64,000 nucleotides of DNA, from assembly GCA_963708185.1 (NCBI GenBank), contig OY970195.1, forward strand, positions 608,001-672,000, written 5' to 3'. This document shows, piece by piece, positions 1-64,000 of the stretch. The position numbers were made by a program, and so were the translations under genes. This DNA is from Candidatus Peregrinibacteria bacterium. Its GTDB lineage: Bacteria > Patescibacteriota > Gracilibacteria > UBA1369. The notes beneath the pieces are model-generated. The model was not told where the DNA came from. It saw only the letters and a list, made by a program, of their open reading frames with translations, and searched no databases. How positions within the stretch are numbered: position 1 is the first letter of the stretch; each line of letters opens with the position of its first letter.

Positions 1-519
1 CAAGTTACCGTTCAACCCTTGCTGAGTCCCCCACTTCCAGACGCTCTTTCTCGCGTTACCAAAAAGACGTTCGGCTTGTATGTATCGCCGGGAAACTCTC
101 CGGTGAGTCCGGAAAAATTCCAGGGCTATCATACCGGCGTGGATTTTGAAACTTTTCCCGACGAACAGGAGGTTGACGTTCCCGTGAGCGCGGTCTGCAG
201 CGGTCCGCTCGTGATGAAAAAGGTCGCGACCGGCTATGGCGGCGTCGCCGTCCAGCAATGTACGCTCGACGGCCAGGATGTCACCATCGTCTACGGTCAT
301 CTCCGTTTTACCAGCATCAAACCCGCGGTCCACGACCAGCTCCAGGCCGGTCAAACGTTCGCGGTTCTGGGGACGGGCTACAGCAGCGAAACCGACGGTG
401 AACGTAAACATCTTCACCTGGGAATTCACAAAGGCACGACCATCAATATTCTGGGGTACGTTCAAACCAAGGCAGCTTTAAGCCAATGGCTGGACGCGAC
501 GAAGTACCTTTCATTTTAG
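1..519 (+). CDS. M23 family metallopeptidase (5' end probably outside window)
   Basis: HTGVDF, YGHL and HLHLGIH zinc motifs of M23/LytM; frame is open toward the window edge. Confidence 0.85.
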   Translation, partial: QVTVQPLLSPPLPDALSRVTKKTFGLYVSPGNSPVSPEKFQGYHTGVDFETFPDEQEVDVPVSAVCSGPLVMKKVATGYGGVAVQQCTLDGQDVTIVYGHLRFTSIKPAVHDQLQAGQTFAVLGTGYSSETDGERKHLHLGIHKGTTINILGYVQTKAALSQWLDATKYLSF

Positions 520-549
520 TGCCTTGCGTGTTGAAAGTGACACTTCACA

Positions 550-2325
550 CTACGGAGTTAATGACTCGGGCGGGGGTGGAGTGCTCGATTGGTTCGAAGA
601 TGACTGAGGAGCTGTTTGATTCGACGGTGCGCTTGGAACAATTTCCGAAGGGGGTGGAGCAGACGTCGATGTGTTTGATGTTGATGTTGTCGATGACGTT
701 GGAGTTGTCGACGAAGGCTGTGACGGGATCACCGGATCCTGAGGGGATGATGTGTCAGTCGGGGCCGCCGGCTGAGGCTGCGGAGAAAACTGATCTTGAG
801 GTGCGTTTGGCGGCGGCTTAGAACTGTCCGAGGAAGGCGGCTGGGGAGCCGGAGCTATCGAGATTGTTTCCTGCGGTGTGCCGGAGGCATGAACTTTCAC
901 TTTCGGGTGTGTTTCCTGTGTCGGCGTCGACTGTTGAGAGAGGCCGTCAACGGGACAATGGAGCATGTAAAAATCACGGGTAAAGAGCTGGTCCAGGGTG
1001 ATCGATGAAAGATCCGGCTGGGTGCTTGCCTCCTGGGTCGAAGAGAGCGCGAGCTGCTCCTGGGTCGAAGCCTGGGTGTGCTGTTGGGAAGCTTGAGCAG
1101 TCGATGTGGACGAAGTTCCTAGCAGCGGCGCCGTGGATACCTGGCCGGGCTGTGAAAGGATTGCCACCGTATTGTCTCCGTAGATCGTCTTGAGATCCAT
1201 GCAAAGATTTTCAACGTTGTAGCATGCGGTGTTGTTACCGAGATCTTCCTCAAGGGAGGCCTGTTTATCCTTCAGAGTCTGAAGCATGTCCGGCGTTGTT
1301 CCGGGATCTTTTCCGGCTTTGTCGCGCAGGTCATTGAGGAAAAGAAGCTGCCATTTGAGCGAATCGCAGGTTGAGAGTGTACGTCCGCAGGTTTTGTCTT
1401 CGGATTTCTGGACGACGAGATTAAAATATTGGTCCCAGGTTTTGGTTTGCTGTGCCTGGGCTATGCGATCATCATAGACCGCGCAAGGTGAACAATTATT
1501 TTGTTCGGCAACTGCCTGGAGCTGTGTTTTCTTGCTAATATCAGCGGGGTCAATACTCTGACCGAGGGTGAGGATCTGATCGCTGAGCTGGGCACACGTC
1601 GTACACTGTACCGGTTGGATCCCTGCCGTCGGCTGAGTATATGCATCCGGCAGATTCAGGTCAAAGTAGTTGTTGTTGATGTCGCATGCGCAGCGGCTGC
1701 TGATCGGGTCCATTACCTGTCCGGTCGGGCAGGCGTTGAGGGTAATCTGGGTGATATTGGAAAGATCCGTGATTTGAGATGTCTGCTGGCTTTCGGCCCG
1801 GGTTTGTTCCTGCGTCGGAGTAACGGCAGGGGTTTCAAGGTTCGACGGTTGTTCAGCGGCACCCTTCAACTGTTCAGGATTCTGCGGCGGTGGATTGAAA
1901 ACCCCGCTGGAGTACAAACCGATGGCCGTCCCTGCAAGCATCAAGACCACGACGCCGGCCACGATCCATTTCATGGAACCAGAATGAGCCTTTTGGAGCG
2001 GTGCTTCAACGGATTGAGAAGCAACGGCTTCCACGGAAGCGGGTTCGCTTGCAGGAGCCGGCTGGGGAGGTTCCGGGTGAGCTTCAGATTCGGGCGGGGC
2101 CTGTGGTTCCAGTACTTTATCTGACTGTTGAGCCTCTTGTGGTTGGACAGGAGTCGGTTCACTGACCGGGGCTTGTTCCTGAGGCTGAAGGGTTGCCGGC
2201 TGGGATGTTGTCGCCGGCTGGCTGTCATCAAGTGAAAAGACCTTCACCTGCTGTTCTTGAGGTTGAGGAGCTGAAGGCTGGGACGGTTCCGTCTGCTGCA
2301 TTCCTGACTGTTCTTCGTTCTCCAT
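550..2325 (-). CDS. Single-pass membrane protein: P/Q/E-rich N-terminus, Cys-rich extracellular domain, S/T/P-rich tail
   Basis: 591-aa ORF; TM WIVAGVVVLMLAGTAIGLY; paired Cys (CAC, CTTC, CSPC); extended -10 upstream. Confidence 0.8.
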   Translation of the reverse strand: MENEEQSGMQQTEPSQPSAPQPQEQQVKVFSLDDSQPATTSQPATLQPQEQAPVSEPTPVQPQEAQQSDKVLEPQAPPESEAHPEPPQPAPASEPASVEAVASQSVEAPLQKAHSGSMKWIVAGVVVLMLAGTAIGLYSSGVFNPPPQNPEQLKGAAEQPSNLETPAVTPTQEQTRAESQQTSQITDLSNITQITLNACPTGQVMDPISSRCACDINNNYFDLNLPDAYTQPTAGIQPVQCTTCAQLSDQILTLGQSIDPADISKKTQLQAVAEQNNCSPCAVYDDRIAQAQQTKTWDQYFNLVVQKSEDKTCGRTLSTCDSLKWQLLFLNDLRDKAGKDPGTTPDMLQTLKDKQASLEEDLGNNTACYNVENLCMDLKTIYGDNTVAILSQPGQVSTAPLLGTSSTSTAQASQQHTQASTQEQLALSSTQEASTQPDLSSITLDQLFTRDFYMLHCPVDGLSQQSTPTQETHPKVKVHASGTPQETISIAPAPQPPSSDSSKPPPNAPQDQFSPQPQPAAPTDTSSPQDPVIPSQPSSTTPTSSTTSTSNTSTSAPPPSEIVPSAPSNQTAPQSSSNQSSTPPPPESLTP

Positions 2326-2350
2326 TATTTTTTATTTTAGGTATCGTTAA

Positions 2351-2359
2351 ATTATAACA
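2351..2359 (-). promoter_or_regulatory. Extended -10 promoter (TGTTATAAT) for the 591-aa gene
   Basis: Consensus TGnTATAAT about 25 nt upstream of the ATG at 2325. Confidence 0.6.
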
Positions 2360-2382
2360 TAAAATATGCTTTTAAACAATTT

Positions 2383-2409
2383 AAAAGGCCCTGATGTTCA
2401 GGGCCTTTC
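2383..2409 (-). terminator. Rho-independent terminator after the PKD genes and the small ORF
   Basis: AAAGGCCCTGA-TGT-TCAGGGCCTTT hairpin with T-run on the minus strand. Confidence 0.7.
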
Positions 2410-2431
2410 GTGTTGTATTGAAGCCATTTTT

Positions 2432-2548
2432 CTAAGCTTTCACTCCGAGGCTCAGATACGGGAGGATAGCTGCCAAAAGGATCATGAGAATCGTGGCGAT
2501 TCCCACGGCTTTAATGATCTTCTTTTGTCTCCTGGTGTGCGTGCTCAT
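2432..2548 (-). CDS. Small single-TM membrane protein, 38 aa (not in ORF track)
   Basis: Hand translation MSTHTRRQKKIIKAVGIATILMILLAAILPYLSLGVKA*; starts 11 nt after the upstream stop and ends before the terminator. Confidence 0.65.
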   Translation of the reverse strand: MSTHTRRQKKIIKAVGIATILMILLAAILPYLSLGVKA

Positions 2549-2559
2549 GCTTGTTGAGG

Positions 2560-4911
2560 TTACTGAACAGTACCGGTGACCAGAATGTCCATGGTGAAGC
2601 TATCAACGACGTTCTGGTTGTCGGCCACCTCCAATTTTACAGTATAACTTCCTGCGTTGGCAAAGGTATGGGTCGGCTTTCGGGTTCTGGAGGTCTGTCC
2701 ATCGCCGAAATCCCAATTGTAACTTGCAACAGTGCCGGTCGAACAGCGTGGATCAAAATCCACGGTCAACGGTGCTGCACCCTGTGTCGTGCTTGCTTCA
2801 AAACAGGATTTTAAAGGCACCGGGCGTACGTTGACCTGTGTTTGAGCGGTTGACTTGGACCCGTCGGATGCGATGGCTGTTACCTTCGCGGTAAATGTTC
2901 CGATCTGATTGTATTTGTAGGTAACCTTGGAAACGTCGATGCGTTTCGGTGTACCGTCGCCGAAGTCCCATTCATAACTGACGATCTGTCCAGTTGGATA
3001 GCTCGATCCCGAAGCGTCGAAGGTCACGGTCAATGGAACGACACCCTCAATCGGATCCGCGACCACGCGGGCCTGAATTCCCTGAGCAGCGACTTTCACA
3101 ACCATGACCGTACTTGCGGTTTTATTTTGAGCATCATAAACGGTGAGGGTCGCGTTGTAGGTTCCGGCCGTGTTATACACGTAGCTTACCTGTTTTCCTG
3201 AATCGTCGATCTTGCCGTCTCCGTCAAAATCCCATTTGTAATCGACGATGGACCCGTTGTCTTCCTTGCTCGGGGAGCCGTCGAAATTCACCTGGAACGG
3301 AACGGTGCCGCTGATATAGCCGTCTCCCTGTTTTGCTTCGGTTGGAACGGTCGTAAAAGACGCGATCGGTGCTCCGGTCGGTTTTTCAAGCGTAAGGGTT
3401 TGCGTCGTCTGGTTCTTGGTTCCTTTGGCGTCAGTAACGGTCAAACTTACGACGTAATCGCCCGGATCTTTATAAACGTGCGTTGCGGTACGGGTGGTGG
3501 CGTGAGGAGTCTGATCTCCGAAATCCCATTCGTAACTGTTAATCTGACCGTTCGGGCTGGAAGATTTTTCACCTGAAAAATTGTATTGGGTTCCGGTGTA
3601 GTAGTGCCCGTCCTGTGTGGGAACATCAATCACCGCTGTCGGAAGGTTCGGTCCCTGGACGGTGATGTCGTGGGAAATTACCGCGTACTGTCCGGTGTTA
3701 TCGGTTACGCGAAGGTTCACGGTGTAGGTTCCGACTTTGTCAAAAGTGTGCTGGATGGTCGCCCCGGAACCGCCGTTAAAAGTATTGGTATTGTCAAAAT
3801 CCCAATCGTAAGCCTGAATTTCACCGGCGGGAGCACTCGATGCGGAAGCGTCAAAACTGACGTTCAACGGTGCGGGACCGGTATCCGGTGTCGCCGTAAA
3901 GTCGGCGTTCAGTTTCACGTTGGAAATGGTGACGATGGTACTGAAAGTCTGGGTCGTCTCTTCTCCGGTAGCTGAGTTTTGAAGGTCGACGTTCACCTTA
4001 ACGTCAAAGCGTCCGTTGTTTTTTCCGCGGTCTTTATAGGTATGGGACGGAGACTGGACCGTGGAAGTTTCCCCATCGCCAAAATCCCACAAAAAAGCCA
4101 AAATCTGGTATGTCCTTGTATCGAGCGGAAGTTTGGTCCCGTCAAACTTGATGGTTACGGGAGCGGTGAGTCCGAGTGTTGTCGCGGGGTCGGTAACGAT
4201 TCCGACCTGTTGCGTCTGTTGAGGTATGATGACTTTTTTGGAACTCATGTAGAGATAAATTCCAACCCAGATGAAGACCATGAAAATAAGGAGCAAACCC
4301 GAAGCACCAGCCAGGGTCAAACCTCCTTTGCGGCCTTCCTTGTCTTCTTTTCTGGCCATTGCCGCGCGGAAAATACCCACGATGGCAATGATGAAAAGGA
4401 TGATCGAGAAGAATCCAAAAATAACATTCACCAGGGTGATGAGCGAGTTGATGAATGTTGCAGGGTCAAGGCCGAGTGATCTTGCCATGGCGTTATCCCC
4501 TGTCGGCGAAGTTTGGGCTACGAAAATAAGTACAAAAAGAACAAACAATAAAATCGAACATCCAAAACATCCAACAGTCCAATACAAAAGCCTTCTGGCG
4601 CTTGGCGGTTTCCGTACGCCGGGTTTTTGTGCGCCGGGCTGGCCGGGACGCATTCCCGGGCGCATTGGTTGGCCTGGGCGCTGCATCTGTGGCTGCATAG
4701 GGCGCTGTTGATATTGCGGCTGTTGCATGGCCGGCCTTTGCATTTGCTGTTGTGGCTGCTGCTGCATTGGTTGAGCAGGCCGCTGCATTTGCGGCTGCAT
4801 TGGTTGCTGCGGCTGCATCCCCGGCTGTTGGGGTTGTTGGGCACCGCCGCCTGTGGATGGCACTCCGCCTGAACTTTGATTGCCGGGATTATTTGGATTT
4901 GTTTCTGGCAT
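2560..4911 (-). CDS. PKD-repeat surface protein (Q/P/M-rich N-terminus, 3 TM, 6 PKD domains)
   Basis: Six WDFGDG/WDFD...HTF/Y...GxYxVxLxVxD PKD motifs; three hydrophobic helices; overlaps the upstream gene by 23 nt. Confidence 0.9.
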   Translation of the reverse strand: MPETNPNNPGNQSSGGVPSTGGGAQQPQQPGMQPQQPMQPQMQRPAQPMQQQPQQQMQRPAMQQPQYQQRPMQPQMQRPGQPMRPGMRPGQPGAQKPGVRKPPSARRLLYWTVGCFGCSILLFVLFVLIFVAQTSPTGDNAMARSLGLDPATFINSLITLVNVIFGFFSIILFIIAIVGIFRAAMARKEDKEGRKGGLTLAGASGLLLIFMVFIWVGIYLYMSSKKVIIPQQTQQVGIVTDPATTLGLTAPVTIKFDGTKLPLDTRTYQILAFLWDFGDGETSTVQSPSHTYKDRGKNNGRFDVKVNVDLQNSATGEETTQTFSTIVTISNVKLNADFTATPDTGPAPLNVSFDASASSAPAGEIQAYDWDFDNTNTFNGGSGATIQHTFDKVGTYTVNLRVTDNTGQYAVISHDITVQGPNLPTAVIDVPTQDGHYYTGTQYNFSGEKSSSPNGQINSYEWDFGDQTPHATTRTATHVYKDPGDYVVSLTVTDAKGTKNQTTQTLTLEKPTGAPIASFTTVPTEAKQGDGYISGTVPFQVNFDGSPSKEDNGSIVDYKWDFDGDGKIDDSGKQVSYVYNTAGTYNATLTVYDAQNKTASTVMVVKVAAQGIQARVVADPIEGVVPLTVTFDASGSSYPTGQIVSYEWDFGDGTPKRIDVSKVTYKYNQIGTFTAKVTAIASDGSKSTAQTQVNVRPVPLKSCFEASTTQGAAPLTVDFDPRCSTGTVASYNWDFGDGQTSRTRKPTHTFANAGSYTVKLEVADNQNVVDSFTMDILVTGTVQ

Positions 4912-7900
4912 GTTTCTTTTTGTTTAAGGTATTTATAATAAATATACCAAAACCGCCTACAGATACAAGCAGGAGCGGCCAATCGACCACTTCATACCCG
5001 GAAAGCACGAACGCCTGGAGTTGGTTCGCAGGTTGTCCTCCTCCGCCTGTTGGTGTTGGCGTTGTTCCGGCCGGTGCCGGCTGCGGATCAAAGACGATGC
5101 TTTTGTCCACGGTTTTTTTATTGCCGGCGGCATCAACGACAGTAAGCCTTACGCTGTCAACACCGTAGCTTCTAAAAAACGGCGTCGTCCAGCTTCCCGG
5201 CTTATCGGTCTTGTAATCTTCATCGTCGGCAGGATTTCCGTTGCCGTTGGAATCGTAAAAGATGTTTTTATCAATAATATAGGAGGTGATGTTTCCCTGT
5301 GATCCTGAAAAATCCAGGGTAACGTTCGCACTGTCCCCTTGCAGGTGGACCTTCCCGTCCGCCACACTCGTTGCCGGCGTGGTAATCAAACGGGCATCCA
5401 GAGGTGCGGCCTGTTGTGTTTGAACAGCAACCGGAGCTTTCACATTCACGAAGTTCGTGACGGAGTTGCTGCTGCCCTGATCGTCGGTGACGGTGAGTTT
5501 TACCCTGTAAATACCGTAATCGGGATATTCGAAGGTCGGTGCGGCGTCACTGGACTGGATATCGTTGTCCTTGATGCCGTCTCCGTTCGAATCAGTATTG
5601 ACGTCAAAATCCCAGGCGTACGTTTTCAACGTTGCGCCGTTTTCAGTATCAGCCTTCGAGTTGTTGGTGAACTGGATTTTCTTGCCGTCGAGCTGAGTAG
5701 AGGTGAAGGCGGCGACCGGCGGTCCTGATGCGGCATCAACGAAAATCGTTACCGGATCGGAAATCGATTCGGCACCATTGTTGTCGCGGACCTTCAAACG
5801 GACCTTAAATCCGTTTTTGTTCGGATTCTTGAAGGTATAGCTCACATTGGCCTTGTCGTAAGTCTGGTCTCCCGGATCGGTATATCCCTGACCTTCAAAA
5901 TTCCACATATAACTGACGATCTTGCCGCCTTTGTCCGGATCGGTTGAACTTGAACTGAAGTTCACGCTGTCTCCGACAAAAATGTTGGTATGATCCACGC
6001 TGAATTTGGAGATCGGAGCTTTGTTCGGACCATTGGTAACGTCGATACTCGGAATCAAAGCTTCATTGAAATCTTTGCTGGAATCAAATTTGTCGTTTTC
6101 GTTGTCGGTGGCGATCACCCCGAATTTATAGGTTTTTTTCTGACCTTCTTCACCGTTGGTTCCGATGGTCATGGTCACGCTCGGGTTCTGGTTGATCTGG
6201 ACACCAAGCTGGGTCCCGGGATCGTTCACGTCATAATACCACCACTTGTAACTGACGATTTTCCCGTCGGGATCTATCGCTCCCTGAGCTGACACATTGA
6301 CTTGTAGCGGAGTCACAAGGTTGGCACTTATCGGAATAGCACTTATGCCACTGATGACCGGAGGCAGTCGTTTGATGCTGATCGTCACGGTGTCTTCCGG
6401 TGAAGATTTTCCAGTATCGATATCTGAAACTTTCAATTTAACGGTAAAATTTTTGGATTTCTGGTCACCGATATCTTTAAAGGTATGTGTTACGGTTTTC
6501 TTGTCACTCTTCGGACTGCCGTCACCGAAATCCCAACTATAGTTGAGGTTGCGACCGGTACCATCGATATTCAAAGATTTACCGGCGTCAAAGGTAAAGA
6601 CCGAGGTACGATTTCCTTCGATTGTACTGCTGGTATCGCTGATATTCTGGCCATCCATATTGACGCTGATGGCGGCGATGGCACTGTCGGACGAACCTAT
6701 GAAGACTTTGCGATATGTTGCATTGCCATTATCCTGCGTATCGTAAACGGTGAGTTTCGCCTTGAATGCTCCGGCCTGGGTGTAGGTGTGCTTAACGACC
6801 GCGACGCCACCTGTGATATTCCCTTCTTCTTTGCCATTATCACCGGTATCGATTCTGTAAGCGACCCCATTGTCACTTTTTACGTTAAAAGTCACGTCAG
6901 CGCTGCCATCCACAAGCTGAGCTGTCAGCGGAGATCCATCATCGCTCCAACCGACATCGAGATCGTTGGTAACAGTTAGCTGCTGTTCCTGTGGAACGCT
7001 GTTGTTCGGATCCGCAGGATCCTGGACGTCGAGCGTTACGGTGTAGTTGCCTTTCTTGAGTTTGATTTGGATACGGCCGTCGGCATCATTGTAACCGTTT
7101 GTTCCTTCGTTGCCGAGCTGGATACAATCGCTTCCGGTGGTTTCGTAGCCTCCAGTGCCACCCGTATTTGCTTTATAATAGGTGCAGTCGCCGGGAGCGG
7201 CATTTACTTCCCATTTATACTGAAGTTTTTCATCAGGAGTTCCGTCAGGGTCGTAACTCCCCGTACCGTCGAGGCTGTAAAGGTTGGGATGGGTCGGATC
7301 CGTGTTCTTAGCAATGAACTGTGCGACCGGAGGTTTGGATTTCATTTTGAGCGGGATGTCGGTCGTGGCAGTAGTACTGCCGTTATCGACTGTAAGCCCC
7401 ACATCGTAGCTTCCCGGTGCGTTGAAGGTATAATTGAAAGCGTCGGCCGTTTGGACCGGAGGCGTGAAATCTGTCGGAATGGTTCCTTGGCTGTTTTTGA
7501 GCGTCCAGTCGTATTTCGTAATCGGGCCGCCGTCGCTGGCCGAGAGAGACTGGAACTGGTACTGGTCACCAAGTTGGCCGAACTGTCCCGGCGTGACCTG
7601 GATTCTGGATACGAGCGAACTGACGATGACATTAAAAATCTTACGGTCAACGATGCCGCGATCGTCGGTCACTTCCAAAGTGACGCGGTAGGTTCCTTCT
7701 TTATTATATTTAACGCCCTGGACGGTGGACTTGCTGTCGGGCGGACCTTCCTGAGTATTATCGGGGTTGGTTTTATCTCCGAAATCCCATTTTACTTTGG
7801 CCTGGCCTCCGGCATTTTTGAGAAGGATATCGCCTTTGGCGCCGACTTTCGTATTTGAAGCGTCAAACTTGATGCCCTGCTGTGCTTCGGTCAATGTGAT

Positions 7901-9613
7901 CGGAAGATTCTGCATGTTGGTTGTCTGTACTCCGTTGGTATATGCGGATAATATTAACGGTTCCTGGACGTCTGAAACATTTGCCGTCAATGCAATCTGT
8001 GCGACGGCCGGTTTCACAATGATGGTCTGATAGGCAATGCCGTCTGCCGGCTGCTGTTCTCCTTTGCCCTGATCTGCTTTCGGTGCTTTGATGCTGAGTT
8101 TAACAATGTAGGTGCCAGGGTTCTGGAAAACATGGGTCACTCCTGCACCGATTGCCGTGTTGTCGGCACTACCGATATCACCAAAATCCCACTGGTAACA
8201 TCCGTTCTGTGATCCGCTGTTACAGTTGGCGTTTGCCGCCGGATCGATGGTGTGGTTGTTGGGATCAAGTGACTTGAGACCGTCGAAGTTGACCGGCAAC
8301 GGGGCGTTGCCTTCGGTCTTGTCCGCGGTAATAACGGTATAAACGAACTGGAGATCTTTCACGAGGTCGTACAGTTTGCTGAGATCGTTCACGACCTGGA
8401 GAATTGCCGCATTGTTCGGTGTTCCTGCAATGGTATAGGCTGGCGTAGCCTGGGCAAATGCCTTATTCACAAAAAGTTGCATCCATCGAGAAGGATTCAC
8501 GAATGCAGTTGCCGGAAGATTCGGCACGAGCTGTTTGAGGTCTCCCAGGACGATCGTGAATTGATTGTCCACCGCCGGAAGAGCCGCCGCCTGTTTGATC
8601 TGGTTCTGTAATTTCAAGAGTGTATCGTTGGCTTTGACCACAGCCTGGGCGAAATCCTGTTTGTTGGCCTCAGTCATACCGGCAGTCCCGAATTGTGCAT
8701 CAAACTCGCTTTTAATATTGTCGTAGTTCACTCCCAGGTCTTTCCAAAAAGAAGACCAGTCTGTGGTTTGTTCTTTGCTGTTAGCGATCTGATCCAGTGC
8801 CGAGTTGGAGAGATTGATGTATTTATCGATCAAGACAAGTCCGGCCTGTCCCTTTTCCGCGATCTGGCTTAAGGCACCGGCTTTCGTGATGATATTAATC
8901 AGAATCTGGCGTTTTTGCTGGAGATTTGACTTAAAGGAATTCGCGTCACTGGTTCCGAGAATGCTCGAAAAAGCATCGACATTGGAAAGTGTCGCGAGAT
9001 CTGTATTGATTTCACTGTAGTTCTGGTACGCGGTGACGAAATCACGTGCGACCGTCTGGACCACGCTGCCGGCATACGCGAAGAGTGCCTGACGCTGTGC
9101 GTTCTGGTCTCCCGTTCCGCTCGGTGCTGAACCGTTATTTGCTCCCTGATCTGTTCCACCTCCTGCGAGAAGTACGGTGTTCACCAACGCAAACGATGAC
9201 AGGATGATCAAAATACCGATAATGGCATAGGTCAGAGCTTTTTTGCCTTTCCCTGCCTGTTCTTCCTTCCCGGCTGCGGTAACGTAGAGAAAACCTCCGT
9301 AAATCACCACCACCACAGCGATGATGCCGAGGAATCCGAGTCCGAAGTTCACGACGTTCTTGATGTACTGGCGCAGGTCTGTGTTCTGGGCCAGGCCCGG
9401 AGCGTACTGTGACGCTTCAGGAGCGGAAAGTGTTCCGCTGAATTCGGTAAAACTGGTGGTTTCGGTTCCGCAGGAGAAGAACCCTCCAGTACTTTGGGAG
9501 ATGTCGCCGCAAAGATCCGCGAAAGCGAAACTCGGCAGTGCGAGGGACAGGAATGCCGTCAACGACAGCAGAATTGCCAGTATTTTGTGTTTGTATGGTG
9601 TGGTGGTACCCAT
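4889..9613 (-). CDS. Giant surface protein: N-terminal TrbC/VirB2-like pilin domain, about 10 PKD/Ig-like domains, C-terminal TM
   Basis: Signal peptide; pilin hairpin IYGGFLYVTAAGKEEQAGKGKKALTYAIIG; repeated WDFGD motifs; DSNGDG/DSNGNG Ca-type loops; C-terminal hydrophobic stretch plus basic tail. Confidence 0.9.
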   Translation of the reverse strand: MGTTTPYKHKILAILLSLTAFLSLALPSFAFADLCGDISQSTGGFFSCGTETTSFTEFSGTLSAPEASQYAPGLAQNTDLRQYIKNVVNFGLGFLGIIAVVVVIYGGFLYVTAAGKEEQAGKGKKALTYAIIGILIILSSFALVNTVLLAGGGTDQGANNGSAPSGTGDQNAQRQALFAYAGSVVQTVARDFVTAYQNYSEINTDLATLSNVDAFSSILGTSDANSFKSNLQQKRQILINIITKAGALSQIAEKGQAGLVLIDKYINLSNSALDQIANSKEQTTDWSSFWKDLGVNYDNIKSEFDAQFGTAGMTEANKQDFAQAVVKANDTLLKLQNQIKQAAALPAVDNQFTIVLGDLKQLVPNLPATAFVNPSRWMQLFVNKAFAQATPAYTIAGTPNNAAILQVVNDLSKLYDLVKDLQFVYTVITADKTEGNAPLPVNFDGLKSLDPNNHTIDPAANANCNSGSQNGCYQWDFGDIGSADNTAIGAGVTHVFQNPGTYIVKLSIKAPKADQGKGEQQPADGIAYQTIIVKPAVAQIALTANVSDVQEPLILSAYTNGVQTTNMQNLPITLTEAQQGIKFDASNTKVGAKGDILLKNAGGQAKVKWDFGDKTNPDNTQEGPPDSKSTVQGVKYNKEGTYRVTLEVTDDRGIVDRKIFNVIVSSLVSRIQVTPGQFGQLGDQYQFQSLSASDGGPITKYDWTLKNSQGTIPTDFTPPVQTADAFNYTFNAPGSYDVGLTVDNGSTTATTDIPLKMKSKPPVAQFIAKNTDPTHPNLYSLDGTGSYDPDGTPDEKLQYKWEVNAAPGDCTYYKANTGGTGGYETTGSDCIQLGNEGTNGYNDADGRIQIKLKKGNYTVTLDVQDPADPNNSVPQEQQLTVTNDLDVGWSDDGSPLTAQLVDGSADVTFNVKSDNGVAYRIDTGDNGKEEGNITGGVAVVKHTYTQAGAFKAKLTVYDTQDNGNATYRKVFIGSSDSAIAAISVNMDGQNISDTSSTIEGNRTSVFTFDAGKSLNIDGTGRNLNYSWDFGDGSPKSDKKTVTHTFKDIGDQKSKNFTVKLKVSDIDTGKSSPEDTVTISIKRLPPVISGISAIPISANLVTPLQVNVSAQGAIDPDGKIVSYKWWYYDVNDPGTQLGVQINQNPSVTMTIGTNGEEGQKKTYKFGVIATDNENDKFDSSKDFNEALIPSIDVTNGPNKAPISKFSVDHTNIFVGDSVNFSSSSTDPDKGGKIVSYMWNFEGQGYTDPGDQTYDKANVSYTFKNPNKNGFKVRLKVRDNNGAESISDPVTIFVDAASGPPVAAFTSTQLDGKKIQFTNNSKADTENGATLKTYAWDFDVNTDSNGDGIKDNDIQSSDAAPTFEYPDYGIYRVKLTVTDDQGSSNSVTNFVNVKAPVAVQTQQAAPLDARLITTPATSVADGKVHLQGDSANVTLDFSGSQGNITSYIIDKNIFYDSNGNGNPADDEDYKTDKPGSWTTPFFRSYGVDSVRLTVVDAAGNKKTVDKSIVFDPQPAPAGTTPTPTGGGGQPANQLQAFVLSGYEVVDWPLLLVSVGGFGIFIINTLNKKKHARNKSK

Positions 9614-9644
9614 AGGTGAGTTTTAAATTTTTATTTATCTAAGT

Positions 9645-9653
9645 ATTTTAGCA
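9645..9653 (-). promoter_or_regulatory. Putative extended -10 (TGCTAAAAT) for the giant pilin-PKD gene
   Basis: Near-consensus TGnTAnAAT about 30 nt upstream of the ATG at 9613. Confidence 0.45.
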
Positions 9654-9674
9654 CACAAACGGCCTTTTGTTCAA

Positions 9675-10706
9675 TTACGGACCGACGGTGCCGCTTGTGG
9701 GAAGTCCGACCGGCGCGCCTGTTCCCGCCGGCGTTGCCCCTGTTGAAGGGCCGATCTGGTTTTCCAGCTTGACGGTCGTGTTGACGATGCCGAACGCGGC
9801 CATGGCCAATAGTAAACCGATCGTTGCTTCGATAATGACTTTTTTCGCTTTTCCCGTAGCTTCTTCGTTTCCGAAAGCCGTGACATAAATGTAACCGCCA
9901 TAGACATACATGACCGCGGCGATGGTCGTCAGGAATCCTGAAATGAAGTTGGTGATGTTGATAATGAGCATTTTGGTTTTTTCCACGTCCGGAAGCTGGC
10001 TTCCCTGTTGCGGGAAGAGCACGTCTTTGACGCCGAATTCGGCGACGCCGATAAGCATGAGGCCCAGGACGGCATAAATGATCTGACGTTTTGATTTCGC
10101 CATAACTTCTTCGTTTCCACCGCTGCTGAGGTAACGAAAACCTGCAATCACGATCATCAATACAGCAACGGCACCCGAGAAATAGGCCATGACTTCATAA
10201 ATACCCTTGATCTGTGCTGAACCGGCCTGAGCAGCCTGTTGCAGTGTCGACTGACTGCTGAAAATTTCGCCCTGCTGCCCGAAGAAAACCTGGGTCACAA
10301 ACTCATTGGCGACGATAATAACGATCAATCCGATAATAGCGAATTTGATGTGATTTTTCTGTTTTTGCGCTTCTTCTTCGGTTGCTTTTCCGCCTGAGGT
10401 CACCAAACGCACTCCGGATATGATAATGGTAACGACCGCCACCGTTCCCATGGCGTATTTCGCAAAGTCCACGGCGTAGTAGATGGCACTGGTGATTCCG
10501 CTCGCTCCCGCTTCAATCGATGCGTTGGCGTGACCGGATGTTTCATAGCCGGGCAGGCTGGTCTGGTTTCCGACGTTGCGGATAATATCCGAAGCCGTCT
10601 GCGCGTTGGCCGGCACCACCAGCGTCAGCGCAACGCTCGTGGTGACCACGAAGAGCAACAGCGGTGCAAAAACGTATTTCCAGATTGAGGTGAGTCGGTT
10701 TTTCAT
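9675..10706 (-). CDS. Triple tandem TrbC/VirB2-like (T4SS pilin) protein
   Basis: Signal peptide (ANAQ) then three helix-G(N/K)xEE..KxK-helix units: SGGKATEEEAQKQK, SGGNEEVMAKSK, AFGNEEATGKAKK. Confidence 0.85.
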   Translation of the reverse strand: MKNRLTSIWKYVFAPLLLFVVTTSVALTLVVPANAQTASDIIRNVGNQTSLPGYETSGHANASIEAGASGITSAIYYAVDFAKYAMGTVAVVTIIISGVRLVTSGGKATEEEAQKQKNHIKFAIIGLIVIIVANEFVTQVFFGQQGEIFSSQSTLQQAAQAGSAQIKGIYEVMAYFSGAVAVLMIVIAGFRYLSSGGNEEVMAKSKRQIIYAVLGLMLIGVAEFGVKDVLFPQQGSQLPDVEKTKMLIINITNFISGFLTTIAAVMYVYGGYIYVTAFGNEEATGKAKKVIIEATIGLLLAMAAFGIVNTTVKLENQIGPSTGATPAGTGAPVGLPTSGTVGP

Positions 10707-10732
10707 TTTCGTTTGTTGTTTGTTGAGTTTTT

Positions 10733-11755
10733 TTATTGACCGGTGGGCTGGGTGACGGTTCCCACTCCACCCTGGAAGCTTCCGGAAATGATGGTACTTA
10801 CGATGGCGAAGGCGGCGTACATGATCAAGATCCCGGCGATGACGGCGAAAATGAGGCGTTTGGCTTTCCCCTGGCGCTCTTCGTTGCCTGCTGCGGTAAT
10901 GTACATGAATGCGGCATAAAGAAGCATCAGAATCGCCACAGGAGTGGCAATGGTGACGACGAGATTGGTGAATCCCGTTATTTCACTTACGCCCTGTGCG
11001 GCGTCGAAGCCGGGGGCGGCGCCGCCGACGCTCGGATATTTACTGAGATCGATCTTGTAAAAGACGGTATTGATGGCGGAATCTGCCATGATGATGAAAA
11101 GCAACCCGAGAATTCCGTAAAAAAGCGACTTCTTGTCCTCGGCAAGTTTTTCCTCGTTTCCCGCGGATGTGATCAAACGAAGACCGCTTCGGATAACCGA
11201 AAACACGGCGACGCTTCCGATGAGATACTTGATGAAGGTGATGATGAACTGCGTGCGTTGGTTGAAGAGCGTCGCGGAACGGACGATGGCGTTCGGTCCG
11301 TTCAAAAATCCTCCCTGCGTACAGGGCTGCTGGGTAATAAAATCTTTTCCAGTGCTTGAGCATCCCACGTTGAAAATTCTGGCAAGGTCTCCCGCGAAAC
11401 CCACGACGGCAAGACCAATGATGGCGTACATGATGTTTCTTTTCTGGGTCGTATATTCTTCTTCGTTTCCCTGCGCGATGACCAGACGTATACCCGCGTA
11501 AACCAACAGTGCGACTGCCACGGCTCCGATGATGTAGCGAACGTTATTCACGACCGCCACCATGAGGTTGTCGAATTTTTCATCGGCGGTGCTCCCGGCG
11601 ACCTGGGGAAGATTCGCATAATTTGAAGCGTCGGGAATAGGAAGAAGCGACGTGCTGTCCTGCGCCTGAGCACTGACGAGTACCGGAGCCGACAAGCTTG
11701 TCAGCACGGCGGCCATCAGAGCGAGTGCGAGAAAAAATTGTTTCAACGTCTTCAT
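10733..11755 (-). CDS. Triple tandem TrbC/VirB2-like (T4SS pilin) protein
   Basis: Signal peptide (SAQA) then three units: AQGNEEEYTTQK, SAGNEEKLAEDKK, AAGNEERQGKAK. Confidence 0.85.
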   Translation of the reverse strand: MKTLKQFFLALALMAAVLTSLSAPVLVSAQAQDSTSLLPIPDASNYANLPQVAGSTADEKFDNLMVAVVNNVRYIIGAVAVALLVYAGIRLVIAQGNEEEYTTQKRNIMYAIIGLAVVGFAGDLARIFNVGCSSTGKDFITQQPCTQGGFLNGPNAIVRSATLFNQRTQFIITFIKYLIGSVAVFSVIRSGLRLITSAGNEEKLAEDKKSLFYGILGLLFIIMADSAINTVFYKIDLSKYPSVGGAAPGFDAAQGVSEITGFTNLVVTIATPVAILMLLYAAFMYITAAGNEERQGKAKRLIFAVIAGILIMYAAFAIVSTIISGSFQGGVGTVTQPTGQ

Positions 11756-11787
11756 ACGCGCTTACAAAAATACAAAAATATCTTTTA

Positions 11788-11796
11788 ATTATAGCA
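11788..11796 (-). promoter_or_regulatory. Extended -10 promoter (TGCTATAAT) of the pilin cluster
   Basis: Perfect TGnTATAAT about 32 nt upstream of the ATG at 11755. Confidence 0.65.
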
Positions 11797-11876
11797 GAAA
11801 AAGGTCATTTTTGCAAAGGTGGTTTGGCGGATGATGTATAATATTTTAGAAAGTTTCCTTCAGCTCATTTGAAGTT

Positions 11877-12137
11877 ATGTCTCCCATCAAAATTCTTGTT
11901 TTCATGCTCTTCGTCATCTTCGGACTGGCAATTTTCCCCATGATGATTTCTGTTTTCTTGTTCCTTGAAACCGCCATCGGCAATCAGGATCTGGGAATCG
12001 TCGCTTTCCTGAGGGAACAGTACTGGTACGTCGTCGCTGGCGTGTGGATATTCGCAGCTGCCGGAATAGCGTTCGCTTTGCCCGCGATGCTCAAGAGCGG
12101 TTTTTTTAACGACATCGACAGCGATGATAAAAAATAA
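11877..12137 (+). CDS. Small 2-TM hypothetical membrane protein
   Basis: 86-aa ORF with two hydrophobic helices; TGTATAAT upstream. Confidence 0.65.
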   Translation: MSPIKILVFMLFVIFGLAIFPMMISVFLFLETAIGNQDLGIVAFLREQYWYVVAGVWIFAAAGIAFALPAMLKSGFFNDIDSDDKK

Positions 12138-12238
12138 AATTTTCCAGGCACAATTTCCTTGCCATAAGAACAAATCCGCTGTATATTTCTCTCGTTTCGG
12201 GGGCTTTTTAACTGCACACTTTTTTTCTACTTGTAACC

Positions 12239-12619
12239 ATGTCAGAACCTAAGTCAGAATCCAAAAAATCCAAAAAAAATCCCATCGTCGCATACTTTCA
12301 GGACAGCTACGAAGAACTGAAAAAAGTGACTTGGCCTACAAGAAACCAGGCGATAAAGCTTACATTCATCGTTATCGGTTTTTGCGTGGTACTCGCATTT
12401 TTCCTTGGAGCTCTCGATTTCGCATTCAACTACGGCTATCGCGCGCTCGTGGATTATTCAACCAAGGTCGCTCCGCCGACAACCACCCAAACTCCCGTGA
12501 CGAACCAGGTTGCTACCGGCGAACCGACTTCGACCGTCGATCTTTCCAAGTTAAAGGTTGAACCGACTTCTGCTCCGGTCAGTGATGTCACCGTTACTCC
12601 GGGTTCGACTCAACAATAA
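12239..12619 (+). CDS. secE: Preprotein translocase SecE with T/P-rich C-terminal extension
   Basis: ELKKVTWPTR motif plus TM; directly upstream of nusG. Confidence 0.95.
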   Translation: MSEPKSESKKSKKNPIVAYFQDSYEELKKVTWPTRNQAIKLTFIVIGFCVVLAFFLGALDFAFNYGYRALVDYSTKVAPPTTTQTPVTNQVATGEPTSTVDLSKLKVEPTSAPVSDVTVTPGSTQQ

Positions 12620-12638
12620 TCTTAATTTCGTCCACACT

Positions 12639-13184
12639 ATGCCAAAACAAGCACCCGGTACAGGCCGCCATTGGTATGTTGTCCACACCTACTCTGGGTA
12701 TGAAGATGCGGTGAGGGAAGCACTTCTCCAGCGCGTTGAATCTTTGGGAATGCAGGATTTGATTTTCGATGTCGTCGTTCCGAAAGAGACTCAGATCGTC
12801 ATTAAAAAGGGAGAACCAAAGACTGAAAAGAAACGCATTTTTCCGGGTTACGTTCTTGTGGACATGATCGTGACCGATGATTCCTGGTATGTTGTCCGCA
12901 ATACTCCGAACGTCACAGGATTCGTCGGTGCTGGAACCACTCCGGTTCCGGTTTCTCCAGAAGAGTTCCAACTCGTAAAAAAACACATGGGTGAGGCCGA
13001 ACCCAAGTTCAAGATCGATTTTGCTGTCGGTGACCATGTGGTCATTCTTGACGGTCCTTTCGTCAACTACGACGGCGTCGTGAACAAAGTCGATGAGGAG
13101 AAAGGCAAAATCAAGGTACTCATTACGATTTTCGGTCGTGAAACGCCCGTGGAACTTGATTTTACCCAGGTCAAGAAAAAATAA
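12639..13184 (+). CDS. nusG: Transcription termination/antitermination factor NusG
   Basis: WYVVHTYSGYE, FPGYVLV, KOW motif, IFGRETPVEL; start trimmed to ATG 12639. Confidence 0.98.
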   Translation: MPKQAPGTGRHWYVVHTYSGYEDAVREALLQRVESLGMQDLIFDVVVPKETQIVIKKGEPKTEKKRIFPGYVLVDMIVTDDSWYVVRNTPNVTGFVGAGTTPVPVSPEEFQLVKKHMGEAEPKFKIDFAVGDHVVILDGPFVNYDGVVNKVDEEKGKIKVLITIFGRETPVELDFTQVKKK

Positions 13185-13243
13185 ACTTCCGGAAGATCAG
13201 AGCACCGCGAATCTGGAGCTTTGTTTGGCTTTTAACCTCCGGC

Positions 13244-13867
13244 ATGAACAAATTTACTCTTTTCACACTTTTTCTTTCTTCGATCATCATCGTGATCGTC
13301 GCGGAAATTCTTGTGAACGAATATTTGCGAACTCCCTACAGTCTTGAAGGTGCCGCAAATATTTTTCAGGCCCAACAGGCGGATTCCCCTTCCCAACAAA
13401 CCGCCACGGCCGCCCAGGGTTCAAGCCAGGCTGTTGCAGCTTCTTCGGGCTCGTTAAGCATTGAACTCCTTCAAAAATCCGGTCTTCAGGACTATACCCT
13501 TCAATCCCAACCATACGGAGGCGAGCTACTGGACAAGATTCCTTTCACCGATTTGAACTTCATTCCAACCTTTGAATCCCACCTGATGAAAAACCAGGTG
13601 GCACGGGTGGCAAGTTTCTACGAGTTCCAGCCCGGTTCGATCCAATCGGCCCAGGAAGTTTACAACCTGCTGAAACAGAAAACTTCAAGCGAAGTCGGAG
13701 TCATTCTCAACGAGACGAACAGTTTCGAAGACCAGTCCTTTTACGTGAACTATTTCGAGTATCCAGACAAGGTGTTTTTGGTCTTCCGCAAAGGCACAAA
13801 TGTCTTCGCCTATACCTACAGCAAGGAACTGCACCCGCAGATCACGAAACTGATCGGACTTTTATAG
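13244..13867 (+). CDS. Hypothetical protein with N-terminal TM anchor
   Basis: 207-aa ORF filling the nusG-rplK gap; hydrophobic residues 4-24. Confidence 0.75.
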   Translation: MNKFTLFTLFLSSIIIVIVAEILVNEYLRTPYSLEGAANIFQAQQADSPSQQTATAAQGSSQAVAASSGSLSIELLQKSGLQDYTLQSQPYGGELLDKIPFTDLNFIPTFESHLMKNQVARVASFYEFQPGSIQSAQEVYNLLKQKTSSEVGVILNETNSFEDQSFYVNYFEYPDKVFLVFRKGTNVFAYTYSKELHPQITKLIGLL

Positions 13868-13993
13868 CTTGAATCAGGCCAAATGCACTTGCTTTTGGCA
13901 TTAAAAATCATTAGAGTGTTTTGGCAAAAACTGTTACGCTTTGCTTCAAAAACGCTTCTTTTCATTTCATAGTTTTTAATCCCCGAAAAGGTT

Positions 13994-14419
13994 ATGGCAA
14001 AAGAACTACTTACCGTCATCAAACTCCAGATTGCCGCAGGGAAGGCAAATCCGGCACCTCCGATCGGCCCAGCTCTCGGTCAGCACGGCCTGAACATTCC
14101 CGATTTCTGCAACAAATTCAACAACGCGACCAAAGCCATGGGAGACACCATCGTCCCCGTTGAAATCTCTGTCTTCAAGGATAAGAGTTTCACCTTCATC
14201 ATGAAGACCCCTCCGGCTTCGATACTCATTTTGAAGGCTCTCGGCCTGCAGAAAGGTTCCGGCGAACCCAACAAGAATAAGATCGGCACGATCACCAAAG
14301 CCCAGCTGCGTGAGATCGCCGAGAAGAAAATGCCCGATCTCAACTGTCACGATGTTGAAGCGGCTATGCGCACCGTTGCCGGTACAGCCCGAAATATGGG
14401 CGTGAAAGTCGAAGAGTAA
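13994..14419 (+). CDS. rplK: 50S ribosomal protein L11
   Basis: [18 protein letters not shown]; GTARNMG. Confidence 0.99.
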
Positions 14420-14437
14420 TCTTCTTTCTATTTTTCC

Positions 14438-14890
14438 ATGCCAAACGTCAAAGCACAGCAAAAACCCAAAGGTGGCGCCATGCGGATCATCCGCAACGTC
14501 TATCTTTATCTCGTCACCCTTATCGGGCTGATCACTTTCATTTTCGGCTCGGTCGGGATCATCAATAATGTGCTGCAGCGCTACGTTTTCCAGGTTGATC
14601 AGGGCAGTATTTATACCGCTCCGGTCTATCCGGGATACCGGGACCAGTGTTCGTCCTCTTATCCGGACCCGAATGATCCACAGGGGAAAATGATGATCTC
14701 GCCAACCACTCAGGAGATTACTGACTGCAGAAAATCCCAAGACGAACAGAACAAGCGTATCAACGATTCAAATTTCGGACGTGACCTCTCGATTTCTCTG
14801 GCTCAAATTGTCATCGGTCTTCCCATCTGGCTCTTCCACTGGGGCATTATCCAGAAAGAGTACCGACGGAGGGAAGAACATGAAGTATAA
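14438..14890 (+). CDS. DUF5671-like 2-TM membrane protein
   Basis: IRNVYLYLVTLIGL...LAQIVIGLPIWLFHW pattern; Cys pair in the loop. Confidence 0.7.
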   Translation: MPNVKAQQKPKGGAMRIIRNVYLYLVTLIGLITFIFGSVGIINNVLQRYVFQVDQGSIYTAPVYPGYRDQCSSSYPDPNDPQGKMMISPTTQEITDCRKSQDEQNKRINDSNFGRDLSISLAQIVIGLPIWLFHWGIIQKEYRRREEHEV

Positions 14891-14905
14891 TTTTTCATTA
14901 TCACA

Positions 14906-14935
14906 GTGGGAGGCCCCGAAGGCCGTTATCACCAC
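14906..14935 (+). promoter_or_regulatory. L1 autoregulatory RNA leader upstream of rplA
   Basis: GTGGGAG-GCC-CCGAA-GGC-CGTTATC-ACCAC, the GTGGGAG...ACCAC L1-binding architecture, 16 nt before the rplA ATG. Confidence 0.7.
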
Positions 14936-14951
14936 GCAATCACACTTTATT

Positions 14952-15656
14952 ATGTCCAAACACGGTAAAAAATACGAAGCAGCGGTCAAGCTGACCGAAG
15001 GAAAAACTGCTTACACCATTGATGAAGCAATCGGGCTTTTGAAGAACACTTCCACGACGAAGTTTGATCCGAGTTGCGAAATCCATATCCGCCTCGGAGT
15101 CGACCCGACCCACGCCGACCAGATGGTTCGTTCCACGGTCGCTCTCCCTCACGGGACCGGTAAAAAAGTCCGGGTGATCGCTTTCGTCGGCGAAGATAAG
15201 GTCAAGGAAGCAACGGCTGCCGGAGCATCACGAGCCGGAATGGAAGACCTGATCAACGACATCAGCAAAGGGTTCCTTGATTTCGACGTTGCCGTTGCGA
15301 CGCCTGACGCCATGAAAAATCTCGGAAAAATCGCAAAAATTTTGGGAACCAAAGGTCTCATGCCAAATCCAAAAGCCGGGACCGTAACCGTTGAAATCGC
15401 TAAAACCATCGGTGAGATCATCAAGGGTAAGGTTGAGTACCGCACCGACAAACAGGGACAAATCCACCAGATCTTCGGAAAAGCTTCCTTCAACGAACCA
15501 GATCTGAAAGCGAATTTCATCACTTTCGTCAAAGCGGTTACCGACAACAAACCGGCCGCCGTGAAAGGAACGTACATCAAGAACATCAGCGTCGCCAATT
15601 CCATGGGGCCGGGCATCACGCTGGATGTCAGCGACGTTATGTCAGCCGTAAAATAG
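14952..15656 (+). CDS. rplA: 50S ribosomal protein L1
   Basis: MSKHGKKY, LGVDP, LPHGTGK, GLMPNPKAGTV, SMGPG. Confidence 0.99.
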   Translation: MSKHGKKYEAAVKLTEGKTAYTIDEAIGLLKNTSTTKFDPSCEIHIRLGVDPTHADQMVRSTVALPHGTGKKVRVIAFVGEDKVKEATAAGASRAGMEDLINDISKGFLDFDVAVATPDAMKNLGKIAKILGTKGLMPNPKAGTVTVEIAKTIGEIIKGKVEYRTDKQGQIHQIFGKASFNEPDLKANFITFVKAVTDNKPAAVKGTYIKNISVANSMGPGITLDVSDVMSAVK

Positions 15657-15670
15657 TGTTTCAATTGAAG

Positions 15671-15702
15671 AAAAAAGAGCCCGACATATCGGGCTCTTTT
15701 TT
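15671..15702. terminator. Bidirectional Rho-independent terminator
   Basis: AAAAAAGAGCCCGA-CATA-TCGGGCTCTTTTTT between convergent genes. Confidence 0.9.
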
Positions 15703-15719
15703 GATCTCTTCATTGAGTT

Positions 15720-16022
15720 CTACTGTACTTGTTGACTGACGCTTACCGCGCCTTCCGATCCGCATTTATCATAGACCAAATTATCGTAACTGGTCTGACC
15801 GGGCGGATAATAGATTTCATAGCTTTCACCGTTCTTGCAGTTGACGATGATGGTGTTGTCGTCTTTGGTCTGTACGTTTTCGACCGTAGAGGATTTCTCA
15901 AGATCGCGAATGTTATTGTCGAGGCTGCTGTGTCCGCTTCCGAAATAGTATATCGCCGCGATCAGAGCAATTCCAAGAGCGATAAACAAGGGAAGATATT
16001 TTTTCAATTCATCTTTGTGCAT
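15720..16022 (-). CDS. Small membrane-anchored hypothetical protein
   Basis: 100 aa; N-terminal TM; two Cys. Confidence 0.7.
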   Translation of the reverse strand: MHKDELKKYLPLFIALGIALIAAIYYFGSGHSSLDNNIRDLEKSSTVENVQTKDDNTIIVNCKNGESYEIYYPPGQTSYDNLVYDKCGSEGAVSVSQQVQ

Positions 16023-16122
16023 GATAGAAGTTTACCATGCGAGGTTTTCACCACCAATGAAAAAATTTTCGTGCAATATTGCTCATTGTACGCTAAGGTG
16101 GATGAAGATTTTTTCGTTCTCC

Positions 16123-16563
16123 ATGAAAGTGAAGATTCATCGCGTCGACAAAGGCCTTCCACTGCCGGTTTATGAAACCGAAGGTGCGGTCGGTTTTGAT
16201 ATCCTTGCCCGAGAAAACGTCACCATACCGCCACGAAACGTCGCTCTTATACCAGGAAACATCATCGTGGAGGTTCCCGAGAACTACATGCTTGTCGTGG
16301 CATCGCGCAGTTCAACACCCAAAAAAAAGGGCCTCTTAACGCCTCACGGCATCGGCATCATCGATCATGACTACTGCGGTCCGGAGGACGAAATTAAGAT
16401 CCAGGTTTATAATTTTCTGGACCAGGGTGTTATCATCCAACGTGGAGAAAAGATTGCCCAAGGGGTTTTCGTCCATATTGATAAGTTTGACTGGGACGAG
16501 ACGGAAGCCATGCAAAAAACCAGCCGAGGCGGTTTTGGGAGCACAGGAGGACATGCTGAATAA
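16123..16563 (+). CDS. dut: dUTP diphosphatase
   Basis: AVGFDI, SRSS, GIIDHDYCG, IAQG and RGGFGSTG motifs. Confidence 0.96.
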   Translation: MKVKIHRVDKGLPLPVYETEGAVGFDILARENVTIPPRNVALIPGNIIVEVPENYMLVVASRSSTPKKKGLLTPHGIGIIDHDYCGPEDEIKIQVYNFLDQGVIIQRGEKIAQGVFVHIDKFDWDETEAMQKTSRGGFGSTGGHAE

Positions 16564-16593
16564 TTTTCTTATACTTGTATAATATTTTTATAC

Positions 16594-17199
16594 ATGAGGA
16601 AAGGCCTTTTTATAGCAGTATACGGGGTAAATAATATAGGAAAATCTACACACTGCAGAATTCTCAGTGAACGTTTAAAACGTGAAGGGTACGACGTCGT
16701 CACGCTTAAATATCCGATTTATGATCTGGAACCGACTGGTTCCCAGCTCAATGCCATTTTAAGGGGCGGAGAGAAGCAGGATATCCTTGAAGAAGAGCTT
16801 CAAAGGCTTTTTACACAAAACCGCAGGGATTTTGAACCTCAACTCAGGAAATACCTTGATGAAGGTAAAATCGTCGTGGCCGAAGACTACACGGGAACAG
16901 GTATTGCCTGGGGTATGGCGAAGGGCCTTTCACTGGAAATGATGGAGAAATTGAATGAAGGACTGCTCAAGGAAGATTTTTCGCTGCTCATGATCGGTCA
17001 TCGTGATGTTCACGCAACGGAAAAGCATCATATCCATGAGCAAAATTCTGAATTACTTTCATCTGTGAGTAAAATTTTTGTTCAGCTTGGAGAGCGTTAC
17101 CATTGGCATTTTATCCAGCTCCAACAAGGCATACCTGACACCGCGGACCTGATCTGGAAGAGCGTTCACGATTTTCTTCAGCAGCACCATCGTCAATAG
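16594..17199 (+). CDS. tmk: Thymidylate kinase (divergent)
   Basis: P-loop GVNNIGKST; KYP; EDY replaces DRY; adjacent to dut. Confidence 0.8.
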   Translation: MRKGLFIAVYGVNNIGKSTHCRILSERLKREGYDVVTLKYPIYDLEPTGSQLNAILRGGEKQDILEEELQRLFTQNRRDFEPQLRKYLDEGKIVVAEDYTGTGIAWGMAKGLSLEMMEKLNEGLLKEDFSLLMIGHRDVHATEKHHIHEQNSELLSSVSKIFVQLGERYHWHFIQLQQGIPDTADLIWKSVHDFLQQHHRQ

Positions 17200-17298
17200 C
17201 ATTGGTTTTTCCCTCAGCTTTCCTTGAAATTCGCACCTTAAAGTGTTAGCATTGCAGCGCTTTCTCTTTTTGAGATCTCTTCATTTTTTCGTTTCTCC

Positions 17299-18165
17299 AT
17301 GCAGCTCCTGGATGGAAAAAAGGTCGCCTCGGAACTTTACACTAAACTCCAAGGGAAAGTTGCGGCCTTACAAGAGAAGGGACTCACTCCCAAACTGGTT
17401 ATCGTTTTAGTCGGAGACGACCCGGCATCTTTATCGTACATCAAACAAAAACGCAAAGCGTCGGAACTGACGGGAATCGTTTCCGAGCTCATGCATTTAC
17501 AACCGGATGAGGTTGATACCGAGAGTATGATCGAACTCGTCCAAAAATTGAACAATGATCCTGATGTCAACGGTTTTATCGTGCAGCTTCCCCTTCCCAA
17601 ACATGTGGATACGCCGAAGGTTCTCAAAGCGGTGGATCCCAAAAAGGACGTTGACGGTTTTACCGCCTATAACCTGGGAAAAATGTTTTTGAGCACAGAA
17701 TTTGAAGACCTGGCTCCCTGCACCCCGCTCGGGGTCATCCGCCTACTGGAATACTACGATATCGCCGTACGGGGCCTTGAAGTGACGATGGTCGGAGCAA
17801 GCAATACTGTGGGAAAGCCTCTTGCGATCATGCTTCAAAACCGGGGAGCCACGGTGACGATATGCAACAGCAAAACCAAGGACCTTGCATCTCATACCAA
17901 GTCAGCGGATCTTTTGGTTGTGGCCGTCGGTAAAGAAAAACTTATCACCAAAGATATGGTCGCAGACGGAGCCGTGGTCGTCGATGTCGGGATCAACCGC
18001 AACAAAGAAGGGAAACTCGTCGGTGACGTGGATTTTGATGATGTGTCGCCCAAATGTAAATTTATTACTCCGGTTCCGGGAGGCTGCGGGCCAATGACGG
18101 TCGCCTGTCTCATGGAAAATGTCGTTCACGCGGTTCTCAAACAACATCCGCATTTTGATTCTTAA
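17299..18165 (+). CDS. folD: Methylenetetrahydrofolate dehydrogenase/cyclohydrolase
   Basis: VQLPLP, KDVDG, PCTPLG, ITPVPGGCGPMT. Confidence 0.98.
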   Translation: MQLLDGKKVASELYTKLQGKVAALQEKGLTPKLVIVLVGDDPASLSYIKQKRKASELTGIVSELMHLQPDEVDTESMIELVQKLNNDPDVNGFIVQLPLPKHVDTPKVLKAVDPKKDVDGFTAYNLGKMFLSTEFEDLAPCTPLGVIRLLEYYDIAVRGLEVTMVGASNTVGKPLAIMLQNRGATVTICNSKTKDLASHTKSADLLVVAVGKEKLITKDMVADGAVVVDVGINRNKEGKLVGDVDFDDVSPKCKFITPVPGGCGPMTVACLMENVVHAVLKQHPHFDS

Positions 18166-18175
18166 CCTTCGCTGT

Positions 18176-19690
18176 ATGTGTGGCATTATCGGTGTTATCG
18201 GCAATAAACAAGCGGCTCAGGAGATTTTCGACGGTCTCACCGTACTCCAGCATCGCGGCCAGGATTCAGCGGGAATCATGACCTATGAGGATCATTTTCA
18301 TTTGAAGAAGGGGAACGGCCTGGTCCGTGACGTCTTCCATACCAAAAACATGATCCGCCTGCGTGGGAATATCGGCATCGGCCACGTGCGTTATCCTACG
18401 GCGGGAAGTTACGATGCCGCTGAAGCGCAACCGTTTTTTGTCAACTCCCCTTTTGGCATCGCTTTGATCCACAACGGGAATCTGACCAACTACAATGAAC
18501 TGAAAAAAGAGGTTTTAACCGTTGACCTGCGCTACCTTAATACCACGTCCGACTCTGAACTCCTGCTCAACGTGGTGGCCCAGTCGATCCGCGATACCCT
18601 GCGGGCGCAAAAAAGAAAATCGCTGAGTCCGGAGATCCTCTTTGATGCCATGAAGCTTGTTTATGCACGTCTGAAAGGAAGCTACTCGGTTATCATGCTC
18701 ATCGCGGGCTACGGATTGATGGCCTTCCGGGATCCTTACGGCATAAGGCCGTTATCTTTCGGAATGCGTAAAGAAGGCATCCTCCCGGAGTATATTTTCG
18801 CTTCTGAAAGCGTCGCGCTGGACACCTTGGGTTACGATCTGGTTTCCGACGTGCAGCCCGGGGAAGTAGTTTTTGTCGACAATCAGCGGAACGTTCACAG
18901 GGAACAGATCACGAAGAAACACTGGGCACCTTGTATTTTCGAACATGTTTACATCGCCAGACCCGATTCGATGCAGGACGGAGTGAGCGTCTACAAGACA
19001 CGTCTTCGCATGGGCATCAAACTGGCCCAGAAGATCAAGAAAGCGAAACTGAAGATCGACGTGGTTGTTCCCGTTCCTGATTCCGCGCGAAGTTCCGCAC
19101 TTTCCCTTGCGCAGGAGCTGGGCATCAAATATCGTGAAGGCTTGGTAAAAAACCGATATATCGGACGGACGTTCATCATGCCGGGCCAGGAGATCAGAAA
19201 GAAATCCATTCACTACAAACTCAACCCCATCAAACTCGAAATCGAGGGACGAAACGTGCTTCTCGTCGATGATTCGATTGTCCGTGGAAACACTTCGAAG
19301 AGGATTATTGAGATGATACGTGAAGCCGGTGCGAAGAAGGTTTATTTTGCTTCCGCGGCTCCTCAGATCGTCAGCCCCTGCGTTTACGGGGTCGACATGC
19401 CGACGAAAAAAGATTTTGTGGCCAATGGCCTGACCGTCGATGAGATATGCAAGGTTATCGGTGCTGACGGACTGTTTTACCAGGATATTGATGATCTCAT
19501 TGAATCTGCTAAAGAGGGTAATCCCAAAATCACCAACTTCTGCTTTGCCTGCATGAGCGGGAAATACCCCACTCCAGAAGTTACCAAGGAGCTTCTTGCC
19601 CATGCCGAATCAGCCAGAGGCAACGTGCATCAGATTGATGCTGAATTGGGAGATGACGCGTCAAAAGACGATCAGCTTTCCCTGATCTAA
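18176..19690 (+). CDS. purF: Amidophosphoribosyltransferase
   Basis: MCGIIG Ntn start, LQHRGQD, GHVRYPT, VDDSIVRG. Confidence 0.98.
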   Translation: MCGIIGVIGNKQAAQEIFDGLTVLQHRGQDSAGIMTYEDHFHLKKGNGLVRDVFHTKNMIRLRGNIGIGHVRYPTAGSYDAAEAQPFFVNSPFGIALIHNGNLTNYNELKKEVLTVDLRYLNTTSDSELLLNVVAQSIRDTLRAQKRKSLSPEILFDAMKLVYARLKGSYSVIMLIAGYGLMAFRDPYGIRPLSFGMRKEGILPEYIFASESVALDTLGYDLVSDVQPGEVVFVDNQRNVHREQITKKHWAPCIFEHVYIARPDSMQDGVSVYKTRLRMGIKLAQKIKKAKLKIDVVVPVPDSARSSALSLAQELGIKYREGLVKNRYIGRTFIMPGQEIRKKSIHYKLNPIKLEIEGRNVLLVDDSIVRGNTSKRIIEMIREAGAKKVYFASAAPQIVSPCVYGVDMPTKKDFVANGLTVDEICKVIGADGLFYQDIDDLIESAKEGNPKITNFCFACMSGKYPTPEVTKELLAHAESARGNVHQIDAELGDDASKDDQLSLI

Positions 19691-19874
19691 TTTTTACTGA
19701 GTTTCCTTTTCCAGAGCCGTAAACACGGGTCTGTTTTGAGATGGATTGTTTTTTGAACTGTAATAGTTTTCATCTGAGGGAGTTAAACACCATGCAAACT
19801 ATAAATTTGCTAATCTGTAACTTTTTTGTTATAATAATAAGATTAAAAAATTCTCATTTTCTCCACTCATTTTT

Positions 19875-21452
19875 ATGAATACAGCACCAAAGCTCCAGCC
19901 AGGCGCAGACGATGAACTTCAGCGAAAAGGATCGGTTCAGCAGCCTGCTGAACAAGAAATTCCGGCAGAAGAGGAAGTCAGTGGCGTCTATACCACCGCT
20001 CCGACAACCAAGGCTCTCAAGAAAAAACTGGAAGCCGAAAAAGCTTTCATGGATGAAATACGCAGTAAAACCGGCTACTTCGACCGAAAAGCGGAAGCAA
20101 TGGAGTACGCCAAGACTCTTGCCGACGATCGGGGCCAGGATGCGTCCGAAAAGTACATGAGGGAATTCGAAAAAGAAGAAGGAGACAAGATCAGAGAATA
20201 CGCCAGAAAAGAAGCTGAAAAATCTCTCGGAGGTAAAGAAGTTTTCTCTTATGAACATGCCGAAGTTCCCCTTTCTCCCGAAGAAAAAGAGGCGAGATCA
20301 AAGAATATCGGTGCTTCGCTTGAAGCATCGATGGGAGAAACCAAAAAATCAATTTTTGAGGTCATTCAGCCTCTCGAAATTGACGCTGCGGACGTACTTA
20401 CCAAAAGCGGCAAAGAGATTCTCGGGGAGAAGCTTGAAAAGAATTTCCTGGGGATCATCGAAAGCGGCGGGAAAAAACCGGTCGCCTATAAAGCTCTTTT
20501 CAATAAAGGTGAAATTGTCGCCATGGGGTCTCCGGGTCTTAAGAAAGCAAACGGAGAGTACCCTGAAAATCGTGACGGGATGGTCATCATGAAAACGAAA
20601 GACGGTCAAGGTCTGCAGATGATCATGACCCACGGCGTGAGCGAAGGTCCTGAGTCAGCGGCTCTGGCGAATACCGCTGCGGTATCTGCCGGATTCGACC
20701 TCAGCAGGATGCATCCTCCGCATCTGACCGACGTCTTCGACCGCACCAACGACATGCTGAACAGCATCAAGCGTGAGCTCAATGTTCCAAAACAGCGTAC
20801 GGCCATTATCGGAGTCACCCTTACCAAAGCCAGCGACAACATTCCGCTCTATAATGTGGAAATCCTCAACGCAGGAGATGCCCACTGTTTTGTCATCGAT
20901 ACCTTAAGCGGCAAGATCGTTCAATCAATCCCAGCGACGGTGGGGGGCGAATTCCAGAAAGCAAAGCTTTCGATGCGAAGACGCAAAGAAATTCTCGACA
21001 AACGGTCGAAACAAACCGGAGCAACTCCCAAACAAATTGAGCAGGTCTTGAGCATGTCCGCAGGAGTCACTTCCGAATTCTTCGACCCAAGGGAAACCGA
21101 CATCCAGGCCGGCCCCGGAGAGATTGTCGTCGTTGCCAGCTCAGACTTCATGAAAGCTTTCGGCGGTCACGAATATTTCCAGGACGGAACCATGGGAAAG
21201 CTTCTCACTGAGAGACTGAAAAAGGGTCAATCATTCGAAAAGATCATGACTCAGATCATGAAAAACGTTCTCCGTCGTCAGAACGACGGAAAGATCGAAG
21301 AACACCCGCTTTCCGTCATTGCTTTCCAGGTTCCCGGGAGTGTCGTTTCGACGGGAAAAACGAAAAAACCGGAACTTACGGTTGAAGAGGTTTTGGGGAA
21401 GACCGTTCGGCCCCTTGAGCTCGATTTTGAAGACCTGAAAGATACAAAATAG
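19875..21452 (+). CDS. Hypothetical protein with degenerate PP2C/PPM-like C-terminal domain
   Basis: Charged helical N-terminus; ENRDG, THGVS, NAGDAH, ASSDF and HPLSVI in PPM motif order. Confidence 0.6.
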   Translation: MNTAPKLQPGADDELQRKGSVQQPAEQEIPAEEEVSGVYTTAPTTKALKKKLEAEKAFMDEIRSKTGYFDRKAEAMEYAKTLADDRGQDASEKYMREFEKEEGDKIREYARKEAEKSLGGKEVFSYEHAEVPLSPEEKEARSKNIGASLEASMGETKKSIFEVIQPLEIDAADVLTKSGKEILGEKLEKNFLGIIESGGKKPVAYKALFNKGEIVAMGSPGLKKANGEYPENRDGMVIMKTKDGQGLQMIMTHGVSEGPESAALANTAAVSAGFDLSRMHPPHLTDVFDRTNDMLNSIKRELNVPKQRTAIIGVTLTKASDNIPLYNVEILNAGDAHCFVIDTLSGKIVQSIPATVGGEFQKAKLSMRRRKEILDKRSKQTGATPKQIEQVLSMSAGVTSEFFDPRETDIQAGPGEIVVVASSDFMKAFGGHEYFQDGTMGKLLTERLKKGQSFEKIMTQIMKNVLRRQNDGKIEEHPLSVIAFQVPGSVVSTGKTKKPELTVEEVLGKTVRPLELDFEDLKDTK

Positions 21453-21552
21453 TATTTCCTGAAGCCGTTGCCAGGCTATTTTAAAGATTATTTGACGTGT
21501 TTAGTGTTTTATGCTATTCTTTGAGACCTTTCCTCTTAAAAGATGGTCTTTT

Positions 21553-22155
21553 ATGGCTAATCCTGAATCTGTACGACCGGGTGACAATGAGGCGGAAGCG
21601 GTTGATGTTGGATCCGTTGTTGAAAGTGGGACCATTCCGCGTCATGAAGAACAAGCGTTATTTTGTTCTCCCGGAGTACGATCACCTCTCATCGATCGAA
21701 TTATGGGTGGGCACTTTGAGGTCAGTGACACGAACGTGAAAGGTTCCGTGGCGAAATGCGGTCACGATGAATTCTGGGATCGCCTCAAAATCTTCAGCTG
21801 CGAGGACGCCAGTATCGTCAACATTCATCAGCGCGCCAGTGAATGCGGTTTGCCGATGCTTTTTCTTGAAGACAAAATCAATTCCAATCCAAAGTCCCTT
21901 CAGGTGGATTACTACAGATTTTTAGGACAGCTGATCGATCTGGTTCTTTTTTATGCTGAAAAAGAACAGGGACGTCAGGAAGCCGTGCGTCCGTTTGGTC
22001 TTTCCAATAAGGAACTTATCGAGCGCGCCCGTGAAGTTGCTGCGATTCTGGGAAGGAAACCCGAGATCCTGGTCAAAATCAAGACTCTAAAACTTGAAGT
22101 GGAATTGCGTATTTCTCAACCCGGGAACGACTCCTCAACCCCAGAGAAAGTTTGA
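21553..22155 (+). CDS. Hypothetical protein
   Basis: About 200-aa ORF with acidic N-terminus; no recognised motif. Confidence 0.6.
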   Translation: MANPESVRPGDNEAEAVDVGSVVESGTIPRHEEQALFCSPGVRSPLIDRIMGGHFEVSDTNVKGSVAKCGHDEFWDRLKIFSCEDASIVNIHQRASECGLPMLFLEDKINSNPKSLQVDYYRFLGQLIDLVLFYAEKEQGRQEAVRPFGLSNKELIERAREVAAILGRKPEILVKIKTLKLEVELRISQPGNDSSTPEKV

Positions 22156-22249
22156 CGTAATAAGGTTTTATCCTATATCTTTCCGTTGAAGTCTGCTATG
22201 GCTTCTTTTTTGTTATCATTTTTGTTATCATTTTTTAATTCCTTGTCCT

Positions 22250-23473
22250 ATGGTGAAAAACTTTACAAAAATCTTTGGGATTGCGGCTATCGGACTTGTT
22301 CTAGCATCAACCCTCAGCGCGTGCGCCGATATCGGCGACGAAGGCATGTCATCCACGCAACAGGATGAAAATATGACCCAGATGCAGACGGTGTCCGACA
22401 GCCAGGCAATGCCTGCCACATCGGAAGGTGATACCATTCAGGTCGGCGCCATTTTTCCGCTCACCGGTGACGGCGCGGCTTACGGCGAACCGATGCAGAA
22501 AGTCGCCCAGATCGCTTTGGATGAAATCAACGCCAACGGAGGCGTCAACGGCAAGAAGCTCGAATTTTTGTGGGAAGACGGGAAATGTAACGGTAACGAT
22601 GCTTCCGCCGCCGCCAACAAACTTATCAATGTGGACAAGGTCCAGATTATTTACGGCGGTTTCTGCAGCAGCGAGACGCTCGCCGTAGCACCGATCGCAG
22701 AGGCCGCGCACGTGGTGGTTCTTTCTCCTGCATCTTCCAGCCCGGACATCACCAATGCCGGCGACTATATCTTCCGCAACTACCCATCCGATGCCACACA
22801 GGGCAAAGTTTTAGCTGAGGGAGCTCAAAAATCCGCCTTCAAGAAGGTCGGCGTCCTTGCGGAACAGAACGATTATACGCTTGGCATCCAGAAGGTTTTC
22901 GAAGACCAGTTCAAACAACTCGGCGGCGATGTTGTCGTCGAAACCTACCTTCCCGACAACAGCGATTTCAGAACTTCCCTCCTGAAACTGAAGTCCGACG
23001 GCGTTGATGCATTGCTTGTCGATCCGCAAACTCCGGCCAAAGCCGACCTCATCTTCAAACAGCTCCAGGAAATGAGCTGGGACGTTAAACTGATGGGGAA
23101 TGACGTTGTTGCCGGATACCAGGATCTCATCAGCAAGTATTCAAAACTTGTTGAAGGGATGATCGTGGCTGAATTCACCTATGACAAAGAAAATCCCGAC
23201 TTCAAAAAACTCGCTTCAAAATATCAGGACATAACGGGCAAAGAACTTCCCTACGGAACCTACGCCAGCACCAGTTACGATGCCGTATACATCGTCAAAG
23301 AGGCGCTTGAAAGCGTTGGAAACAACGCCGATGCGATCAAGGATTATCTCGCCGGCATCCATGACCGTCAGGGTCTCGGAGGCAACCTGACCTTCGATGA
23401 GAACGGTGATCCGAAAGCGGGTCACTCGCTTGAAATCGTCAAAGACGGCAAGGTCGTCGCCTACCAGCAGTAG
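22250..23473 (+). CDS. livK: Branched-chain amino acid ABC transporter substrate-binding lipoprotein
   Basis: Lipobox LSAC; IQVGAIFPLTG, INANGGVNG, GGFCSS; heads the liv operon. Confidence 0.9.
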   Translation: MVKNFTKIFGIAAIGLVLASTLSACADIGDEGMSSTQQDENMTQMQTVSDSQAMPATSEGDTIQVGAIFPLTGDGAAYGEPMQKVAQIALDEINANGGVNGKKLEFLWEDGKCNGNDASAAANKLINVDKVQIIYGGFCSSETLAVAPIAEAAHVVVLSPASSSPDITNAGDYIFRNYPSDATQGKVLAEGAQKSAFKKVGVLAEQNDYTLGIQKVFEDQFKQLGGDVVVETYLPDNSDFRTSLLKLKSDGVDALLVDPQTPAKADLIFKQLQEMSWDVKLMGNDVVAGYQDLISKYSKLVEGMIVAEFTYDKENPDFKKLASKYQDITGKELPYGTYASTSYDAVYIVKEALESVGNNADAIKDYLAGIHDRQGLGGNLTFDENGDPKAGHSLEIVKDGKVVAYQQ

Positions 23474-23496
23474 TCCCGTCCAGAAAAAAGCTTTTC

Positions 23497-23536
23497 AAAA
23501 GAGCCCTTCATGTCCATAATGTGAAGGGCTCTTTTT
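23497..23536 (+). terminator. Intra-operon terminator/stabilising hairpin between livK and livH
   Basis: AAAAGAGCCCTTCA...TGAAGGGCTCTTTTT. Confidence 0.75.
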
Positions 23537-23560
23537 CTGTATCTTCATCCACAAAGACCC

Positions 23561-24463
23561 ATGCTCGATATTCTTCCCCAGGTCGTCTGGTATTCGTTGT
23601 TGGCGACGGCCATCTATACGCTTATTTCGATCGGACTGACGATGACGTTCGGCGTGCTTGGATTCATCAACTTCGCACATGGTGAGATGGCCCTGCTGGG
23701 AGCATACCTTCTTCTGGCTTTCTTGACGTGGCTGCAACTTCCCTTCTGGGTCGCTTTCATTCTTGTGACCGTGATCATGGCTGGCTTTGGCGTTGTCCTT
23801 GAAAAGGTTACGTTCAAGCCGGTGCGAAAAAGCCATCCTTTTAAACCCCTCGTGATCTCGATAGGGATCAGCGCTTTTTTACAATCGTTGGTCATTCTCA
23901 TTTTCGGTGCCGGAGTGACGTCGTATTTTCAGGCGGGGCAAAAAGAAGCCCAGACCTTTTCTTTTTTCAACGGAGATCTCGTCATTACCGACCATCAAAT
24001 CTTGCTGATGGTTGTGTCGGTCATCCTGCTCGCGGCACTTGCCCTTTTTCTTCAATACTCCAAAACCGGGAAATCTTTGCGCGCCGTCGCCGACAATCGT
24101 GAAGTCGCGTCGATCCTGGGCATCAATGTGGACAGAACCGTATCGATTATTTTTGCCATCGGCACCGGCATCGCGGCGATCGCAGGCATGCTCATCGGCG
24201 GGGAACAGAACCTGAATCCCACCATGGGGCTGGAACTCGGCATTTATGCATTTTCCGCCGTCGTGCTTGGTGGAGTCGGCAATGTCTGGGGAGCGCTCGT
24301 GGGAAGTCTCATCATCGGGTTCGCCGAAAACTTTTTGATCGGTTTTACTCCTGTCCCTGCAAGCTATCGTTCCGCGCTGGTTTTTCTTCTTCTGATTATC
24401 GTGCTCATGTTCAAGCCCAACGGGGCCATGGGTGCCACCGCGGACGCCGAAATCCGTAAATAA
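23561..24463 (+). CDS. livH: BCAA ABC transporter permease LivH
   Basis: GLTMTFGVLGFINFAHGE; LGGVG. Confidence 0.95.
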   Translation: MLDILPQVVWYSLLATAIYTLISIGLTMTFGVLGFINFAHGEMALLGAYLLLAFLTWLQLPFWVAFILVTVIMAGFGVVLEKVTFKPVRKSHPFKPLVISIGISAFLQSLVILIFGAGVTSYFQAGQKEAQTFSFFNGDLVITDHQILLMVVSVILLAALALFLQYSKTGKSLRAVADNREVASILGINVDRTVSIIFAIGTGIAAIAGMLIGGEQNLNPTMGLELGIYAFSAVVLGGVGNVWGALVGSLIIGFAENFLIGFTPVPASYRSALVFLLLIIVLMFKPNGAMGATADAEIRK

Positions 24464-24470
24464 TTTCGTT

Positions 24471-25349
24471 ATGCTCGATTATCTCATCCACATCGCCATC
24501 ATGTTTGTCGTCCTGGGCATGCTCACGCTCTGTCTGGATATCATCATCGGTTTCGTGGGCTATCTGAACCTCGGACACGTGGCATTCTGGGCGATCGGTT
24601 CGTACACGTACGCCCTGCTGATGCTTCACGGTCAGTCCTTTTTTGTCTCTATGCTGGCGGCAGGTATCGCCGCAGGCCTGGCCGGCCTAATTCTTGGATT
24701 TCCGACGCTTCGTCTCAAGGGTCACTATATCGCCATCGCTTCGCTCGGGTTCATGTACATTACGACCGCCCTGCTGACCAACCTCAGCGATATCACCCGC
24801 GGCCCTTTGGGGCTTCCGGGCATTCCCCGTCCGGTCATTTTCGGCATCAGTTTTGAAAGCGACTTTTCGTTTCTTCTTCTGACCGTCGGGATTTCTATCG
24901 TCGTCGGAGTTATTCTATATAGAATTCTCCATTCCCCTTTCGGAAAAATCCTCGAAACCATCCGCGAAGACGAGGTCGCCTCCAAAGCCCTGGGCAAAAA
25001 CACTTTTTCCTATAAACTTCAGGCCAATGTTTTGAGCGCTTTCTTTACAGGCATCATCAGCGCTTTGACGGCTTCGTTTTTTCAATACATCAGCCCCACG
25101 GGATTCGGCGTTCCACAAATTATTTTTTTCCTTGCGGCGCTGATGGTGGGAGGTGCCGGATCTTTTTGGGGAGGAATTCTCGGCGCCTTCATCGTTCAGG
25201 GACTGGAGGAAATGAGCCGTTTCGTCCCACTTCCTCCAAACGCCATCGGCCCCGTCCGCACAATGATTTACGCTTTGCTGCTCATCGCCATCATGCTTTA
25301 TCGCCCGAATGGAATTCTCGGCAAGAAAATAAAAACTTTTGACCGTTAA
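24471..25349 (+). CDS. livM: BCAA ABC transporter permease LivM
   Basis: GYLNLGHVAF; LRLKGHYIAIASLGF; IREDEVAS. Confidence 0.95.
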   Translation: MLDYLIHIAIMFVVLGMLTLCLDIIIGFVGYLNLGHVAFWAIGSYTYALLMLHGQSFFVSMLAAGIAAGLAGLILGFPTLRLKGHYIAIASLGFMYITTALLTNLSDITRGPLGLPGIPRPVIFGISFESDFSFLLLTVGISIVVGVILYRILHSPFGKILETIREDEVASKALGKNTFSYKLQANVLSAFFTGIISALTASFFQYISPTGFGVPQIIFFLAALMVGGAGSFWGGILGAFIVQGLEEMSRFVPLPPNAIGPVRTMIYALLLIAIMLYRPNGILGKKIKTFDR

Positions 25350-25354
25350 CGTTC

Positions 25355-26107
25355 ATGAATATTATCCGCGTACAAAATCTGCATAAATCTTTCGGGGGGC
25401 TCCAAGCCATTGATCACTGCAGTTTCAGCGTCGAACGCAACAGCATCACCGGCCTCATCGGTCCGAACGGAGCCGGAAAAACGACAATGTTCGACCTGCT
25501 GAACGGGCTGATGTTTCCGGACGAGGGTCACGTTTTCATCAAGGACCGCAATGTGACCCGTTGGCCGACCCATAAGCGTGCGCGGCTGGGCCTGGCACGG
25601 ACTTTCCAGGCCATCCGGGTTTTTCCGGAACTGACGGCTTTGGAAAATATCATGGTGGCTTTCCGTGAACATCCCGAAAAACTTTACCAATCCTTTTTGC
25701 CGTTCAAAAAGAAACGCCAACAACTCGAGGAAAAGGCAATGGGGTTCCTTCATAAGGTGGGCATCTCCGAAAAAGCACATTTGCTGGCCAGAGATCTTTC
25801 CTACGGACAGCAGAAACTCCTAGAAATCGCCCGATGCATGGCGACCGACGCCGACATTTTTTTACTGGACGAACCGGCGGCGGGCGTCAACCCGACACTT
25901 TTGAATAAAATCAAAACGCTTGTTCTTGATCTTCACAAACAAGGCAAGACGTTATTGATCGTGGAACACAACATGCCCTTTTTGATGTCGATAGCCCATA
26001 CAGTGATCGTTCTGGATTTCGGGAAGGAACTGGCCGTCGGCAAACCTGAAGAAATTCAAAACAATCCGCGCGTCCTCGAGGCCTACCTCGGAAAAAAACA
26101 CGAATAA
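25355..26107 (+). CDS. livG: BCAA ABC transporter ATP-binding LivG
   Basis: GPNGAGKTT, LSYGQQK, LDEPAAG, EAYLG. Confidence 0.95.
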   Translation: MNIIRVQNLHKSFGGLQAIDHCSFSVERNSITGLIGPNGAGKTTMFDLLNGLMFPDEGHVFIKDRNVTRWPTHKRARLGLARTFQAIRVFPELTALENIMVAFREHPEKLYQSFLPFKKKRQQLEEKAMGFLHKVGISEKAHLLARDLSYGQQKLLEIARCMATDADIFLLDEPAAGVNPTLLNKIKTLVLDLHKQGKTLLIVEHNMPFLMSIAHTVIVLDFGKELAVGKPEEIQNNPRVLEAYLGKKHE

Positions 26108-26118
26108 TCATTTTGAAT

Positions 26119-26823
26119 ATGCTCACGATTCAACATCTTACCGCAGGATACGGAGGACCGAATATCCTCCATGACATCAATCTTAACGTTCAAGAAGGTG
26201 AGATCGTCACGATTATCGGCCCAAACGGAGCCGGAAAATCCACGATTCTCAAAAGTATTTTCGGCATGACGAAGATCGACAACGGGACCATGCATTATTT
26301 CGATGAAGACCTGAGCGATCTGCCGACGTCTGAAATCATCGAACGCGGGATCTGCTATGTCCCGCAAGGCCGCACCGTGTTCCCCTCTTTAACGGTTGAG
26401 GAAAACCTCGAAATGGGGGCTTTCATCCGTAAAGACAAGCAGGTTGTCAAAAAAGATCTGCATTCCGTCTATGAAAAATTTCCGCGACTTTATGAACGGA
26501 GACACCAGCATGCCAAGACGCTTTCCGGCGGAGAGCAACAAATGGTAGCAATCGGACGGGCTCTGATGCTCCAGCCGCGGTTGCTGCTCCTCGACGAACC
26601 GTCGATCGGTCTGGCGCCGAAGATCGTCCTCGAAGTTTTTGAAAAATGCCGGGAAATCAAAGCCACCGGGACAGCCATCCTCATGGTGGAACAAAATGCC
26701 ACGCTTGCCCTCGAATATTCCGACCGTGGATACGTTCTCGAACTTGGACGGAATCGTCTCGAAGGTTCTGGAAAAAAACTGCTGGCCGACAAACAGGTCG
26801 GGGAACTTTACCTCGGGAAATAG
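26119..26823 (+). CDS. livF: BCAA ABC transporter ATP-binding LivF
   Basis: GPNGAGKST, LSGGEQQM, LDEPSIGLAP, VEQN. Confidence 0.95.
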   Translation: MLTIQHLTAGYGGPNILHDINLNVQEGEIVTIIGPNGAGKSTILKSIFGMTKIDNGTMHYFDEDLSDLPTSEIIERGICYVPQGRTVFPSLTVEENLEMGAFIRKDKQVVKKDLHSVYEKFPRLYERRHQHAKTLSGGEQQMVAIGRALMLQPRLLLLDEPSIGLAPKIVLEVFEKCREIKATGTAILMVEQNATLALEYSDRGYVLELGRNRLEGSGKKLLADKQVGELYLGK

Positions 26824-26932
26824 TCCTATATTTTTGTTGAGATATTCAACTTTTTTGCGTTTTTTTTGTTCGACGGCACCTGTTTACATATTTACCTTAA
26901 AATATTATAATAATCGACCATAAACAGCCACC

Positions 26933-27775
26933 ATGTCATCAAAAATGCCAAACAAAAACGGCAAGCCGGAAGATACGGTTGAAGACGAATTTGACCGACT
27001 GTTTGATGCAGCGATCGAGCCTTCCGACCGTCCAACGCCCCTTGTTCCCGAACCTCTCCCTCTGAAAGTTGTCAGCGAATCGAATAAACCGACCATTCCA
27101 GCGGACGGCATTGACGTAAAAAGACTTTTTGAATTAACCGATCCGGGCGAAGCCCTCTCTTCAGCACAGAAACAATTAGCTGATGAGGTTCATGGAGTTC
27201 TTTCCGGAACACTCCCGGGACTGAAACCTTCACCAATACCGAGATTTTATGGCCGTAAAGAAGCTAAAAACGGTTCTTCCGATGACACTCCAAGCATCGA
27301 GATCACAGGATCCGATGAAATACCGCTTGCCGATATCGAAGATTCTGATAAAAAGTCTCGAGAAGCTTTGAGCCTGGCGGTTGAGCAGTGCATATCCATC
27401 TATCACGAAATGGACATGAATTTTTCAGCGATCTATGGGCTTTTTCTGCAATTCCGGTGGAAGGACAGGGCCTTAACCGTTCTCGAAGAAAAGCGCGTCG
27501 CTTTCTACTTTTTGCAAGAGCTGACAAACTACCTTTGGGCGTACATTTCGGAGCATAAGACGAACGTGGTTCAGAGCAAACTGGGACTTTTCGCTGAACG
27601 GTGTCTTTATAAAGTGGCGACCGTCCGTAAAGAGAAAATTATCTGCGATGAAGCCGACATTGAACGGCTGACCCTGATCAAAATGATTCTTGATAGCGTC
27701 TCCCCCGACCCTGCTTATCTTCCTATAGCGGAAGCCTTTATTGAAAAAGTTCATATTCTCGGTATTCTCTCCTGA
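26933..27775 (+). CDS. Hypothetical protein (acidic disordered N-half, helical C-half)
   Basis: 280-aa ORF with its own TATAAT upstream. Confidence 0.65.
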   Translation: MSSKMPNKNGKPEDTVEDEFDRLFDAAIEPSDRPTPLVPEPLPLKVVSESNKPTIPADGIDVKRLFELTDPGEALSSAQKQLADEVHGVLSGTLPGLKPSPIPRFYGRKEAKNGSSDDTPSIEITGSDEIPLADIEDSDKKSREALSLAVEQCISIYHEMDMNFSAIYGLFLQFRWKDRALTVLEEKRVAFYFLQELTNYLWAYISEHKTNVVQSKLGLFAERCLYKVATVRKEKIICDEADIERLTLIKMILDSVSPDPAYLPIAEAFIEKVHILGILS

Positions 27776-27842
27776 GTTTCGTCTTGTTTCAGGAGGTTTG
27801 TTTGCCTACACTGACGGTGTATTTTTTAACGAGGTTTTCTCT

Positions 27843-29156
27843 ATGAAAAAAGTTTTACTTGTCGGAAACGGAGCGAGAGAACATGTCGTCGGGGAGACAC
27901 TCAAAAAAAGCGGTGCTCAACTTTTTTGTTATGGGAAAGCCGTAAATCCTGGACTCCGTGAGCTCGCCGAAGACTACCAACAAGGTTCTTTGGACGATTT
28001 TGCGAACATCAGGGAACATGCTTTGAAGATCAAACCCGATTTCGTTTTCATCGGGCCGGACGATCCCATCGGCAACGGTCTTGCCGACGTACTGCTCGAA
28101 GTCGGCATTCATTCTGTCGCGCCGTTGAAAACCGTTGCACGTCTTGAATCTTCCAAGGGTTTCACGCGTGAACTCGTCGACAAATACGGAATTCAGGGCA
28201 ACCCGCGTTTTCAAGTTTTCTTGAACGAAAACGGCATGAAGGCATTTCTGGAGGAGCTTGGGGAACATTTCGTGGTGAAGGCCGACGGTCTCATGGGCGG
28301 GAAAGGAGTGAAAGTTTCCGGCGACCATCTGGCCAATCATGAAGAAGCTCTCGATTATGCCAAAGAATGTTTAGATGCAGCGGGAAGAGTGGTCATCGAG
28401 GAAAAACTCACGGGGCAGGAGTTCAGCCTGATGAGTTTTGTTGATGGGACTCATACGGTTGAAATGCCTGCCGTCCAGGATCACAAACGCGCGTACGAAG
28501 GAGACAAAGGTCCAAACACGGGAGGCATGGGATCGTATTCAGACGTAAACCACCTGCTTCCATTCCTCAAACCTTCAGATATCGATGAAGCGCGATCCAT
28601 CACCCACAAAGTTGCCTCCGCTCTGTTTGAAGAAACCGGCGCTCTGTTCAAAGGCATTATGTATGGAGGATTTATCGCCACGGCGAATGGCGTAAAGCTT
28701 ATCGAGTATAACGCCCGCTTCGGTGATCCGGAATCGATGAATGTTCTTCCTTTATTGAATACAAATTTTGTTCATGTTTGCGAGGCTATCCTTCAAGGAA
28801 ATTTGCATGAACTTACCGTCGATTTTGCGAAAAAAGCCACCGTCTGCAAATATATCGTTCCCGAGGGCTATCCCGACAAACCGGTGAAAGGACAAAAAAT
28901 CGAGGTCGGGACCATCCCTGAAGGTGTGAAAATGTACTATTCTTCCGTGGATCAGACCGCTGAAGGATTGATCCTCAGTTCCTCGAGAGCCGTGGCTTTC
29001 GTGGGCATCGCCGATTCGATCGTTGAAGCCGAGCAGCTTGCTGAAAAAGCCTGCGGAAGCATTCACGGGCCGGTTTTTCATCGCAAAGATATAGGGACTG
29101 CCGGGCTCATCGCCAAACGTGTGGCCATGATGGAAGCTCTCCGCCCAAGGACATAA
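27843..29156 (+). CDS. purD: Phosphoribosylamine-glycine ligase (archaeal-like C-terminus)
   Basis: GNGAREH, VVKADGLMGGKGV, QDHKRAYEGDKGPNTGGMGSYS, EYNARFGDPE. Confidence 0.97.
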   Translation: MKKVLLVGNGAREHVVGETLKKSGAQLFCYGKAVNPGLRELAEDYQQGSLDDFANIREHALKIKPDFVFIGPDDPIGNGLADVLLEVGIHSVAPLKTVARLESSKGFTRELVDKYGIQGNPRFQVFLNENGMKAFLEELGEHFVVKADGLMGGKGVKVSGDHLANHEEALDYAKECLDAAGRVVIEEKLTGQEFSLMSFVDGTHTVEMPAVQDHKRAYEGDKGPNTGGMGSYSDVNHLLPFLKPSDIDEARSITHKVASALFEETGALFKGIMYGGFIATANGVKLIEYNARFGDPESMNVLPLLNTNFVHVCEAILQGNLHELTVDFAKKATVCKYIVPEGYPDKPVKGQKIEVGTIPEGVKMYYSSVDQTAEGLILSSSRAVAFVGIADSIVEAEQLAEKACGSIHGPVFHRKDIGTAGLIAKRVAMMEALRPRT

Positions 29157-29159
29157 CGG

Positions 29160-29711
29160 TTATCCCTTTCTTTTGATGTTCACTTTCCTGGTGCGTTTCT
29201 TGGATGATGTCCGTCCGCTTTTCTTTTTTGGTTGAGAAGTGCTTTTTGATTTTGAAATCGGTTTTTTGGTGAAACCGACGTCTCCCATGAATTTCTGTCT
29301 GAAGTTCTGAAGTTTCCCGTGGACCTTTTGCCCCGCCTTGTGGATTTTATGGGTGATTTCGTCAACTTTTTCTTCGTCGAGATCAAGATATTTCTCACTC
29401 AGGTCCCTGACCTTCTGTTCCGCTTTGCTGACGTGGCCTTCCGCTTTCAGCATCATTTTATCGACCTGTTTTTTCCCTTTGACGACCTGTTCCTGGACTT
29501 CGGGCATGTTATAAACCTCTTCCGCGGTGTCGGCGATGTCATGTCCCATTTCCGTAAAGTTCTTTTTCAACGTTTCCGTTCCCATGCCCCCTTTTGAAAC
29601 CTCGTCCTTGAGCTGTTTTCGCAGTTCTTTTCCTTTACGTGGCGCAAACAAAATACCCAACAGGGTCCCCACGATTACACCAAAGAAAAGTCCTCCGCGT
29701 TTATTGCCCAT
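29160..29711 (-). CDS. YtxH domain-containing protein
   Basis: GLFFGVIVGTLLGILFAPRKGKELR, then coiled coil and Lys-rich tail. Confidence 0.85.
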   Translation of the reverse strand: MGNKRGGLFFGVIVGTLLGILFAPRKGKELRKQLKDEVSKGGMGTETLKKNFTEMGHDIADTAEEVYNMPEVQEQVVKGKKQVDKMMLKAEGHVSKAEQKVRDLSEKYLDLDEEKVDEITHKIHKAGQKVHGKLQNFRQKFMGDVGFTKKPISKSKSTSQPKKKSGRTSSKKRTRKVNIKRKG

Positions 29712-29792
29712 ATTGGTTTTTGTTAAATAATGTATAGGCATATTATCATATTTTGAAAATGTGAACAAATTTCTCATTGTGAAAAACATACA

Positions 29793-29819
29793 GAAAAACC
29801 CCGCAAAGCGGGGTTTTTC
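29793..29819 (-). terminator. Rho-independent terminator of the SLH gene
   Basis: GAAAAACCCCGC-AAA-GCGGGGTTTTTC. Confidence 0.88.
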
Positions 29820-29852
29820 CATGATGAAGAAGAAATTCTGGAGTTGTATTTA

Positions 29853-32800
29853 TTAGTAGAGATTCACTCCGACGCTGTTGCTTCCCGTTCCATAGTAGTT
29901 CGTTGCGGAAACTTTGACGGTATATGAACCTGTCGGAAGAACGTTGTTGCTGTCGTCGCGGCCGTTCCAAGTGACCGAGTTCGATGTGTTGGTATAAGCG
30001 GTACCGTTGGAAATGGTGCGGCGGACATTGCCGTAGCTATCGAGGACCTGGACGACGATGCTTCCGGTGATGTTGAGAGAGTAAGTAACGGTCGTTGACT
30101 GACCGTTGCTTGCGCTGAAGCTTACCGGGTTAGCGGTGATGCTGCTGACAATCGGAGAGCCGTTGTTGCTGGTTCCGTTATTATTGTTGTTGACGTAGAC
30201 GGTTGTAGTAGCTGATCCGCTGCCGTAGTTGTTGGTTCCGGTCACTCTTACCGTGTAGGTGCCGGTCGGTACGACTGAGCCGTTGTTATCGCGGCCGTTC
30301 CAGGACGTGCTGTTGTTGTAACTGTTGGTTACTCCCAGGCCTGTGATGCTGCGGCGGATGGAACCGTTGCTGTCCGTAATCTGGACCTGGACCGAATTTG
30401 CCTGGTTCACGGTGTAGTAGATGGTCGTGAAATCACCGGCGTACGGGTTGAAGTTCGAAGGACTTGCGGAAACGGAAGTCACTACCGGGTAAGAGTTATA
30501 GTTCGTATTGTTATTATTGTTATAGTTGGTTGATCCGCAATTATAGTAACTGGAGTTGAGAACACAGTTCTGGTTGGTATTGTTGTAACCGTAGACGTTG
30601 TTGCCGTTGATGTACGGGTTATTAGTCTGGTTGTACAAACCCTTGGTTTCGAACTGGTAGAATAGATCCGCAACATCTCCACGAGTCATGGCTGCGGCAG
30701 GACTGAAGCGGCCTGAGCCGTCGTCATGCATGCGCCCGTTGCTCTTCGCATAGCAGGCGTAATCGATGTACCATCGTGTATCAGCGTTGACCGGAGTATC
30801 GTTGTACGGTGCGTAGTTGCAGTAAGGGATGTTTACTCCAGAAGATTCAAGGAACACCTTGAGCAATTCAACGCGGTTGATGGTCTGGTTCGGTCTGAAG
30901 GAACCATCCGGATAACCACGGATGATGCCGAGTCTCTTCGCCGTGCGGAGGTACGGAGCGTACCATGCATTGCCATCAGTATCGAAGAAGAGCGTGCTGC
31001 CGTCGTTGGTGACAGGAATGCCGAGTGCGAGAAGAATGACTTTCACGGTTTCTGCACGGTTGATCGGATCGTACGGGCGGAATGTTCCGTCACTGTACCC
31101 GGAGAAGACTCCGTTGTCCGTCATGAGCTGAATAGCTTTGCAGTACGGACTGTTCGACGTGACGTCGATGTAGTTTCCGCAGGTGCTGCCGTTCGGGAAT
31201 CCAATGATGTTGCCGTCAGTGTTGACTTCGACCCAGGCGGTTTTTGTATCGGTCTGGCCGTTGGCGTTGGCGGTCACACGGAACTGGTAGACGTTATCCG
31301 GGACAATGTTGCCGTACACATCGCGGCCGTTCCACTGATCTCCGTAGTTATAAGAACCGTACGAAGTGTTGTATGCGTAGTTGTTGGAGTAACGAGTGAT
31401 ATTGTCCACAAGCGTGCGGATGACAACGCCGTTGCGATCCAGAACCTGGGTCGTGACCGTAGCCGTCTGGTTCAGGTTATAGTAAACGGTTGAAGTCTGG
31501 CCGCTGCGTGGATTGAAGATTTCCGGCTGAACGTACATGTTCAGGATAAGATTGCCGTTGTTGTTACCTCCGTTGTTTCCGTTGTTATCAACAGTGACGT
31601 AGGTGTATTCGGTGTCGGTACCGGAACCGTTGTTTGCGGTTACACGTGCCGTGTAGGTTCCATTGCCGACGGTGTTTCCGTACATGTCGCGGCCGTCCCA
31701 GCTGTAGGAACCGCTTCCGCTGTTGCGGCAAACATTGTCGGAAAGCGTTCTCATCAAGGAGCTGTTTCCGTTGAGGATTTCAACCGTTACGTTGGCCGAG
31801 CGGTCGAGGTTGTAGTAAATCGTCGTCGACTGGTTGTATGGATTGAAGTTCGACGGTGAAGCGTTAACGTTGGTAAGGTTCGGCGTACCGTAGTTGCTGC
31901 TGCAGTTGCCGTTTCCGTTATTGCTGGAAATGTAAACCGAAGTGCTGTTGGTACCCGTTCCGTAAGCGTTCGATGCACTCACCTTCGCGGTGTATGTCCC
32001 GACTGGAAGGATGTTGTTGCTGTCGTCGCGGCCGTTGAAGTAGACGTTGTTGGTCGAAGCAGCCGTTCCGGTATTGGAGATGGTGCGGCGAACGTTGTTG
32101 TTACTGTCCAGAATCTGAACCATGGCCGACGTAGCGACTTTGTCCAGAGTATAATAAATGGTCGTGCTTTCATTGTTCGACGGATTGAAGCTTGAAGGGC
32201 TGGCGTACACGTTCGACACCACCGGAGCGTTATTGTTTGATCCATTATTGGTGATGGTGACGGAAGTGGTGTTTGTACCTGTTCCGTAGGCGTTGGATGC
32301 ACTAACTTTCACGGTGTATGTTCCGACAGGAAGAATGTTGCTGCTGTCGTCGCGGCCGTTGAAAGATGTCGTATTGGTGGTTGTTGAAGATGTTCCGGTA
32401 CCGCTGATGGTTCTGCGGACATTGTTGTTGCTGTCCAGGATCTGAACCATAGCGGATGTTGCCGCTTTATCGAGGTTGTAACTGATCGTCGTGGTTTCGT
32501 TGTTGGACGGATTGAAACTTGAAGGATTGACGGTCAAAGACGTGACAACCGGAGCGGTGTTATTGGAAGATCCATAATCAACGGCAAACGGTGAAGACTG
32601 TTTGCTGTCGACGACGGTTGAAGATCCGTTGGTGAGTTCGATCTTCGCGGTGTAGTTTCCAGCAGGGACCAAGGCGTTGCTGTCGCTGCGGCCGTCCCAG
32701 TTGGTGAAGTAATCATAACCGTTGGTAACGCTGGAAGAACCGAAGGTTCGAACAACGTTGTTCGAACTGTCGAGAATTTTTACGACTGCCGTTGAGCTGC

Positions 32801-33731
32801 TATCAACAGCATAATGGATCCGGTCTGTCGTCGTGTTCGGATTGAACGATGCGTTCTCGGCATAAACATAAAGAACTTTTGGATTGTTGGTCGTGGTACC
32901 GTAATCGACGGTCACCGGGACGGTTGTTACATAGGCAACCGGGGTTGCGTCGTTCTTTCCCGTAAAACGGATATAATAGGTTTTTGCTGCAACATTGGTT
33001 GAACCGACTTTTCCGTTCCAGCTGATCTGGTAGGTTCCGGCATTCTGGGTGAACGGAGAAGCACCGAGCTGGGTCAGCACGGTGTTGCCGTCGACAACTT
33101 CAATGTTGAGGTTTGCCTGGGTGTTGAGCGTATAGCTCACATAGGTTTGCTGGCCGAGGCTTGGATTGAAAGGGTTTGGGGAAGCGTTCCCGGTAGTAAT
33201 AACAACAGGCTGTGCTGCGGAATTGGAAGTGACAACGATGTTATCCTGGGCAGTGTAGGTTGCCTGGGTGCTGTCCAATTTTGCAGTAATAAGAAACTGG
33301 TATGTTCCGTCATTGACGAGCGTCCCAGTGCCATCAAGACCGTTCCACTGAGTATCATAAGCGCCGCCGTTCATGTGGATGCCGGCAGTGTGATACAGAC
33401 GATTCACTGTTGAACCGTTCTGCATGATATCGAGCCAAACCGTGGCGGGAGCGGCCAGTTCAAAATGAATGGTCGTCTGTTCGCCGTTGCTCGGTTTGAA
33501 AGTGGACGGAGTGGCCTTGGCATTGTTAATAACCCCGGTCGTGGGGCTATAAATGGCAGCCAACAGAGATGGATCTACCGTTGAGGTCGGAGTCACCGTT
33601 GAAACTCCACCGTTTGTACCGTTCACGACGGTAAAAGCGGATACGGTTTGGACCGAAGAAGAAACCACCGTAAGTACCAATGTCATGACGGTTGCCGTTT
33701 TCTTCAGCCATTGAGAAGCATATTGCAGCAT
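29853..33731 (-). CDS. S-layer homology protein with nine FlgD-Ig-like repeats
   Basis: Signal peptide; nine (W/F)xGR-D...G(T/N)Y-type modules; three SLH motifs (GYSDGTFRPYDPINRAE, GYPDGSFRPNQTINRVE, FSPAAAMTRGD) between repeats 7 and 8. Confidence 0.9.
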   Translation of the reverse strand: MLQYASQWLKKTATVMTLVLTVVSSSVQTVSAFTVVNGTNGGVSTVTPTSTVDPSLLAAIYSPTTGVINNAKATPSTFKPSNGEQTTIHFELAAPATVWLDIMQNGSTVNRLYHTAGIHMNGGAYDTQWNGLDGTGTLVNDGTYQFLITAKLDSTQATYTAQDNIVVTSNSAAQPVVITTGNASPNPFNPSLGQQTYVSYTLNTQANLNIEVVDGNTVLTQLGASPFTQNAGTYQISWNGKVGSTNVAAKTYYIRFTGKNDATPVAYVTTVPVTVDYGTTTNNPKVLYVYAENASFNPNTTTDRIHYAVDSSSTAVVKILDSSNNVVRTFGSSSVTNGYDYFTNWDGRSDSNALVPAGNYTAKIELTNGSSTVVDSKQSSPFAVDYGSSNNTAPVVTSLTVNPSSFNPSNNETTTISYNLDKAATSAMVQILDSNNNVRRTISGTGTSSTTTNTTSFNGRDDSSNILPVGTYTVKVSASNAYGTGTNTTSVTITNNGSNNNAPVVSNVYASPSSFNPSNNESTTIYYTLDKVATSAMVQILDSNNNVRRTISNTGTAASTNNVYFNGRDDSNNILPVGTYTAKVSASNAYGTGTNSTSVYISSNNGNGNCSSNYGTPNLTNVNASPSNFNPYNQSTTIYYNLDRSANVTVEILNGNSSLMRTLSDNVCRNSGSGSYSWDGRDMYGNTVGNGTYTARVTANNGSGTDTEYTYVTVDNNGNNGGNNNGNLILNMYVQPEIFNPRSGQTSTVYYNLNQTATVTTQVLDRNGVVIRTLVDNITRYSNNYAYNTSYGSYNYGDQWNGRDVYGNIVPDNVYQFRVTANANGQTDTKTAWVEVNTDGNIIGFPNGSTCGNYIDVTSNSPYCKAIQLMTDNGVFSGYSDGTFRPYDPINRAETVKVILLALGIPVTNDGSTLFFDTDGNAWYAPYLRTAKRLGIIRGYPDGSFRPNQTINRVELLKVFLESSGVNIPYCNYAPYNDTPVNADTRWYIDYACYAKSNGRMHDDGSGRFSPAAAMTRGDVADLFYQFETKGLYNQTNNPYINGNNVYGYNNTNQNCVLNSSYYNCGSTNYNNNNNTNYNSYPVVTSVSASPSNFNPYAGDFTTIYYTVNQANSVQVQITDSNGSIRRSITGLGVTNSYNNSTSWNGRDNNGSVVPTGTYTVRVTGTNNYGSGSATTTVYVNNNNNGTSNNGSPIVSSITANPVSFSASNGQSTTVTYSLNITGSIVVQVLDSYGNVRRTISNGTAYTNTSNSVTWNGRDDSNNVLPTGSYTVKVSATNYYGTGSNSVGVNLY
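31935..32560 (-). repeat. Near-identical tandem duplication (about 320-330 bp unit) of Ig modules 4 and 5
   Basis: Both read APVV...PSSFNPSNNE.TTI.Y.LDK.ATSAMVQILDSNNNVRRTIS...FNGRDDS.NILPVGTYT.KVSASNAYGTGTN.TSV; boundaries approximate. Confidence 0.85.
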
Positions 33732-33881
33732 GTTGTTGTAAAAAATGGGATAAAATTATTTACATTTTGTAGAAGGTAACCAGTACGGCTCTGCTGCCGT
33801 CAACTTCCTTAATCATTTTGGCGCTTTTTCATTACAAAAATCTTCACTCTTTTCTTTTTCAAATTGTTGAGAAAGGCTGTT

Positions 33882-33910
33882 ATGGTAATGTTTATTGTTT
33901 ATTTTGTCAA
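33882..33910 (-). promoter_or_regulatory. Sigma70 promoter of the SLH gene
   Basis: TTGACA-17 nt-TACCAT on the minus strand, giving a leader of about 145 nt. Confidence 0.6.
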
Positions 33911-34050
33911 GTTTGTTTTTTAATTTCCAAGAACTATATACACCACCTGTCGGGAAAGAAAAGTATTTCAAAGGAGTTTAATGTTGACAAAGGCGCTGAG
34001 CTTCCATATATTTGTTGAGCTTTTGATCACAATATTACAGAAAAATATTT

Positions 34051-34311
34051 ATGCCAATTATTAAGTCAGCCAAAAAGAAAGCCCGCCAGACATTGCGCCA
34101 TTTTGAACGCAATCAGGCCACAAGAACCAAGGTAAAAACCTACATGAAAAAAGTTCTTACCCTGAGCAAATCCAAACCAGAGGATGCAAAGAAACTTTTG
34201 GACGAGGCGTATTCCGTGATCGATACCGCCTGCAAGAAACATATTCTCCACCCGAACAATGCCGCCCGCAAGAAGTCCAGGCTGGCTCGTGCCGTTTCTC
34301 CGACGAAATAA
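34051..34311 (+). CDS. rpsT: 30S ribosomal protein S20
   Basis: MPIIKSAKKKARQ...HPNNAARKKSRL. Confidence 0.97.
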   Translation: MPIIKSAKKKARQTLRHFERNQATRTKVKTYMKKVLTLSKSKPEDAKKLLDEAYSVIDTACKKHILHPNNAARKKSRLARAVSPTK

Positions 34312-34335
34312 AACTGATGGTTGTCTTGAAATCCC

Positions 34336-34360
34336 ACTGCCGCTCTGCGCGGCAGTTTTT
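34336..34360 (+). terminator. Rho-independent terminator after rpsT
   Basis: ACTGCCGC-TCTGC-GCGGCAGT followed by T-run. Confidence 0.8.
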
Positions 34361-34478
34361 GTTTGTAAAAAAAACCTGCGCGAGTCTTTCTGATTGTGGG
34401 ATCGGACCCGCTGTATTAGAATCGTGAAGGTGTTTTGAAAAGGCCTGTAGCCTAAACTGCAGCCTTGCATCCACTCCC

Positions 34479-34554
34479 GGGCCTGTAGCTCAGTGGTTAG
34501 AGCAGTCGGCTCATAACCGATTGGTCGATGGTTCAAGTCCATCCAGGCCCACCA
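34479..34554 (+). tRNA. tRNA with CAT anticodon, likely tRNA-Ile2 (lysidine)
   Basis: GGGCCTG/CAGGCCC acceptor stem, TAGCTCAGTGGTTAGAGC D-arm, CTCATAA loop, GGTTCAAGTCC, encoded CCA; no fMet signatures. Confidence 0.9.
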
Positions 34555-34562
34555 GTTCATTT

Positions 34563-35024
34563 TTAATCTTCTTCGTCGATTGCCAGAAGAGCTTTCAACG
34601 GGGGCAGACCCCAGTTTTTGCGGTGTTTGTTCACTGCTTCCAGGTTGTGGACCTCGGGCATTTTGCCCAACGGTTGTGGCGGAAATCTTGATTCGACAAG
34701 CTGGCGTACTTTTTCGACATCAGTCAGGTCGATGTCATGAGGAGCGTACTCTTTTCTGCCAAAGAGAAAGGTCAGTACGTTTTTCTGCAATTCCGGGTCA
34801 TGGTCCGCAGCCAAGGCGATTTGTACGGCAGCATCGTAGCCCTTTTTTCCAACCTTGCTTATGGTGGGCCAGCCGATCTGTTTAATGATTTCGCGAAGTC
34901 GTCCGGCATCTCCCCCCTTGATTCCGTCATTTTTCATGCGCGTGAGCTCTTCCCCCAGTTCAGGATGGGAACAGTTCATGGGCTGATTTTCAATTTCCGG
35001 TTGCACGTTTTCATTCATAGCCAT
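34563..35024 (-). CDS. Degenerate DUF6624-like protein
   Basis: RLREIIKQIGWPTISKVG...AAVQIALAADHDPELQ...VNKHRKNWGLPPL. Confidence 0.55.
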   Translation of the reverse strand: MAMNENVQPEIENQPMNCSHPELGEELTRMKNDGIKGGDAGRLREIIKQIGWPTISKVGKKGYDAAVQIALAADHDPELQKNVLTFLFGRKEYAPHDIDLTDVEKVRQLVESRFPPQPLGKMPEVHNLEAVNKHRKNWGLPPLKALLAIDEED

Positions 35025-35140
35025 ATGAAAATTTTTGAAAGGAGCCGATTGTATAAATAAGGCCCAATGTTGTCAAGCGGGCTCATTCTTCAACTTCATA
35101 TAATTTATTGGGCGATGCTCCATAAAATTTGTCATGAAAA

Positions 35141-35168
35141 TTGACAAATTTTTAAAAATTCTTATGAT
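35141..35168 (+). promoter_or_regulatory. Sigma70 promoter
   Basis: TTGACA-16 nt-TATGAT. Confidence 0.6.
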
Positions 35169-35172
35169 TCGA

Positions 35173-35311
35173 TGCGACTGGATGTTTTGACTGGTAGTTA
35201 CCTATTCCGCACTGCCTGCGAGTAAAAGGGTGAAACGGACTGGTGCCGTTTCTTTCTTTTCCGTTTGCCGTTGCGAGGTAGGTAGGCTGTCAGTTTGAAG
35301 CCTATGTTGCA
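35173..35311 (+). ncRNA. Candidate rod-shaped structured RNA (6S-like or leader)
   Basis: Nested pairings TGCGAC/GTTGCA, GACTGGTAGTTACCTATTCCGCA/TGCGAGGTAGGTAGGCTGTCAGTT, AAAAGGGTGAAACGG/CCGTTTCTTTCTTTT; starts at the predicted TSS. Confidence 0.45.
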
Positions 35312-35341
35312 GTTCAACCAACGTGATTCCGGAGGTAGAGC

Positions 35342-35533
35342 ATGTCGCGAAGGATGGTAGAAGAGCTCGAAGAGGTATTGCCCGAGGGTAGGAATTCGGT
35401 ACCGAAGGATCGTCGGGGGAAATCCACGACGGCCCATCATCGTGCCAGCCGCGGGGGACGCGATCGTGCGAAGGTGAAGGTTCACCGTCTCAAGGCCATG
35501 AAGGCCTGCTGCTACATCGCCCGGAGCCGCTAG
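35342..35533 (+). CDS. Small basic hypothetical protein (63 aa)
   Basis: Perfect SD GGAGGT 5 nt before ATG; lies between promoter and strong hairpin. Confidence 0.45.
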   Translation: MSRRMVEELEEVLPEGRNSVPKDRRGKSTTAHHRASRGGRDRAKVKVHRLKAMKACCYIARSR

Positions 35534-35561
35534 ACTCCGTCGCGGCTTCAAGCCAGCTTAC

Positions 35562-35595
35562 ATATGCGGCCCGGGAAACTTTCCGGGCCGCATAT
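35562..35595. terminator. Strong hairpin/terminator between convergent units
   Basis: ATATGCGGCCCGG-GAAACTTT-CCGGGCCGCATAT (13-bp perfect stem). Confidence 0.7.
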
Positions 35596-35623
35596 CCATT
35601 TCATTCACATAAAATCTGTAAAA

Positions 35624-37585
35624 TCAGGCTACAGCGATGTTCTTTTTTTGAGGTCCATAGTCTTCAGGACCGCTTAATGCGACGAGCATTTCCGCAACCC
35701 CAAAATTCCTGTCCCAGACGTTGGGATTATAGGGTCCCCGATCCGTCGTGATGAGTCCTCCCTGGTAAATATTCGTTCCGGAGTAGACATAAGGGCTGAC
35801 GTATCCCCTGTTGCGGTATCCCAATCCGTTATATTGTTCGGCAAAGGTCATCAGTTTTCCCGGATCCGTGGTGTCAGCTTTGATGCCCAATTTATCCCTT
35901 AATCCCGTGAACATACCCAGTGCGTCGATGGCTCCCGATTCCCAATCCGGAAAAGGTCCTCTCCCGGCAGGCACGTGCGTCGTTACTTTGTCCAATGGAT
36001 CGCCGTTGCCGAGGTAACGGTCAAAACGTTGTCCTGATTCACGCTGATGGATTGCCGCGATGAGCATCCATGGGATTCCAGTGGCATTTGCGACTCTTTG
36101 ATAACGCTCACGGTTGGCAAGCGTACGTTCACGAAACTCTTTCAAACGTTTTTGGTCTTGAGGCCTGATGCTCAGTTTTTCAAAATTAGAGCGGTGATCT
36201 TCCGCGATTTTTTCGTAATTTCTCGTCTTGCTGTTCGAAATGCCTTCAGGAGATTCCAAACTTCCGTTTGAAGCGTAAGCTTTATTGGTTTCGGAGGGCT
36301 TCTTGAGAGGATCGAGCATGGCAATCCTGTACTTCCTCCCCTCATCGGAAGTCAGGAGGGACGTTGAGGTGAGCGGGTTGATTCTGGAAAACTCAAAGTG
36401 CATCGAATCCGGCTTATTGGTCCATCTGCCTCCCCATTGAAACCCCACGGCTTCCATGGCATCCACGAATGCTTTGGGGACTCTCGTTTCCGGATTCAAA
36501 TTTGTCCATTGCTGATACTGAGGATTTTTTCCGGGATCAAAATCCATGGCCACGCCCCAAGTATGGTAACTCGGCGTGTTGGTTCCGGCGATGGGACGGG
36601 GATTGAAACACTGGATGACGTCAGGATCGAATTTGTATCCTTTGGCTTTCATCCGTGCTTCAGCCTCCTTAAGATACGGATAAATGAGCGCATTGATGCT
36701 GGGAATGGGCGTTCCCATAAAGTTCAACGGCCCTCCCGTGACAGGATCGACCGTGATGAGCCTTGCTCCGACCTGTTCCCAAAAATGGCGGTCGATGGCT
36801 TCATACCTTTGTCCGTTGATTTCCGTTCGTTCTTTCAACTGCGGAGGCGTATTGATACCGTATGGAGAAATGACCGGTACCAGGGGAGCACGGCGAGGCA
36901 CTTCCATCCTCCCGCCGTATCCCGTCGAGGCTGGGACCGCTCTTTTCGGAGGGTTGTAGATTTCCATATTTTCCGCGAACATACGTCGTTTCACGGCGAG
37001 ATCATCCGCAGCCTGCGTTTCGAGAATATCGATGGTCGTTCCGGTAAAGACCGGCACGTATTTGTAGACGCCTCTCTGCAACTCATTTTCGTCATAGTAG
37101 CCGATGCGGCCGTTGGCCGGGTTGATGGCGCGAACCGCTCTTTCAATGATTCTTCCGTCAGCATACTGAACGCGAATGGCCTTTGCAGAAATCGGGAGCA
37201 AATCGCCCGCCCCGACTTTACGTTCAGCGAGGTCGTTGCCTTTGAAGTCTACTTTGAAAGACATTTTTCCTTTCGCTTTCTGATCCCTGTCCAAGAAAAG
37301 AGCTGAGAGTAATTCATGTTTCTTGAGAGGATCTTTTTCGTTGACCGCTTCTTCAACGCCGGCCCTTCGGATTTCAGCGATGTTCTCGGTCTGGTCCCAT
37401 TGCGCGGCTTTTTTGGCGAACTCCGCTTTTTCTTTTGGATCAGCCTTTTCGAAACCTTCGATGAAGCCTTTCAGATCGGCACCGATTTCGCTCAGTTTTT
37501 TCCTTCCGGGCTCTACATCCGGAGACTGCGCAGCACCGGCAAATTTTTCTTTGCCTTTCTCTCCTTCGTCTTCAGGTTGCGGCAT
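35624..37585 (-). CDS. Two-domain peptidoglycan hydrolase: M15 peptidase plus lysozyme-like domain, with unknown N-terminal domain
   Basis: M15: RPIAG..PSYHTWGVAMD...WGGRW..DSMHFEF; lysozyme-like: IAAIHQRES, LGNGDPL, VPAGRGPF.DWE, EQYNGLGY, SPYVYSGT. Confidence 0.85.
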   Translation of the reverse strand: MPQPEDEGEKGKEKFAGAAQSPDVEPGRKKLSEIGADLKGFIEGFEKADPKEKAEFAKKAAQWDQTENIAEIRRAGVEEAVNEKDPLKKHELLSALFLDRDQKAKGKMSFKVDFKGNDLAERKVGAGDLLPISAKAIRVQYADGRIIERAVRAINPANGRIGYYDENELQRGVYKYVPVFTGTTIDILETQAADDLAVKRRMFAENMEIYNPPKRAVPASTGYGGRMEVPRRAPLVPVISPYGINTPPQLKERTEINGQRYEAIDRHFWEQVGARLITVDPVTGGPLNFMGTPIPSINALIYPYLKEAEARMKAKGYKFDPDVIQCFNPRPIAGTNTPSYHTWGVAMDFDPGKNPQYQQWTNLNPETRVPKAFVDAMEAVGFQWGGRWTNKPDSMHFEFSRINPLTSTSLLTSDEGRKYRIAMLDPLKKPSETNKAYASNGSLESPEGISNSKTRNYEKIAEDHRSNFEKLSIRPQDQKRLKEFRERTLANRERYQRVANATGIPWMLIAAIHQRESGQRFDRYLGNGDPLDKVTTHVPAGRGPFPDWESGAIDALGMFTGLRDKLGIKADTTDPGKLMTFAEQYNGLGYRNRGYVSPYVYSGTNIYQGGLITTDRGPYNPNVWDRNFGVAEMLVALSGPEDYGPQKKNIAVA

Positions 37586-37757
37586 GATGTACCAGACAAA
37601 TCTCATGATTTTCCAAGACACTAAAAATATCTCAATATTTTAGCATATTTTTGGCTTATTGACCATGTTTTTAGTTCCTGAGACAATGTGCTTGCGCGCA
37701 ACCACACCTGAAAAAGGTAAAAAAGTCGCGTTTTCCTTTATTTTCTCATCGAATCCC

Positions 37758-38090
37758 ATGTTCAAAAAAGTACAAATTTTTCACCAGTTCATGGAATCTT
37801 TCATAAAAATCTTCAATTTTACTTTTTTTGTGGCCTCGATCACGTTCTGGATTATTATCACCATCAAGAATATCTCCACCCAGCCGTTTGAAATCGGGCT
37901 GCTGTGGAGTGCTTTCAATGAGATGTATGGCCAGTTGTCTTTTAAAATCGGCTGTATTTTCCTGATTATCTTTAACGGATTCGCTTCGATCCGGGGGATT
38001 TTGCAGCAATATATGGACCTGGCCGAACAGGTTCAACACACCAACCGCATCAAGAGATTTCTCACGACACTTTTTTCAGGAAAGAAGTGA
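37758..38090 (+). CDS. Small 2-TM hypothetical membrane protein
   Basis: 110-aa ORF from ATG 37758 with two hydrophobic helices. Confidence 0.6.
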   Translation: MFKKVQIFHQFMESFIKIFNFTFFVASITFWIIITIKNISTQPFEIGLLWSAFNEMYGQLSFKIGCIFLIIFNGFASIRGILQQYMDLAEQVQHTNRIKRFLTTLFSGKK

Positions 38091-38111
38091 TCTTAGAATT
38101 GATTTTTTAGT

Positions 38112-38159
38112 TTGACATTCTCTGTTTTTTCGCTTAATTTAGGGCCACTCTAAATTAAG
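38112..38159 (+). promoter_or_regulatory. suf operon promoter with palindromic operator candidate
   Basis: TTGACA at 38112; perfect 10-7-10 inverted repeat CTTAATTTAG/CTAAATTAAG at 38133-38159 over the -10 region. Confidence 0.55.
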
Positions 38160-38170
38160 ACCGCCAAGGT

Positions 38171-38662
38171 ATGATATCAGGACTGCAACCATTCTCAAGA
38201 GAGCAAAAACACGGATTCCTCCAGTTCTCTCAAAAATTGGATTACGGGCTTTTCCTGCTTATGGAACTGGCGAGGAAACAGGTTAAAGATTCGGGTTTGA
38301 AAACTCTTGCCCCCCTTTCAATCAGGACTTTCTGTGAAGAAAACGGCATGTCTTTTTTCTTCATGCAGAAGGTCGCTTTTGAGCTCCGCAAAGCTGATAT
38401 CGTTCGCGCGGCTCGCGGAAAAAACGGCGGGTACGTCCTGGCAAAAGCCGCTTCCTCTCTTCCATTGAAAGACATCATCGAGGTTCTGGAAGGTCCGCTG
38501 ACCGTCATGCATTGTCTGGTCAGCGAAACCTCAAACTGTTCACGTCAGCCGCGCTGCCAGATGCGCCACGGGCTGGGAACCATCAATCAGGCCATCATTG
38601 ATATTTTTACTAATACGACATTATATAATTTACTTCATTCACCATGGAAACAAGCCGTATAA
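38171..38662 (+). CDS. Rrf2 family (IscR/SufR-like) transcriptional regulator
   Basis: DYGL, RGKNGGYVLA, DIIEVLEG, three Cys (HCL...NC...RC); heads the suf operon. Confidence 0.9.
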   Translation: MISGLQPFSREQKHGFLQFSQKLDYGLFLLMELARKQVKDSGLKTLAPLSIRTFCEENGMSFFFMQKVAFELRKADIVRAARGKNGGYVLAKAASSLPLKDIIEVLEGPLTVMHCLVSETSNCSRQPRCQMRHGLGTINQAIIDIFTNTTLYNLLHSPWKQAV

Positions 38663-39516
38663 ACCAAACTGCGCACAAAAAAATTGTTCAAACCGGAACG
38701 AATCGCGGTTTACCCCAAACTTTTTACAAAGACGTAACGCTCGAGATAAAAAATCTGAGTGTCGCCGTGGAAGGCAAAGATATCCTCAAAGACTTTTCTC
38801 TGACGATCAAATCAGGAGAAATGCATATCATCATGGGTCCGAACGGTTCAGGAAAAAGTACGCTCTGCAATGCGCTCATGGGCCATCCGAAATATGAAAT
38901 TACGGGAGGTGAAGCGTTGCTTAACGGCATTAACATTGTCGATATGGATCCGGACAAGCGTGCACAGCTCGGCATGTTCCTGGCGTTCCAGTATCCGCGT
39001 GAAATTCCCGGCATCACCTTCGGCAACTTTTTGCGCCACGCGGTAAACGCCATCCAGAAGGCCAATGATCCCGACGCCAAACCTTACGGTCCGGCAGAGT
39101 TCGTCCCGATCGTCCGACAACAGTTTGATGTCGTCAAAATGAACAGCCAGTTCATCGGACGCAGCGTGAACGAAGGATTTTCCGGTGGTGAGAAAAAACG
39201 TGCTGAAATCATCCAGATGGCCACACTTCAGCCAAAAATCGCCATGCTCGACGAAATCGATTCCGGACTGGACATTGACGCGCTCAAAATTGTCGCCGGC
39301 GGAATCCAGGAAGTTTTCGAAAGGATCAATATGGGAGTCCTGCTCATCACGCACTACCAAAGAATTTTGAACTACCTGAAACCGCAGTTCGTGCACATCA
39401 TGGTCAACGGCAAAATCGTTAAATCCGGCGGAAGCGAACTTGCGACGGAACTTGAAAAGAACGGCTATGAAAAGTTTATCGCCGCAGCCGCGAATGCCTG
39501 CGAGATCAAGCGTTAA
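38644..39516 (+). CDS. sufC: Fe-S assembly ATPase SufC
   Basis: MGPNGSGKSTL, FLAFQYP, NEGFSGGEKKR, ITHYQRIL. Confidence 0.98.
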   Translation: METSRINQTAHKKIVQTGTNRGLPQTFYKDVTLEIKNLSVAVEGKDILKDFSLTIKSGEMHIIMGPNGSGKSTLCNALMGHPKYEITGGEALLNGINIVDMDPDKRAQLGMFLAFQYPREIPGITFGNFLRHAVNAIQKANDPDAKPYGPAEFVPIVRQQFDVVKMNSQFIGRSVNEGFSGGEKKRAEIIQMATLQPKIAMLDEIDSGLDIDALKIVAGGIQEVFERINMGVLLITHYQRILNYLKPQFVHIMVNGKIVKSGGSELATELEKNGYEKFIAAAANACEIKR

Positions 39517-39546
39517 TTTCCTCTTTACACTCTAATTTTTACGACC

Positions 39547-40959
<1,413 letters not shown>

Positions 40960-40979
40960 TATTCATTTATTTTTCAAAC

Positions 40980-41699
40980 GTGAAAGGATTTCTAACGAAA
41001 AATCTGGAGACGGGAGCAACACAAACTTTTGAGGATATCGGGGAAGCGTTCGTTGTTCCAGCCGATACGAAGATGATCTGCATGGTTTCCGCCGCCAAAA
41101 CATGCAACGTCGTACTTCAGCAAAATTCGCAACTGACCTTTGTTCTTTTTGCGACAGAGGGTTGGGATGGTACGCCGAAAATCACTTTCGAATTCGCCGG
41201 GAAAAACAGCGAACTGCAATGTCTCGGCGTCATTGTCGGGACAAAGGAGATGAAATTTTCTTTTGAAACGATTTCACGCCACATCGTTCCGGAAACAAAA
41301 GCTTCATACCGTATCCGTGCCGCGATGTTTGATCGTTCCCTCGTCGATTACAAAGGCAATCTCATCATCACGAAGCCGGCGCAACTGACCGACACTTATC
41401 TTTCCCATGACACGCTGCTGCTTTCGGATTATGCACGTGCGAAAACGGTTCCGGCATTGGAAATTGAAGCTGACGACGTGAAGGCCGGCCATGCCGCGAC
41501 GATCGGAAAAGTCGATGAAGAGCTGATGTTCTACCTATTGAGCCGAGGCATCGAAAGCAAGGAGGCCGGACAGATGCTCATCAACGGTTTTTTTGAAAGC
41601 CAGCTGGCGCTGATTCCAGATGAAGAGATACGCGAAGGCCTTCAGAAAGCGATTGCCCAGGCCCTGCCTCTTCCGTCATTAGAATATGCAAATGTTTGA
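40980..41699 (+). CDS. sufD: Fe-S assembly protein SufD (short)
   Basis: LLLSDYARAKTVPALEIEADDVKAGHAATIG, FYLLSRGI. Confidence 0.9.
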   Translation: MKGFLTKNLETGATQTFEDIGEAFVVPADTKMICMVSAAKTCNVVLQQNSQLTFVLFATEGWDGTPKITFEFAGKNSELQCLGVIVGTKEMKFSFETISRHIVPETKASYRIRAAMFDRSLVDYKGNLIITKPAQLTDTYLSHDTLLLSDYARAKTVPALEIEADDVKAGHAATIGKVDEELMFYLLSRGIESKEAGQMLINGFFESQLALIPDEEIREGLQKAIAQALPLPSLEYANV

Positions 41700-42924
41700 G
41701 GTTCCAACCATAAAAAAAAGTTTTCCCATTTTTTCACGGCAGGTGAACGGAAAACCTTTGGTCTATCTGGATAACGCTTCGACGACCCAGAAACCGCAAG
41801 CAGTCCTTGATGCTCTGACAAACTACTACACCACCATCAACGCTAACGTGCACCGCGGCGTCCACACACTTTCGGAAGAAGCGACGGAAGCCTACGAAGG
41901 GGTACGGGCGAAGACCGCGGAATTTATCGGGGCGCGGGAGCCGGCCGAGATTGTTTTTACCCGCAATGCGACCGAGGCGATCAACCTTGTGGCTTATACC
42001 TGGGGGGAAAGGAACATCGAAGCCGGCGACGAAATCGTGGTGAGTGCGCTGGAACACCATTCCAACCTGGTGCCGTGGCAGGAACTTTGCCGCAGGAAGA
42101 AAGCTGTTTTGAGGGTTCTTCCCCTGGACGGAGATGCGGCGTTTGCTGACGGAAACATTGATGTTTCACGGCTTGGAGAGTTTGTCGGCGAAAAATGCAA
42201 ACTGGTCGCGGTAACGCAGATGTCCAATGTTCTGGGAACGATCGTTCCGCTGGAAAAAATTATCGAAGCCGCTCACAAGGTCGGAGCAAAAGTTCTCGTG
42301 GACGGAGCTCAGGGCGTTCCGCACCTCGGCATTGACGTCCAGAAACTCGACTGTGATTTTCTTGCTTTTTCAAGCCATAAAATGTTCGGGCCGACCGGCA
42401 CGGGCATTTTGTACGGCAAACGGGAACTGCTCGAAGCGATGCCTCCGTTTTTATTTGGCGGAGACATGGTGAAAGAGGTCGGCCCTTACCAGGCCAACTG
42501 GAACGAACTTCCCTGGAAGTTCGAAGCCGGCACGCCGAACATTGCCGACGTCATCGCGTTTGGTGCGGCCATAGATTTCGCGAAAAGTCTGGATGTTGAA
42601 GCGGTAAGACTGCACGATGAACAACTCGTAACCTACGCACGCCAAAAACTTTCAGGGTTTGCCGGTATGACGGTTTACGGCCCGGCCCGGTCGGGAGGGA
42701 TTGTTTCATTCAACGTTCCCGGGGTTCATCCGCATGACGTGGCGTCTATTCTGAACGAAGCCGGGGTTGCCATCCGGGCCGGCCATCACTGTGCTCAACC
42801 ACTGATGCAAAGGCTGAAAGTCCCGGCCACTAGCAGAATAAGTTTTTCGGTCTATAATAGCGAAGCCGACGTCGACGCGGCTTGTGAAGGACTCAACAAC
42901 GTTTACAAAATTTTCAAACTCTAA
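41686..42924 (+). CDS. sufS: Cysteine desulfurase SufS
   Basis: YLDNASTTQKP, EHHSNLVPW, SSHKM, RAGHHCAQP. Confidence 0.97.
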   Translation: MQMFEVPTIKKSFPIFSRQVNGKPLVYLDNASTTQKPQAVLDALTNYYTTINANVHRGVHTLSEEATEAYEGVRAKTAEFIGAREPAEIVFTRNATEAINLVAYTWGERNIEAGDEIVVSALEHHSNLVPWQELCRRKKAVLRVLPLDGDAAFADGNIDVSRLGEFVGEKCKLVAVTQMSNVLGTIVPLEKIIEAAHKVGAKVLVDGAQGVPHLGIDVQKLDCDFLAFSSHKMFGPTGTGILYGKRELLEAMPPFLFGGDMVKEVGPYQANWNELPWKFEAGTPNIADVIAFGAAIDFAKSLDVEAVRLHDEQLVTYARQKLSGFAGMTVYGPARSGGIVSFNVPGVHPHDVASILNEAGVAIRAGHHCAQPLMQRLKVPATSRISFSVYNSEADVDAACEGLNNVYKIFKL

Positions 42925-42925
42925 G

Positions 42926-43306
42926 ATGGATCTCTACGGCGAAATTATTCTGGACCACTACCAAAACCCCCATCATCACGGGAGGCTGGAATTTGCGACT
43001 CTTTCGGGCCGGGATTCCAATCCTTTATGCGGTGATCAGATCCAGCTGGACCTCATCACCGACCGTGACGGAGTCATCACCGACGCCGGTTTTACGGGCC
43101 AGGGTTGCGCCATCAGCCAGGCCAGCGCTTCGATGCTCACCGATGAACTCATCGGCAAAACGCTCTTCGAGGCCGTCCAGATGAACAGTGAAGATATCTA
43201 TAAAATGCTCAACGTTCCTCTGACCACAGCCAGGGTCAAATGCGCGCTGCTCTCTTTGGCCACTTTGAAAAAAACCATTACTTTGGAAAAACTTCAACAA
43301 TCATGA
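42926..43306 (+). CDS. sufU: SufU/IscU-type sulfur transfer protein
   Basis: ILDHY.NP, NPLCGD, GCAISQASASML, RVKCALL. Confidence 0.93.
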   Translation: MDLYGEIILDHYQNPHHHGRLEFATLSGRDSNPLCGDQIQLDLITDRDGVITDAGFTGQGCAISQASASMLTDELIGKTLFEAVQMNSEDIYKMLNVPLTTARVKCALLSLATLKKTITLEKLQQS

Positions 43307-43734
43307 GCGACATGAAACCAATTTTACCGCAGCAGGGACCTTCGTTTGGCATCCCCCACTATGATCCGCCAAAAGATGCATCATCCGGCGATGGGATCAA
43401 AACTCCGCAGATGGAAGCGGCGAAACGAGATTTTGACCAAACCAACCCCTACTACACTATTCTCAACATGGTCGTCGATCCCGAAGTCGGCGTGGGCATC
43501 GTGGACATGGGCCTCATTTACCACGTTGAAGAGCATGACGGCATCGTTGTCGTTACGATGACACTGACGTCAATGGGCTGTCCCGCCGGTCCCCAATTAA
43601 CAACCGATGTTGATGCCGTTTTACGGATGCAGGAAGGCGTGAAGGACGTTGAAATCGAGGTGGTCTGGGATCCGCCATGGAATCCGGACATGATGAATCC
43701 GGAAATCCGCCAGATGCTCTTTGGCGGATTCTAA
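43303..43734 (+). CDS. DUF59 Fe-S assembly factor (SufT-like)
   Basis: DPEVGVGIVDMGLIY, TLTSMGCP, VWDPPW. Confidence 0.9.
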   Translation: MSDMKPILPQQGPSFGIPHYDPPKDASSGDGIKTPQMEAAKRDFDQTNPYYTILNMVVDPEVGVGIVDMGLIYHVEEHDGIVVVTMTLTSMGCPAGPQLTTDVDAVLRMQEGVKDVEIEVVWDPPWNPDMMNPEIRQMLFGGF

Positions 43735-43751
43735 CGTCGGCCCATGAATCT

Positions 43752-44369
43752 CTATGCCGCGTCGGCGTAAGGAATTTCGCCGTCGGGTTCTTTTTTATTC
43801 ATGACTTTCTTTTCCTTTCCTTCGGTCTCTTTTTCTATTTTCAAAGTATCGAGATGATGGCGGACGCTTTCAAGAACGTTGCTTTTGGCGTTCCTGAGTT
43901 TTTCGATCGGTTCAAGAAAAGGAAGGATCGCTTCCACCTCGGGCTGGAAAACGCTCGCAATATAGACGCTCCATTTGGTTTTCTTCTTGTCCCATTCGTG
44001 CTTTTCGTTGATCTTTTCGTCGCGGTCTTCCGGCGACGCGTGTCCTTTGTATTGTAAGAGTCCCATTTCGATGAGTGTATTGAACCAGGCCGGCATCATC
44101 GGGACGGTCTCTTCGCCTTTGAGTACAGCCCACTGGACTGAATGCGGTAGCTTGTCCCAGCCTTTCCTGAAGGCTTTAAAAGCTTTGTTCTGGTTCAGCC
44201 ATTCACCGAATTTCTGCGCTTCGCGCTGGAGTGTTTTGTCATCACTGATGGATTCGAGATGTTCGGCCACTTTCTTCATCTTTTCAAGATCTTTGTCGTT
44301 TCCGTCTGCAGAAGTTTGTTCTGGATTTTTCATAATCATGGAACTTATGGATTGATCTTTTGGTTTCAT
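43752..44369 (-). CDS. Hypothetical charged protein
   Basis: 205-aa ORF coupled to the upstream ABC gene (1-nt overlap). Confidence 0.7.
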   Translation of the reverse strand: MKPKDQSISSMIMKNPEQTSADGNDKDLEKMKKVAEHLESISDDKTLQREAQKFGEWLNQNKAFKAFRKGWDKLPHSVQWAVLKGEETVPMMPAWFNTLIEMGLLQYKGHASPEDRDEKINEKHEWDKKKTKWSVYIASVFQPEVEAILPFLEPIEKLRNAKSNVLESVRHHLDTLKIEKETEGKEKKVMNKKEPDGEIPYADAA

Positions 44370-46243
44370 TATACACCCGTTTGCGGTTCAAGATTACTTG
44401 TTTCCGGGACCGTCGTCTCTGGAACAGACATCATGACGTGCTCAATGGAAGGTCCGGTTATTTCGTCTTCGTCGCTCAGGAATCCTCCAACCTGCATTTC
44501 GTAGAGTTTTTTATAGACTCCTCCTTCTTTTCGGACGAGATTGCGGTGCGTACCTTCTTCAACGATTTTCCCTCCGGCAAACACCAAAATTCTGTCAACG
44601 GATTTGATAGTACTGAGACGATGAGCGATGATGATGGACGTTTTGTTTTTGAGAAGATTTTTGAGAGCTTCCTGGATGAGTGATTCTGAATGTGAATCCA
44701 GTGAACTCGTGGCTTCATCCAAAATAACGATGGGACAGCCGGCAAGAATGGCTCGAGCAATGGCCACGCGTTGGCGTTCGCCGCCGGAAAGTTTCACTCC
44801 TCTCTCTCCCACAAGCGTTTCATATTTCCGGGGAAGCGTTTCTATAAACTTCGAAGCGTAAGCAAGGCCGGCGGCTTGTTCAATTTCCGTTGTGGTCGCG
44901 TCAGGTTTTCCATAGGCAATGTTCTCGCGCAGAGAACGGTGGAAGAGGATCGGGTCCTGGGGAACAAGTGCAATGTTCCGGCGAAGACTGGACTGAGTCA
45001 CTTTGGAAATGTCCTGTCCGTCGATAACAATGGCCCCGCTCTGGATGTTGTAGAGTCGCTGGATGAGTCTTACCAGTGTAGATTTTCCGCTGCCGCTGTG
45101 TCCGACCAGCGCGATTTTTTCACCGGGGTTGATGGTCAAAGTAAATTTCTTAAAAATATGATCCTTGTGAAACGGATAATGGAAATTCACATTTTTGAGC
45201 TCAATTTTTCCCCGATCGATTTTGAGCTGTTTCGCTCCCTTCGCGTCTTTGACTTCGATCGGCGTTTGTTGGAATTGCACGACGTCCTCGATATCGCTCA
45301 TGGCTTCCTGTAGATCACGAATGCGGTCGCCGATCGGACGGAAATATCCGGTGAACACCAGATAGCTTGAAAGGACGAACACAAAGTCGGCAATAGTAAG
45401 CATGCCTTTGTACCAAAACCAGATGGCTCCCGCGAAAAGGGAAAACTTGAGGATCATGATGAGAACGTTCTGAATGACGGCCACGATGTTGGAGCGGATC
45501 CAGGCCGTACGCGCGGAAATCCGCCATCGGTTGACGACTTTTTTGTAATATCCGAGTTCGCGTTTTTCACCGCCGAACGATTTGACGGTTGCGTTGCAGG
45601 AAATGGCATCGGCTAACGTGGCCCCGATACGATTGTCGTCCTTATTGGCCCGGCGGCGCTGCGGTGCAACGTAACCAAGCGCGAGGCTCACGCTGGTCGT
45701 TACGTAGACTGCGGTAAAAATTGCAAAGATGAGTCCAAGGAGCGGGTTCTTGAACGAAGTCATGAGGACGAGACCGATGACGACGCCCACCGCTGGATAG
45801 AGGTCGTAACAGACGATGTCGTAAAAGATGTGAGCCGAGCGCATGCCTCTCTTTATTTTTGTAACCGTTGATCCGGCAAAGCTGTTGTTGTGCCAGTCGG
45901 TGGAAAACTTTTGCACTTGATCGAGCGCTTCCGTGGATACTAGGGACTGGACCCCGGAATCCGTATAACAGTTAAAAAAGTTGGCAACACGGTAACTTAC
46001 ATGGAAGATGACCCCCTGCACCGCGATCATGAAAACCCAGAAAATTGCCTGCTGGAAACGTAAATCAACGCTCAGCTGGTCGTTCTGAATCACTCCGACG
46101 ATCTGCCCCATAATGAAAGGGTTCATCAGGTCCGCCACGTAGCTGAGCGTCACAAAGAAATATGCGGCAAAAACCATCCAGGGTCTTCGACGGAAATAGC
46201 TCCAAATAAACTGAATAATCTGTCTGTTCGAGACGGTCTTCAT
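44369..46243 (-). CDS. ABC exporter, fused permease/ATP-binding protein
   Basis: N-terminal TMD; GHSGSGKST, LSGGERQR, LDEATSSLD, IAHRLST. Confidence 0.95.
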   Translation of the reverse strand: MKTVSNRQIIQFIWSYFRRRPWMVFAAYFFVTLSYVADLMNPFIMGQIVGVIQNDQLSVDLRFQQAIFWVFMIAVQGVIFHVSYRVANFFNCYTDSGVQSLVSTEALDQVQKFSTDWHNNSFAGSTVTKIKRGMRSAHIFYDIVCYDLYPAVGVVIGLVLMTSFKNPLLGLIFAIFTAVYVTTSVSLALGYVAPQRRRANKDDNRIGATLADAISCNATVKSFGGEKRELGYYKKVVNRWRISARTAWIRSNIVAVIQNVLIMILKFSLFAGAIWFWYKGMLTIADFVFVLSSYLVFTGYFRPIGDRIRDLQEAMSDIEDVVQFQQTPIEVKDAKGAKQLKIDRGKIELKNVNFHYPFHKDHIFKKFTLTINPGEKIALVGHSGSGKSTLVRLIQRLYNIQSGAIVIDGQDISKVTQSSLRRNIALVPQDPILFHRSLRENIAYGKPDATTTEIEQAAGLAYASKFIETLPRKYETLVGERGVKLSGGERQRVAIARAILAGCPIVILDEATSSLDSHSESLIQEALKNLLKNKTSIIIAHRLSTIKSVDRILVFAGGKIVEEGTHRNLVRKEGGVYKKLYEMQVGGFLSDEDEITGPSIEHVMMSVPETTVPETSNLEPQTGV

Positions 46244-46266
46244 TGGTGATCGATGGTGTTAAACGT

Positions 46267-46821
46267 TTACGCTTTTTTTTCGTAAGTCAGGAACTCGAAA
46301 TCGATGTCGTTTTCGTGTTTTTTGCCGCTTCGGTCGATAATTTTGAAAAGGTGTTCGTCGATTGGAGGAAAGAAAGCATCACACTCAAAATGCTGATCGA
46401 GGCGGGTAAGGTAGATGGTCTGGCAATCGGGATGTTCAATGGCTTCGGCGTATACACGCGCGCCGCCAATGACGAAGACGTGTTCAATGAGTTTGGAATT
46501 GCAAATCTCCAAAGCCATTTCCAGAGAGTTTGCCCAAGCGGGAGCGGTCAAAGCGTTGGTGGTTTCTTTGAGAGGAGGTTGTTCGGCGGCAGCTTCCCGT
46601 GAAAGGATAATATTGTAACGGTCTTTGAGCGGCCGGTGTTTTTCCGGTATCGATTCCCACGTTTTCCTGCCCATGATGACGGCGTTTCTACAATAGGGAT
46701 CGTGCGTTTTGGTTGTTATCTCCGCAAAGTATTTCATGTCTGCAGGAAGCTTCCACACAATCGTGTTGTTTTTTCCGATTCCATTACGGCTATCCGCGGC
46801 TGCGATCAAAGAAAATTTCAT
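46267..46821 (-). CDS. folA: Dihydrofolate reductase
   Basis: GIGKNN..W.LPADM, VIMGRKTWESIP, RPLKDRYN, IGGARVY, CDAFFP; follows thyA. Confidence 0.95.
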   Translation of the reverse strand: MKFSLIAAADSRNGIGKNNTIVWKLPADMKYFAEITTKTHDPYCRNAVIMGRKTWESIPEKHRPLKDRYNIILSREAAAEQPPLKETTNALTAPAWANSLEMALEICNSKLIEHVFVIGGARVYAEAIEHPDCQTIYLTRLDQHFECDAFFPPIDEHLFKIIDRSGKKHENDIDFEFLTYEKKA

Positions 46822-46856
46822 TTTTCGTATAAAAATTTTATACAACCATTGTAAAA

Positions 46857-47714
46857 CTAAACGGCAACTTCAAACTTGATGAAAGGATGATGTTGGTAGT
46901 TTTCCAGTGTAAAGTCTTCATACTTGAGGTCCCAGAAAGGTTTCTTGGCGATTTTCAATGTGGGCAAAGGAAATTCGGTTCTTTCCAGCTGCTTCTTCAT
47001 GCCTTCAATGTGGTTTAGATAAATGTGAGTGTCCCCCATGGTGTGAGTAAAAATTCCAGGTTGGAGGTTGCACTCCTGCGCAACCATCATGAGCAGCGCC
47101 GCGTAACTGGCGATATTGAAGGGTACTCCCAGGGCAACGTCGGCGCTGCGCTGGTAGAGTTGAAGATCCAGCCTTCCGTTTATCACGTAAAACTGGAAAA
47201 AAGCATGGCATGGCGGCAGTTTCATCCGGTCGATGTCCGCAACATTCCAGGCACTTACAATAATGCGACGTGAGTTGGGATTTTTTTTTATGGTGTCGAT
47301 GGCCTGCTGAATTTGATCAATATGGGTTTTGGTATACATTCCGGTTTCGCCGGCCCGGCCTTTGGTATCCGTGAATTGAAGAGCTTCGGATTTCATTGGT
47401 GTGAATTTTCCCCACTTTCTCCATTGATAGCCGTAGATCGGTCCAAGCTCGCCGTCGGGATCCGCCCAGGCGTTCCAGATCGGTGTGTACTCGGCAAGCT
47501 CATCGTTAATGTTGGTCGATCCGCGCAAAAACCACAACAGCTCCCTGAGGATGCCGTCGAAACGGACTTTTTTGGTTGTGAGTAAAGGGAAGCCGTCACG
47601 AAGATCGTATTTTCGCTGGGTTCCAAAAACCGAAATGGTGCCCACTCCCGTCCGGTCCTTTTTTTCCGCTCCGTTTTCGAGAATTTCACGCACTAAACTG
47701 TGGTACTGCTCCAT
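46857..47714 (-). CDS. thyA: Thymidylate synthase
   Basis: DRTGVGT, FPLLTTK, LPPCH, YQRSAD, PFNIASY, HIYLNH. Confidence 0.98.
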
Positions 47715-47823
47715 ATTCAAAACTTAAAAGCATCCGCATTGTATGGGAAATTTTTGCAAATGTAAATTTGGGGGTTTTATGGTATAATAATGAGATAATT
47801 TGATATTTTTAACTTGCCCCGAC

Positions 47824-48525
47824 ATGGACAATATGCACTCCGGCCAGGAATCAGAAAATTCCGAAGCGGCCGTTCCACAACACGAACATTCCGAATCAAC
47901 AATTGATCTTCAAGAAGAACTGGAAGAGGTTCTTGGAAAACTTTCCTACGGCGAACGTTCAGCGCTCGAACATTCCACATGGGAAGACTCCCGCAAAAAA
48001 TGGAAAGACGGTTTTCTGGATTTTCTCAAAAGAAACGAACTTCGGGGCAAAAACGCCGCGGTGAGCCTGCTCAAAGCTTACGTCAAAAACGTGAAAAAAA
48101 GTTACGAAGAAACCAGCTACAGCGAGGATCCTGAAACTAAAAAACTCTACAAGACCCAGCTGGCGATCGCCGAAAAGATGCTCGGCCTCTACTCTCCCGA
48201 AACAAAGAAAAATAAGGAGCTGAGCCATAAGGAAAAGGTCAAAAGCATTTACAGCAAAGAAAACGTCCTCTTCACTCTGCGCAATATCCGCAGGCAGATC
48301 TTCGAGCTCGTCGGCCTGAAAGATCCATGGTTCGATTATTCCCAGCTTCAACAGGGAACGTCGGAACTTGAAGGGCAAATGGGAGGAAAAGGGCAAAATG
48401 CTTCGCAGCTGCCTGTTCCTCGCCAAAACGAAACTCCGCCAATGGCCAAGCCTTCGCAAGAGCCGGCAGTTCCCGAACATGCCCCTCCAGCTACTGACGA
48501 AGGCGGAGAAGAAAAAGCAGCCTGA
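47824..48525 (+). CDS. Hypothetical charged protein
   Basis: About 233-aa ORF with acidic N-terminus and EEKAA C-terminus; GGTATAAT upstream. Confidence 0.7.
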   Translation: MDNMHSGQESENSEAAVPQHEHSESTIDLQEELEEVLGKLSYGERSALEHSTWEDSRKKWKDGFLDFLKRNELRGKNAAVSLLKAYVKNVKKSYEETSYSEDPETKKLYKTQLAIAEKMLGLYSPETKKNKELSHKEKVKSIYSKENVLFTLRNIRRQIFELVGLKDPWFDYSQLQQGTSELEGQMGGKGQNASQLPVPRQNETPPMAKPSQEPAVPEHAPPATDEGGEEKAA

Positions 48526-48548
48526 ATCAGACGTGATATAATGGTTTC

Positions 48549-49457
48549 ATGAGTCCTGCGTTCGAACAGCAAAAAGAGGCCTTCAACCAAGCGCTTCAAC
48601 AAACGTACACTGCGTGTATTTTCGATATCGACGGCACGCTGACCGTCCGCGGTGACGAGTTTATCCCGGCATATCTGCAACCGAAACTTGCTGAGCTTTC
48701 GATGTCTGTTCCGATGGCCGTCTGTACCGCGAGGAGGCTCGATCATGCCCGTGAAAAACTTGCTCCGCTTTTTATCCACGCCGTGGATCCGCTCAAAAGC
48801 GAAAGCAACTGGGTGTTGATCTGCGAAAACGGAGCGATCGGTTATTTTTTTGACGCCCAACAGAAAAAGTATCTTGAACTTTACCGTGAAAAATATCCTT
48901 ATCCGGAACAGGTGAGAGTGGCGCTGTTCCAGCACCTCAACGAACGGCTCAAAGACAAACTCGGAGTTTCCTTCATGAACGTCGTCAGCATGATCTTCCG
49001 TCCTCCCTGGGAAGGTTTGCCCAGAGAAGAAATCGCAATAAAAAGCAGAGAGATCGCTCTTATCATCGCCCGGGAACTTCTTCCTTTCGACCCCAAGGGA
49101 CTGCTTGCCGTCGGCGATTCCGGCATCGGCGTGAATGTTTATCCGATGCAGAGCGATAAAGAACGCGGCATCGTCGAGTTTGCGAAACACATTGTCTCGA
49201 CCAGGGGGTTGAAAATTTCACAGGATGCCAAAGAAATCGTCGCGGTCGGAGACCAGCCTGGCCCGCTTGGAAACGACGAGCAGTTCTTGAACGGAAAGTT
49301 TGGAACGCCTTTTACCGTCGGCGAAACCCATCCACAGAACGTCCTGCCTTTACCCGTTTTTGACAACGACAAGATCCTGCAAGGCCCGGAGGCCACACTT
49401 TTTCTGCTCGATCGGCTCAATTTTCGTGAAGGTCTCGGCTTGAGGTCGAAAGCCTGA
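48549..49457 (+). CDS. HAD superfamily hydrolase (subfamily IIB-like)
   Basis: FDIDGTL, CTAR, ENGA, DKERG, VGDQ..GND. Confidence 0.88.
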   Translation: MSPAFEQQKEAFNQALQQTYTACIFDIDGTLTVRGDEFIPAYLQPKLAELSMSVPMAVCTARRLDHAREKLAPLFIHAVDPLKSESNWVLICENGAIGYFFDAQQKKYLELYREKYPYPEQVRVALFQHLNERLKDKLGVSFMNVVSMIFRPPWEGLPREEIAIKSREIALIIARELLPFDPKGLLAVGDSGIGVNVYPMQSDKERGIVEFAKHIVSTRGLKISQDAKEIVAVGDQPGPLGNDEQFLNGKFGTPFTVGETHPQNVLPLPVFDNDKILQGPEATLFLLDRLNFREGLGLRSKA

Positions 49458-49518
49458 ACAACTTGGCCTTTGGTATTTGGGGTTTTCGCCGTATGATATG
49501 TATAAATAACAATCTTCT

Positions 49519-50106
49519 ATGAATGAACCAACCGTAAAAAAAAATTCTTCCCAGCTCCGTCATCCCTATCAGCGGGTCGGGATTTTTATCGATACGCAAA
49601 ATCTCTACCATTCGGCGCGTTCTCTTTTTAACAGCAACGTCAATTACAAGAGTCTCGTTGACGGTGCCGTCGGCGAACGACGGCTCATCAGGGCTTTCGC
49701 CTACGTTATCAAGTCCGAAACAAACGATGAAAGTAAATTCTTTGAGGCGTTGACCGATCTCGGCATCGAAACCCGCGTCAAAGACCTCCAGATTTTTTAC
49801 AGCGGAGAGAAAAAGGCCGACTGGGACGTGGGGATCGCCATGGACATCGTGCGCCTGAGCGAAAAGATCGACACTGTTGTCCTGGTCAGCGGCGATGGTG
49901 ATTTTCTTGAAGTGCTGCGTTACGTGAAATCACGCGGCATACGGGCGGAACTGATGGCTTTCAAAAAAACCACTTCAGCGAAGCTCCTCGAAGAAGCCGA
50001 TGATTACATCGACCTCGGCGGATCCGGAGGAAAATTCCTCATACCGCTCGGTAAAACCGCGAGAATGAACCAGCGACGGCCTTCGACAAAATGGAACGCC
50101 CGTTAA
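49519..50106 (+). CDS. NYN (LabA/DUF88) domain protein
   Basis: IFIDTQNLYH, KKADWDVGIAMD, LVSGDGDF. Confidence 0.92.
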   Translation: MNEPTVKKNSSQLRHPYQRVGIFIDTQNLYHSARSLFNSNVNYKSLVDGAVGERRLIRAFAYVIKSETNDESKFFEALTDLGIETRVKDLQIFYSGEKKADWDVGIAMDIVRLSEKIDTVVLVSGDGDFLEVLRYVKSRGIRAELMAFKKTTSAKLLEEADDYIDLGGSGGKFLIPLGKTARMNQRRPSTKWNAR

Positions 50107-50136
50107 TGTGAACGCGTGCCCAAGCCTCAATCCGGT

Positions 50137-51021
50137 TTATTTCCGGCGTTTTTTGTTTGGTTTTTTGGAGTTTGATTTCTTGTAGAGATCGTTCAACGTC
50201 TTCTTCGGAACATGCTTGAGAATGTCACGGAGGCGCATGTCGACGGAAATCAGCAAGCCTGTCAGGATGGCGATGATGATCCAGAACCACCAAAAATAGT
50301 CCTGGCACACGTATCCGAACCAGAAATTGAATTCGTCGTTGAGGGTTTGTTCGACTTCAGCGGCTCCTTTGAGGATTTCGTTTCCTGAAGGTTTGGTCGG
50401 CGTCGGCGTGATCCACGGATTTTGACCATTGTTTTGAGGCTGTTCCTGAGGGTTTGTCTGCAGGACATTCCCCTGAAGTTCCTGGGTGTTTACTCCCGGA
50501 AGGGTCGGGGTTGGCGTTGGTGTTGGTGTTGGGGTTGGTGTTGGTGTTGGGGTTGGGGTTGGGGTTGGCGTTGGTGTTGGGGTTGGCGTCGGCGTCGGCG
50601 TGGTTTGCTGCGTCGGCTGTTGCGTTGCCCCAGGTGGAACAAATAAACCTGGAGGATAACTTCCGCCTGTTCCACCTCCCCCCCCTCCTCCTCCTCCTCC
50701 TGGTGGTGGTGGTGGCGGTGGTGGTGGTGGCGGTGGTGGCGGTGGTGGCGGGGTTGTGGGCGTACAGTCTCCGTATGCTTCCTGGATAAATCCCGTACAA
50801 AGTGAATAATCTGTACTGGATGATGTCCCGGGGACGCTGTCGCCAACGGCGCCGTGCAATCCGTAATCTGCTGAAGAACCTTTCGCCGCTGAGTTGGTAA
50901 GCGCGGTAAAATCCAGAGAATAGCTGGTACTTGTTCCGGCAACGGCCGACGCCGTCGAGATCGAACAGATCATTCCGACGACAAAGGCGAGCGGCAAACT
51001 CTTGTATAAGCTTTTGAACAT
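50137..51021 (-). CDS. Secreted stalked surface protein with poly-Pro/poly-Gly/(PT)n and C-terminal TM
   Basis: Signal peptide from MFKSLYK; TGCTATAAT upstream; SxxY..GF head; TM WWFWIIIAILTGLLI plus Lys-rich tail. Confidence 0.8.
   Translation of the reverse strand: MFKSLYKSLPLAFVVGMICSISTASAVAGTSTSYSLDFTALTNSAAKGSSADYGLHGAVGDSVPGTSSSTDYSLCTGFIQEAYGDCTPTTPPPPPPPPPPPPPPPPPGGGGGGGGGGTGGSYPPGLFVPPGATQQPTQQTTPTPTPTPTPTPTPTPTPTPTPTPTPTPTPTPTLPGVNTQELQGNVLQTNPQEQPQNNGQNPWITPTPTKPSGNEILKGAAEVEQTLNDEFNFWFGYVCQDYFWWFWIIIAILTGLLISVDMRLRDILKHVPKKTLNDLYKKSNSKKPNKKRRK
50505..50755 (-). repeat. Coding simple-sequence repeats: (Thr-Pro)n hexamers, poly-Gly and poly-Pro triplets
   Basis: Runs of ggtgtt/ggggtt/ggcgtt, cct and ggt/ggc on the plus strand. 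Confidence 0.9.
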
Positions 51022-51133
51022 ATTTTTTTGTTTTTTGTTTTTTCTTGTTATTATAGCATTTTTTTTACTGTCCGTCACTCCCCTTTTTGATTCATTTTGT
51101 TATCATATATGGGCTACTTTTTGATGAAACTTT

Positions 51134-52084
51134 ATGGATGAACCACAAATCTACGATCTGATCATTATCGGTGCGGGCTGCGCGGGTGCAAGCGGAGCCA
51201 TGTACGCTTCCCGAATGAACCTTAAAACGCTCATGATCGCCGAACTCCCCGGAGGATTGATTACGACGACCCACCTGGTTGAAAACTGGCCGGGCATCAA
51301 AAGCATTACCGGACCCGACCTTGCTTCAGCACTTGTTGACCATGCGACATCGTTCGGTGTCCCTCTTGCTAACGAAAAGGTTACGGAGGTCACACGCATC
51401 AATGAGAACTCCCCGGAAGGCAAGCAGTCGGGGTACATCGTTAAAACGGCCTCACATACGTATAAAACGAAGACCGTCCTTTTCGCTACAGGTACGAAAT
51501 ACCGTAAAATGGGCGTCCCGGGCGAAGAAGAGTTCGCCAATAAAGGCGTTTCATACTGCGCTCTCTGCGACGGAGCCTTCTTCAAGGGAAAAACGGTTTG
51601 TGTGGTGGGAAGCGGCGATTCTGCCGCCAAGGAAGCACTGCTGCTTTCCGAGCACTGCCCTAAGGTTTATATCTTCATCCGCGGGGACAAACTGAAAGCC
51701 GAACCGGTCAACTTTGACCGTGTCATTGCGAAGGGCAGCGATAAAATCGAACTCCGCTACAAGACGCAGATTACAGAAATCACCGGCACGAAAAGCGTCG
51801 AAAAGGTTAAACTTGATAACGGGGAAGAACTTCAGATGCAAGGGGTTTTCGTCGCCATCGGGCACATCGCTCTTTCAGACATCGCCGGGAAACTCGGCGT
51901 CGCGCTGGATGCAAAAGGCGAAATCATCATCAACCGGAAGTCGGAAACCAACCTTCCGGGGGTTTACGCCGCTGGCGACGTCGCGGACACGGTCTTTAAA
52001 CAGGCTATTACCGGCGCGGCTGAGGCCGTTACCGCAGCGTATTTTGCTTTCGATTACATAGGCAAGACACCCATTGAATGCTAG
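51134..52084 (+). CDS. trxB: Thioredoxin reductase
   Basis: IIGAGCAG, GVSYCALCDG, GSGDSA, GVYAAGDV. Confidence 0.93.
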   Translation: MDEPQIYDLIIIGAGCAGASGAMYASRMNLKTLMIAELPGGLITTTHLVENWPGIKSITGPDLASALVDHATSFGVPLANEKVTEVTRINENSPEGKQSGYIVKTASHTYKTKTVLFATGTKYRKMGVPGEEEFANKGVSYCALCDGAFFKGKTVCVVGSGDSAAKEALLLSEHCPKVYIFIRGDKLKAEPVNFDRVIAKGSDKIELRYKTQITEITGTKSVEKVKLDNGEELQMQGVFVAIGHIALSDIAGKLGVALDAKGEIIINRKSETNLPGVYAAGDVADTVFKQAITGAAEAVTAAYFAFDYIGKTPIEC

Positions 52085-52769
52085 GAGTACAACGAGCGCC
52101 GGCCCGAAAAAAATCGCCCTTCGTTTCAGTACGTTGATATTGGCCACGCTTTTTTCTTCCTGCATCCTGGGGTTCAGGATTGTTTACGCGGGTCCGACGG
52201 GATACATTTTCCTGTTTTGGAATCTGTTCCTGGCGTGGGTCCCGTTTTTGTATGCACTGGCTGCGGAATATTTCCACCGCAAAAAAAGAAGCGTCGCGTG
52301 GTACTGGATCTTCATTTTCTTATGGCTGATGTTCTTCCCCAATGCGCCGTACATCATCACAGATTTTGTTCACGTCAGTCCATGGGCTTCGATCGGCGTT
52401 CCTTTATGGTTCGACGTTCTCATGATCGCCAGCTTCGCGGCGACCGGGCTCTTGCTCGGGCTTTGTTCGTTGAAAATCATTGAACGCATCACTGTGGAAC
52501 GTCTCGGTATTGTTTGGAGCTGGGTCTTTACGGTTATTGTCTCTCTACTTGCGGGATTCGGCGTGTACCTCGGCAGATATTTACGCTGGAACAGTTGGGA
52601 TCTCATCGTTTCCCCGAACGAACTTTTTCAGGATATCGGCGAAAGGGTCGTACAACCGATGGTTCACTCGTATACCTGGTTTGTTTCGGTCGTTTTCGGA
52701 GCGCTCATTATTTTTCTCTATCTTGGATTCAGCCGTTTTTGCGATTATCACAGAAGCCGGAGAGCCTAG
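52074..52769 (+). CDS. DUF1361 family membrane protein
   Basis: FLFWNLFLAWVP, FFPNAPYIITDFVH, GVYLGRYLRWNSWD. Confidence 0.85.
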   Translation: MNARSTTSAGPKKIALRFSTLILATLFSSCILGFRIVYAGPTGYIFLFWNLFLAWVPFLYALAAEYFHRKKRSVAWYWIFIFLWLMFFPNAPYIITDFVHVSPWASIGVPLWFDVLMIASFAATGLLLGLCSLKIIERITVERLGIVWSWVFTVIVSLLAGFGVYLGRYLRWNSWDLIVSPNELFQDIGERVVQPMVHSYTWFVSVVFGALIIFLYLGFSRFCDYHRSRRA

Positions 52770-54241
52770 CGCAGTTTTTCCAGAAACTCCACGAAAAGCC
52801 TGACGCCGAAACCCGTTCCCATCGGTGATTCGTACTGTTTGGGATCTTTCACGAACGCCGGGCCGGCAATATCAAGATGAGCCCACTTTGCGTTCCCGAC
52901 GAACTCTTCCAAAAAGGCGGCTCCTTTTGAAGCTCCCGCCGTGGACACTTCGTCCCAGTTGCGCAAATCAGCGATTTTGCTTTTCATTTTGGCGCGATGG
53001 TCGGGATGGATGGGCATGGGCCACGCGAACTCATCCGTACTTTCTCCCGCCTCCCGAAGTTTTTCGATCAGCGCAGCATCGTTGCCGAAGAGTCCGGCGT
53101 AGCGGCTCCCGAGGGCAACCATGCACGCGCCGGTGAGTGTGGCAACATCAATGACGTATCGTGGAGAGAATTTCTCTACGGCATAGCTGAGAGCATCGCA
53201 AAGTACCATCCTTCCTTCAGCGTCGGTATTGACGATTTCAACGGTTTTTCCGGAATAGGTCGTCACGATGTCCGACGGTTTCTGCGCCGACGGACCGATT
53301 AAATTGTCGGTCAACGGAAAAATCCCGATGACCTTCTGCTTGATTCCCAATTTTTTGAGCAGCAAAAACAGTCCTATGACAGTTCCGGCTCCGGCCATAT
53401 CGAGTTGCATGTCGGCCATGGAGTGTCCCGGTTTGAGGTTATATCCTCCGCTGTCGAAAATAATGCCCTTTCCGACGAAGGCGACCGGGCTCTTGTTCGA
53501 CATTCCTCTGGGCGAGTATTCCATGATCACCAGTTTTGCTCCGAACTCGCTTCCGCGATTGACGCCCAGTATTCCGAACATTCCCATTTTTTCGAGTTCG
53601 GTTTTCCCGATGACCTTGATGGAATATCCGTTTTTATCAGCGATCTTCCGGGCTTTTTTCGTGATGTATTCAACGTTTTTCAGCGACGGTCCGGCATTGA
53701 CGAGATCGCGGACCTCTCCGACCGCTTCGGCGATGGTAACTCCCTTTTTCACCGCAGAGTCAAACCTTGAATTTTTTTTCCGCACGACCAGGAAAACTTT
53801 TTTGATGTTCTGGTGGCCAAGATCTTCCTTCTCTTTGCCGGTTTTGAATTTGGCCAGGGTGTAATTCCCGAATGCCAGGCCTTCCCCGAGTTCCTGTCCG
53901 TGATCAATGATCTTCGTTGAACACCACAACGTCATTTCCCCTTTTTTGAGCGGACGGACGGATTTGACGATGAGGGCGGCAAGTTCACGGAGTTTTTGCG
54001 GAGTGAATTTTTTCATTTCACCGAGCCCGAACAAGACCACTTTCCCCGGCAACGTTTCGTCATCGGGAATGACGAGAAGGGTTTCACCTTCCCTACCCAG
54101 AAAATCTTTTTGTTTCTCGCGTTTCTTCAAAAAACTCTCCAAAATCTTCGGCGCGTTTGCGCTCAGTGAAGCCTCCTGAAACAGGGGGACGATCAAAACG
54201 CCCGTTTTTGGACGGACGGAATTTATAACGGATATTTCCAT
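52766..54241 (-). CDS. pepA: Leucyl aminopeptidase (M17)
   Basis: VGKGIIFDSGG, DMAGAG, NTDAEGR, WAHLDIAG. Confidence 0.96.
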   Translation of the reverse strand: MEISVINSVRPKTGVLIVPLFQEASLSANAPKILESFLKKREKQKDFLGREGETLLVIPDDETLPGKVVLFGLGEMKKFTPQKLRELAALIVKSVRPLKKGEMTLWCSTKIIDHGQELGEGLAFGNYTLAKFKTGKEKEDLGHQNIKKVFLVVRKKNSRFDSAVKKGVTIAEAVGEVRDLVNAGPSLKNVEYITKKARKIADKNGYSIKVIGKTELEKMGMFGILGVNRGSEFGAKLVIMEYSPRGMSNKSPVAFVGKGIIFDSGGYNLKPGHSMADMQLDMAGAGTVIGLFLLLKKLGIKQKVIGIFPLTDNLIGPSAQKPSDIVTTYSGKTVEIVNTDAEGRMVLCDALSYAVEKFSPRYVIDVATLTGACMVALGSRYAGLFGNDAALIEKLREAGESTDEFAWPMPIHPDHRAKMKSKIADLRNWDEVSTAGASKGAAFLEEFVGNAKWAHLDIAGPAFVKDPKQYESPMGTGFGVRLFVEFLEKLR

Positions 54242-54326
54242 GGCAACTCAATAAAAAAAATCTGCAGACATCTTAACAGAATTTTTTACGAAAACAAAAA
54301 TTTCCCCGTCCGTACGGCGCGGATTC

Positions 54327-54755
54327 TTATTGCTGGCTTTCCGATTTCGACAAGAACTTCTCGGCTTTCTTGAGAATGTCTTTTGCGGTCTGGAACGTGA
54401 CTTTCTCCAGAGCCGGCTCATAGGGAAGCCAGAGGTATCCTTTGTGTTCGAACGACAGCGTGACTTTCTTTTGCGTCGTTCTGGCCAAAAAGAAAATGAC
54501 GTTCTTGGACATCAGTTCCGCTCCCCGATGGTAGAAGTAATGGATTTTATGGCGGAATCCTTCGATCCAGACTATTTTTTTTATGCTCGTTTCCTCCTGG
54601 AGTTCCCGGTAAGCGGTTTCATGTTCGGATTCGTCTTTTTCGACGTGTCCTTTGGGGAAATCGAAATGCCCGCCCGGGTAATGCAGCAGCAGATACTCCC
54701 TTTCATCCTTGAGCTGACGGAAGATCACAATCCCGGCTGATGTTTCATGAATCAT
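54327..54755 (-). CDS. Nudix hydrolase, Ap4A hydrolase-like
   Basis: YLLLHY..GHFDFPKGHVE.DESEHETAYRELQEET; LSFEH. Confidence 0.88.
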   Translation of the reverse strand: MIHETSAGIVIFRQLKDEREYLLLHYPGGHFDFPKGHVEKDESEHETAYRELQEETSIKKIVWIEGFRHKIHYFYHRGAELMSKNVIFFLARTTQKKVTLSFEHKGYLWLPYEPALEKVTFQTAKDILKKAEKFLSKSESQQ

Positions 54756-54778
54756 ATGTTACATTATAGAAGCTCTTT

Positions 54779-55768
54779 TTGGATTTGACTATGTTGACTG
54801 GCCAGGAAACAGTTCGCCACATCTTCGACCGCTATCCGGAGGCGGTCCCCGTTCTGCATAAGTATGGCATAACCCTTGAAGCCGAGGAACATTTCCGTTT
54901 CAAAAATCTGGCACATGCCGCAATCGTTTTACGGATTCCGTTGAGGAAGATTCTCGACGAACTTTCTTCGGTCACCGGGGAACCGGTCCTCGAAGTGAAG
55001 GTCAAAGGCGTCGAAGCGATTCACAAACCCGGCGTCCGGACGGGGGGGCTGGAAAACATCAAAAGAATCATCGCCGTCCACAGCGGCAAGGGCGGGGTCG
55101 GAAAAACTTTCGTGGCCGTCAATTTGACGGCTTTTCTGGTGCAACAAGGCTTGAAAACCGGCTTGCTCGACGCCGACGTCGACTGCCCCAACGTTTTGCA
55201 TATGCTCAAATGCGAAGGAAAACTTGAAGCCAACGAAGACAAGCTCATCGTCCCTTTGGAAAAGTTCGGCATCAAGCTCGTATCGATGGCTCCCTTGCTG
55301 AACACCCGGGATGAAGCGCTTCTCTGGAGAGGACCGATCGTTTCAAGAGTCCTGGAGCAGTTTCTCTATGACGTTGCCTGGGGAGATCTGGACGTTCTGA
55401 TCGTGGATCTTCCGCCCGGGACTTCCGACATTCCACTGACGCTTTACCACATGCTGCCGAGAACGGAAGTTTTACTGGTAACAACACCTCATGAGCTCGG
55501 GCTGTTGGATGCCAAAAAGGCGGCTGCAATGGCAAAAAAGCTCCGCATCAAGATTCTCGGACTCATGGAAAACATGGGAGGGGATGTTTTCGGCAATGAA
55601 ACGAGTATTGATGTCGCGAAAACGCTCGGTGTCCCCTTTCTGGGATCCATAGGGCTTCATACCGCATATGCCCAGCTTTCCGCCGACGGCAGCCCTCACC
55701 TTTTTGACTCCAAAGAGCTGCAAAATCTTTATCAAAAGGCCTGGGAGCGGATCAAGAAGACGTCGTGA
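54779..55768 (+). CDS. mrp: Mrp/NBP35 (ApbC) family ATPase with N-terminal DUF1858-like domain
   Basis: SGKGGVGKT, DADVDCPN, WRGP, DLPPGTSD, ENM; start could be 54791. Confidence 0.85.
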   Translation: MDLTMLTGQETVRHIFDRYPEAVPVLHKYGITLEAEEHFRFKNLAHAAIVLRIPLRKILDELSSVTGEPVLEVKVKGVEAIHKPGVRTGGLENIKRIIAVHSGKGGVGKTFVAVNLTAFLVQQGLKTGLLDADVDCPNVLHMLKCEGKLEANEDKLIVPLEKFGIKLVSMAPLLNTRDEALLWRGPIVSRVLEQFLYDVAWGDLDVLIVDLPPGTSDIPLTLYHMLPRTEVLLVTTPHELGLLDAKKAAAMAKKLRIKILGLMENMGGDVFGNETSIDVAKTLGVPFLGSIGLHTAYAQLSADGSPHLFDSKELQNLYQKAWERIKKTS

Positions 55769-55807
55769 TTGCATTTTTTCGGGCATTGAGTAGAATACAT
55801 CGTGCCC

Positions 55808-55894
55808 GCGCGAGTGGCGAAACTGGCAGACGCGCTACCTTCAGGAGGTAGTGGCCGCAAGGTCGTGGAGGTTCAAGTCCTCTCTCGCGCACCA
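55808..55894 (+). tRNA. tRNA-Leu(CAG)
   Basis: GCGCGAG/CTCGCGC acceptor stem, CTACC-TTCAGGA-GGTAG anticodon arm, long variable arm, GGTTCAAGTCC, CCA. Confidence 0.95.
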
Positions 55895-55929
55895 GGATCA
55901 TACCCTTCTTCACGAAAGGTTTTTTGCTG

Positions 55930-56042
55930 TTGACTTTTTTCCTGTTCTAAATACAATAGTGTTGCACTCTATAATGCAATATTGTTGCATTGCTCGTAGA
56001 GAGGGTTAGGTAACAACTTCGATTATAGAGTGCTTTTCTTTT
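55930..56042 (+). promoter_or_regulatory. Promoter plus palindromic operator and structured leader with U-tract
   Basis: TTGACT-16 nt-TACAAT; AATGCAA-TATTG-TTGCATT at 55973-55991; 12-bp stem GCACTCTATAAT/ATTATAGAGTGC followed by TTTTCTTTT. Confidence 0.55.
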
Positions 56043-56045
56043 CCC

Positions 56046-56876
56046 ATGTATACATTGACATATTTTAAAATGAATTATAAAAAGGACCACGTCGACGAAT
56101 TTCAGGAAAATTTTGCAGCTCAATCACATGAGGTTTTTCGCGAAGAAGGGGAAACTTTTCACGAAACCTCCCTTCAAAAAATACGTCTCGGCACTCTTCT
56201 GGCCGCACTCGTTGCCGTGGGGGCCAGCGCGACCGTCACGGAGACATGCCTTGCGGACTGTTCAGATCATCCAAACGACTGCAGTGGCACCGCCCAGTCG
56301 GAAAATTCACGGCACGAGCACCATCCTTTTGAATTCAAAGCCGGTTTTGCCCTGACGCCGGACCATCAAAGCGCCGAATACGGTTTTGACGCTCACCTCA
56401 GCTGGAGTCCTGAAACGGGCGCAGCTTCGTCGCCGCACTTTGAGCTTGCGTTCGTCGACCTCGGCGTTTCTTTCTACAGCATTCCCATCAACGTCCAATT
56501 CGCTCATCCAATCCATACAAGCATCATGGGGACCGAATTCCATATTGGTTCGGTTGCTTCGGTGGGCATTCCAGCAGGTGATGTTGTGGAGTTTGGTTTA
56601 GGGGCCGGCATGGCTCTTGGAATTCTTTATCATTCGTTTTCCAAAATCGGACAGGACAACCATTATAATTATTACGGCGTGGACGCGAACACCCAAGTTG
56701 TGCCGCTTGCCATGCTGGAAGGCGAAATCACCTTTCACGTCCAGGACAGGCTTCTCGTTTTTGCAGCCTACAATCCGCACTTTACCCTTCAACCCGTCAG
56801 CAAAGAAATTCCAGGCACCTACAAACATTATGAAGTGGACCACACCATCGTTGCCGGCCTGGGAACAAACTTCTAG
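56046..56876 (+). CDS. Hypothetical His-rich protein with predicted 8-stranded beta-barrel
   Basis: Hydrophobic segment LGTLLAALVAVGA; eight amphipathic beta-like strands; C-terminal Phe (IVAGLGTNF); start 56046 or 56070. Confidence 0.6.
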   Translation: MYTLTYFKMNYKKDHVDEFQENFAAQSHEVFREEGETFHETSLQKIRLGTLLAALVAVGASATVTETCLADCSDHPNDCSGTAQSENSRHEHHPFEFKAGFALTPDHQSAEYGFDAHLSWSPETGAASSPHFELAFVDLGVSFYSIPINVQFAHPIHTSIMGTEFHIGSVASVGIPAGDVVEFGLGAGMALGILYHSFSKIGQDNHYNYYGVDANTQVVPLAMLEGEITFHVQDRLLVFAAYNPHFTLQPVSKEIPGTYKHYEVDHTIVAGLGTNF

Positions 56877-56960
56877 TGACGTTTTGATATGAAGAAGCTT
56901 CACATTCGCGTCAATTTGATTTAGAATTGACCTGCATACATTTTGTCATAGTTTCCGCTT

Positions 56961-57968
56961 ATGAAAAAAAGATCAAAAAAAACCACGAAAAGTAAAAAGG
57001 ATCTCACCTCCGTCTATATTGCACTTCTGGCACTCATCGTCATTATCGTCGTCTTCTTTTTGGCGTATCTTTCAAAGATGAGCAAGATGTCACCCGGAAC
57101 GTCAACGAGCACCGGCGCCCCTCTGATGAACGGACAACAGACCGCGACGATCACGATTCTTCCTTCCGGCGGCGTGAGTTCGCCAGCCAGTGAAGTGGCC
57201 TCCAACGATGCATCGGGGTCGCAGCAGACTTCCGTCCAAAACCATATGAACATGGTTGAAAACAGCGGATCCGTTCCGGCAAACGGCCGCGTCAAATTCA
57301 AGATCGACCATTTCAAAAAACTCGCCCTCCAGCCTTTGCAGTTTGATATTCTTGATGAAAACGGTAAAGCCTATACTCCCGACGACCTTCAGGAGGTTTT
57401 CGGACAGAAGGTGCATTTTATCGTCGTCTCTTCGAATCTCAAGGAGTTCCAACACCTTGATCCGACCTACACCAACGGAAAATGGAACACCCTGGCCTAT
57501 ATGCCGACACCGGGAACGTACTATGCCTATACCGACGTGACGCCGGTCAAAGGTCAGCGCGTCGTTTTGCGAAGCGACCTCATCGTCCAGCATGAAACGA
57601 CCGATCCGATTACCTATCCGGGATTGACCCCTGATCTTTTCGCCATCTCCAAAACCTTCAAGGCCCAGTTGGCTTTGAGCCAGGCGCTTGTCCTGCAGCA
57701 AAGTGTCCTTTCCTACCATGTTACCCAGGGTGACCAGCCGACCACACTTCAACCATACCTGGGCAATCTGGGGTCCGTGATTATTTTCCGACAGGGAAAC
57801 ATCGACAGTTATACCCGCGCCAATCCTCTGAATTCAAACGATGCGCAGAAAGGTCTCGCCGAATTCCTGACTACCTTCGTAAAAGGCGGTCGCTATACGG
57901 CCTTTGCCGAGTTCAAACTCGGATCAAAGGTGTACACCTTCCCGATCACTTTTGACGTCAGCGGATAG
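56961..57968 (+). CDS. Membrane-anchored protein resembling secreted heavy-metal-associated proteins (duplicated Ig-like domain)
   Basis: N-terminal TM; HFIVVS..L..FQHLDP, PTPGTYY, LQPYLG, GGRYTAFAEFK. Confidence 0.65.
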   Translation: MKKRSKKTTKSKKDLTSVYIALLALIVIIVVFFLAYLSKMSKMSPGTSTSTGAPLMNGQQTATITILPSGGVSSPASEVASNDASGSQQTSVQNHMNMVENSGSVPANGRVKFKIDHFKKLALQPLQFDILDENGKAYTPDDLQEVFGQKVHFIVVSSNLKEFQHLDPTYTNGKWNTLAYMPTPGTYYAYTDVTPVKGQRVVLRSDLIVQHETTDPITYPGLTPDLFAISKTFKAQLALSQALVLQQSVLSYHVTQGDQPTTLQPYLGNLGSVIIFRQGNIDSYTRANPLNSNDAQKGLAEFLTTFVKGGRYTAFAEFKLGSKVYTFPITFDVSG

Positions 57969-58002
57969 AACCTAGAGCAGAAGCTCTTTAAGAGCGTACG
58001 TT

Positions 58003-58779
58003 ATGCTGTTTCTCGTTATTACTTTTCTCGTCGGACTGGCCAGCGCTTTCGTGCCGATTTTTCTTCTGAGATTTCTGGTGAAAAAGTGGCATATCCAGCC
58101 GAAAATTTTCTGGAAAGCCGGTCTTGCCGGACTCATGGTCTCCCTCCTTGTTTTCGGAGTCACGCTGAATATTGACGGAGCTTTTCCGGCATTTGATCAA
58201 CTTCCGGTGATCATTCAGGCTTTGACCCTCGGTTTCGTGAACGGACTTTTCATCGAACTCGGAAAGTTTCTTGTCCTGGACAGGTTCATGCACTCGATCC
58301 GGAGCCGCGAAGCGGGCATGTTGTTCGGGTTCGGATGGTCCGGGTTGAGCATTATCATCATGGGATTTTTCCTGGCCGTTGGCGTTTTTGGCATGTATAA
58401 CCTTTTAACAACCAAGGATCTCGCATCGACGCTTCCCAACGCCGATGCCGACCAGATGCAGTTTCTTCAGGAAAGCCAAAAACAGATTCAGGATCTCGTT
58501 GCCGGGTCTCCTCTCAATGCTTTGACGCCTTTGCTGGAGAGCATGGGGACCCTCATGATCGATATGGCGATGGCGCTTTTGATTATTCTCGGGCTTTCTC
58601 AAAAAAAAACGCGATACGTCTGGTTCGCGGTGGGCATCAGAACGATTCTGGCGACGATTTTATTTTACGTTTCGCAAACCGACCTCATTCCTGTTGAGAT
58701 CATTTTCGGGGCCTGGATGATCGTGGGCGGTACTTTGATCTTCTATCTGCAGAAGTCCCTCAAGCACCATGTGGCCTAG
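58003..58779 (+). CDS. YhfC/PrsW-like intramembrane protein (catalytic residues degenerate)
   Basis: About 7 TM; GLFIELGKF and FGFGWSG where YhfC has GLFEE.GR and FGLGHGG. Confidence 0.6.
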   Translation: MLFLVITFLVGLASAFVPIFLLRFLVKKWHIQPKIFWKAGLAGLMVSLLVFGVTLNIDGAFPAFDQLPVIIQALTLGFVNGLFIELGKFLVLDRFMHSIRSREAGMLFGFGWSGLSIIIMGFFLAVGVFGMYNLLTTKDLASTLPNADADQMQFLQESQKQIQDLVAGSPLNALTPLLESMGTLMIDMAMALLIILGLSQKKTRYVWFAVGIRTILATILFYVSQTDLIPVEIIFGAWMIVGGTLIFYLQKSLKHHVA

Positions 58780-59528
58780 TCCTCCTTGGCGGCGAGCTGA
58801 TAATTTTCCCACTTCTTCTTTTTGAGTGCTTCAGCTGCAGCTTCCTGTTCGGCTTTTTGTTTGCTGGAACCTTTTCCCTCTGCGACGAACTCTTCCCCGA
58901 CGTACGCTCCCATGATGAAGGTTTTGTTGTGATCGGGACCTTCTTCTTTCATCAGTCTGTATTCGGGCGTAACCCCCAAGACCTCCTGGGCAATTTCCTG
59001 GAAATGGGATTTTGAATCGATGTGAAGTCCTTTTTTGAGAATTTCCTCGAGTCTGGTAAGAATGTACGAATCGATGAAGTTGTGAGCTGTCTTGTAATCC
59101 TGATCCAGGTACATGGCTCCGATGAGGGCTTCAAGCGTATTGGCGAGAATGTAATTCTTTTTGCGGCCGCCTGAACGTTCTTCTCCCCGGCTTAAATAAA
59201 GGTAAAGCCCCAGATCGAGTTCCGAGGCGATTTCGGCGAGATGTTTCCCTTTCACCAGCGCGGACCTCCAGTTGGTGAGGACGCCTTCCTCCTCTTCCGG
59301 ATATTTCCTGAACAGATAATCCGTGACTACGAGCTCCAACACCGCATCTCCCAGAAATTCCAACCTTTCATTGTGTTGAGCTTTCAAATCGCGATGTTCG
59401 TTCATGTAGGATTTGTGCACGAACGCCGTATCAATAAGATTCAGATCCTTGAAGGTGACGTCGATCTTTTTTTCGAGCGCCTCATAACGGTTCATGGAAG
59501 GCTGTTCGGATGAAGGTTTTACTGCCAT
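58776..59528 (-). CDS. rnc: Ribonuclease III
   Basis: HNERLEFLGDAVLEL, EALIGAMYLD, dsRBD GPDH..F, SKQKAEQEAA. Confidence 0.98.
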   Translation of the reverse strand: MAVKPSSEQPSMNRYEALEKKIDVTFKDLNLIDTAFVHKSYMNEHRDLKAQHNERLEFLGDAVLELVVTDYLFRKYPEEEEGVLTNWRSALVKGKHLAEIASELDLGLYLYLSRGEERSGGRKKNYILANTLEALIGAMYLDQDYKTAHNFIDSYILTRLEEILKKGLHIDSKSHFQEIAQEVLGVTPEYRLMKEEGPDHNKTFIMGAYVGEEFVAEGKGSSKQKAEQEAAAEALKKKKWENYQLAAKED

Positions 59529-59537
59529 GTGGAAAAG

Positions 59538-59987
59538 TTAAGATTTTTTTTGAGCTTCCTTGTGCTCTTTTATCGCCTCTTTGCGATACTTATGCATGAT
59601 GGTACTGAGCACTCCGTTAACAAACTTGGGGGAGTTCGTATCGCCGAAACTTTTGGCGACCTCCACGGCTTCATTGATGGCGACGATCGGAGGGACGTCT
59701 TCAGAAAACAAAATTTCATAACAGCCGAGTTCCAAAATAGCCCGGTCCACCGGAGCGATCTTGTCGACCGGCCATTCCGGCGCCTCTTCCTGGATGACCT
59801 TGAGGATTTCCTTCTTTTCTTTCAAAACGCCGTGCAAAAGACTTTCGGCAAAACTAAAATCCTTGATTTTCGCGCTGTATTCTTCAAGGTTATACTTCAA
59901 AATATCCAGCGGTTCCCCACCCCGGAATTCAAAAGCGAAGAGGGTTTGCATCACTGCTATTCTGGCAATGTGGCGGTAGCTGGCCAT
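59538..59987 (-). CDS. nusB: Transcription antitermination factor NusB
   Basis: RHIARIAVMQTLF, VDRAILELG, VAINEAVEVAK.FG, FVNGVL. Confidence 0.97.
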   Translation of the reverse strand: MASYRHIARIAVMQTLFAFEFRGGEPLDILKYNLEEYSAKIKDFSFAESLLHGVLKEKKEILKVIQEEAPEWPVDKIAPVDRAILELGCYEILFSEDVPPIVAINEAVEVAKSFGDTNSPKFVNGVLSTIMHKYRKEAIKEHKEAQKKS

Positions 59988-60090
59988 AATTATTTTGGCT
60001 TGGAATTGACCATTTCGCACACAAACGGTGGATGATGTTCAATTCCCGCGCTGGTTGTTAAAATTTATTCTCCCGGTTACGTCCGGAGTT

Positions 60091-60327
60091 TTACGCCTTG
60101 ACCTTGGTGATCTTTTCAACGGCTTTGTTCATATCCAGGATCTTCTTTCCGTTATATTGGCCGCAATTCTGACACACATGGTGGTTCAGTTTCTTGGTCT
60201 TGCAGTTCGGGCAATCAACCAGATTCACAATTCCCTGAAGTTTGACCTGGGTTTTGTGTGTAAAGGAATGGTAGCGTTTTGCTGAACGGGATTTGGATTT
60301 TTTATACTTGGGTACTGGATGTTTCAT
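60091..60327 (-). CDS. rpmF: 50S ribosomal protein L32
   Basis: PVPKYKKSKSR; CPNC...HHVCQNCGQY zinc ribbon; follows yceD. Confidence 0.93.
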   Translation of the reverse strand: MKHPVPKYKKSKSRSAKRYHSFTHKTQVKLQGIVNLVDCPNCKTKKLNHHVCQNCGQYNGKKILDMNKAVEKITKVKA

Positions 60328-60345
60328 AGGGTCGTTCGGATATGA

Positions 60346-60912
60346 TTAAATGAGTTTTTTGAGGTCTTTAAAGGGCTTATATGTGTCTGGGCCCTGTTCC
60401 TTGACCTCGACGCATTTGCATTTGACCGTGTTGCGATCCTTTCCGCACACAGGGCAAAGCCCTTTACAGCTCTTAGAGCATACTGGAATAAGTGGAAAAT
60501 GCAAGATAATTTCCTGACGGACCATCTCGTTGAGATTGATCGTCATGGGCTTCTTGTCGATGAAGAAAAGGTCGTCCAGATCGTCGCTTTCAAAATCGGG
60601 GTCGCCATAATAATACTGCCGCTCAGCCGCAGCGATTTCTATGGTTTTCTTGAAAGTCTTAAGGCAGCGGTTGCAGGTAAAAAGCACCTCGATACCGGCA
60701 TCGTTGAGTAACGCGCAGACTTCGTTTTTCAAACGGATGAAGGTCAGCTTCCCGCTGAAGTGGGAAGAGAACTCAAGGTCTTTGTCTTCCGGGTAAACGA
60801 TTTTCTCGTCAATATCATATTGTTCGCTTGACCCCATGGGTTTTCCCCAGAGTTTTGCGACTTTGTAGAGTAACTGTGACACGGCGATTGAATTAACGTG
60901 AACGGGAAACAC
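60346..60912 (-). CDS. YceD/DUF177 family protein
   Basis: CNRCL, CSKSCKGLCPVCG.D.N...C.C; upstream of rpmF; true start may be GTG 60882. Confidence 0.9.
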   Translation of the reverse strand: MFPVHVNSIAVSQLLYKVAKLWGKPMGSSEQYDIDEKIVYPEDKDLEFSSHFSGKLTFIRLKNEVCALLNDAGIEVLFTCNRCLKTFKKTIEIAAAERQYYYGDPDFESDDLDDLFFIDKKPMTINLNEMVRQEIILHFPLIPVCSKSCKGLCPVCGKDRNTVKCKCVEVKEQGPDTYKPFKDLKKLI

Positions 60913-61591
60913 CCGCTATGAGACGTAGAATAAACAGGAACAGGTTGAATATGTCAAGATACAGCTGGAGCGCCGCGTCAATGTAACGGTCGTGGGGGTA
61001 AACTTTGAGCCGCTGAACGTCGTAGAGCGTGTAGCCGGTAAAAAGGAGTACGCCGATTCCGGAAAAAATCATCTCAAAGGTATTGCTCCAGGGAATGAAG
61101 ATTCCGATGACGGAGACGATGATCATCCCGATCAGGCCGATCATGAGAAAACCTCCCAGTCCCGCAAAACTGCGCTGGCTGACGGCTCCGATGGCCGCGG
61201 CTGCGGTGAAAGTAAGGGTCGTCGCAAGAAAAGCCTTGATGATGATGCCCGGCCCTCCGAATTCAAGAATCAAACTTGCCAGGAGCGGAACGATCGTCAC
61301 TCCGGTGACAAAAGCGAACGCCGCGAAAAGAACATAATTGATCGGGCGTTTGGTGCTCCAAAATCTGGCGGTAAAAACCAGGATCAATTCAAGCGCGAAG
61401 AAAACCCACATCCAGGCCGGGTTTTCTATAAAAAGCGGGCCGAGATACTGGAAGCCCGTAAAGGTTCCGGCGGCGGAAACCAGGATGGCGAGGCCGAAAA
61501 AGAACATGACCTTGCTTAAGAACGATGATGTTCTTACGGCTGCCAGACCGTCGTTCTGATCGTAGGTAAAATCTTGTGTCGTATTCGTCAT
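60893..61591 (-). CDS. Bax inhibitor-1/YccA family membrane protein
   Basis: FLSKVM, 7 TM, GVLLFTGYTLYDVQ, AALQLYLDIFNLFL; start trimmed to ATG 61591. Confidence 0.92.
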   Translation of the reverse strand: MTNTTQDFTYDQNDGLAAVRTSSFLSKVMFFFGLAILVSAAGTFTGFQYLGPLFIENPAWMWVFFALELILVFTARFWSTKRPINYVLFAAFAFVTGVTIVPLLASLILEFGGPGIIIKAFLATTLTFTAAAAIGAVSQRSFAGLGGFLMIGLIGMIIVSVIGIFIPWSNTFEMIFSGIGVLLFTGYTLYDVQRLKVYPHDRYIDAALQLYLDIFNLFLFILRLIAGVSRSR

Positions 61592-61745
61592 AGATGTGAG
61601 TTTATAAGTGAGTTCGTGTTGAGTTTGCATTGTAGAAGGTTTTGCAAATTTTGACAAGCTGGGCATTGCAGAAATTATGACGTCCGGCTCAGACTGGCCA
61701 TGCGGGTATTGTTGGTATATGATGTGACCCACTGAGTTTGTTTTT

Positions 61746-62888
61746 ATGGACCACCGTCTCACCTGGATCGAAATTTCCCGTTCAAATCTTGACCATAACG
61801 TCAAGGTTTTCCGCGACCTTGTCGGAAAAGATCGTATTCTCTGCCCTGCGGTCAAAGCCAACGCCTATGGCCACGGGCTTACGGTTTGCGGACCTTTGAT
61901 GGTGGAGTCGGGCGCGGACTGGCTGGGAGTGAACGCCCTTTTTGAAGCTTTGGATTTGAGGCAAAGCGGTGTTAACGCGCCCATTTATATTATGGGGTAT
62001 ATTCCTCTGGAAGAACTGCCCGTGGCCGTTGAAAACGGTTTTCATTTTGTTGTCTACAATACTGAAACCCTCCACGAACTGGCACTTATTACCAGGAAAC
62101 TTCAGCGTCCGGCGCTGACGCATTTGAAAGTCGAAACCGGCATTCATCGCCAGGGCGTCCATGCAGACGAACTTGATGAAGTTCTGGATCTTTACCGCAA
62201 TAATCCTTTGATAACAATGGAAGGAGTTGCCGCTCACTTCGCGAACATTGAAGATACCACTGACCACAGTTTTGCTGAACTCCAGCTCAAAAATTTTGAA
62301 AACATCACGGAGAGCATCCGCAAGGAAGGGTTTGAACCGAAATATATCCATACGGCGAACACCGCCGCCACGATCCTATTCCCCAAAACCCATTTCACCA
62401 TGGTGAGAACGGGTGTGGGCAACTACGGCATGTGGCCTTCGAATGAAACCTACGTTTCCGCGCTCCAGGAAGGGAAAAAGATTGTATTGAAACCCGTGAT
62501 GACCTGGAAAACTAAAGTGGCTCAGGTCAAAAAAGTGAAGGCAGGTTCCTATGTCGGTTACGGCTGTACGTATAAAACGGGGAGAGATTCAAGAATCGCC
62601 ATTCTTCCTGTGGGCTATTATGACGGCTATGACCGAAAACTTTCCAATAACGGTTACGTTCTTTTACGCGGGAAACGCGCTCGCTTATGCGGACGCGTAT
62701 GCATGAACATGATCATGGTCGACGTGACGGATATTCCTGAAGTTCGGATTGAAGATGAAGCCGTACTGCTGGGACGCCAGGGGGAAGAAGAGGTTTCAGC
62801 AGAACAACTGGCCCAGTGGATCGGCACCATCAACTATGAAGTGACGACCCGAATCAACGAAGGTATCCTGCGAAAAGTGGTGCGTTAA
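61746..62888 (+). CDS. alr: Alanine racemase
   Basis: AVKANAYGHG, HLKVETGIHRQG, VGYYDG, GRVCMN, GTINYE. Confidence 0.97.
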   Translation: MDHRLTWIEISRSNLDHNVKVFRDLVGKDRILCPAVKANAYGHGLTVCGPLMVESGADWLGVNALFEALDLRQSGVNAPIYIMGYIPLEELPVAVENGFHFVVYNTETLHELALITRKLQRPALTHLKVETGIHRQGVHADELDEVLDLYRNNPLITMEGVAAHFANIEDTTDHSFAELQLKNFENITESIRKEGFEPKYIHTANTAATILFPKTHFTMVRTGVGNYGMWPSNETYVSALQEGKKIVLKPVMTWKTKVAQVKKVKAGSYVGYGCTYKTGRDSRIAILPVGYYDGYDRKLSNNGYVLLRGKRARLCGRVCMNMIMVDVTDIPEVRIEDEAVLLGRQGEEEVSAEQLAQWIGTINYEVTTRINEGILRKVVR

Positions 62889-62981
62889 CTCTCTTTGAAA
62901 AAACCGGTCTTTGTGGTGTGGCTTTTTCCTTGACGCTGAGAGGAGTTTTCACTAGAATTGTAGGGCTTTTTTAGCTGTTTT

Positions 62982-64000
62982 ATGCCATTTTTTAGACGTT
63001 TACCTCAAGCGCGGGGGAATTATTACGTAGCTCTGGATATCGGTACTGAATTTGTGAAAGCGCTTCTGTGCAAGGCTGAAGGGACCAAAGGAAGGGTTTT
63101 GGGCGTGGGCAGAAAACGTCAGCGACTCGGCGATATGCAAAGCGGCGCGGTGACCGACATCGCTTCCGTTATCAACAACTGCCAGGAAGCCATCCGTGAT
63201 GCCGAAAAGATGGCCGGTGCAAGCGCTTCCAAACTGATCATGGGCATTGCCGGAGAACTGGTCAAGGGTGCCACGACCACCATCAGCTACACGCGCCGCG
63301 AACCGGATACGAAGATCGATCTTTCTGAATTGAAGAACATCGTGCATAAAGTGCAATGGAAGGCTTTCGATGAAGTCCGATCACAACTCGCTTTTGAAAC
63401 AGGATACAACGAAATCGACGTCAAACTCGTCAACGCCGCGATCGTCGGCGTGTTCATTGACGGATATAAAGTGGCCAATCCGCTGGGGTTCCAGGGCAAA
63501 GAAGTGACGATTTCAATTTTCAACGCGTTCGCCCCGCTCGTGCATTACGGTGCCCTGCAGACGATCGCGGCGGAACTCGATATGGATCTGCTGGCGATCA
63601 CCGCCGAACCTTATGCCGTTTCCCGCTGCATGGCGTACGAAGACGGAGGAAATTTCAGCGCTATTTTTGTAGACATCGGAGGCGGAACCACCGACATCGC
63701 CGTGGTTCGCAATGGCACAGTGGAAGGCACAAAAATGTTTACGCTTGGCGGACGGACCTTCACCAAGCGCCTCGCACAATCTTTAAATATCTCTTTTGAA
63801 GAAGCCGAGGAAATCAAACTGGCTTATTCCAATGAACGGCTTGAAAAGCAATCGCACAAAATAGTCCGTGAAGCCATGAAAAGCGATTGCGAAGTCTGGC
63901 TTTCCGGCGTGGCCCTGACGCTTAGTGATTTTGAAAACGTCGACATTCTGCCTTCAAAAATTCTTCTCTGCGGAGGCGGCTCACATCTCCCCGAAATCAA
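62982..64000 (+). CDS. ftsA: FtsA-like actin-fold ATPase (3' truncated by window; absent from ORF track)
   Basis: Hand translation MPFFRR...VALDIGTEFVK...MQSGAVTDI...AEPYA...VDIGGGTTDIA...EEAEEIK...LCGGGSHLP; may be a paralog. Confidence 0.8.
   Translation, partial: MPFFRRLPQARGNYYVALDIGTEFVKALLCKAEGTKGRVLGVGRKRQRLGDMQSGAVTDIASVINNCQEAIRDAEKMAGASASKLIMGIAGELVKGATTTISYTRREPDTKIDLSELKNIVHKVQWKAFDEVRSQLAFETGYNEIDVKLVNAAIVGVFIDGYKVANPLGFQGKEVTISIFNAFAPLVHYGALQTIAAELDMDLLAITAEPYAVSRCMAYEDGGNFSAIFVDIGGGTTDIAVVRNGTVEGTKMFTLGGRTFTKRLAQSLNISFEEAEEIKLAYSNERLEKQSHKIVREAMKSDCEVWLSGVALTLSDFENVDILPSKILLCGGGSHLPEI

Follow-up and report, generated by a model that had tools for sequence, protein, structure and literature searches.

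A conserved operon of chained VirB2-like pilins and pilin-PKD fusions looks like a detached surface part of the dispersed T4SS of Gracilibacteria

Introduction

The use that Patescibacteria make of a near-universal T4SS on their hosts is an open question; among the Gracilibacteria the system has looked incomplete, with no VirB6, no VirB8 and unlinked genes. The locus investigated here belongs to an ultra-small uncultured bacterium of a host-dependent group and was analysed within a stretch of 64 kb (the window), in which tandem VirB2-like pilin hairpins are clustered with PKD giants. Do these genes encode a stand-alone adhesin, or are they part of a T4SS whose core lies elsewhere? In the literature we found no description of the operon, and searches for Gracilibacteria with PKD and VirB2 or for Peribacter with PKD provided no paper; the supplement of PMC12102498 (Table S3, Figs S5 and S9) may list its genes as VirB2 matches.

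Organization and conservation of the locus

The features of the locus are compiled in Table 1. All six genes are minus-strand ORFs, co-oriented as stated in the first-pass annotation, but the operon itself is probably restricted to A to E, because F is preceded by a terminator-like hairpin (-21 kcal/mol, z -5.5, equalled by 0 of 200 shuffles) and by its own extended -10 box. The promoter-like site of the operon agrees with the consensus at 10 of 12 positions, a value of the promoter scan that stands for consensus match only, and no RNA holder is listed for the region.

Table 1. Features of the locus, with positions in the window
Feature	Position	Strand	Description
secE-nusG	12239-13184	+	head-to-head neighbour, context rather than part of the system
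Promoter-like site of the operon	11788-11816	-	sigma-70 type; TTGCAA-17-TATAAT, extended TG
Gene A	10733-11755	-	340 aa; signal peptide and three tandem VirB2-like hairpins
Hairpins of A	about 11393-11581, 11081-11245, 10790-10981	-	from alignments and PF18895
Gene B	9675-10706	-	343 aa; signal peptide and three hairpins; ancient paralog of A
Hairpins of B	about 10293-10502, 10038-10211, 9780-9968	-	from alignments and PF18895
Gene C	4889-9613	-	1574 aa; pilin hairpin and PKD arm
Parts of C, N to C			signal peptide, hairpin (9176-9370), spacer, at least nine PKD/Ig domains, C-terminal TM
C-terminal TM of C	about 4931-4990	-	with basic tail
Gene D	2560-4911	-	783 aa; Q/P-rich cytoplasmic N-terminus, signal-anchor TM, cryptic hairpin, six PKD domains
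Eighth hairpin	4231-4464	-	divergent, VirB2-like; D residues 150-227
Gene E	2432-2548	-	38 aa; single TM, basic N-terminus, invariant Pro
Terminator-like hairpin	2383-2409	-	between E and F; 12 pairs
Extended -10 box	2351-2359	-	5' of F; TG-n-TATAAT, read from the sequence and absent from the promoter scan
Gene F	550-2325	-	591 aa; 12 Cys, one TM, low-complexity

Homologues were found across the Gracilibacteria/Peregrinibacteria class. Synteny, which the first-pass annotation had named as a check, is conserved: the order A-B-C-D recurs in 32 of the 40 loci from the taxonomic order of the window's genome (order loci; 32 are complete), and 31 of the 32 complete ones are arranged head-to-head with secE-nusG. 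All 32 complete loci have three hairpins in A and in B, and two order loci (L007, L012) are devoid of A and B upstream. The overlap of the two PKD genes is exactly 23 nt in the window, as had been claimed, but a negative ORF-call gap between C and D in only 12 of the 40 loci holding both genes rules it out as a conserved feature. Outside this order, pilin genes accompany D inside the fetched DNA in 11 of 19 loci and are missing as neighbours in eight, and C is split in two loci (L047, L060) into a single pilin gene and a hairpin-less PKD giant. A and B form two adjacent triples in all 11 code-11 loci that were fetched at B matches, eight of them with neither C nor D in the retrieved DNA; a scan of the named genomes with B yielded one unrelated single-pilin locus only. 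The apparent lack of B in family f149 (0/22) proved to be an artefact of divergence and code 25, with PF18895 matches in 5/5 and the triple in both loci fetched.

The 38-aa TM peptide and the Cys-rich membrane protein of the first-pass annotation correspond to E and F. An E-like ORF is located directly 3' of D in 31 of 60 loci according to a start/hydropathy filter and in five more according to a profile, which overturned the BLAST impression that E is limited to the genus. E has no family match, and its presumed identity as DUF4044/Prli42 was dismissed with no such match among 14 homologues. Gene F, a putative Cys-rich, single-TM surface protein, probably forms a transcription unit of its own, in a slot that evolves fast; a TM protein with at least eight Cys follows D/E in 14 of the 40 order loci, and the long-range similarity of F is confined to the genus, with no match in Pfam or NCBIfam and no usable one in the ESM Atlas.

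Chained pilin hairpins of A and B

The seven recognisable hairpins of the first-pass annotation were recovered as 3+3+1 PF18895 (T4SS_pilin, Pfam) stretches in A, B and C, with E-values of 5e-23, 5e-26 and 1e-8 and scores of 81.4, 91.0 and 35.6 bits at a cut-off of 26.6. Scored singly, six of the seven exceed this cut-off, the middle hairpin of A reaching 24. Gene A is also above the cut-off of PF04956 (TrbC/VirB2; 36.9 vs 27.9 bits), and the pilin-like family NF045849 of NCBIfam is matched by A (44.5) and B (56.2 vs 40 bits) when summed over the three repeats. Alignments and AF2 models show the typical architecture of a leader, whose cleavage is predicted from sequence, and a helical hairpin of two TMs joined by a charged cytoplasmic loop. 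As judged from homology and topology, all of A, B, C and D contain VirB2-like hairpins, the termini lying outside and a short loop in the cytoplasm; none of the four is a single-hairpin small subunit like the VirB2/TrbC pilins.

AF2 folds mature A into three helical hairpins (pLDDT 88, pTM 0.68), and the models consist of helix-loop-helix units (pLDDT 88 and 91). The best fold-search scores for the A model and the C hairpin (Z 9.7, rmsd 2.8, 75 aligned; Z 10.1, rmsd 1.8, 75 aligned) fall in the unspecific range of the tool for helical bundles, and the matches listed for both contain generic hairpins instead of a solved pilin. Profile searches of PDB sequences retrieved nothing relevant, and a joint model of the mature forms of A and B, run with alignments for both, scored 0.00 with the partner fold uncertain, a result that speaks neither for nor against their contact.

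The inner hairpins of A and B are distinguished by a K/R at TM1 position 5 (142/143, 141/142 and 112/117 rows) and a D/E in TM2 (132, 108 and 112 rows of the same three sets), a pattern present in 0/143, 0/127 and 0/101 rows of the terminal or single hairpins. In three of the four inner hairpins the TM2 acid has an in-register K/R partner. The inner hairpins have short TM2 apolar runs (13-16 vs 20-25 residues) and, as a class, differ from free pilins. Homology and topology predict A and B to be stable covalent trimers, the inner hairpins of which form a specialised class marked by the conserved K/R to D/E pair in register.

Do the trimers leave the membrane? Both proteins have cleavable-looking signal peptides and otherwise no anchor, their linkers are long (medians 29-49 residues), and chains of 2, 3 and 4 hairpins, tolerable for a polymer, occur among relatives, all of which would suit covalent trimers extruded as major or patterned subunits of a VirB2-type pilus shaft with C and D at its base. 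We nevertheless regard this as improbable, given the short apolar TM2 of the inner hairpins, their difference as a class from free pilins, the five-start assembly of known conjugative pili from single pilins (PMC9259494, PMC9905601), and no precedent found for pulling out six TM helices together. It is very unlikely that A and B are polyproteins from which signal peptidase, by cutting after the inner TM2, frees single pilins. This TM2 does resemble a signal peptide, with a basic start, a short apolar run, a small residue and then an acid, and it obeys the -1/-3 rule in 136/143, 128/142, 65/117 and 126/127 rows. However, 62/101 terminal or single hairpins and 60/127 B3 rows also obey the rule, which is thus non-discriminating; the TM2 acid is paired with the in-register K/R in three of the four inner hairpins, the linkers carry near-invariant residues and are confidently modelled by AF2 as folded into the next helix, and cleavage would give truncated pilins.

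Pilin-PKD fusions C and D

C and D are fusions of 780-2900 aa. The first-pass estimate of about 16 PKD/Ig domains agrees with 13 stretches of Pfam PKD_4 (six in D, seven in C) and 15 of our own profile (six in D, nine in C); a further Ig-like stretch near C residue 800 lies outside both counts. The hairpin of C is of the free-pilin type in profile comparison and, with a mean identity of 60%, the most conserved segment of the operon (spacer, 15%). A second, C-terminal TM is present in 31 of 37 orthologs of C, and 22 of these 31 tails contain an A/G/T/S-N-aliphatic motif. Sortase/exosortase-type sorting signals consist of a motif, a TM and a basic tail common to several proteins of one genome; the profile of the 31 tails finds C alone in the genome of the window (next E 0.16), and a shared sorting signal was rejected.

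The Pfam pilin models have no match in D, and an eighth, cryptic hairpin could be added there: hhalign relates it to the hairpin of C over 57 columns (92.7-95.7%, E 4e-7), and the profile of this region ranks the 11 pilin ORFs of the genome at 2-9, 11, 15 and 21 of 262 multi-TM ORFs; the ESM Atlas held no usable match for the membrane region of D. Six PKD domains are present in 58 of 60 orthologs, and the arm, presumably roughly 25 nm long if our assumed PKD domain size applies, is most conserved distally (48-52% mean identity vs 42% for SecE), a pattern more in keeping with a conserved structural partner than with a variable host receptor. Both C and D seem to be tethered to the membrane, and the C-terminal TM of C together with the cytoplasmic N-terminus and signal-anchor TM of D would suit a base or collar more than the shaft of a pilus. 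To this extent the earlier proposal of a base displaying PKD arms, rather than a conjugative pilus, is supported.

The T4SS core in the genome and the class

The absence of VirB4 and VirD4 near the locus, noted in the first pass, stands for VirB4 within the window, but VirB4 and a VirD4-like protein are encoded elsewhere in the genome. VirB4 is located at C1:344.5-346.5 kb (NF045971, 352 vs 325 bits), about 265 kb from the operon, which accordingly does not cluster with virB4, and a VirD4-like gene at C1:510 kb. PrgI (53.8 vs 27 bits) and a TrsD-like gene, labelled by its position and its similarity to the gene that separates PrgI from VirB4 in genome G401 rather than by a TrsD profile, both lie at C1:385 kb, and eight further pilin genes have a single hairpin each. 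A divergent VirB6-like gene was identified at C1:879672-882335 of the window's genome, G000 (profile E 2.6e-32, hhalign 99.8%), so that the co-occurrence with VirB4 and VirB6 that had been proposed as a check was found; with VirB4, PrgI/VirB3, a TrsD-like protein and VirB6 the genome has the set expected of a Patescibacteria (MPF-FATA-related) T4SS of the monoderm type. VirB4 matches occur in 194 of 201 class genomes, as a single copy in all but two, and divergent VirB6 matches in 93 of 101. As judged from these profile matches, VirB6 is present in the genome and across the class, contrary to its reported absence (PMC12102498).

This bears on the idea that the six-TM proteins A and B stand in for a missing VirB6, which we consider scarcely credible. 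The reported absence, PF04610 (VirB6) matches in 0 of 17 class genomes vs 80 of 284 others, and a common ancestry of pilin and VirB6/CedA (PMC9905601) would favour it, but hhalign gives A 0.4% and B 4% probability against 24 patescibacterial VirB6 cores, indicating no homology, and the divergent VirB6 is available; the replacement is largely refuted. One of the 80 genomes, the unpublished G211, carries no part of the argument. PF19590 was uninformative, with no match anywhere, controls included.

Linkage was found in one genome, G372: a 25-kb contig contains, co-oriented, the C-terminal half of D, four pilin-bearing genes, VirB6, PrgI, a TrsD-like gene and VirB4, and a second contig with B, C and the N-terminal half of D is broken inside the same PKD domain. 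The join of the contigs is inferred, with zero sequence overlap, in one MAG that is the only genome of its family. A locus of family f155 (G401) was rejected as linkage; its VirB6-PrgI-TrsD-VirB4 genes lie about 40 kb away from D, and the intervening genes are unrelated. In the order of the window, no genome in which the positions of the operon and VirB4 are comparable has the two side by side, and no complete locus contains a T4SS core gene.

The near-universal presence of VirB4 means that co-occurrence with the operon cannot discriminate, and the isolation of the operon is uninformative as well, because the T4SS core genes of the class are dispersed too. T4SS genes have been reported to be unlinked in Gracilibacteria, VirB8 to be nearly absent in the phylum, and relaxases to be confined to 103 of 3,035 Patescibacteria genomes (PMC12102498); in Southlakia, both the pilin arrays and the T4SS genes are essential (PMC10633639).

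Discussion

On balance, A to E probably represent membrane-retained structural and adhesive subunits of a domesticated, chromosomally dispersed T4SS rather than a stand-alone adhesin. The operon resembles a surface part, so far undescribed, that has become detached from the scattered secretion machine of these host-dependent bacteria; we infer its roles in assembly, binding and host attachment from sequence. In the membrane, at the assembly site of VirB6/VirB4, the eight hairpins would pack together with the free VirB2-like pilins; VirB6 has been proposed as recruitment site of VirB2 and base of the pilus (PMC9259494). A and B might serve as a pre-arranged nucleus or base segment, while D, with its fixed six domains, and C, anchored at both ends, could form a wall-spanning collar or arch. 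This collar would brace the machine and help to hold it on the host cell, in the position that VirB8 and surface adhesins occupy in other systems. Several observations speak against a role as T4SS subunits: the eight other pilin genes could serve the T4SS alone, the link to the core comes from G372 only, eight of the 19 D loci of other orders are without a pilin neighbour, and L007 and L012 are without A and B upstream.

A rather unlikely alternative, and the one nearest to the first-pass view, is a stand-alone membrane raft, in which exaptation has turned the hairpins into anchors that self-oligomerise and gather the PKD arms into a patch for adhesion or a cell-wall scaffold with no need of an ATPase. 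The predicted promoter and terminator of the operon, the complete order loci devoid of core genes and the tethering of C and D agree with it, as do the large PKD-bearing membrane proteins proposed for host attachment in Vampirococcus (PMC8080830). However, the equal dispersal of the class T4SS core (see also PMC12102498) deprives isolation of its weight, D is linked to this core in G372, and the most conserved segment of the operon is a hairpin of the free-pilin type. An interpretation of the missing ATPase as independence from the T4SS is not sustained, with the core present in trans.

Comparison with known systems

The VirB2-like pilin arrays of Patescibacteria (PMC12102498, PMC10633639) share with the operon the PF18895/PF04956 hairpin family, the chromosomal location and several divergent copies in a row, and the VirB4/PrgI/TrsD/VirB6 core is common to those genomes and ours. 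In the published arrays, each gene of the row encodes one separate pilin, whereas the hairpins of A to D are fused three per chain or to PKD domains, in fixed order and number and with a specialised inner class; PKD is not mentioned in the main text of PMC12102498. VirB2/TrbC/TraA pilins and archaeal CedA1/TedC (PMC9905601, PMC9259494) likewise combine a signal peptide with a two-TM hairpin, and Ced/Ted are also domesticated chromosomal T4SS derivatives. All of these pilins, however, are small single subunits and polymerise together with lipid, the available text of these sources presents no tandem or PKD-fused forms, and C and D have extra membrane anchors. The pilin-like Mbov_0395 family of Mycoplasma ICEs (NF045849), from a monoderm host, resembles A and B in that both exceed its cut-off, but its model has 80 positions (one hairpin) and belongs to mobile elements, whereas A and B are core chromosomal genes. 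The giant PKD membrane proteins of the related Vampirococcus lugosii have a proposed role in host recognition, and the available text of PMC8080830 describes no pilin hairpin, operon or T4SS link for them. Pam pili of Saccharimonadia/Microgenomatia are CPR-specific surface appendages with Ig-like folds too, but they are built from donor-strand-exchange pilins with chaperones, D scores 41 bits against PamR (cut-off 300), and VirB, PKD and Gracilibacteria are unmentioned in the available text of PMC13278184.

Implications

More speculatively, the operon may encode a new T4SS appendage architecture in Gracilibacteria whose subunit order is genetically programmed, a tentative proposal that we view with some doubt. 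The two covalent pilin trimers, held by buried ion pairs, would act as template when VirB4/VirB6 assemble the first turns of a pilus, and the pilin-PKD fusions would dock in the same lattice as a rigid wall-spanning collar that attaches the cell firmly to its host and replaces both VirB8 and Gram-positive adhesins. If true, the supposedly incomplete T4SS of the class would be complete and merely scattered. Covalently chained VirB2-type pilins would offer a natural experiment on the packing and nucleation of pilus subunits. For one class there is now a parts list, consisting of a VirB6 that had been hidden, PrgI/TrsD/VirB4 at dispersed sites and a conserved operon that encodes chained pilins and pilin-PKD fusions. 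From this list it can be predicted which components cryo-ET, surface proteomics or co-purification should detect.

Structure of the operon

The closed genome of 1.44 Mb contains the window at C1:608001-672000, and the six co-oriented genes described in the first-pass annotation were all recovered as minus-strand ORFs (A to F; see table). The noted 3+3+1 arrangement of pilin hairpins was confirmed as PF18895 (T4SS_pilin) stretches, namely three in A (340 aa), three in B (343 aa) and one in C (1574 aa). A also passes the Pfam cut-off for TrbC/VirB2, and A and B exceed that of a Mycoplasma ICE pilin-like family if the three repeats are summed. PKD domains number 13 according to Pfam and 15 according to our own PKD profile. 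The 23-nt overlap of C and D is present in the window but is not a conserved feature across loci.

The promoter-like site upstream and the terminator-like hairpin, which is followed by an extended -10 box before F, suggest that the transcription unit probably comprises A to E and that F is separate. Both sites are located at the operon ends and rank first in a scan whose totals modestly exceed those of shuffled sequences (15 vs 8.5 promoters, 25 vs 15.9 terminators). Among the neighboring genes, the Peptidase M23 gene and the 86-aa ORF have no homologues in 40 loci of the same order, and the 207-aa protein is present in nearly all complete order loci with ~30% identity. M23 domains are noted for VirB1-like wall hydrolases of Patescibacteria in PMC12102498.

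Features of the operon, its surroundings and related loci (window positions unless a contig or fetched locus is named)
Feature	Position	Strand	Remarks
A	10733-11755	-	three tandem VirB2-like hairpins (A1-A3)
B	9675-10706	-	three tandem VirB2-like hairpins (B1-B3)
C	4889-9613	-	hairpin (C1) and PKD arm
D	2560-4911	-	predicted hairpin and PKD arm
E	2432-2548	-	38-aa TM peptide
F	550-2325	-	Cys-rich protein
Promoter-like site	11816-11788	-	promoter scan
Terminator-like hairpin	2409-2383	-	12 pairs, z -5.5
Extended -10 box	between terminator-like hairpin and F		
Peptidase M23 gene	1-519	+	converges on F
86-aa two-TM ORF	11877-12137	+	inserted between operon promoter and secE
207-aa single-TM protein	13244-13867	+	between nusG and rplK, no family match
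DUF5671 protein	14438-14890	+	an insertion separating rplK from rplA
Five single VirB2-like pilin genes	C1:201580-204015 (L063:5581-8016)	that of pilT	directly 3' of pilT
Divergent VirB6-like gene	C1:879672-882335 (L110)		887 aa; 8 TM predicted; follows closely downstream of the atp genes
Four-hairpin pilin chain	L108:7759-9246		family f30, outside the class
Four-hairpin pilin chain	L109:8565-9959		second genome of f30
2865-aa protein	L046:7424-16021		N-terminal pilin hairpin
Pilin-VirB6 fusion frame	L092 (G121)	-	454 aa

Conservation of the gene order

The expected synteny was borne out, as the order A-B-C-D is kept in 32 of the 40 order loci, a sample that was fetched by strong D matches and is thus biased towards D. 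Of the remaining loci, six are cut by contig ends, and upstream A and B genes are missing from two (L007, L012). All 32 conserved loci possess three hairpins in A and in B, and secE-nusG is located head-to-head with the operon in 31 of them. The gene behind D is E in 36 of 60 loci (31 recognized by filter, five by profile), and F occupies a variable slot. Matches to D were found in 60 of 61 order relatives, including a few PKD-only rows. The corresponding numbers for the class are 161/201 genomes for D (E 1e-20) and 168/201 for the B profile (E 1e-22), the weakest rows of which may be PKD-only or single-hairpin matches. In the phylum sample, the 17 genomes with D matches (of 301) all belong to the class. 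Most homologues of A and B that bear a name are assigned to Ca. Gracilibacteria, Peregrinibacteria or Altimarinota; judging by these relatives, the genome is probably from a Peregrinibacteria-type member of the class Gracilibacteria. Outside the class, three-hairpin spans are rare among the matches listed for a query that favours class members (genomes G317 and G223, both with four-hairpin proteins). The four-hairpin chains of L108 and L109 adjoin genes that we take to be gatB-like from their N-terminal sequence.

In other orders the gene set is reshuffled, with pilin neighbors of D in 11/19 loci and hairpin chains of two, three or four; C may be divided between a single pilin gene and a PKD giant lacking the hairpin. 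A and B form an adjacent pair in all 11 code-11 loci fetched at B matches, and in eight of these the pair is separate from C and D. The 2865-aa protein in L046 takes the place of C upstream of D and has no PKD domain, indicating that the pilin hairpin can carry unrelated cargo.

Membrane module and PKD arms

The inner hairpins A1, A2 and B1 are grouped apart from the terminal or single hairpins A3, B3 and C1, and B2 is intermediate. Inner TM2 segments have short apolar runs with an acid at the end, which in A1, A2 and B1 has a near-invariant K/R counterpart in TM1 (142/143, 141/142 and 112/117 rows). Terminal and single hairpins lack both residues (0/143, 0/127 and 0/101 rows), and B2 harbors the acid in 124/127 rows and the base in only 11. 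Their register suggests a buried ion pair, which would account for the signal-peptide look of the inner TM2 better than cleavage does, because the -1/-3 rule also holds for 62/101 free-type hairpins. That A and B are a polyprotein is highly improbable. In the AF2 model of mature A, all three hairpins are long and the linkers folded (pLDDT 88, pTM 0.68). Extrusion of A and B appears very unlikely.

TM segments 2 and 3 of D are in register with the hairpin of C (hhalign 92.7-95.7%, E 4e-7), compared with about 1% or less for a SecE control against the seven pilin hairpins. A profile built from 60 D orthologs only places the 11 pilin ORFs of the genome at ranks 2-9, 11, 15 and 21 among 262 multi-TM ORFs. 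The reverse ranking is weak, with D 12th by the C-hairpin profile, right after the 11 pilins, and 20th-25th by other hairpin profiles. Alignment and profile ranking place an eighth hairpin in D, so that all four large proteins A to D have the same membrane module.

D contains six PKD domains in 58/60 orthologs, the two distal ones being its best-conserved part (52% and 48% mean identity in 22 orthologs; SecE 42% and NusG 77% on the same scale). Among the complete giants listed, C is 1333 to 2666 aa long and has 5 to 17 PKD domains. Conservation within the operon peaks in the hairpin of C (60%) and is lowest in its spacer (15%). A C-terminal TM with a basic tail is present in 31/37 order orthologs of C. 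Judged from their sequences, C and D both look membrane-tethered, and D is more suggestive of a ruler or brace than of a receptor-binding tip that varies.

The genome's type IV secretion system

Of the 15 PF18895 matches in the genome, seven fall in the operon and five in the array next to pilT, and three are solitary. The reported lack of a nearby VirB4 holds locally, but a lone VirB4 gene is found ~265 kb off the operon; the genome also harbors PrgI, a TrsD-like and a VirD4-like gene, and VirB4 matches occur in 194/201 class genomes. A VirB4-independent membrane raft is conceivable, if rather doubtful. In genome G372, the C-terminal half of D is followed in one orientation by four pilin-bearing genes and the genes for the VirB6-like protein, PrgI, the TrsD-like protein and VirB4. 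On a second contig the last part of B is found together with C and the N-terminal half of D, with the break in the same PKD domain and no sequence overlap; B-C-D would be joined across two contigs of this one MAG.

PMC12102498 reports that Gracilibacteria lack VirB6 and offers extreme divergence as an explanation. The VirB6/TrbL model PF04610 matched 0/17 class genomes vs 80/284 others. A profile built from 24 VirB6 cores of Patescibacteria found the 887-aa protein (E 2.6e-32; next match E 0.79; hhalign 99.8%), at whose site a sub-threshold TrbL match is located and which has matches in 93/101 class genomes. The six-TM proteins A and B were rejected as a VirB6 substitute; they are not VirB6 homologues and the genome has its own VirB6-like protein, so that a replacement of VirB6 by A and B is scarcely credible. 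L092, from another Patescibacteria class, encodes a PF18895-type hairpin fused to a VirB6/TrbL N-terminus, a natural pilin-VirB6 fusion, next to single pilin, PrgI-like and TrsD-like genes.

Proposed function

Neither the hairpin family nor arrays of pilin genes are new. A literature search found no description of chained pilins, pilin-PKD fusions or the A-E operon, and none of the three appears in the passages covered, among them those of PMC8080830, PMC11452946, PMC6744442, PMC9905601, PMC7427843 and 10.1101/2025.04.23.650224 and the abstract of PMC13278184.

Beyond the domain content, sequence-predicted topology, conservation and T4SS core documented here, we lean slightly towards A to E being membrane-retained T4SS subunits that provide a base segment, a collar and a hold on the host. 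The hairpins of A to D would pack together with free pilins where VirB6 sits, in analogy to the proposed role of VirB6 in recruiting pilins and forming the base of the pilus (PMC9259494). A and B may represent a pre-arranged base segment, and C and D a wall-spanning collar, in a phylum almost devoid of VirB8 (PMC12102498). Helping to hold the host would parallel Southlakia, in which the T4SS and the pilin array are essential (PMC10633639, PMC12857230).
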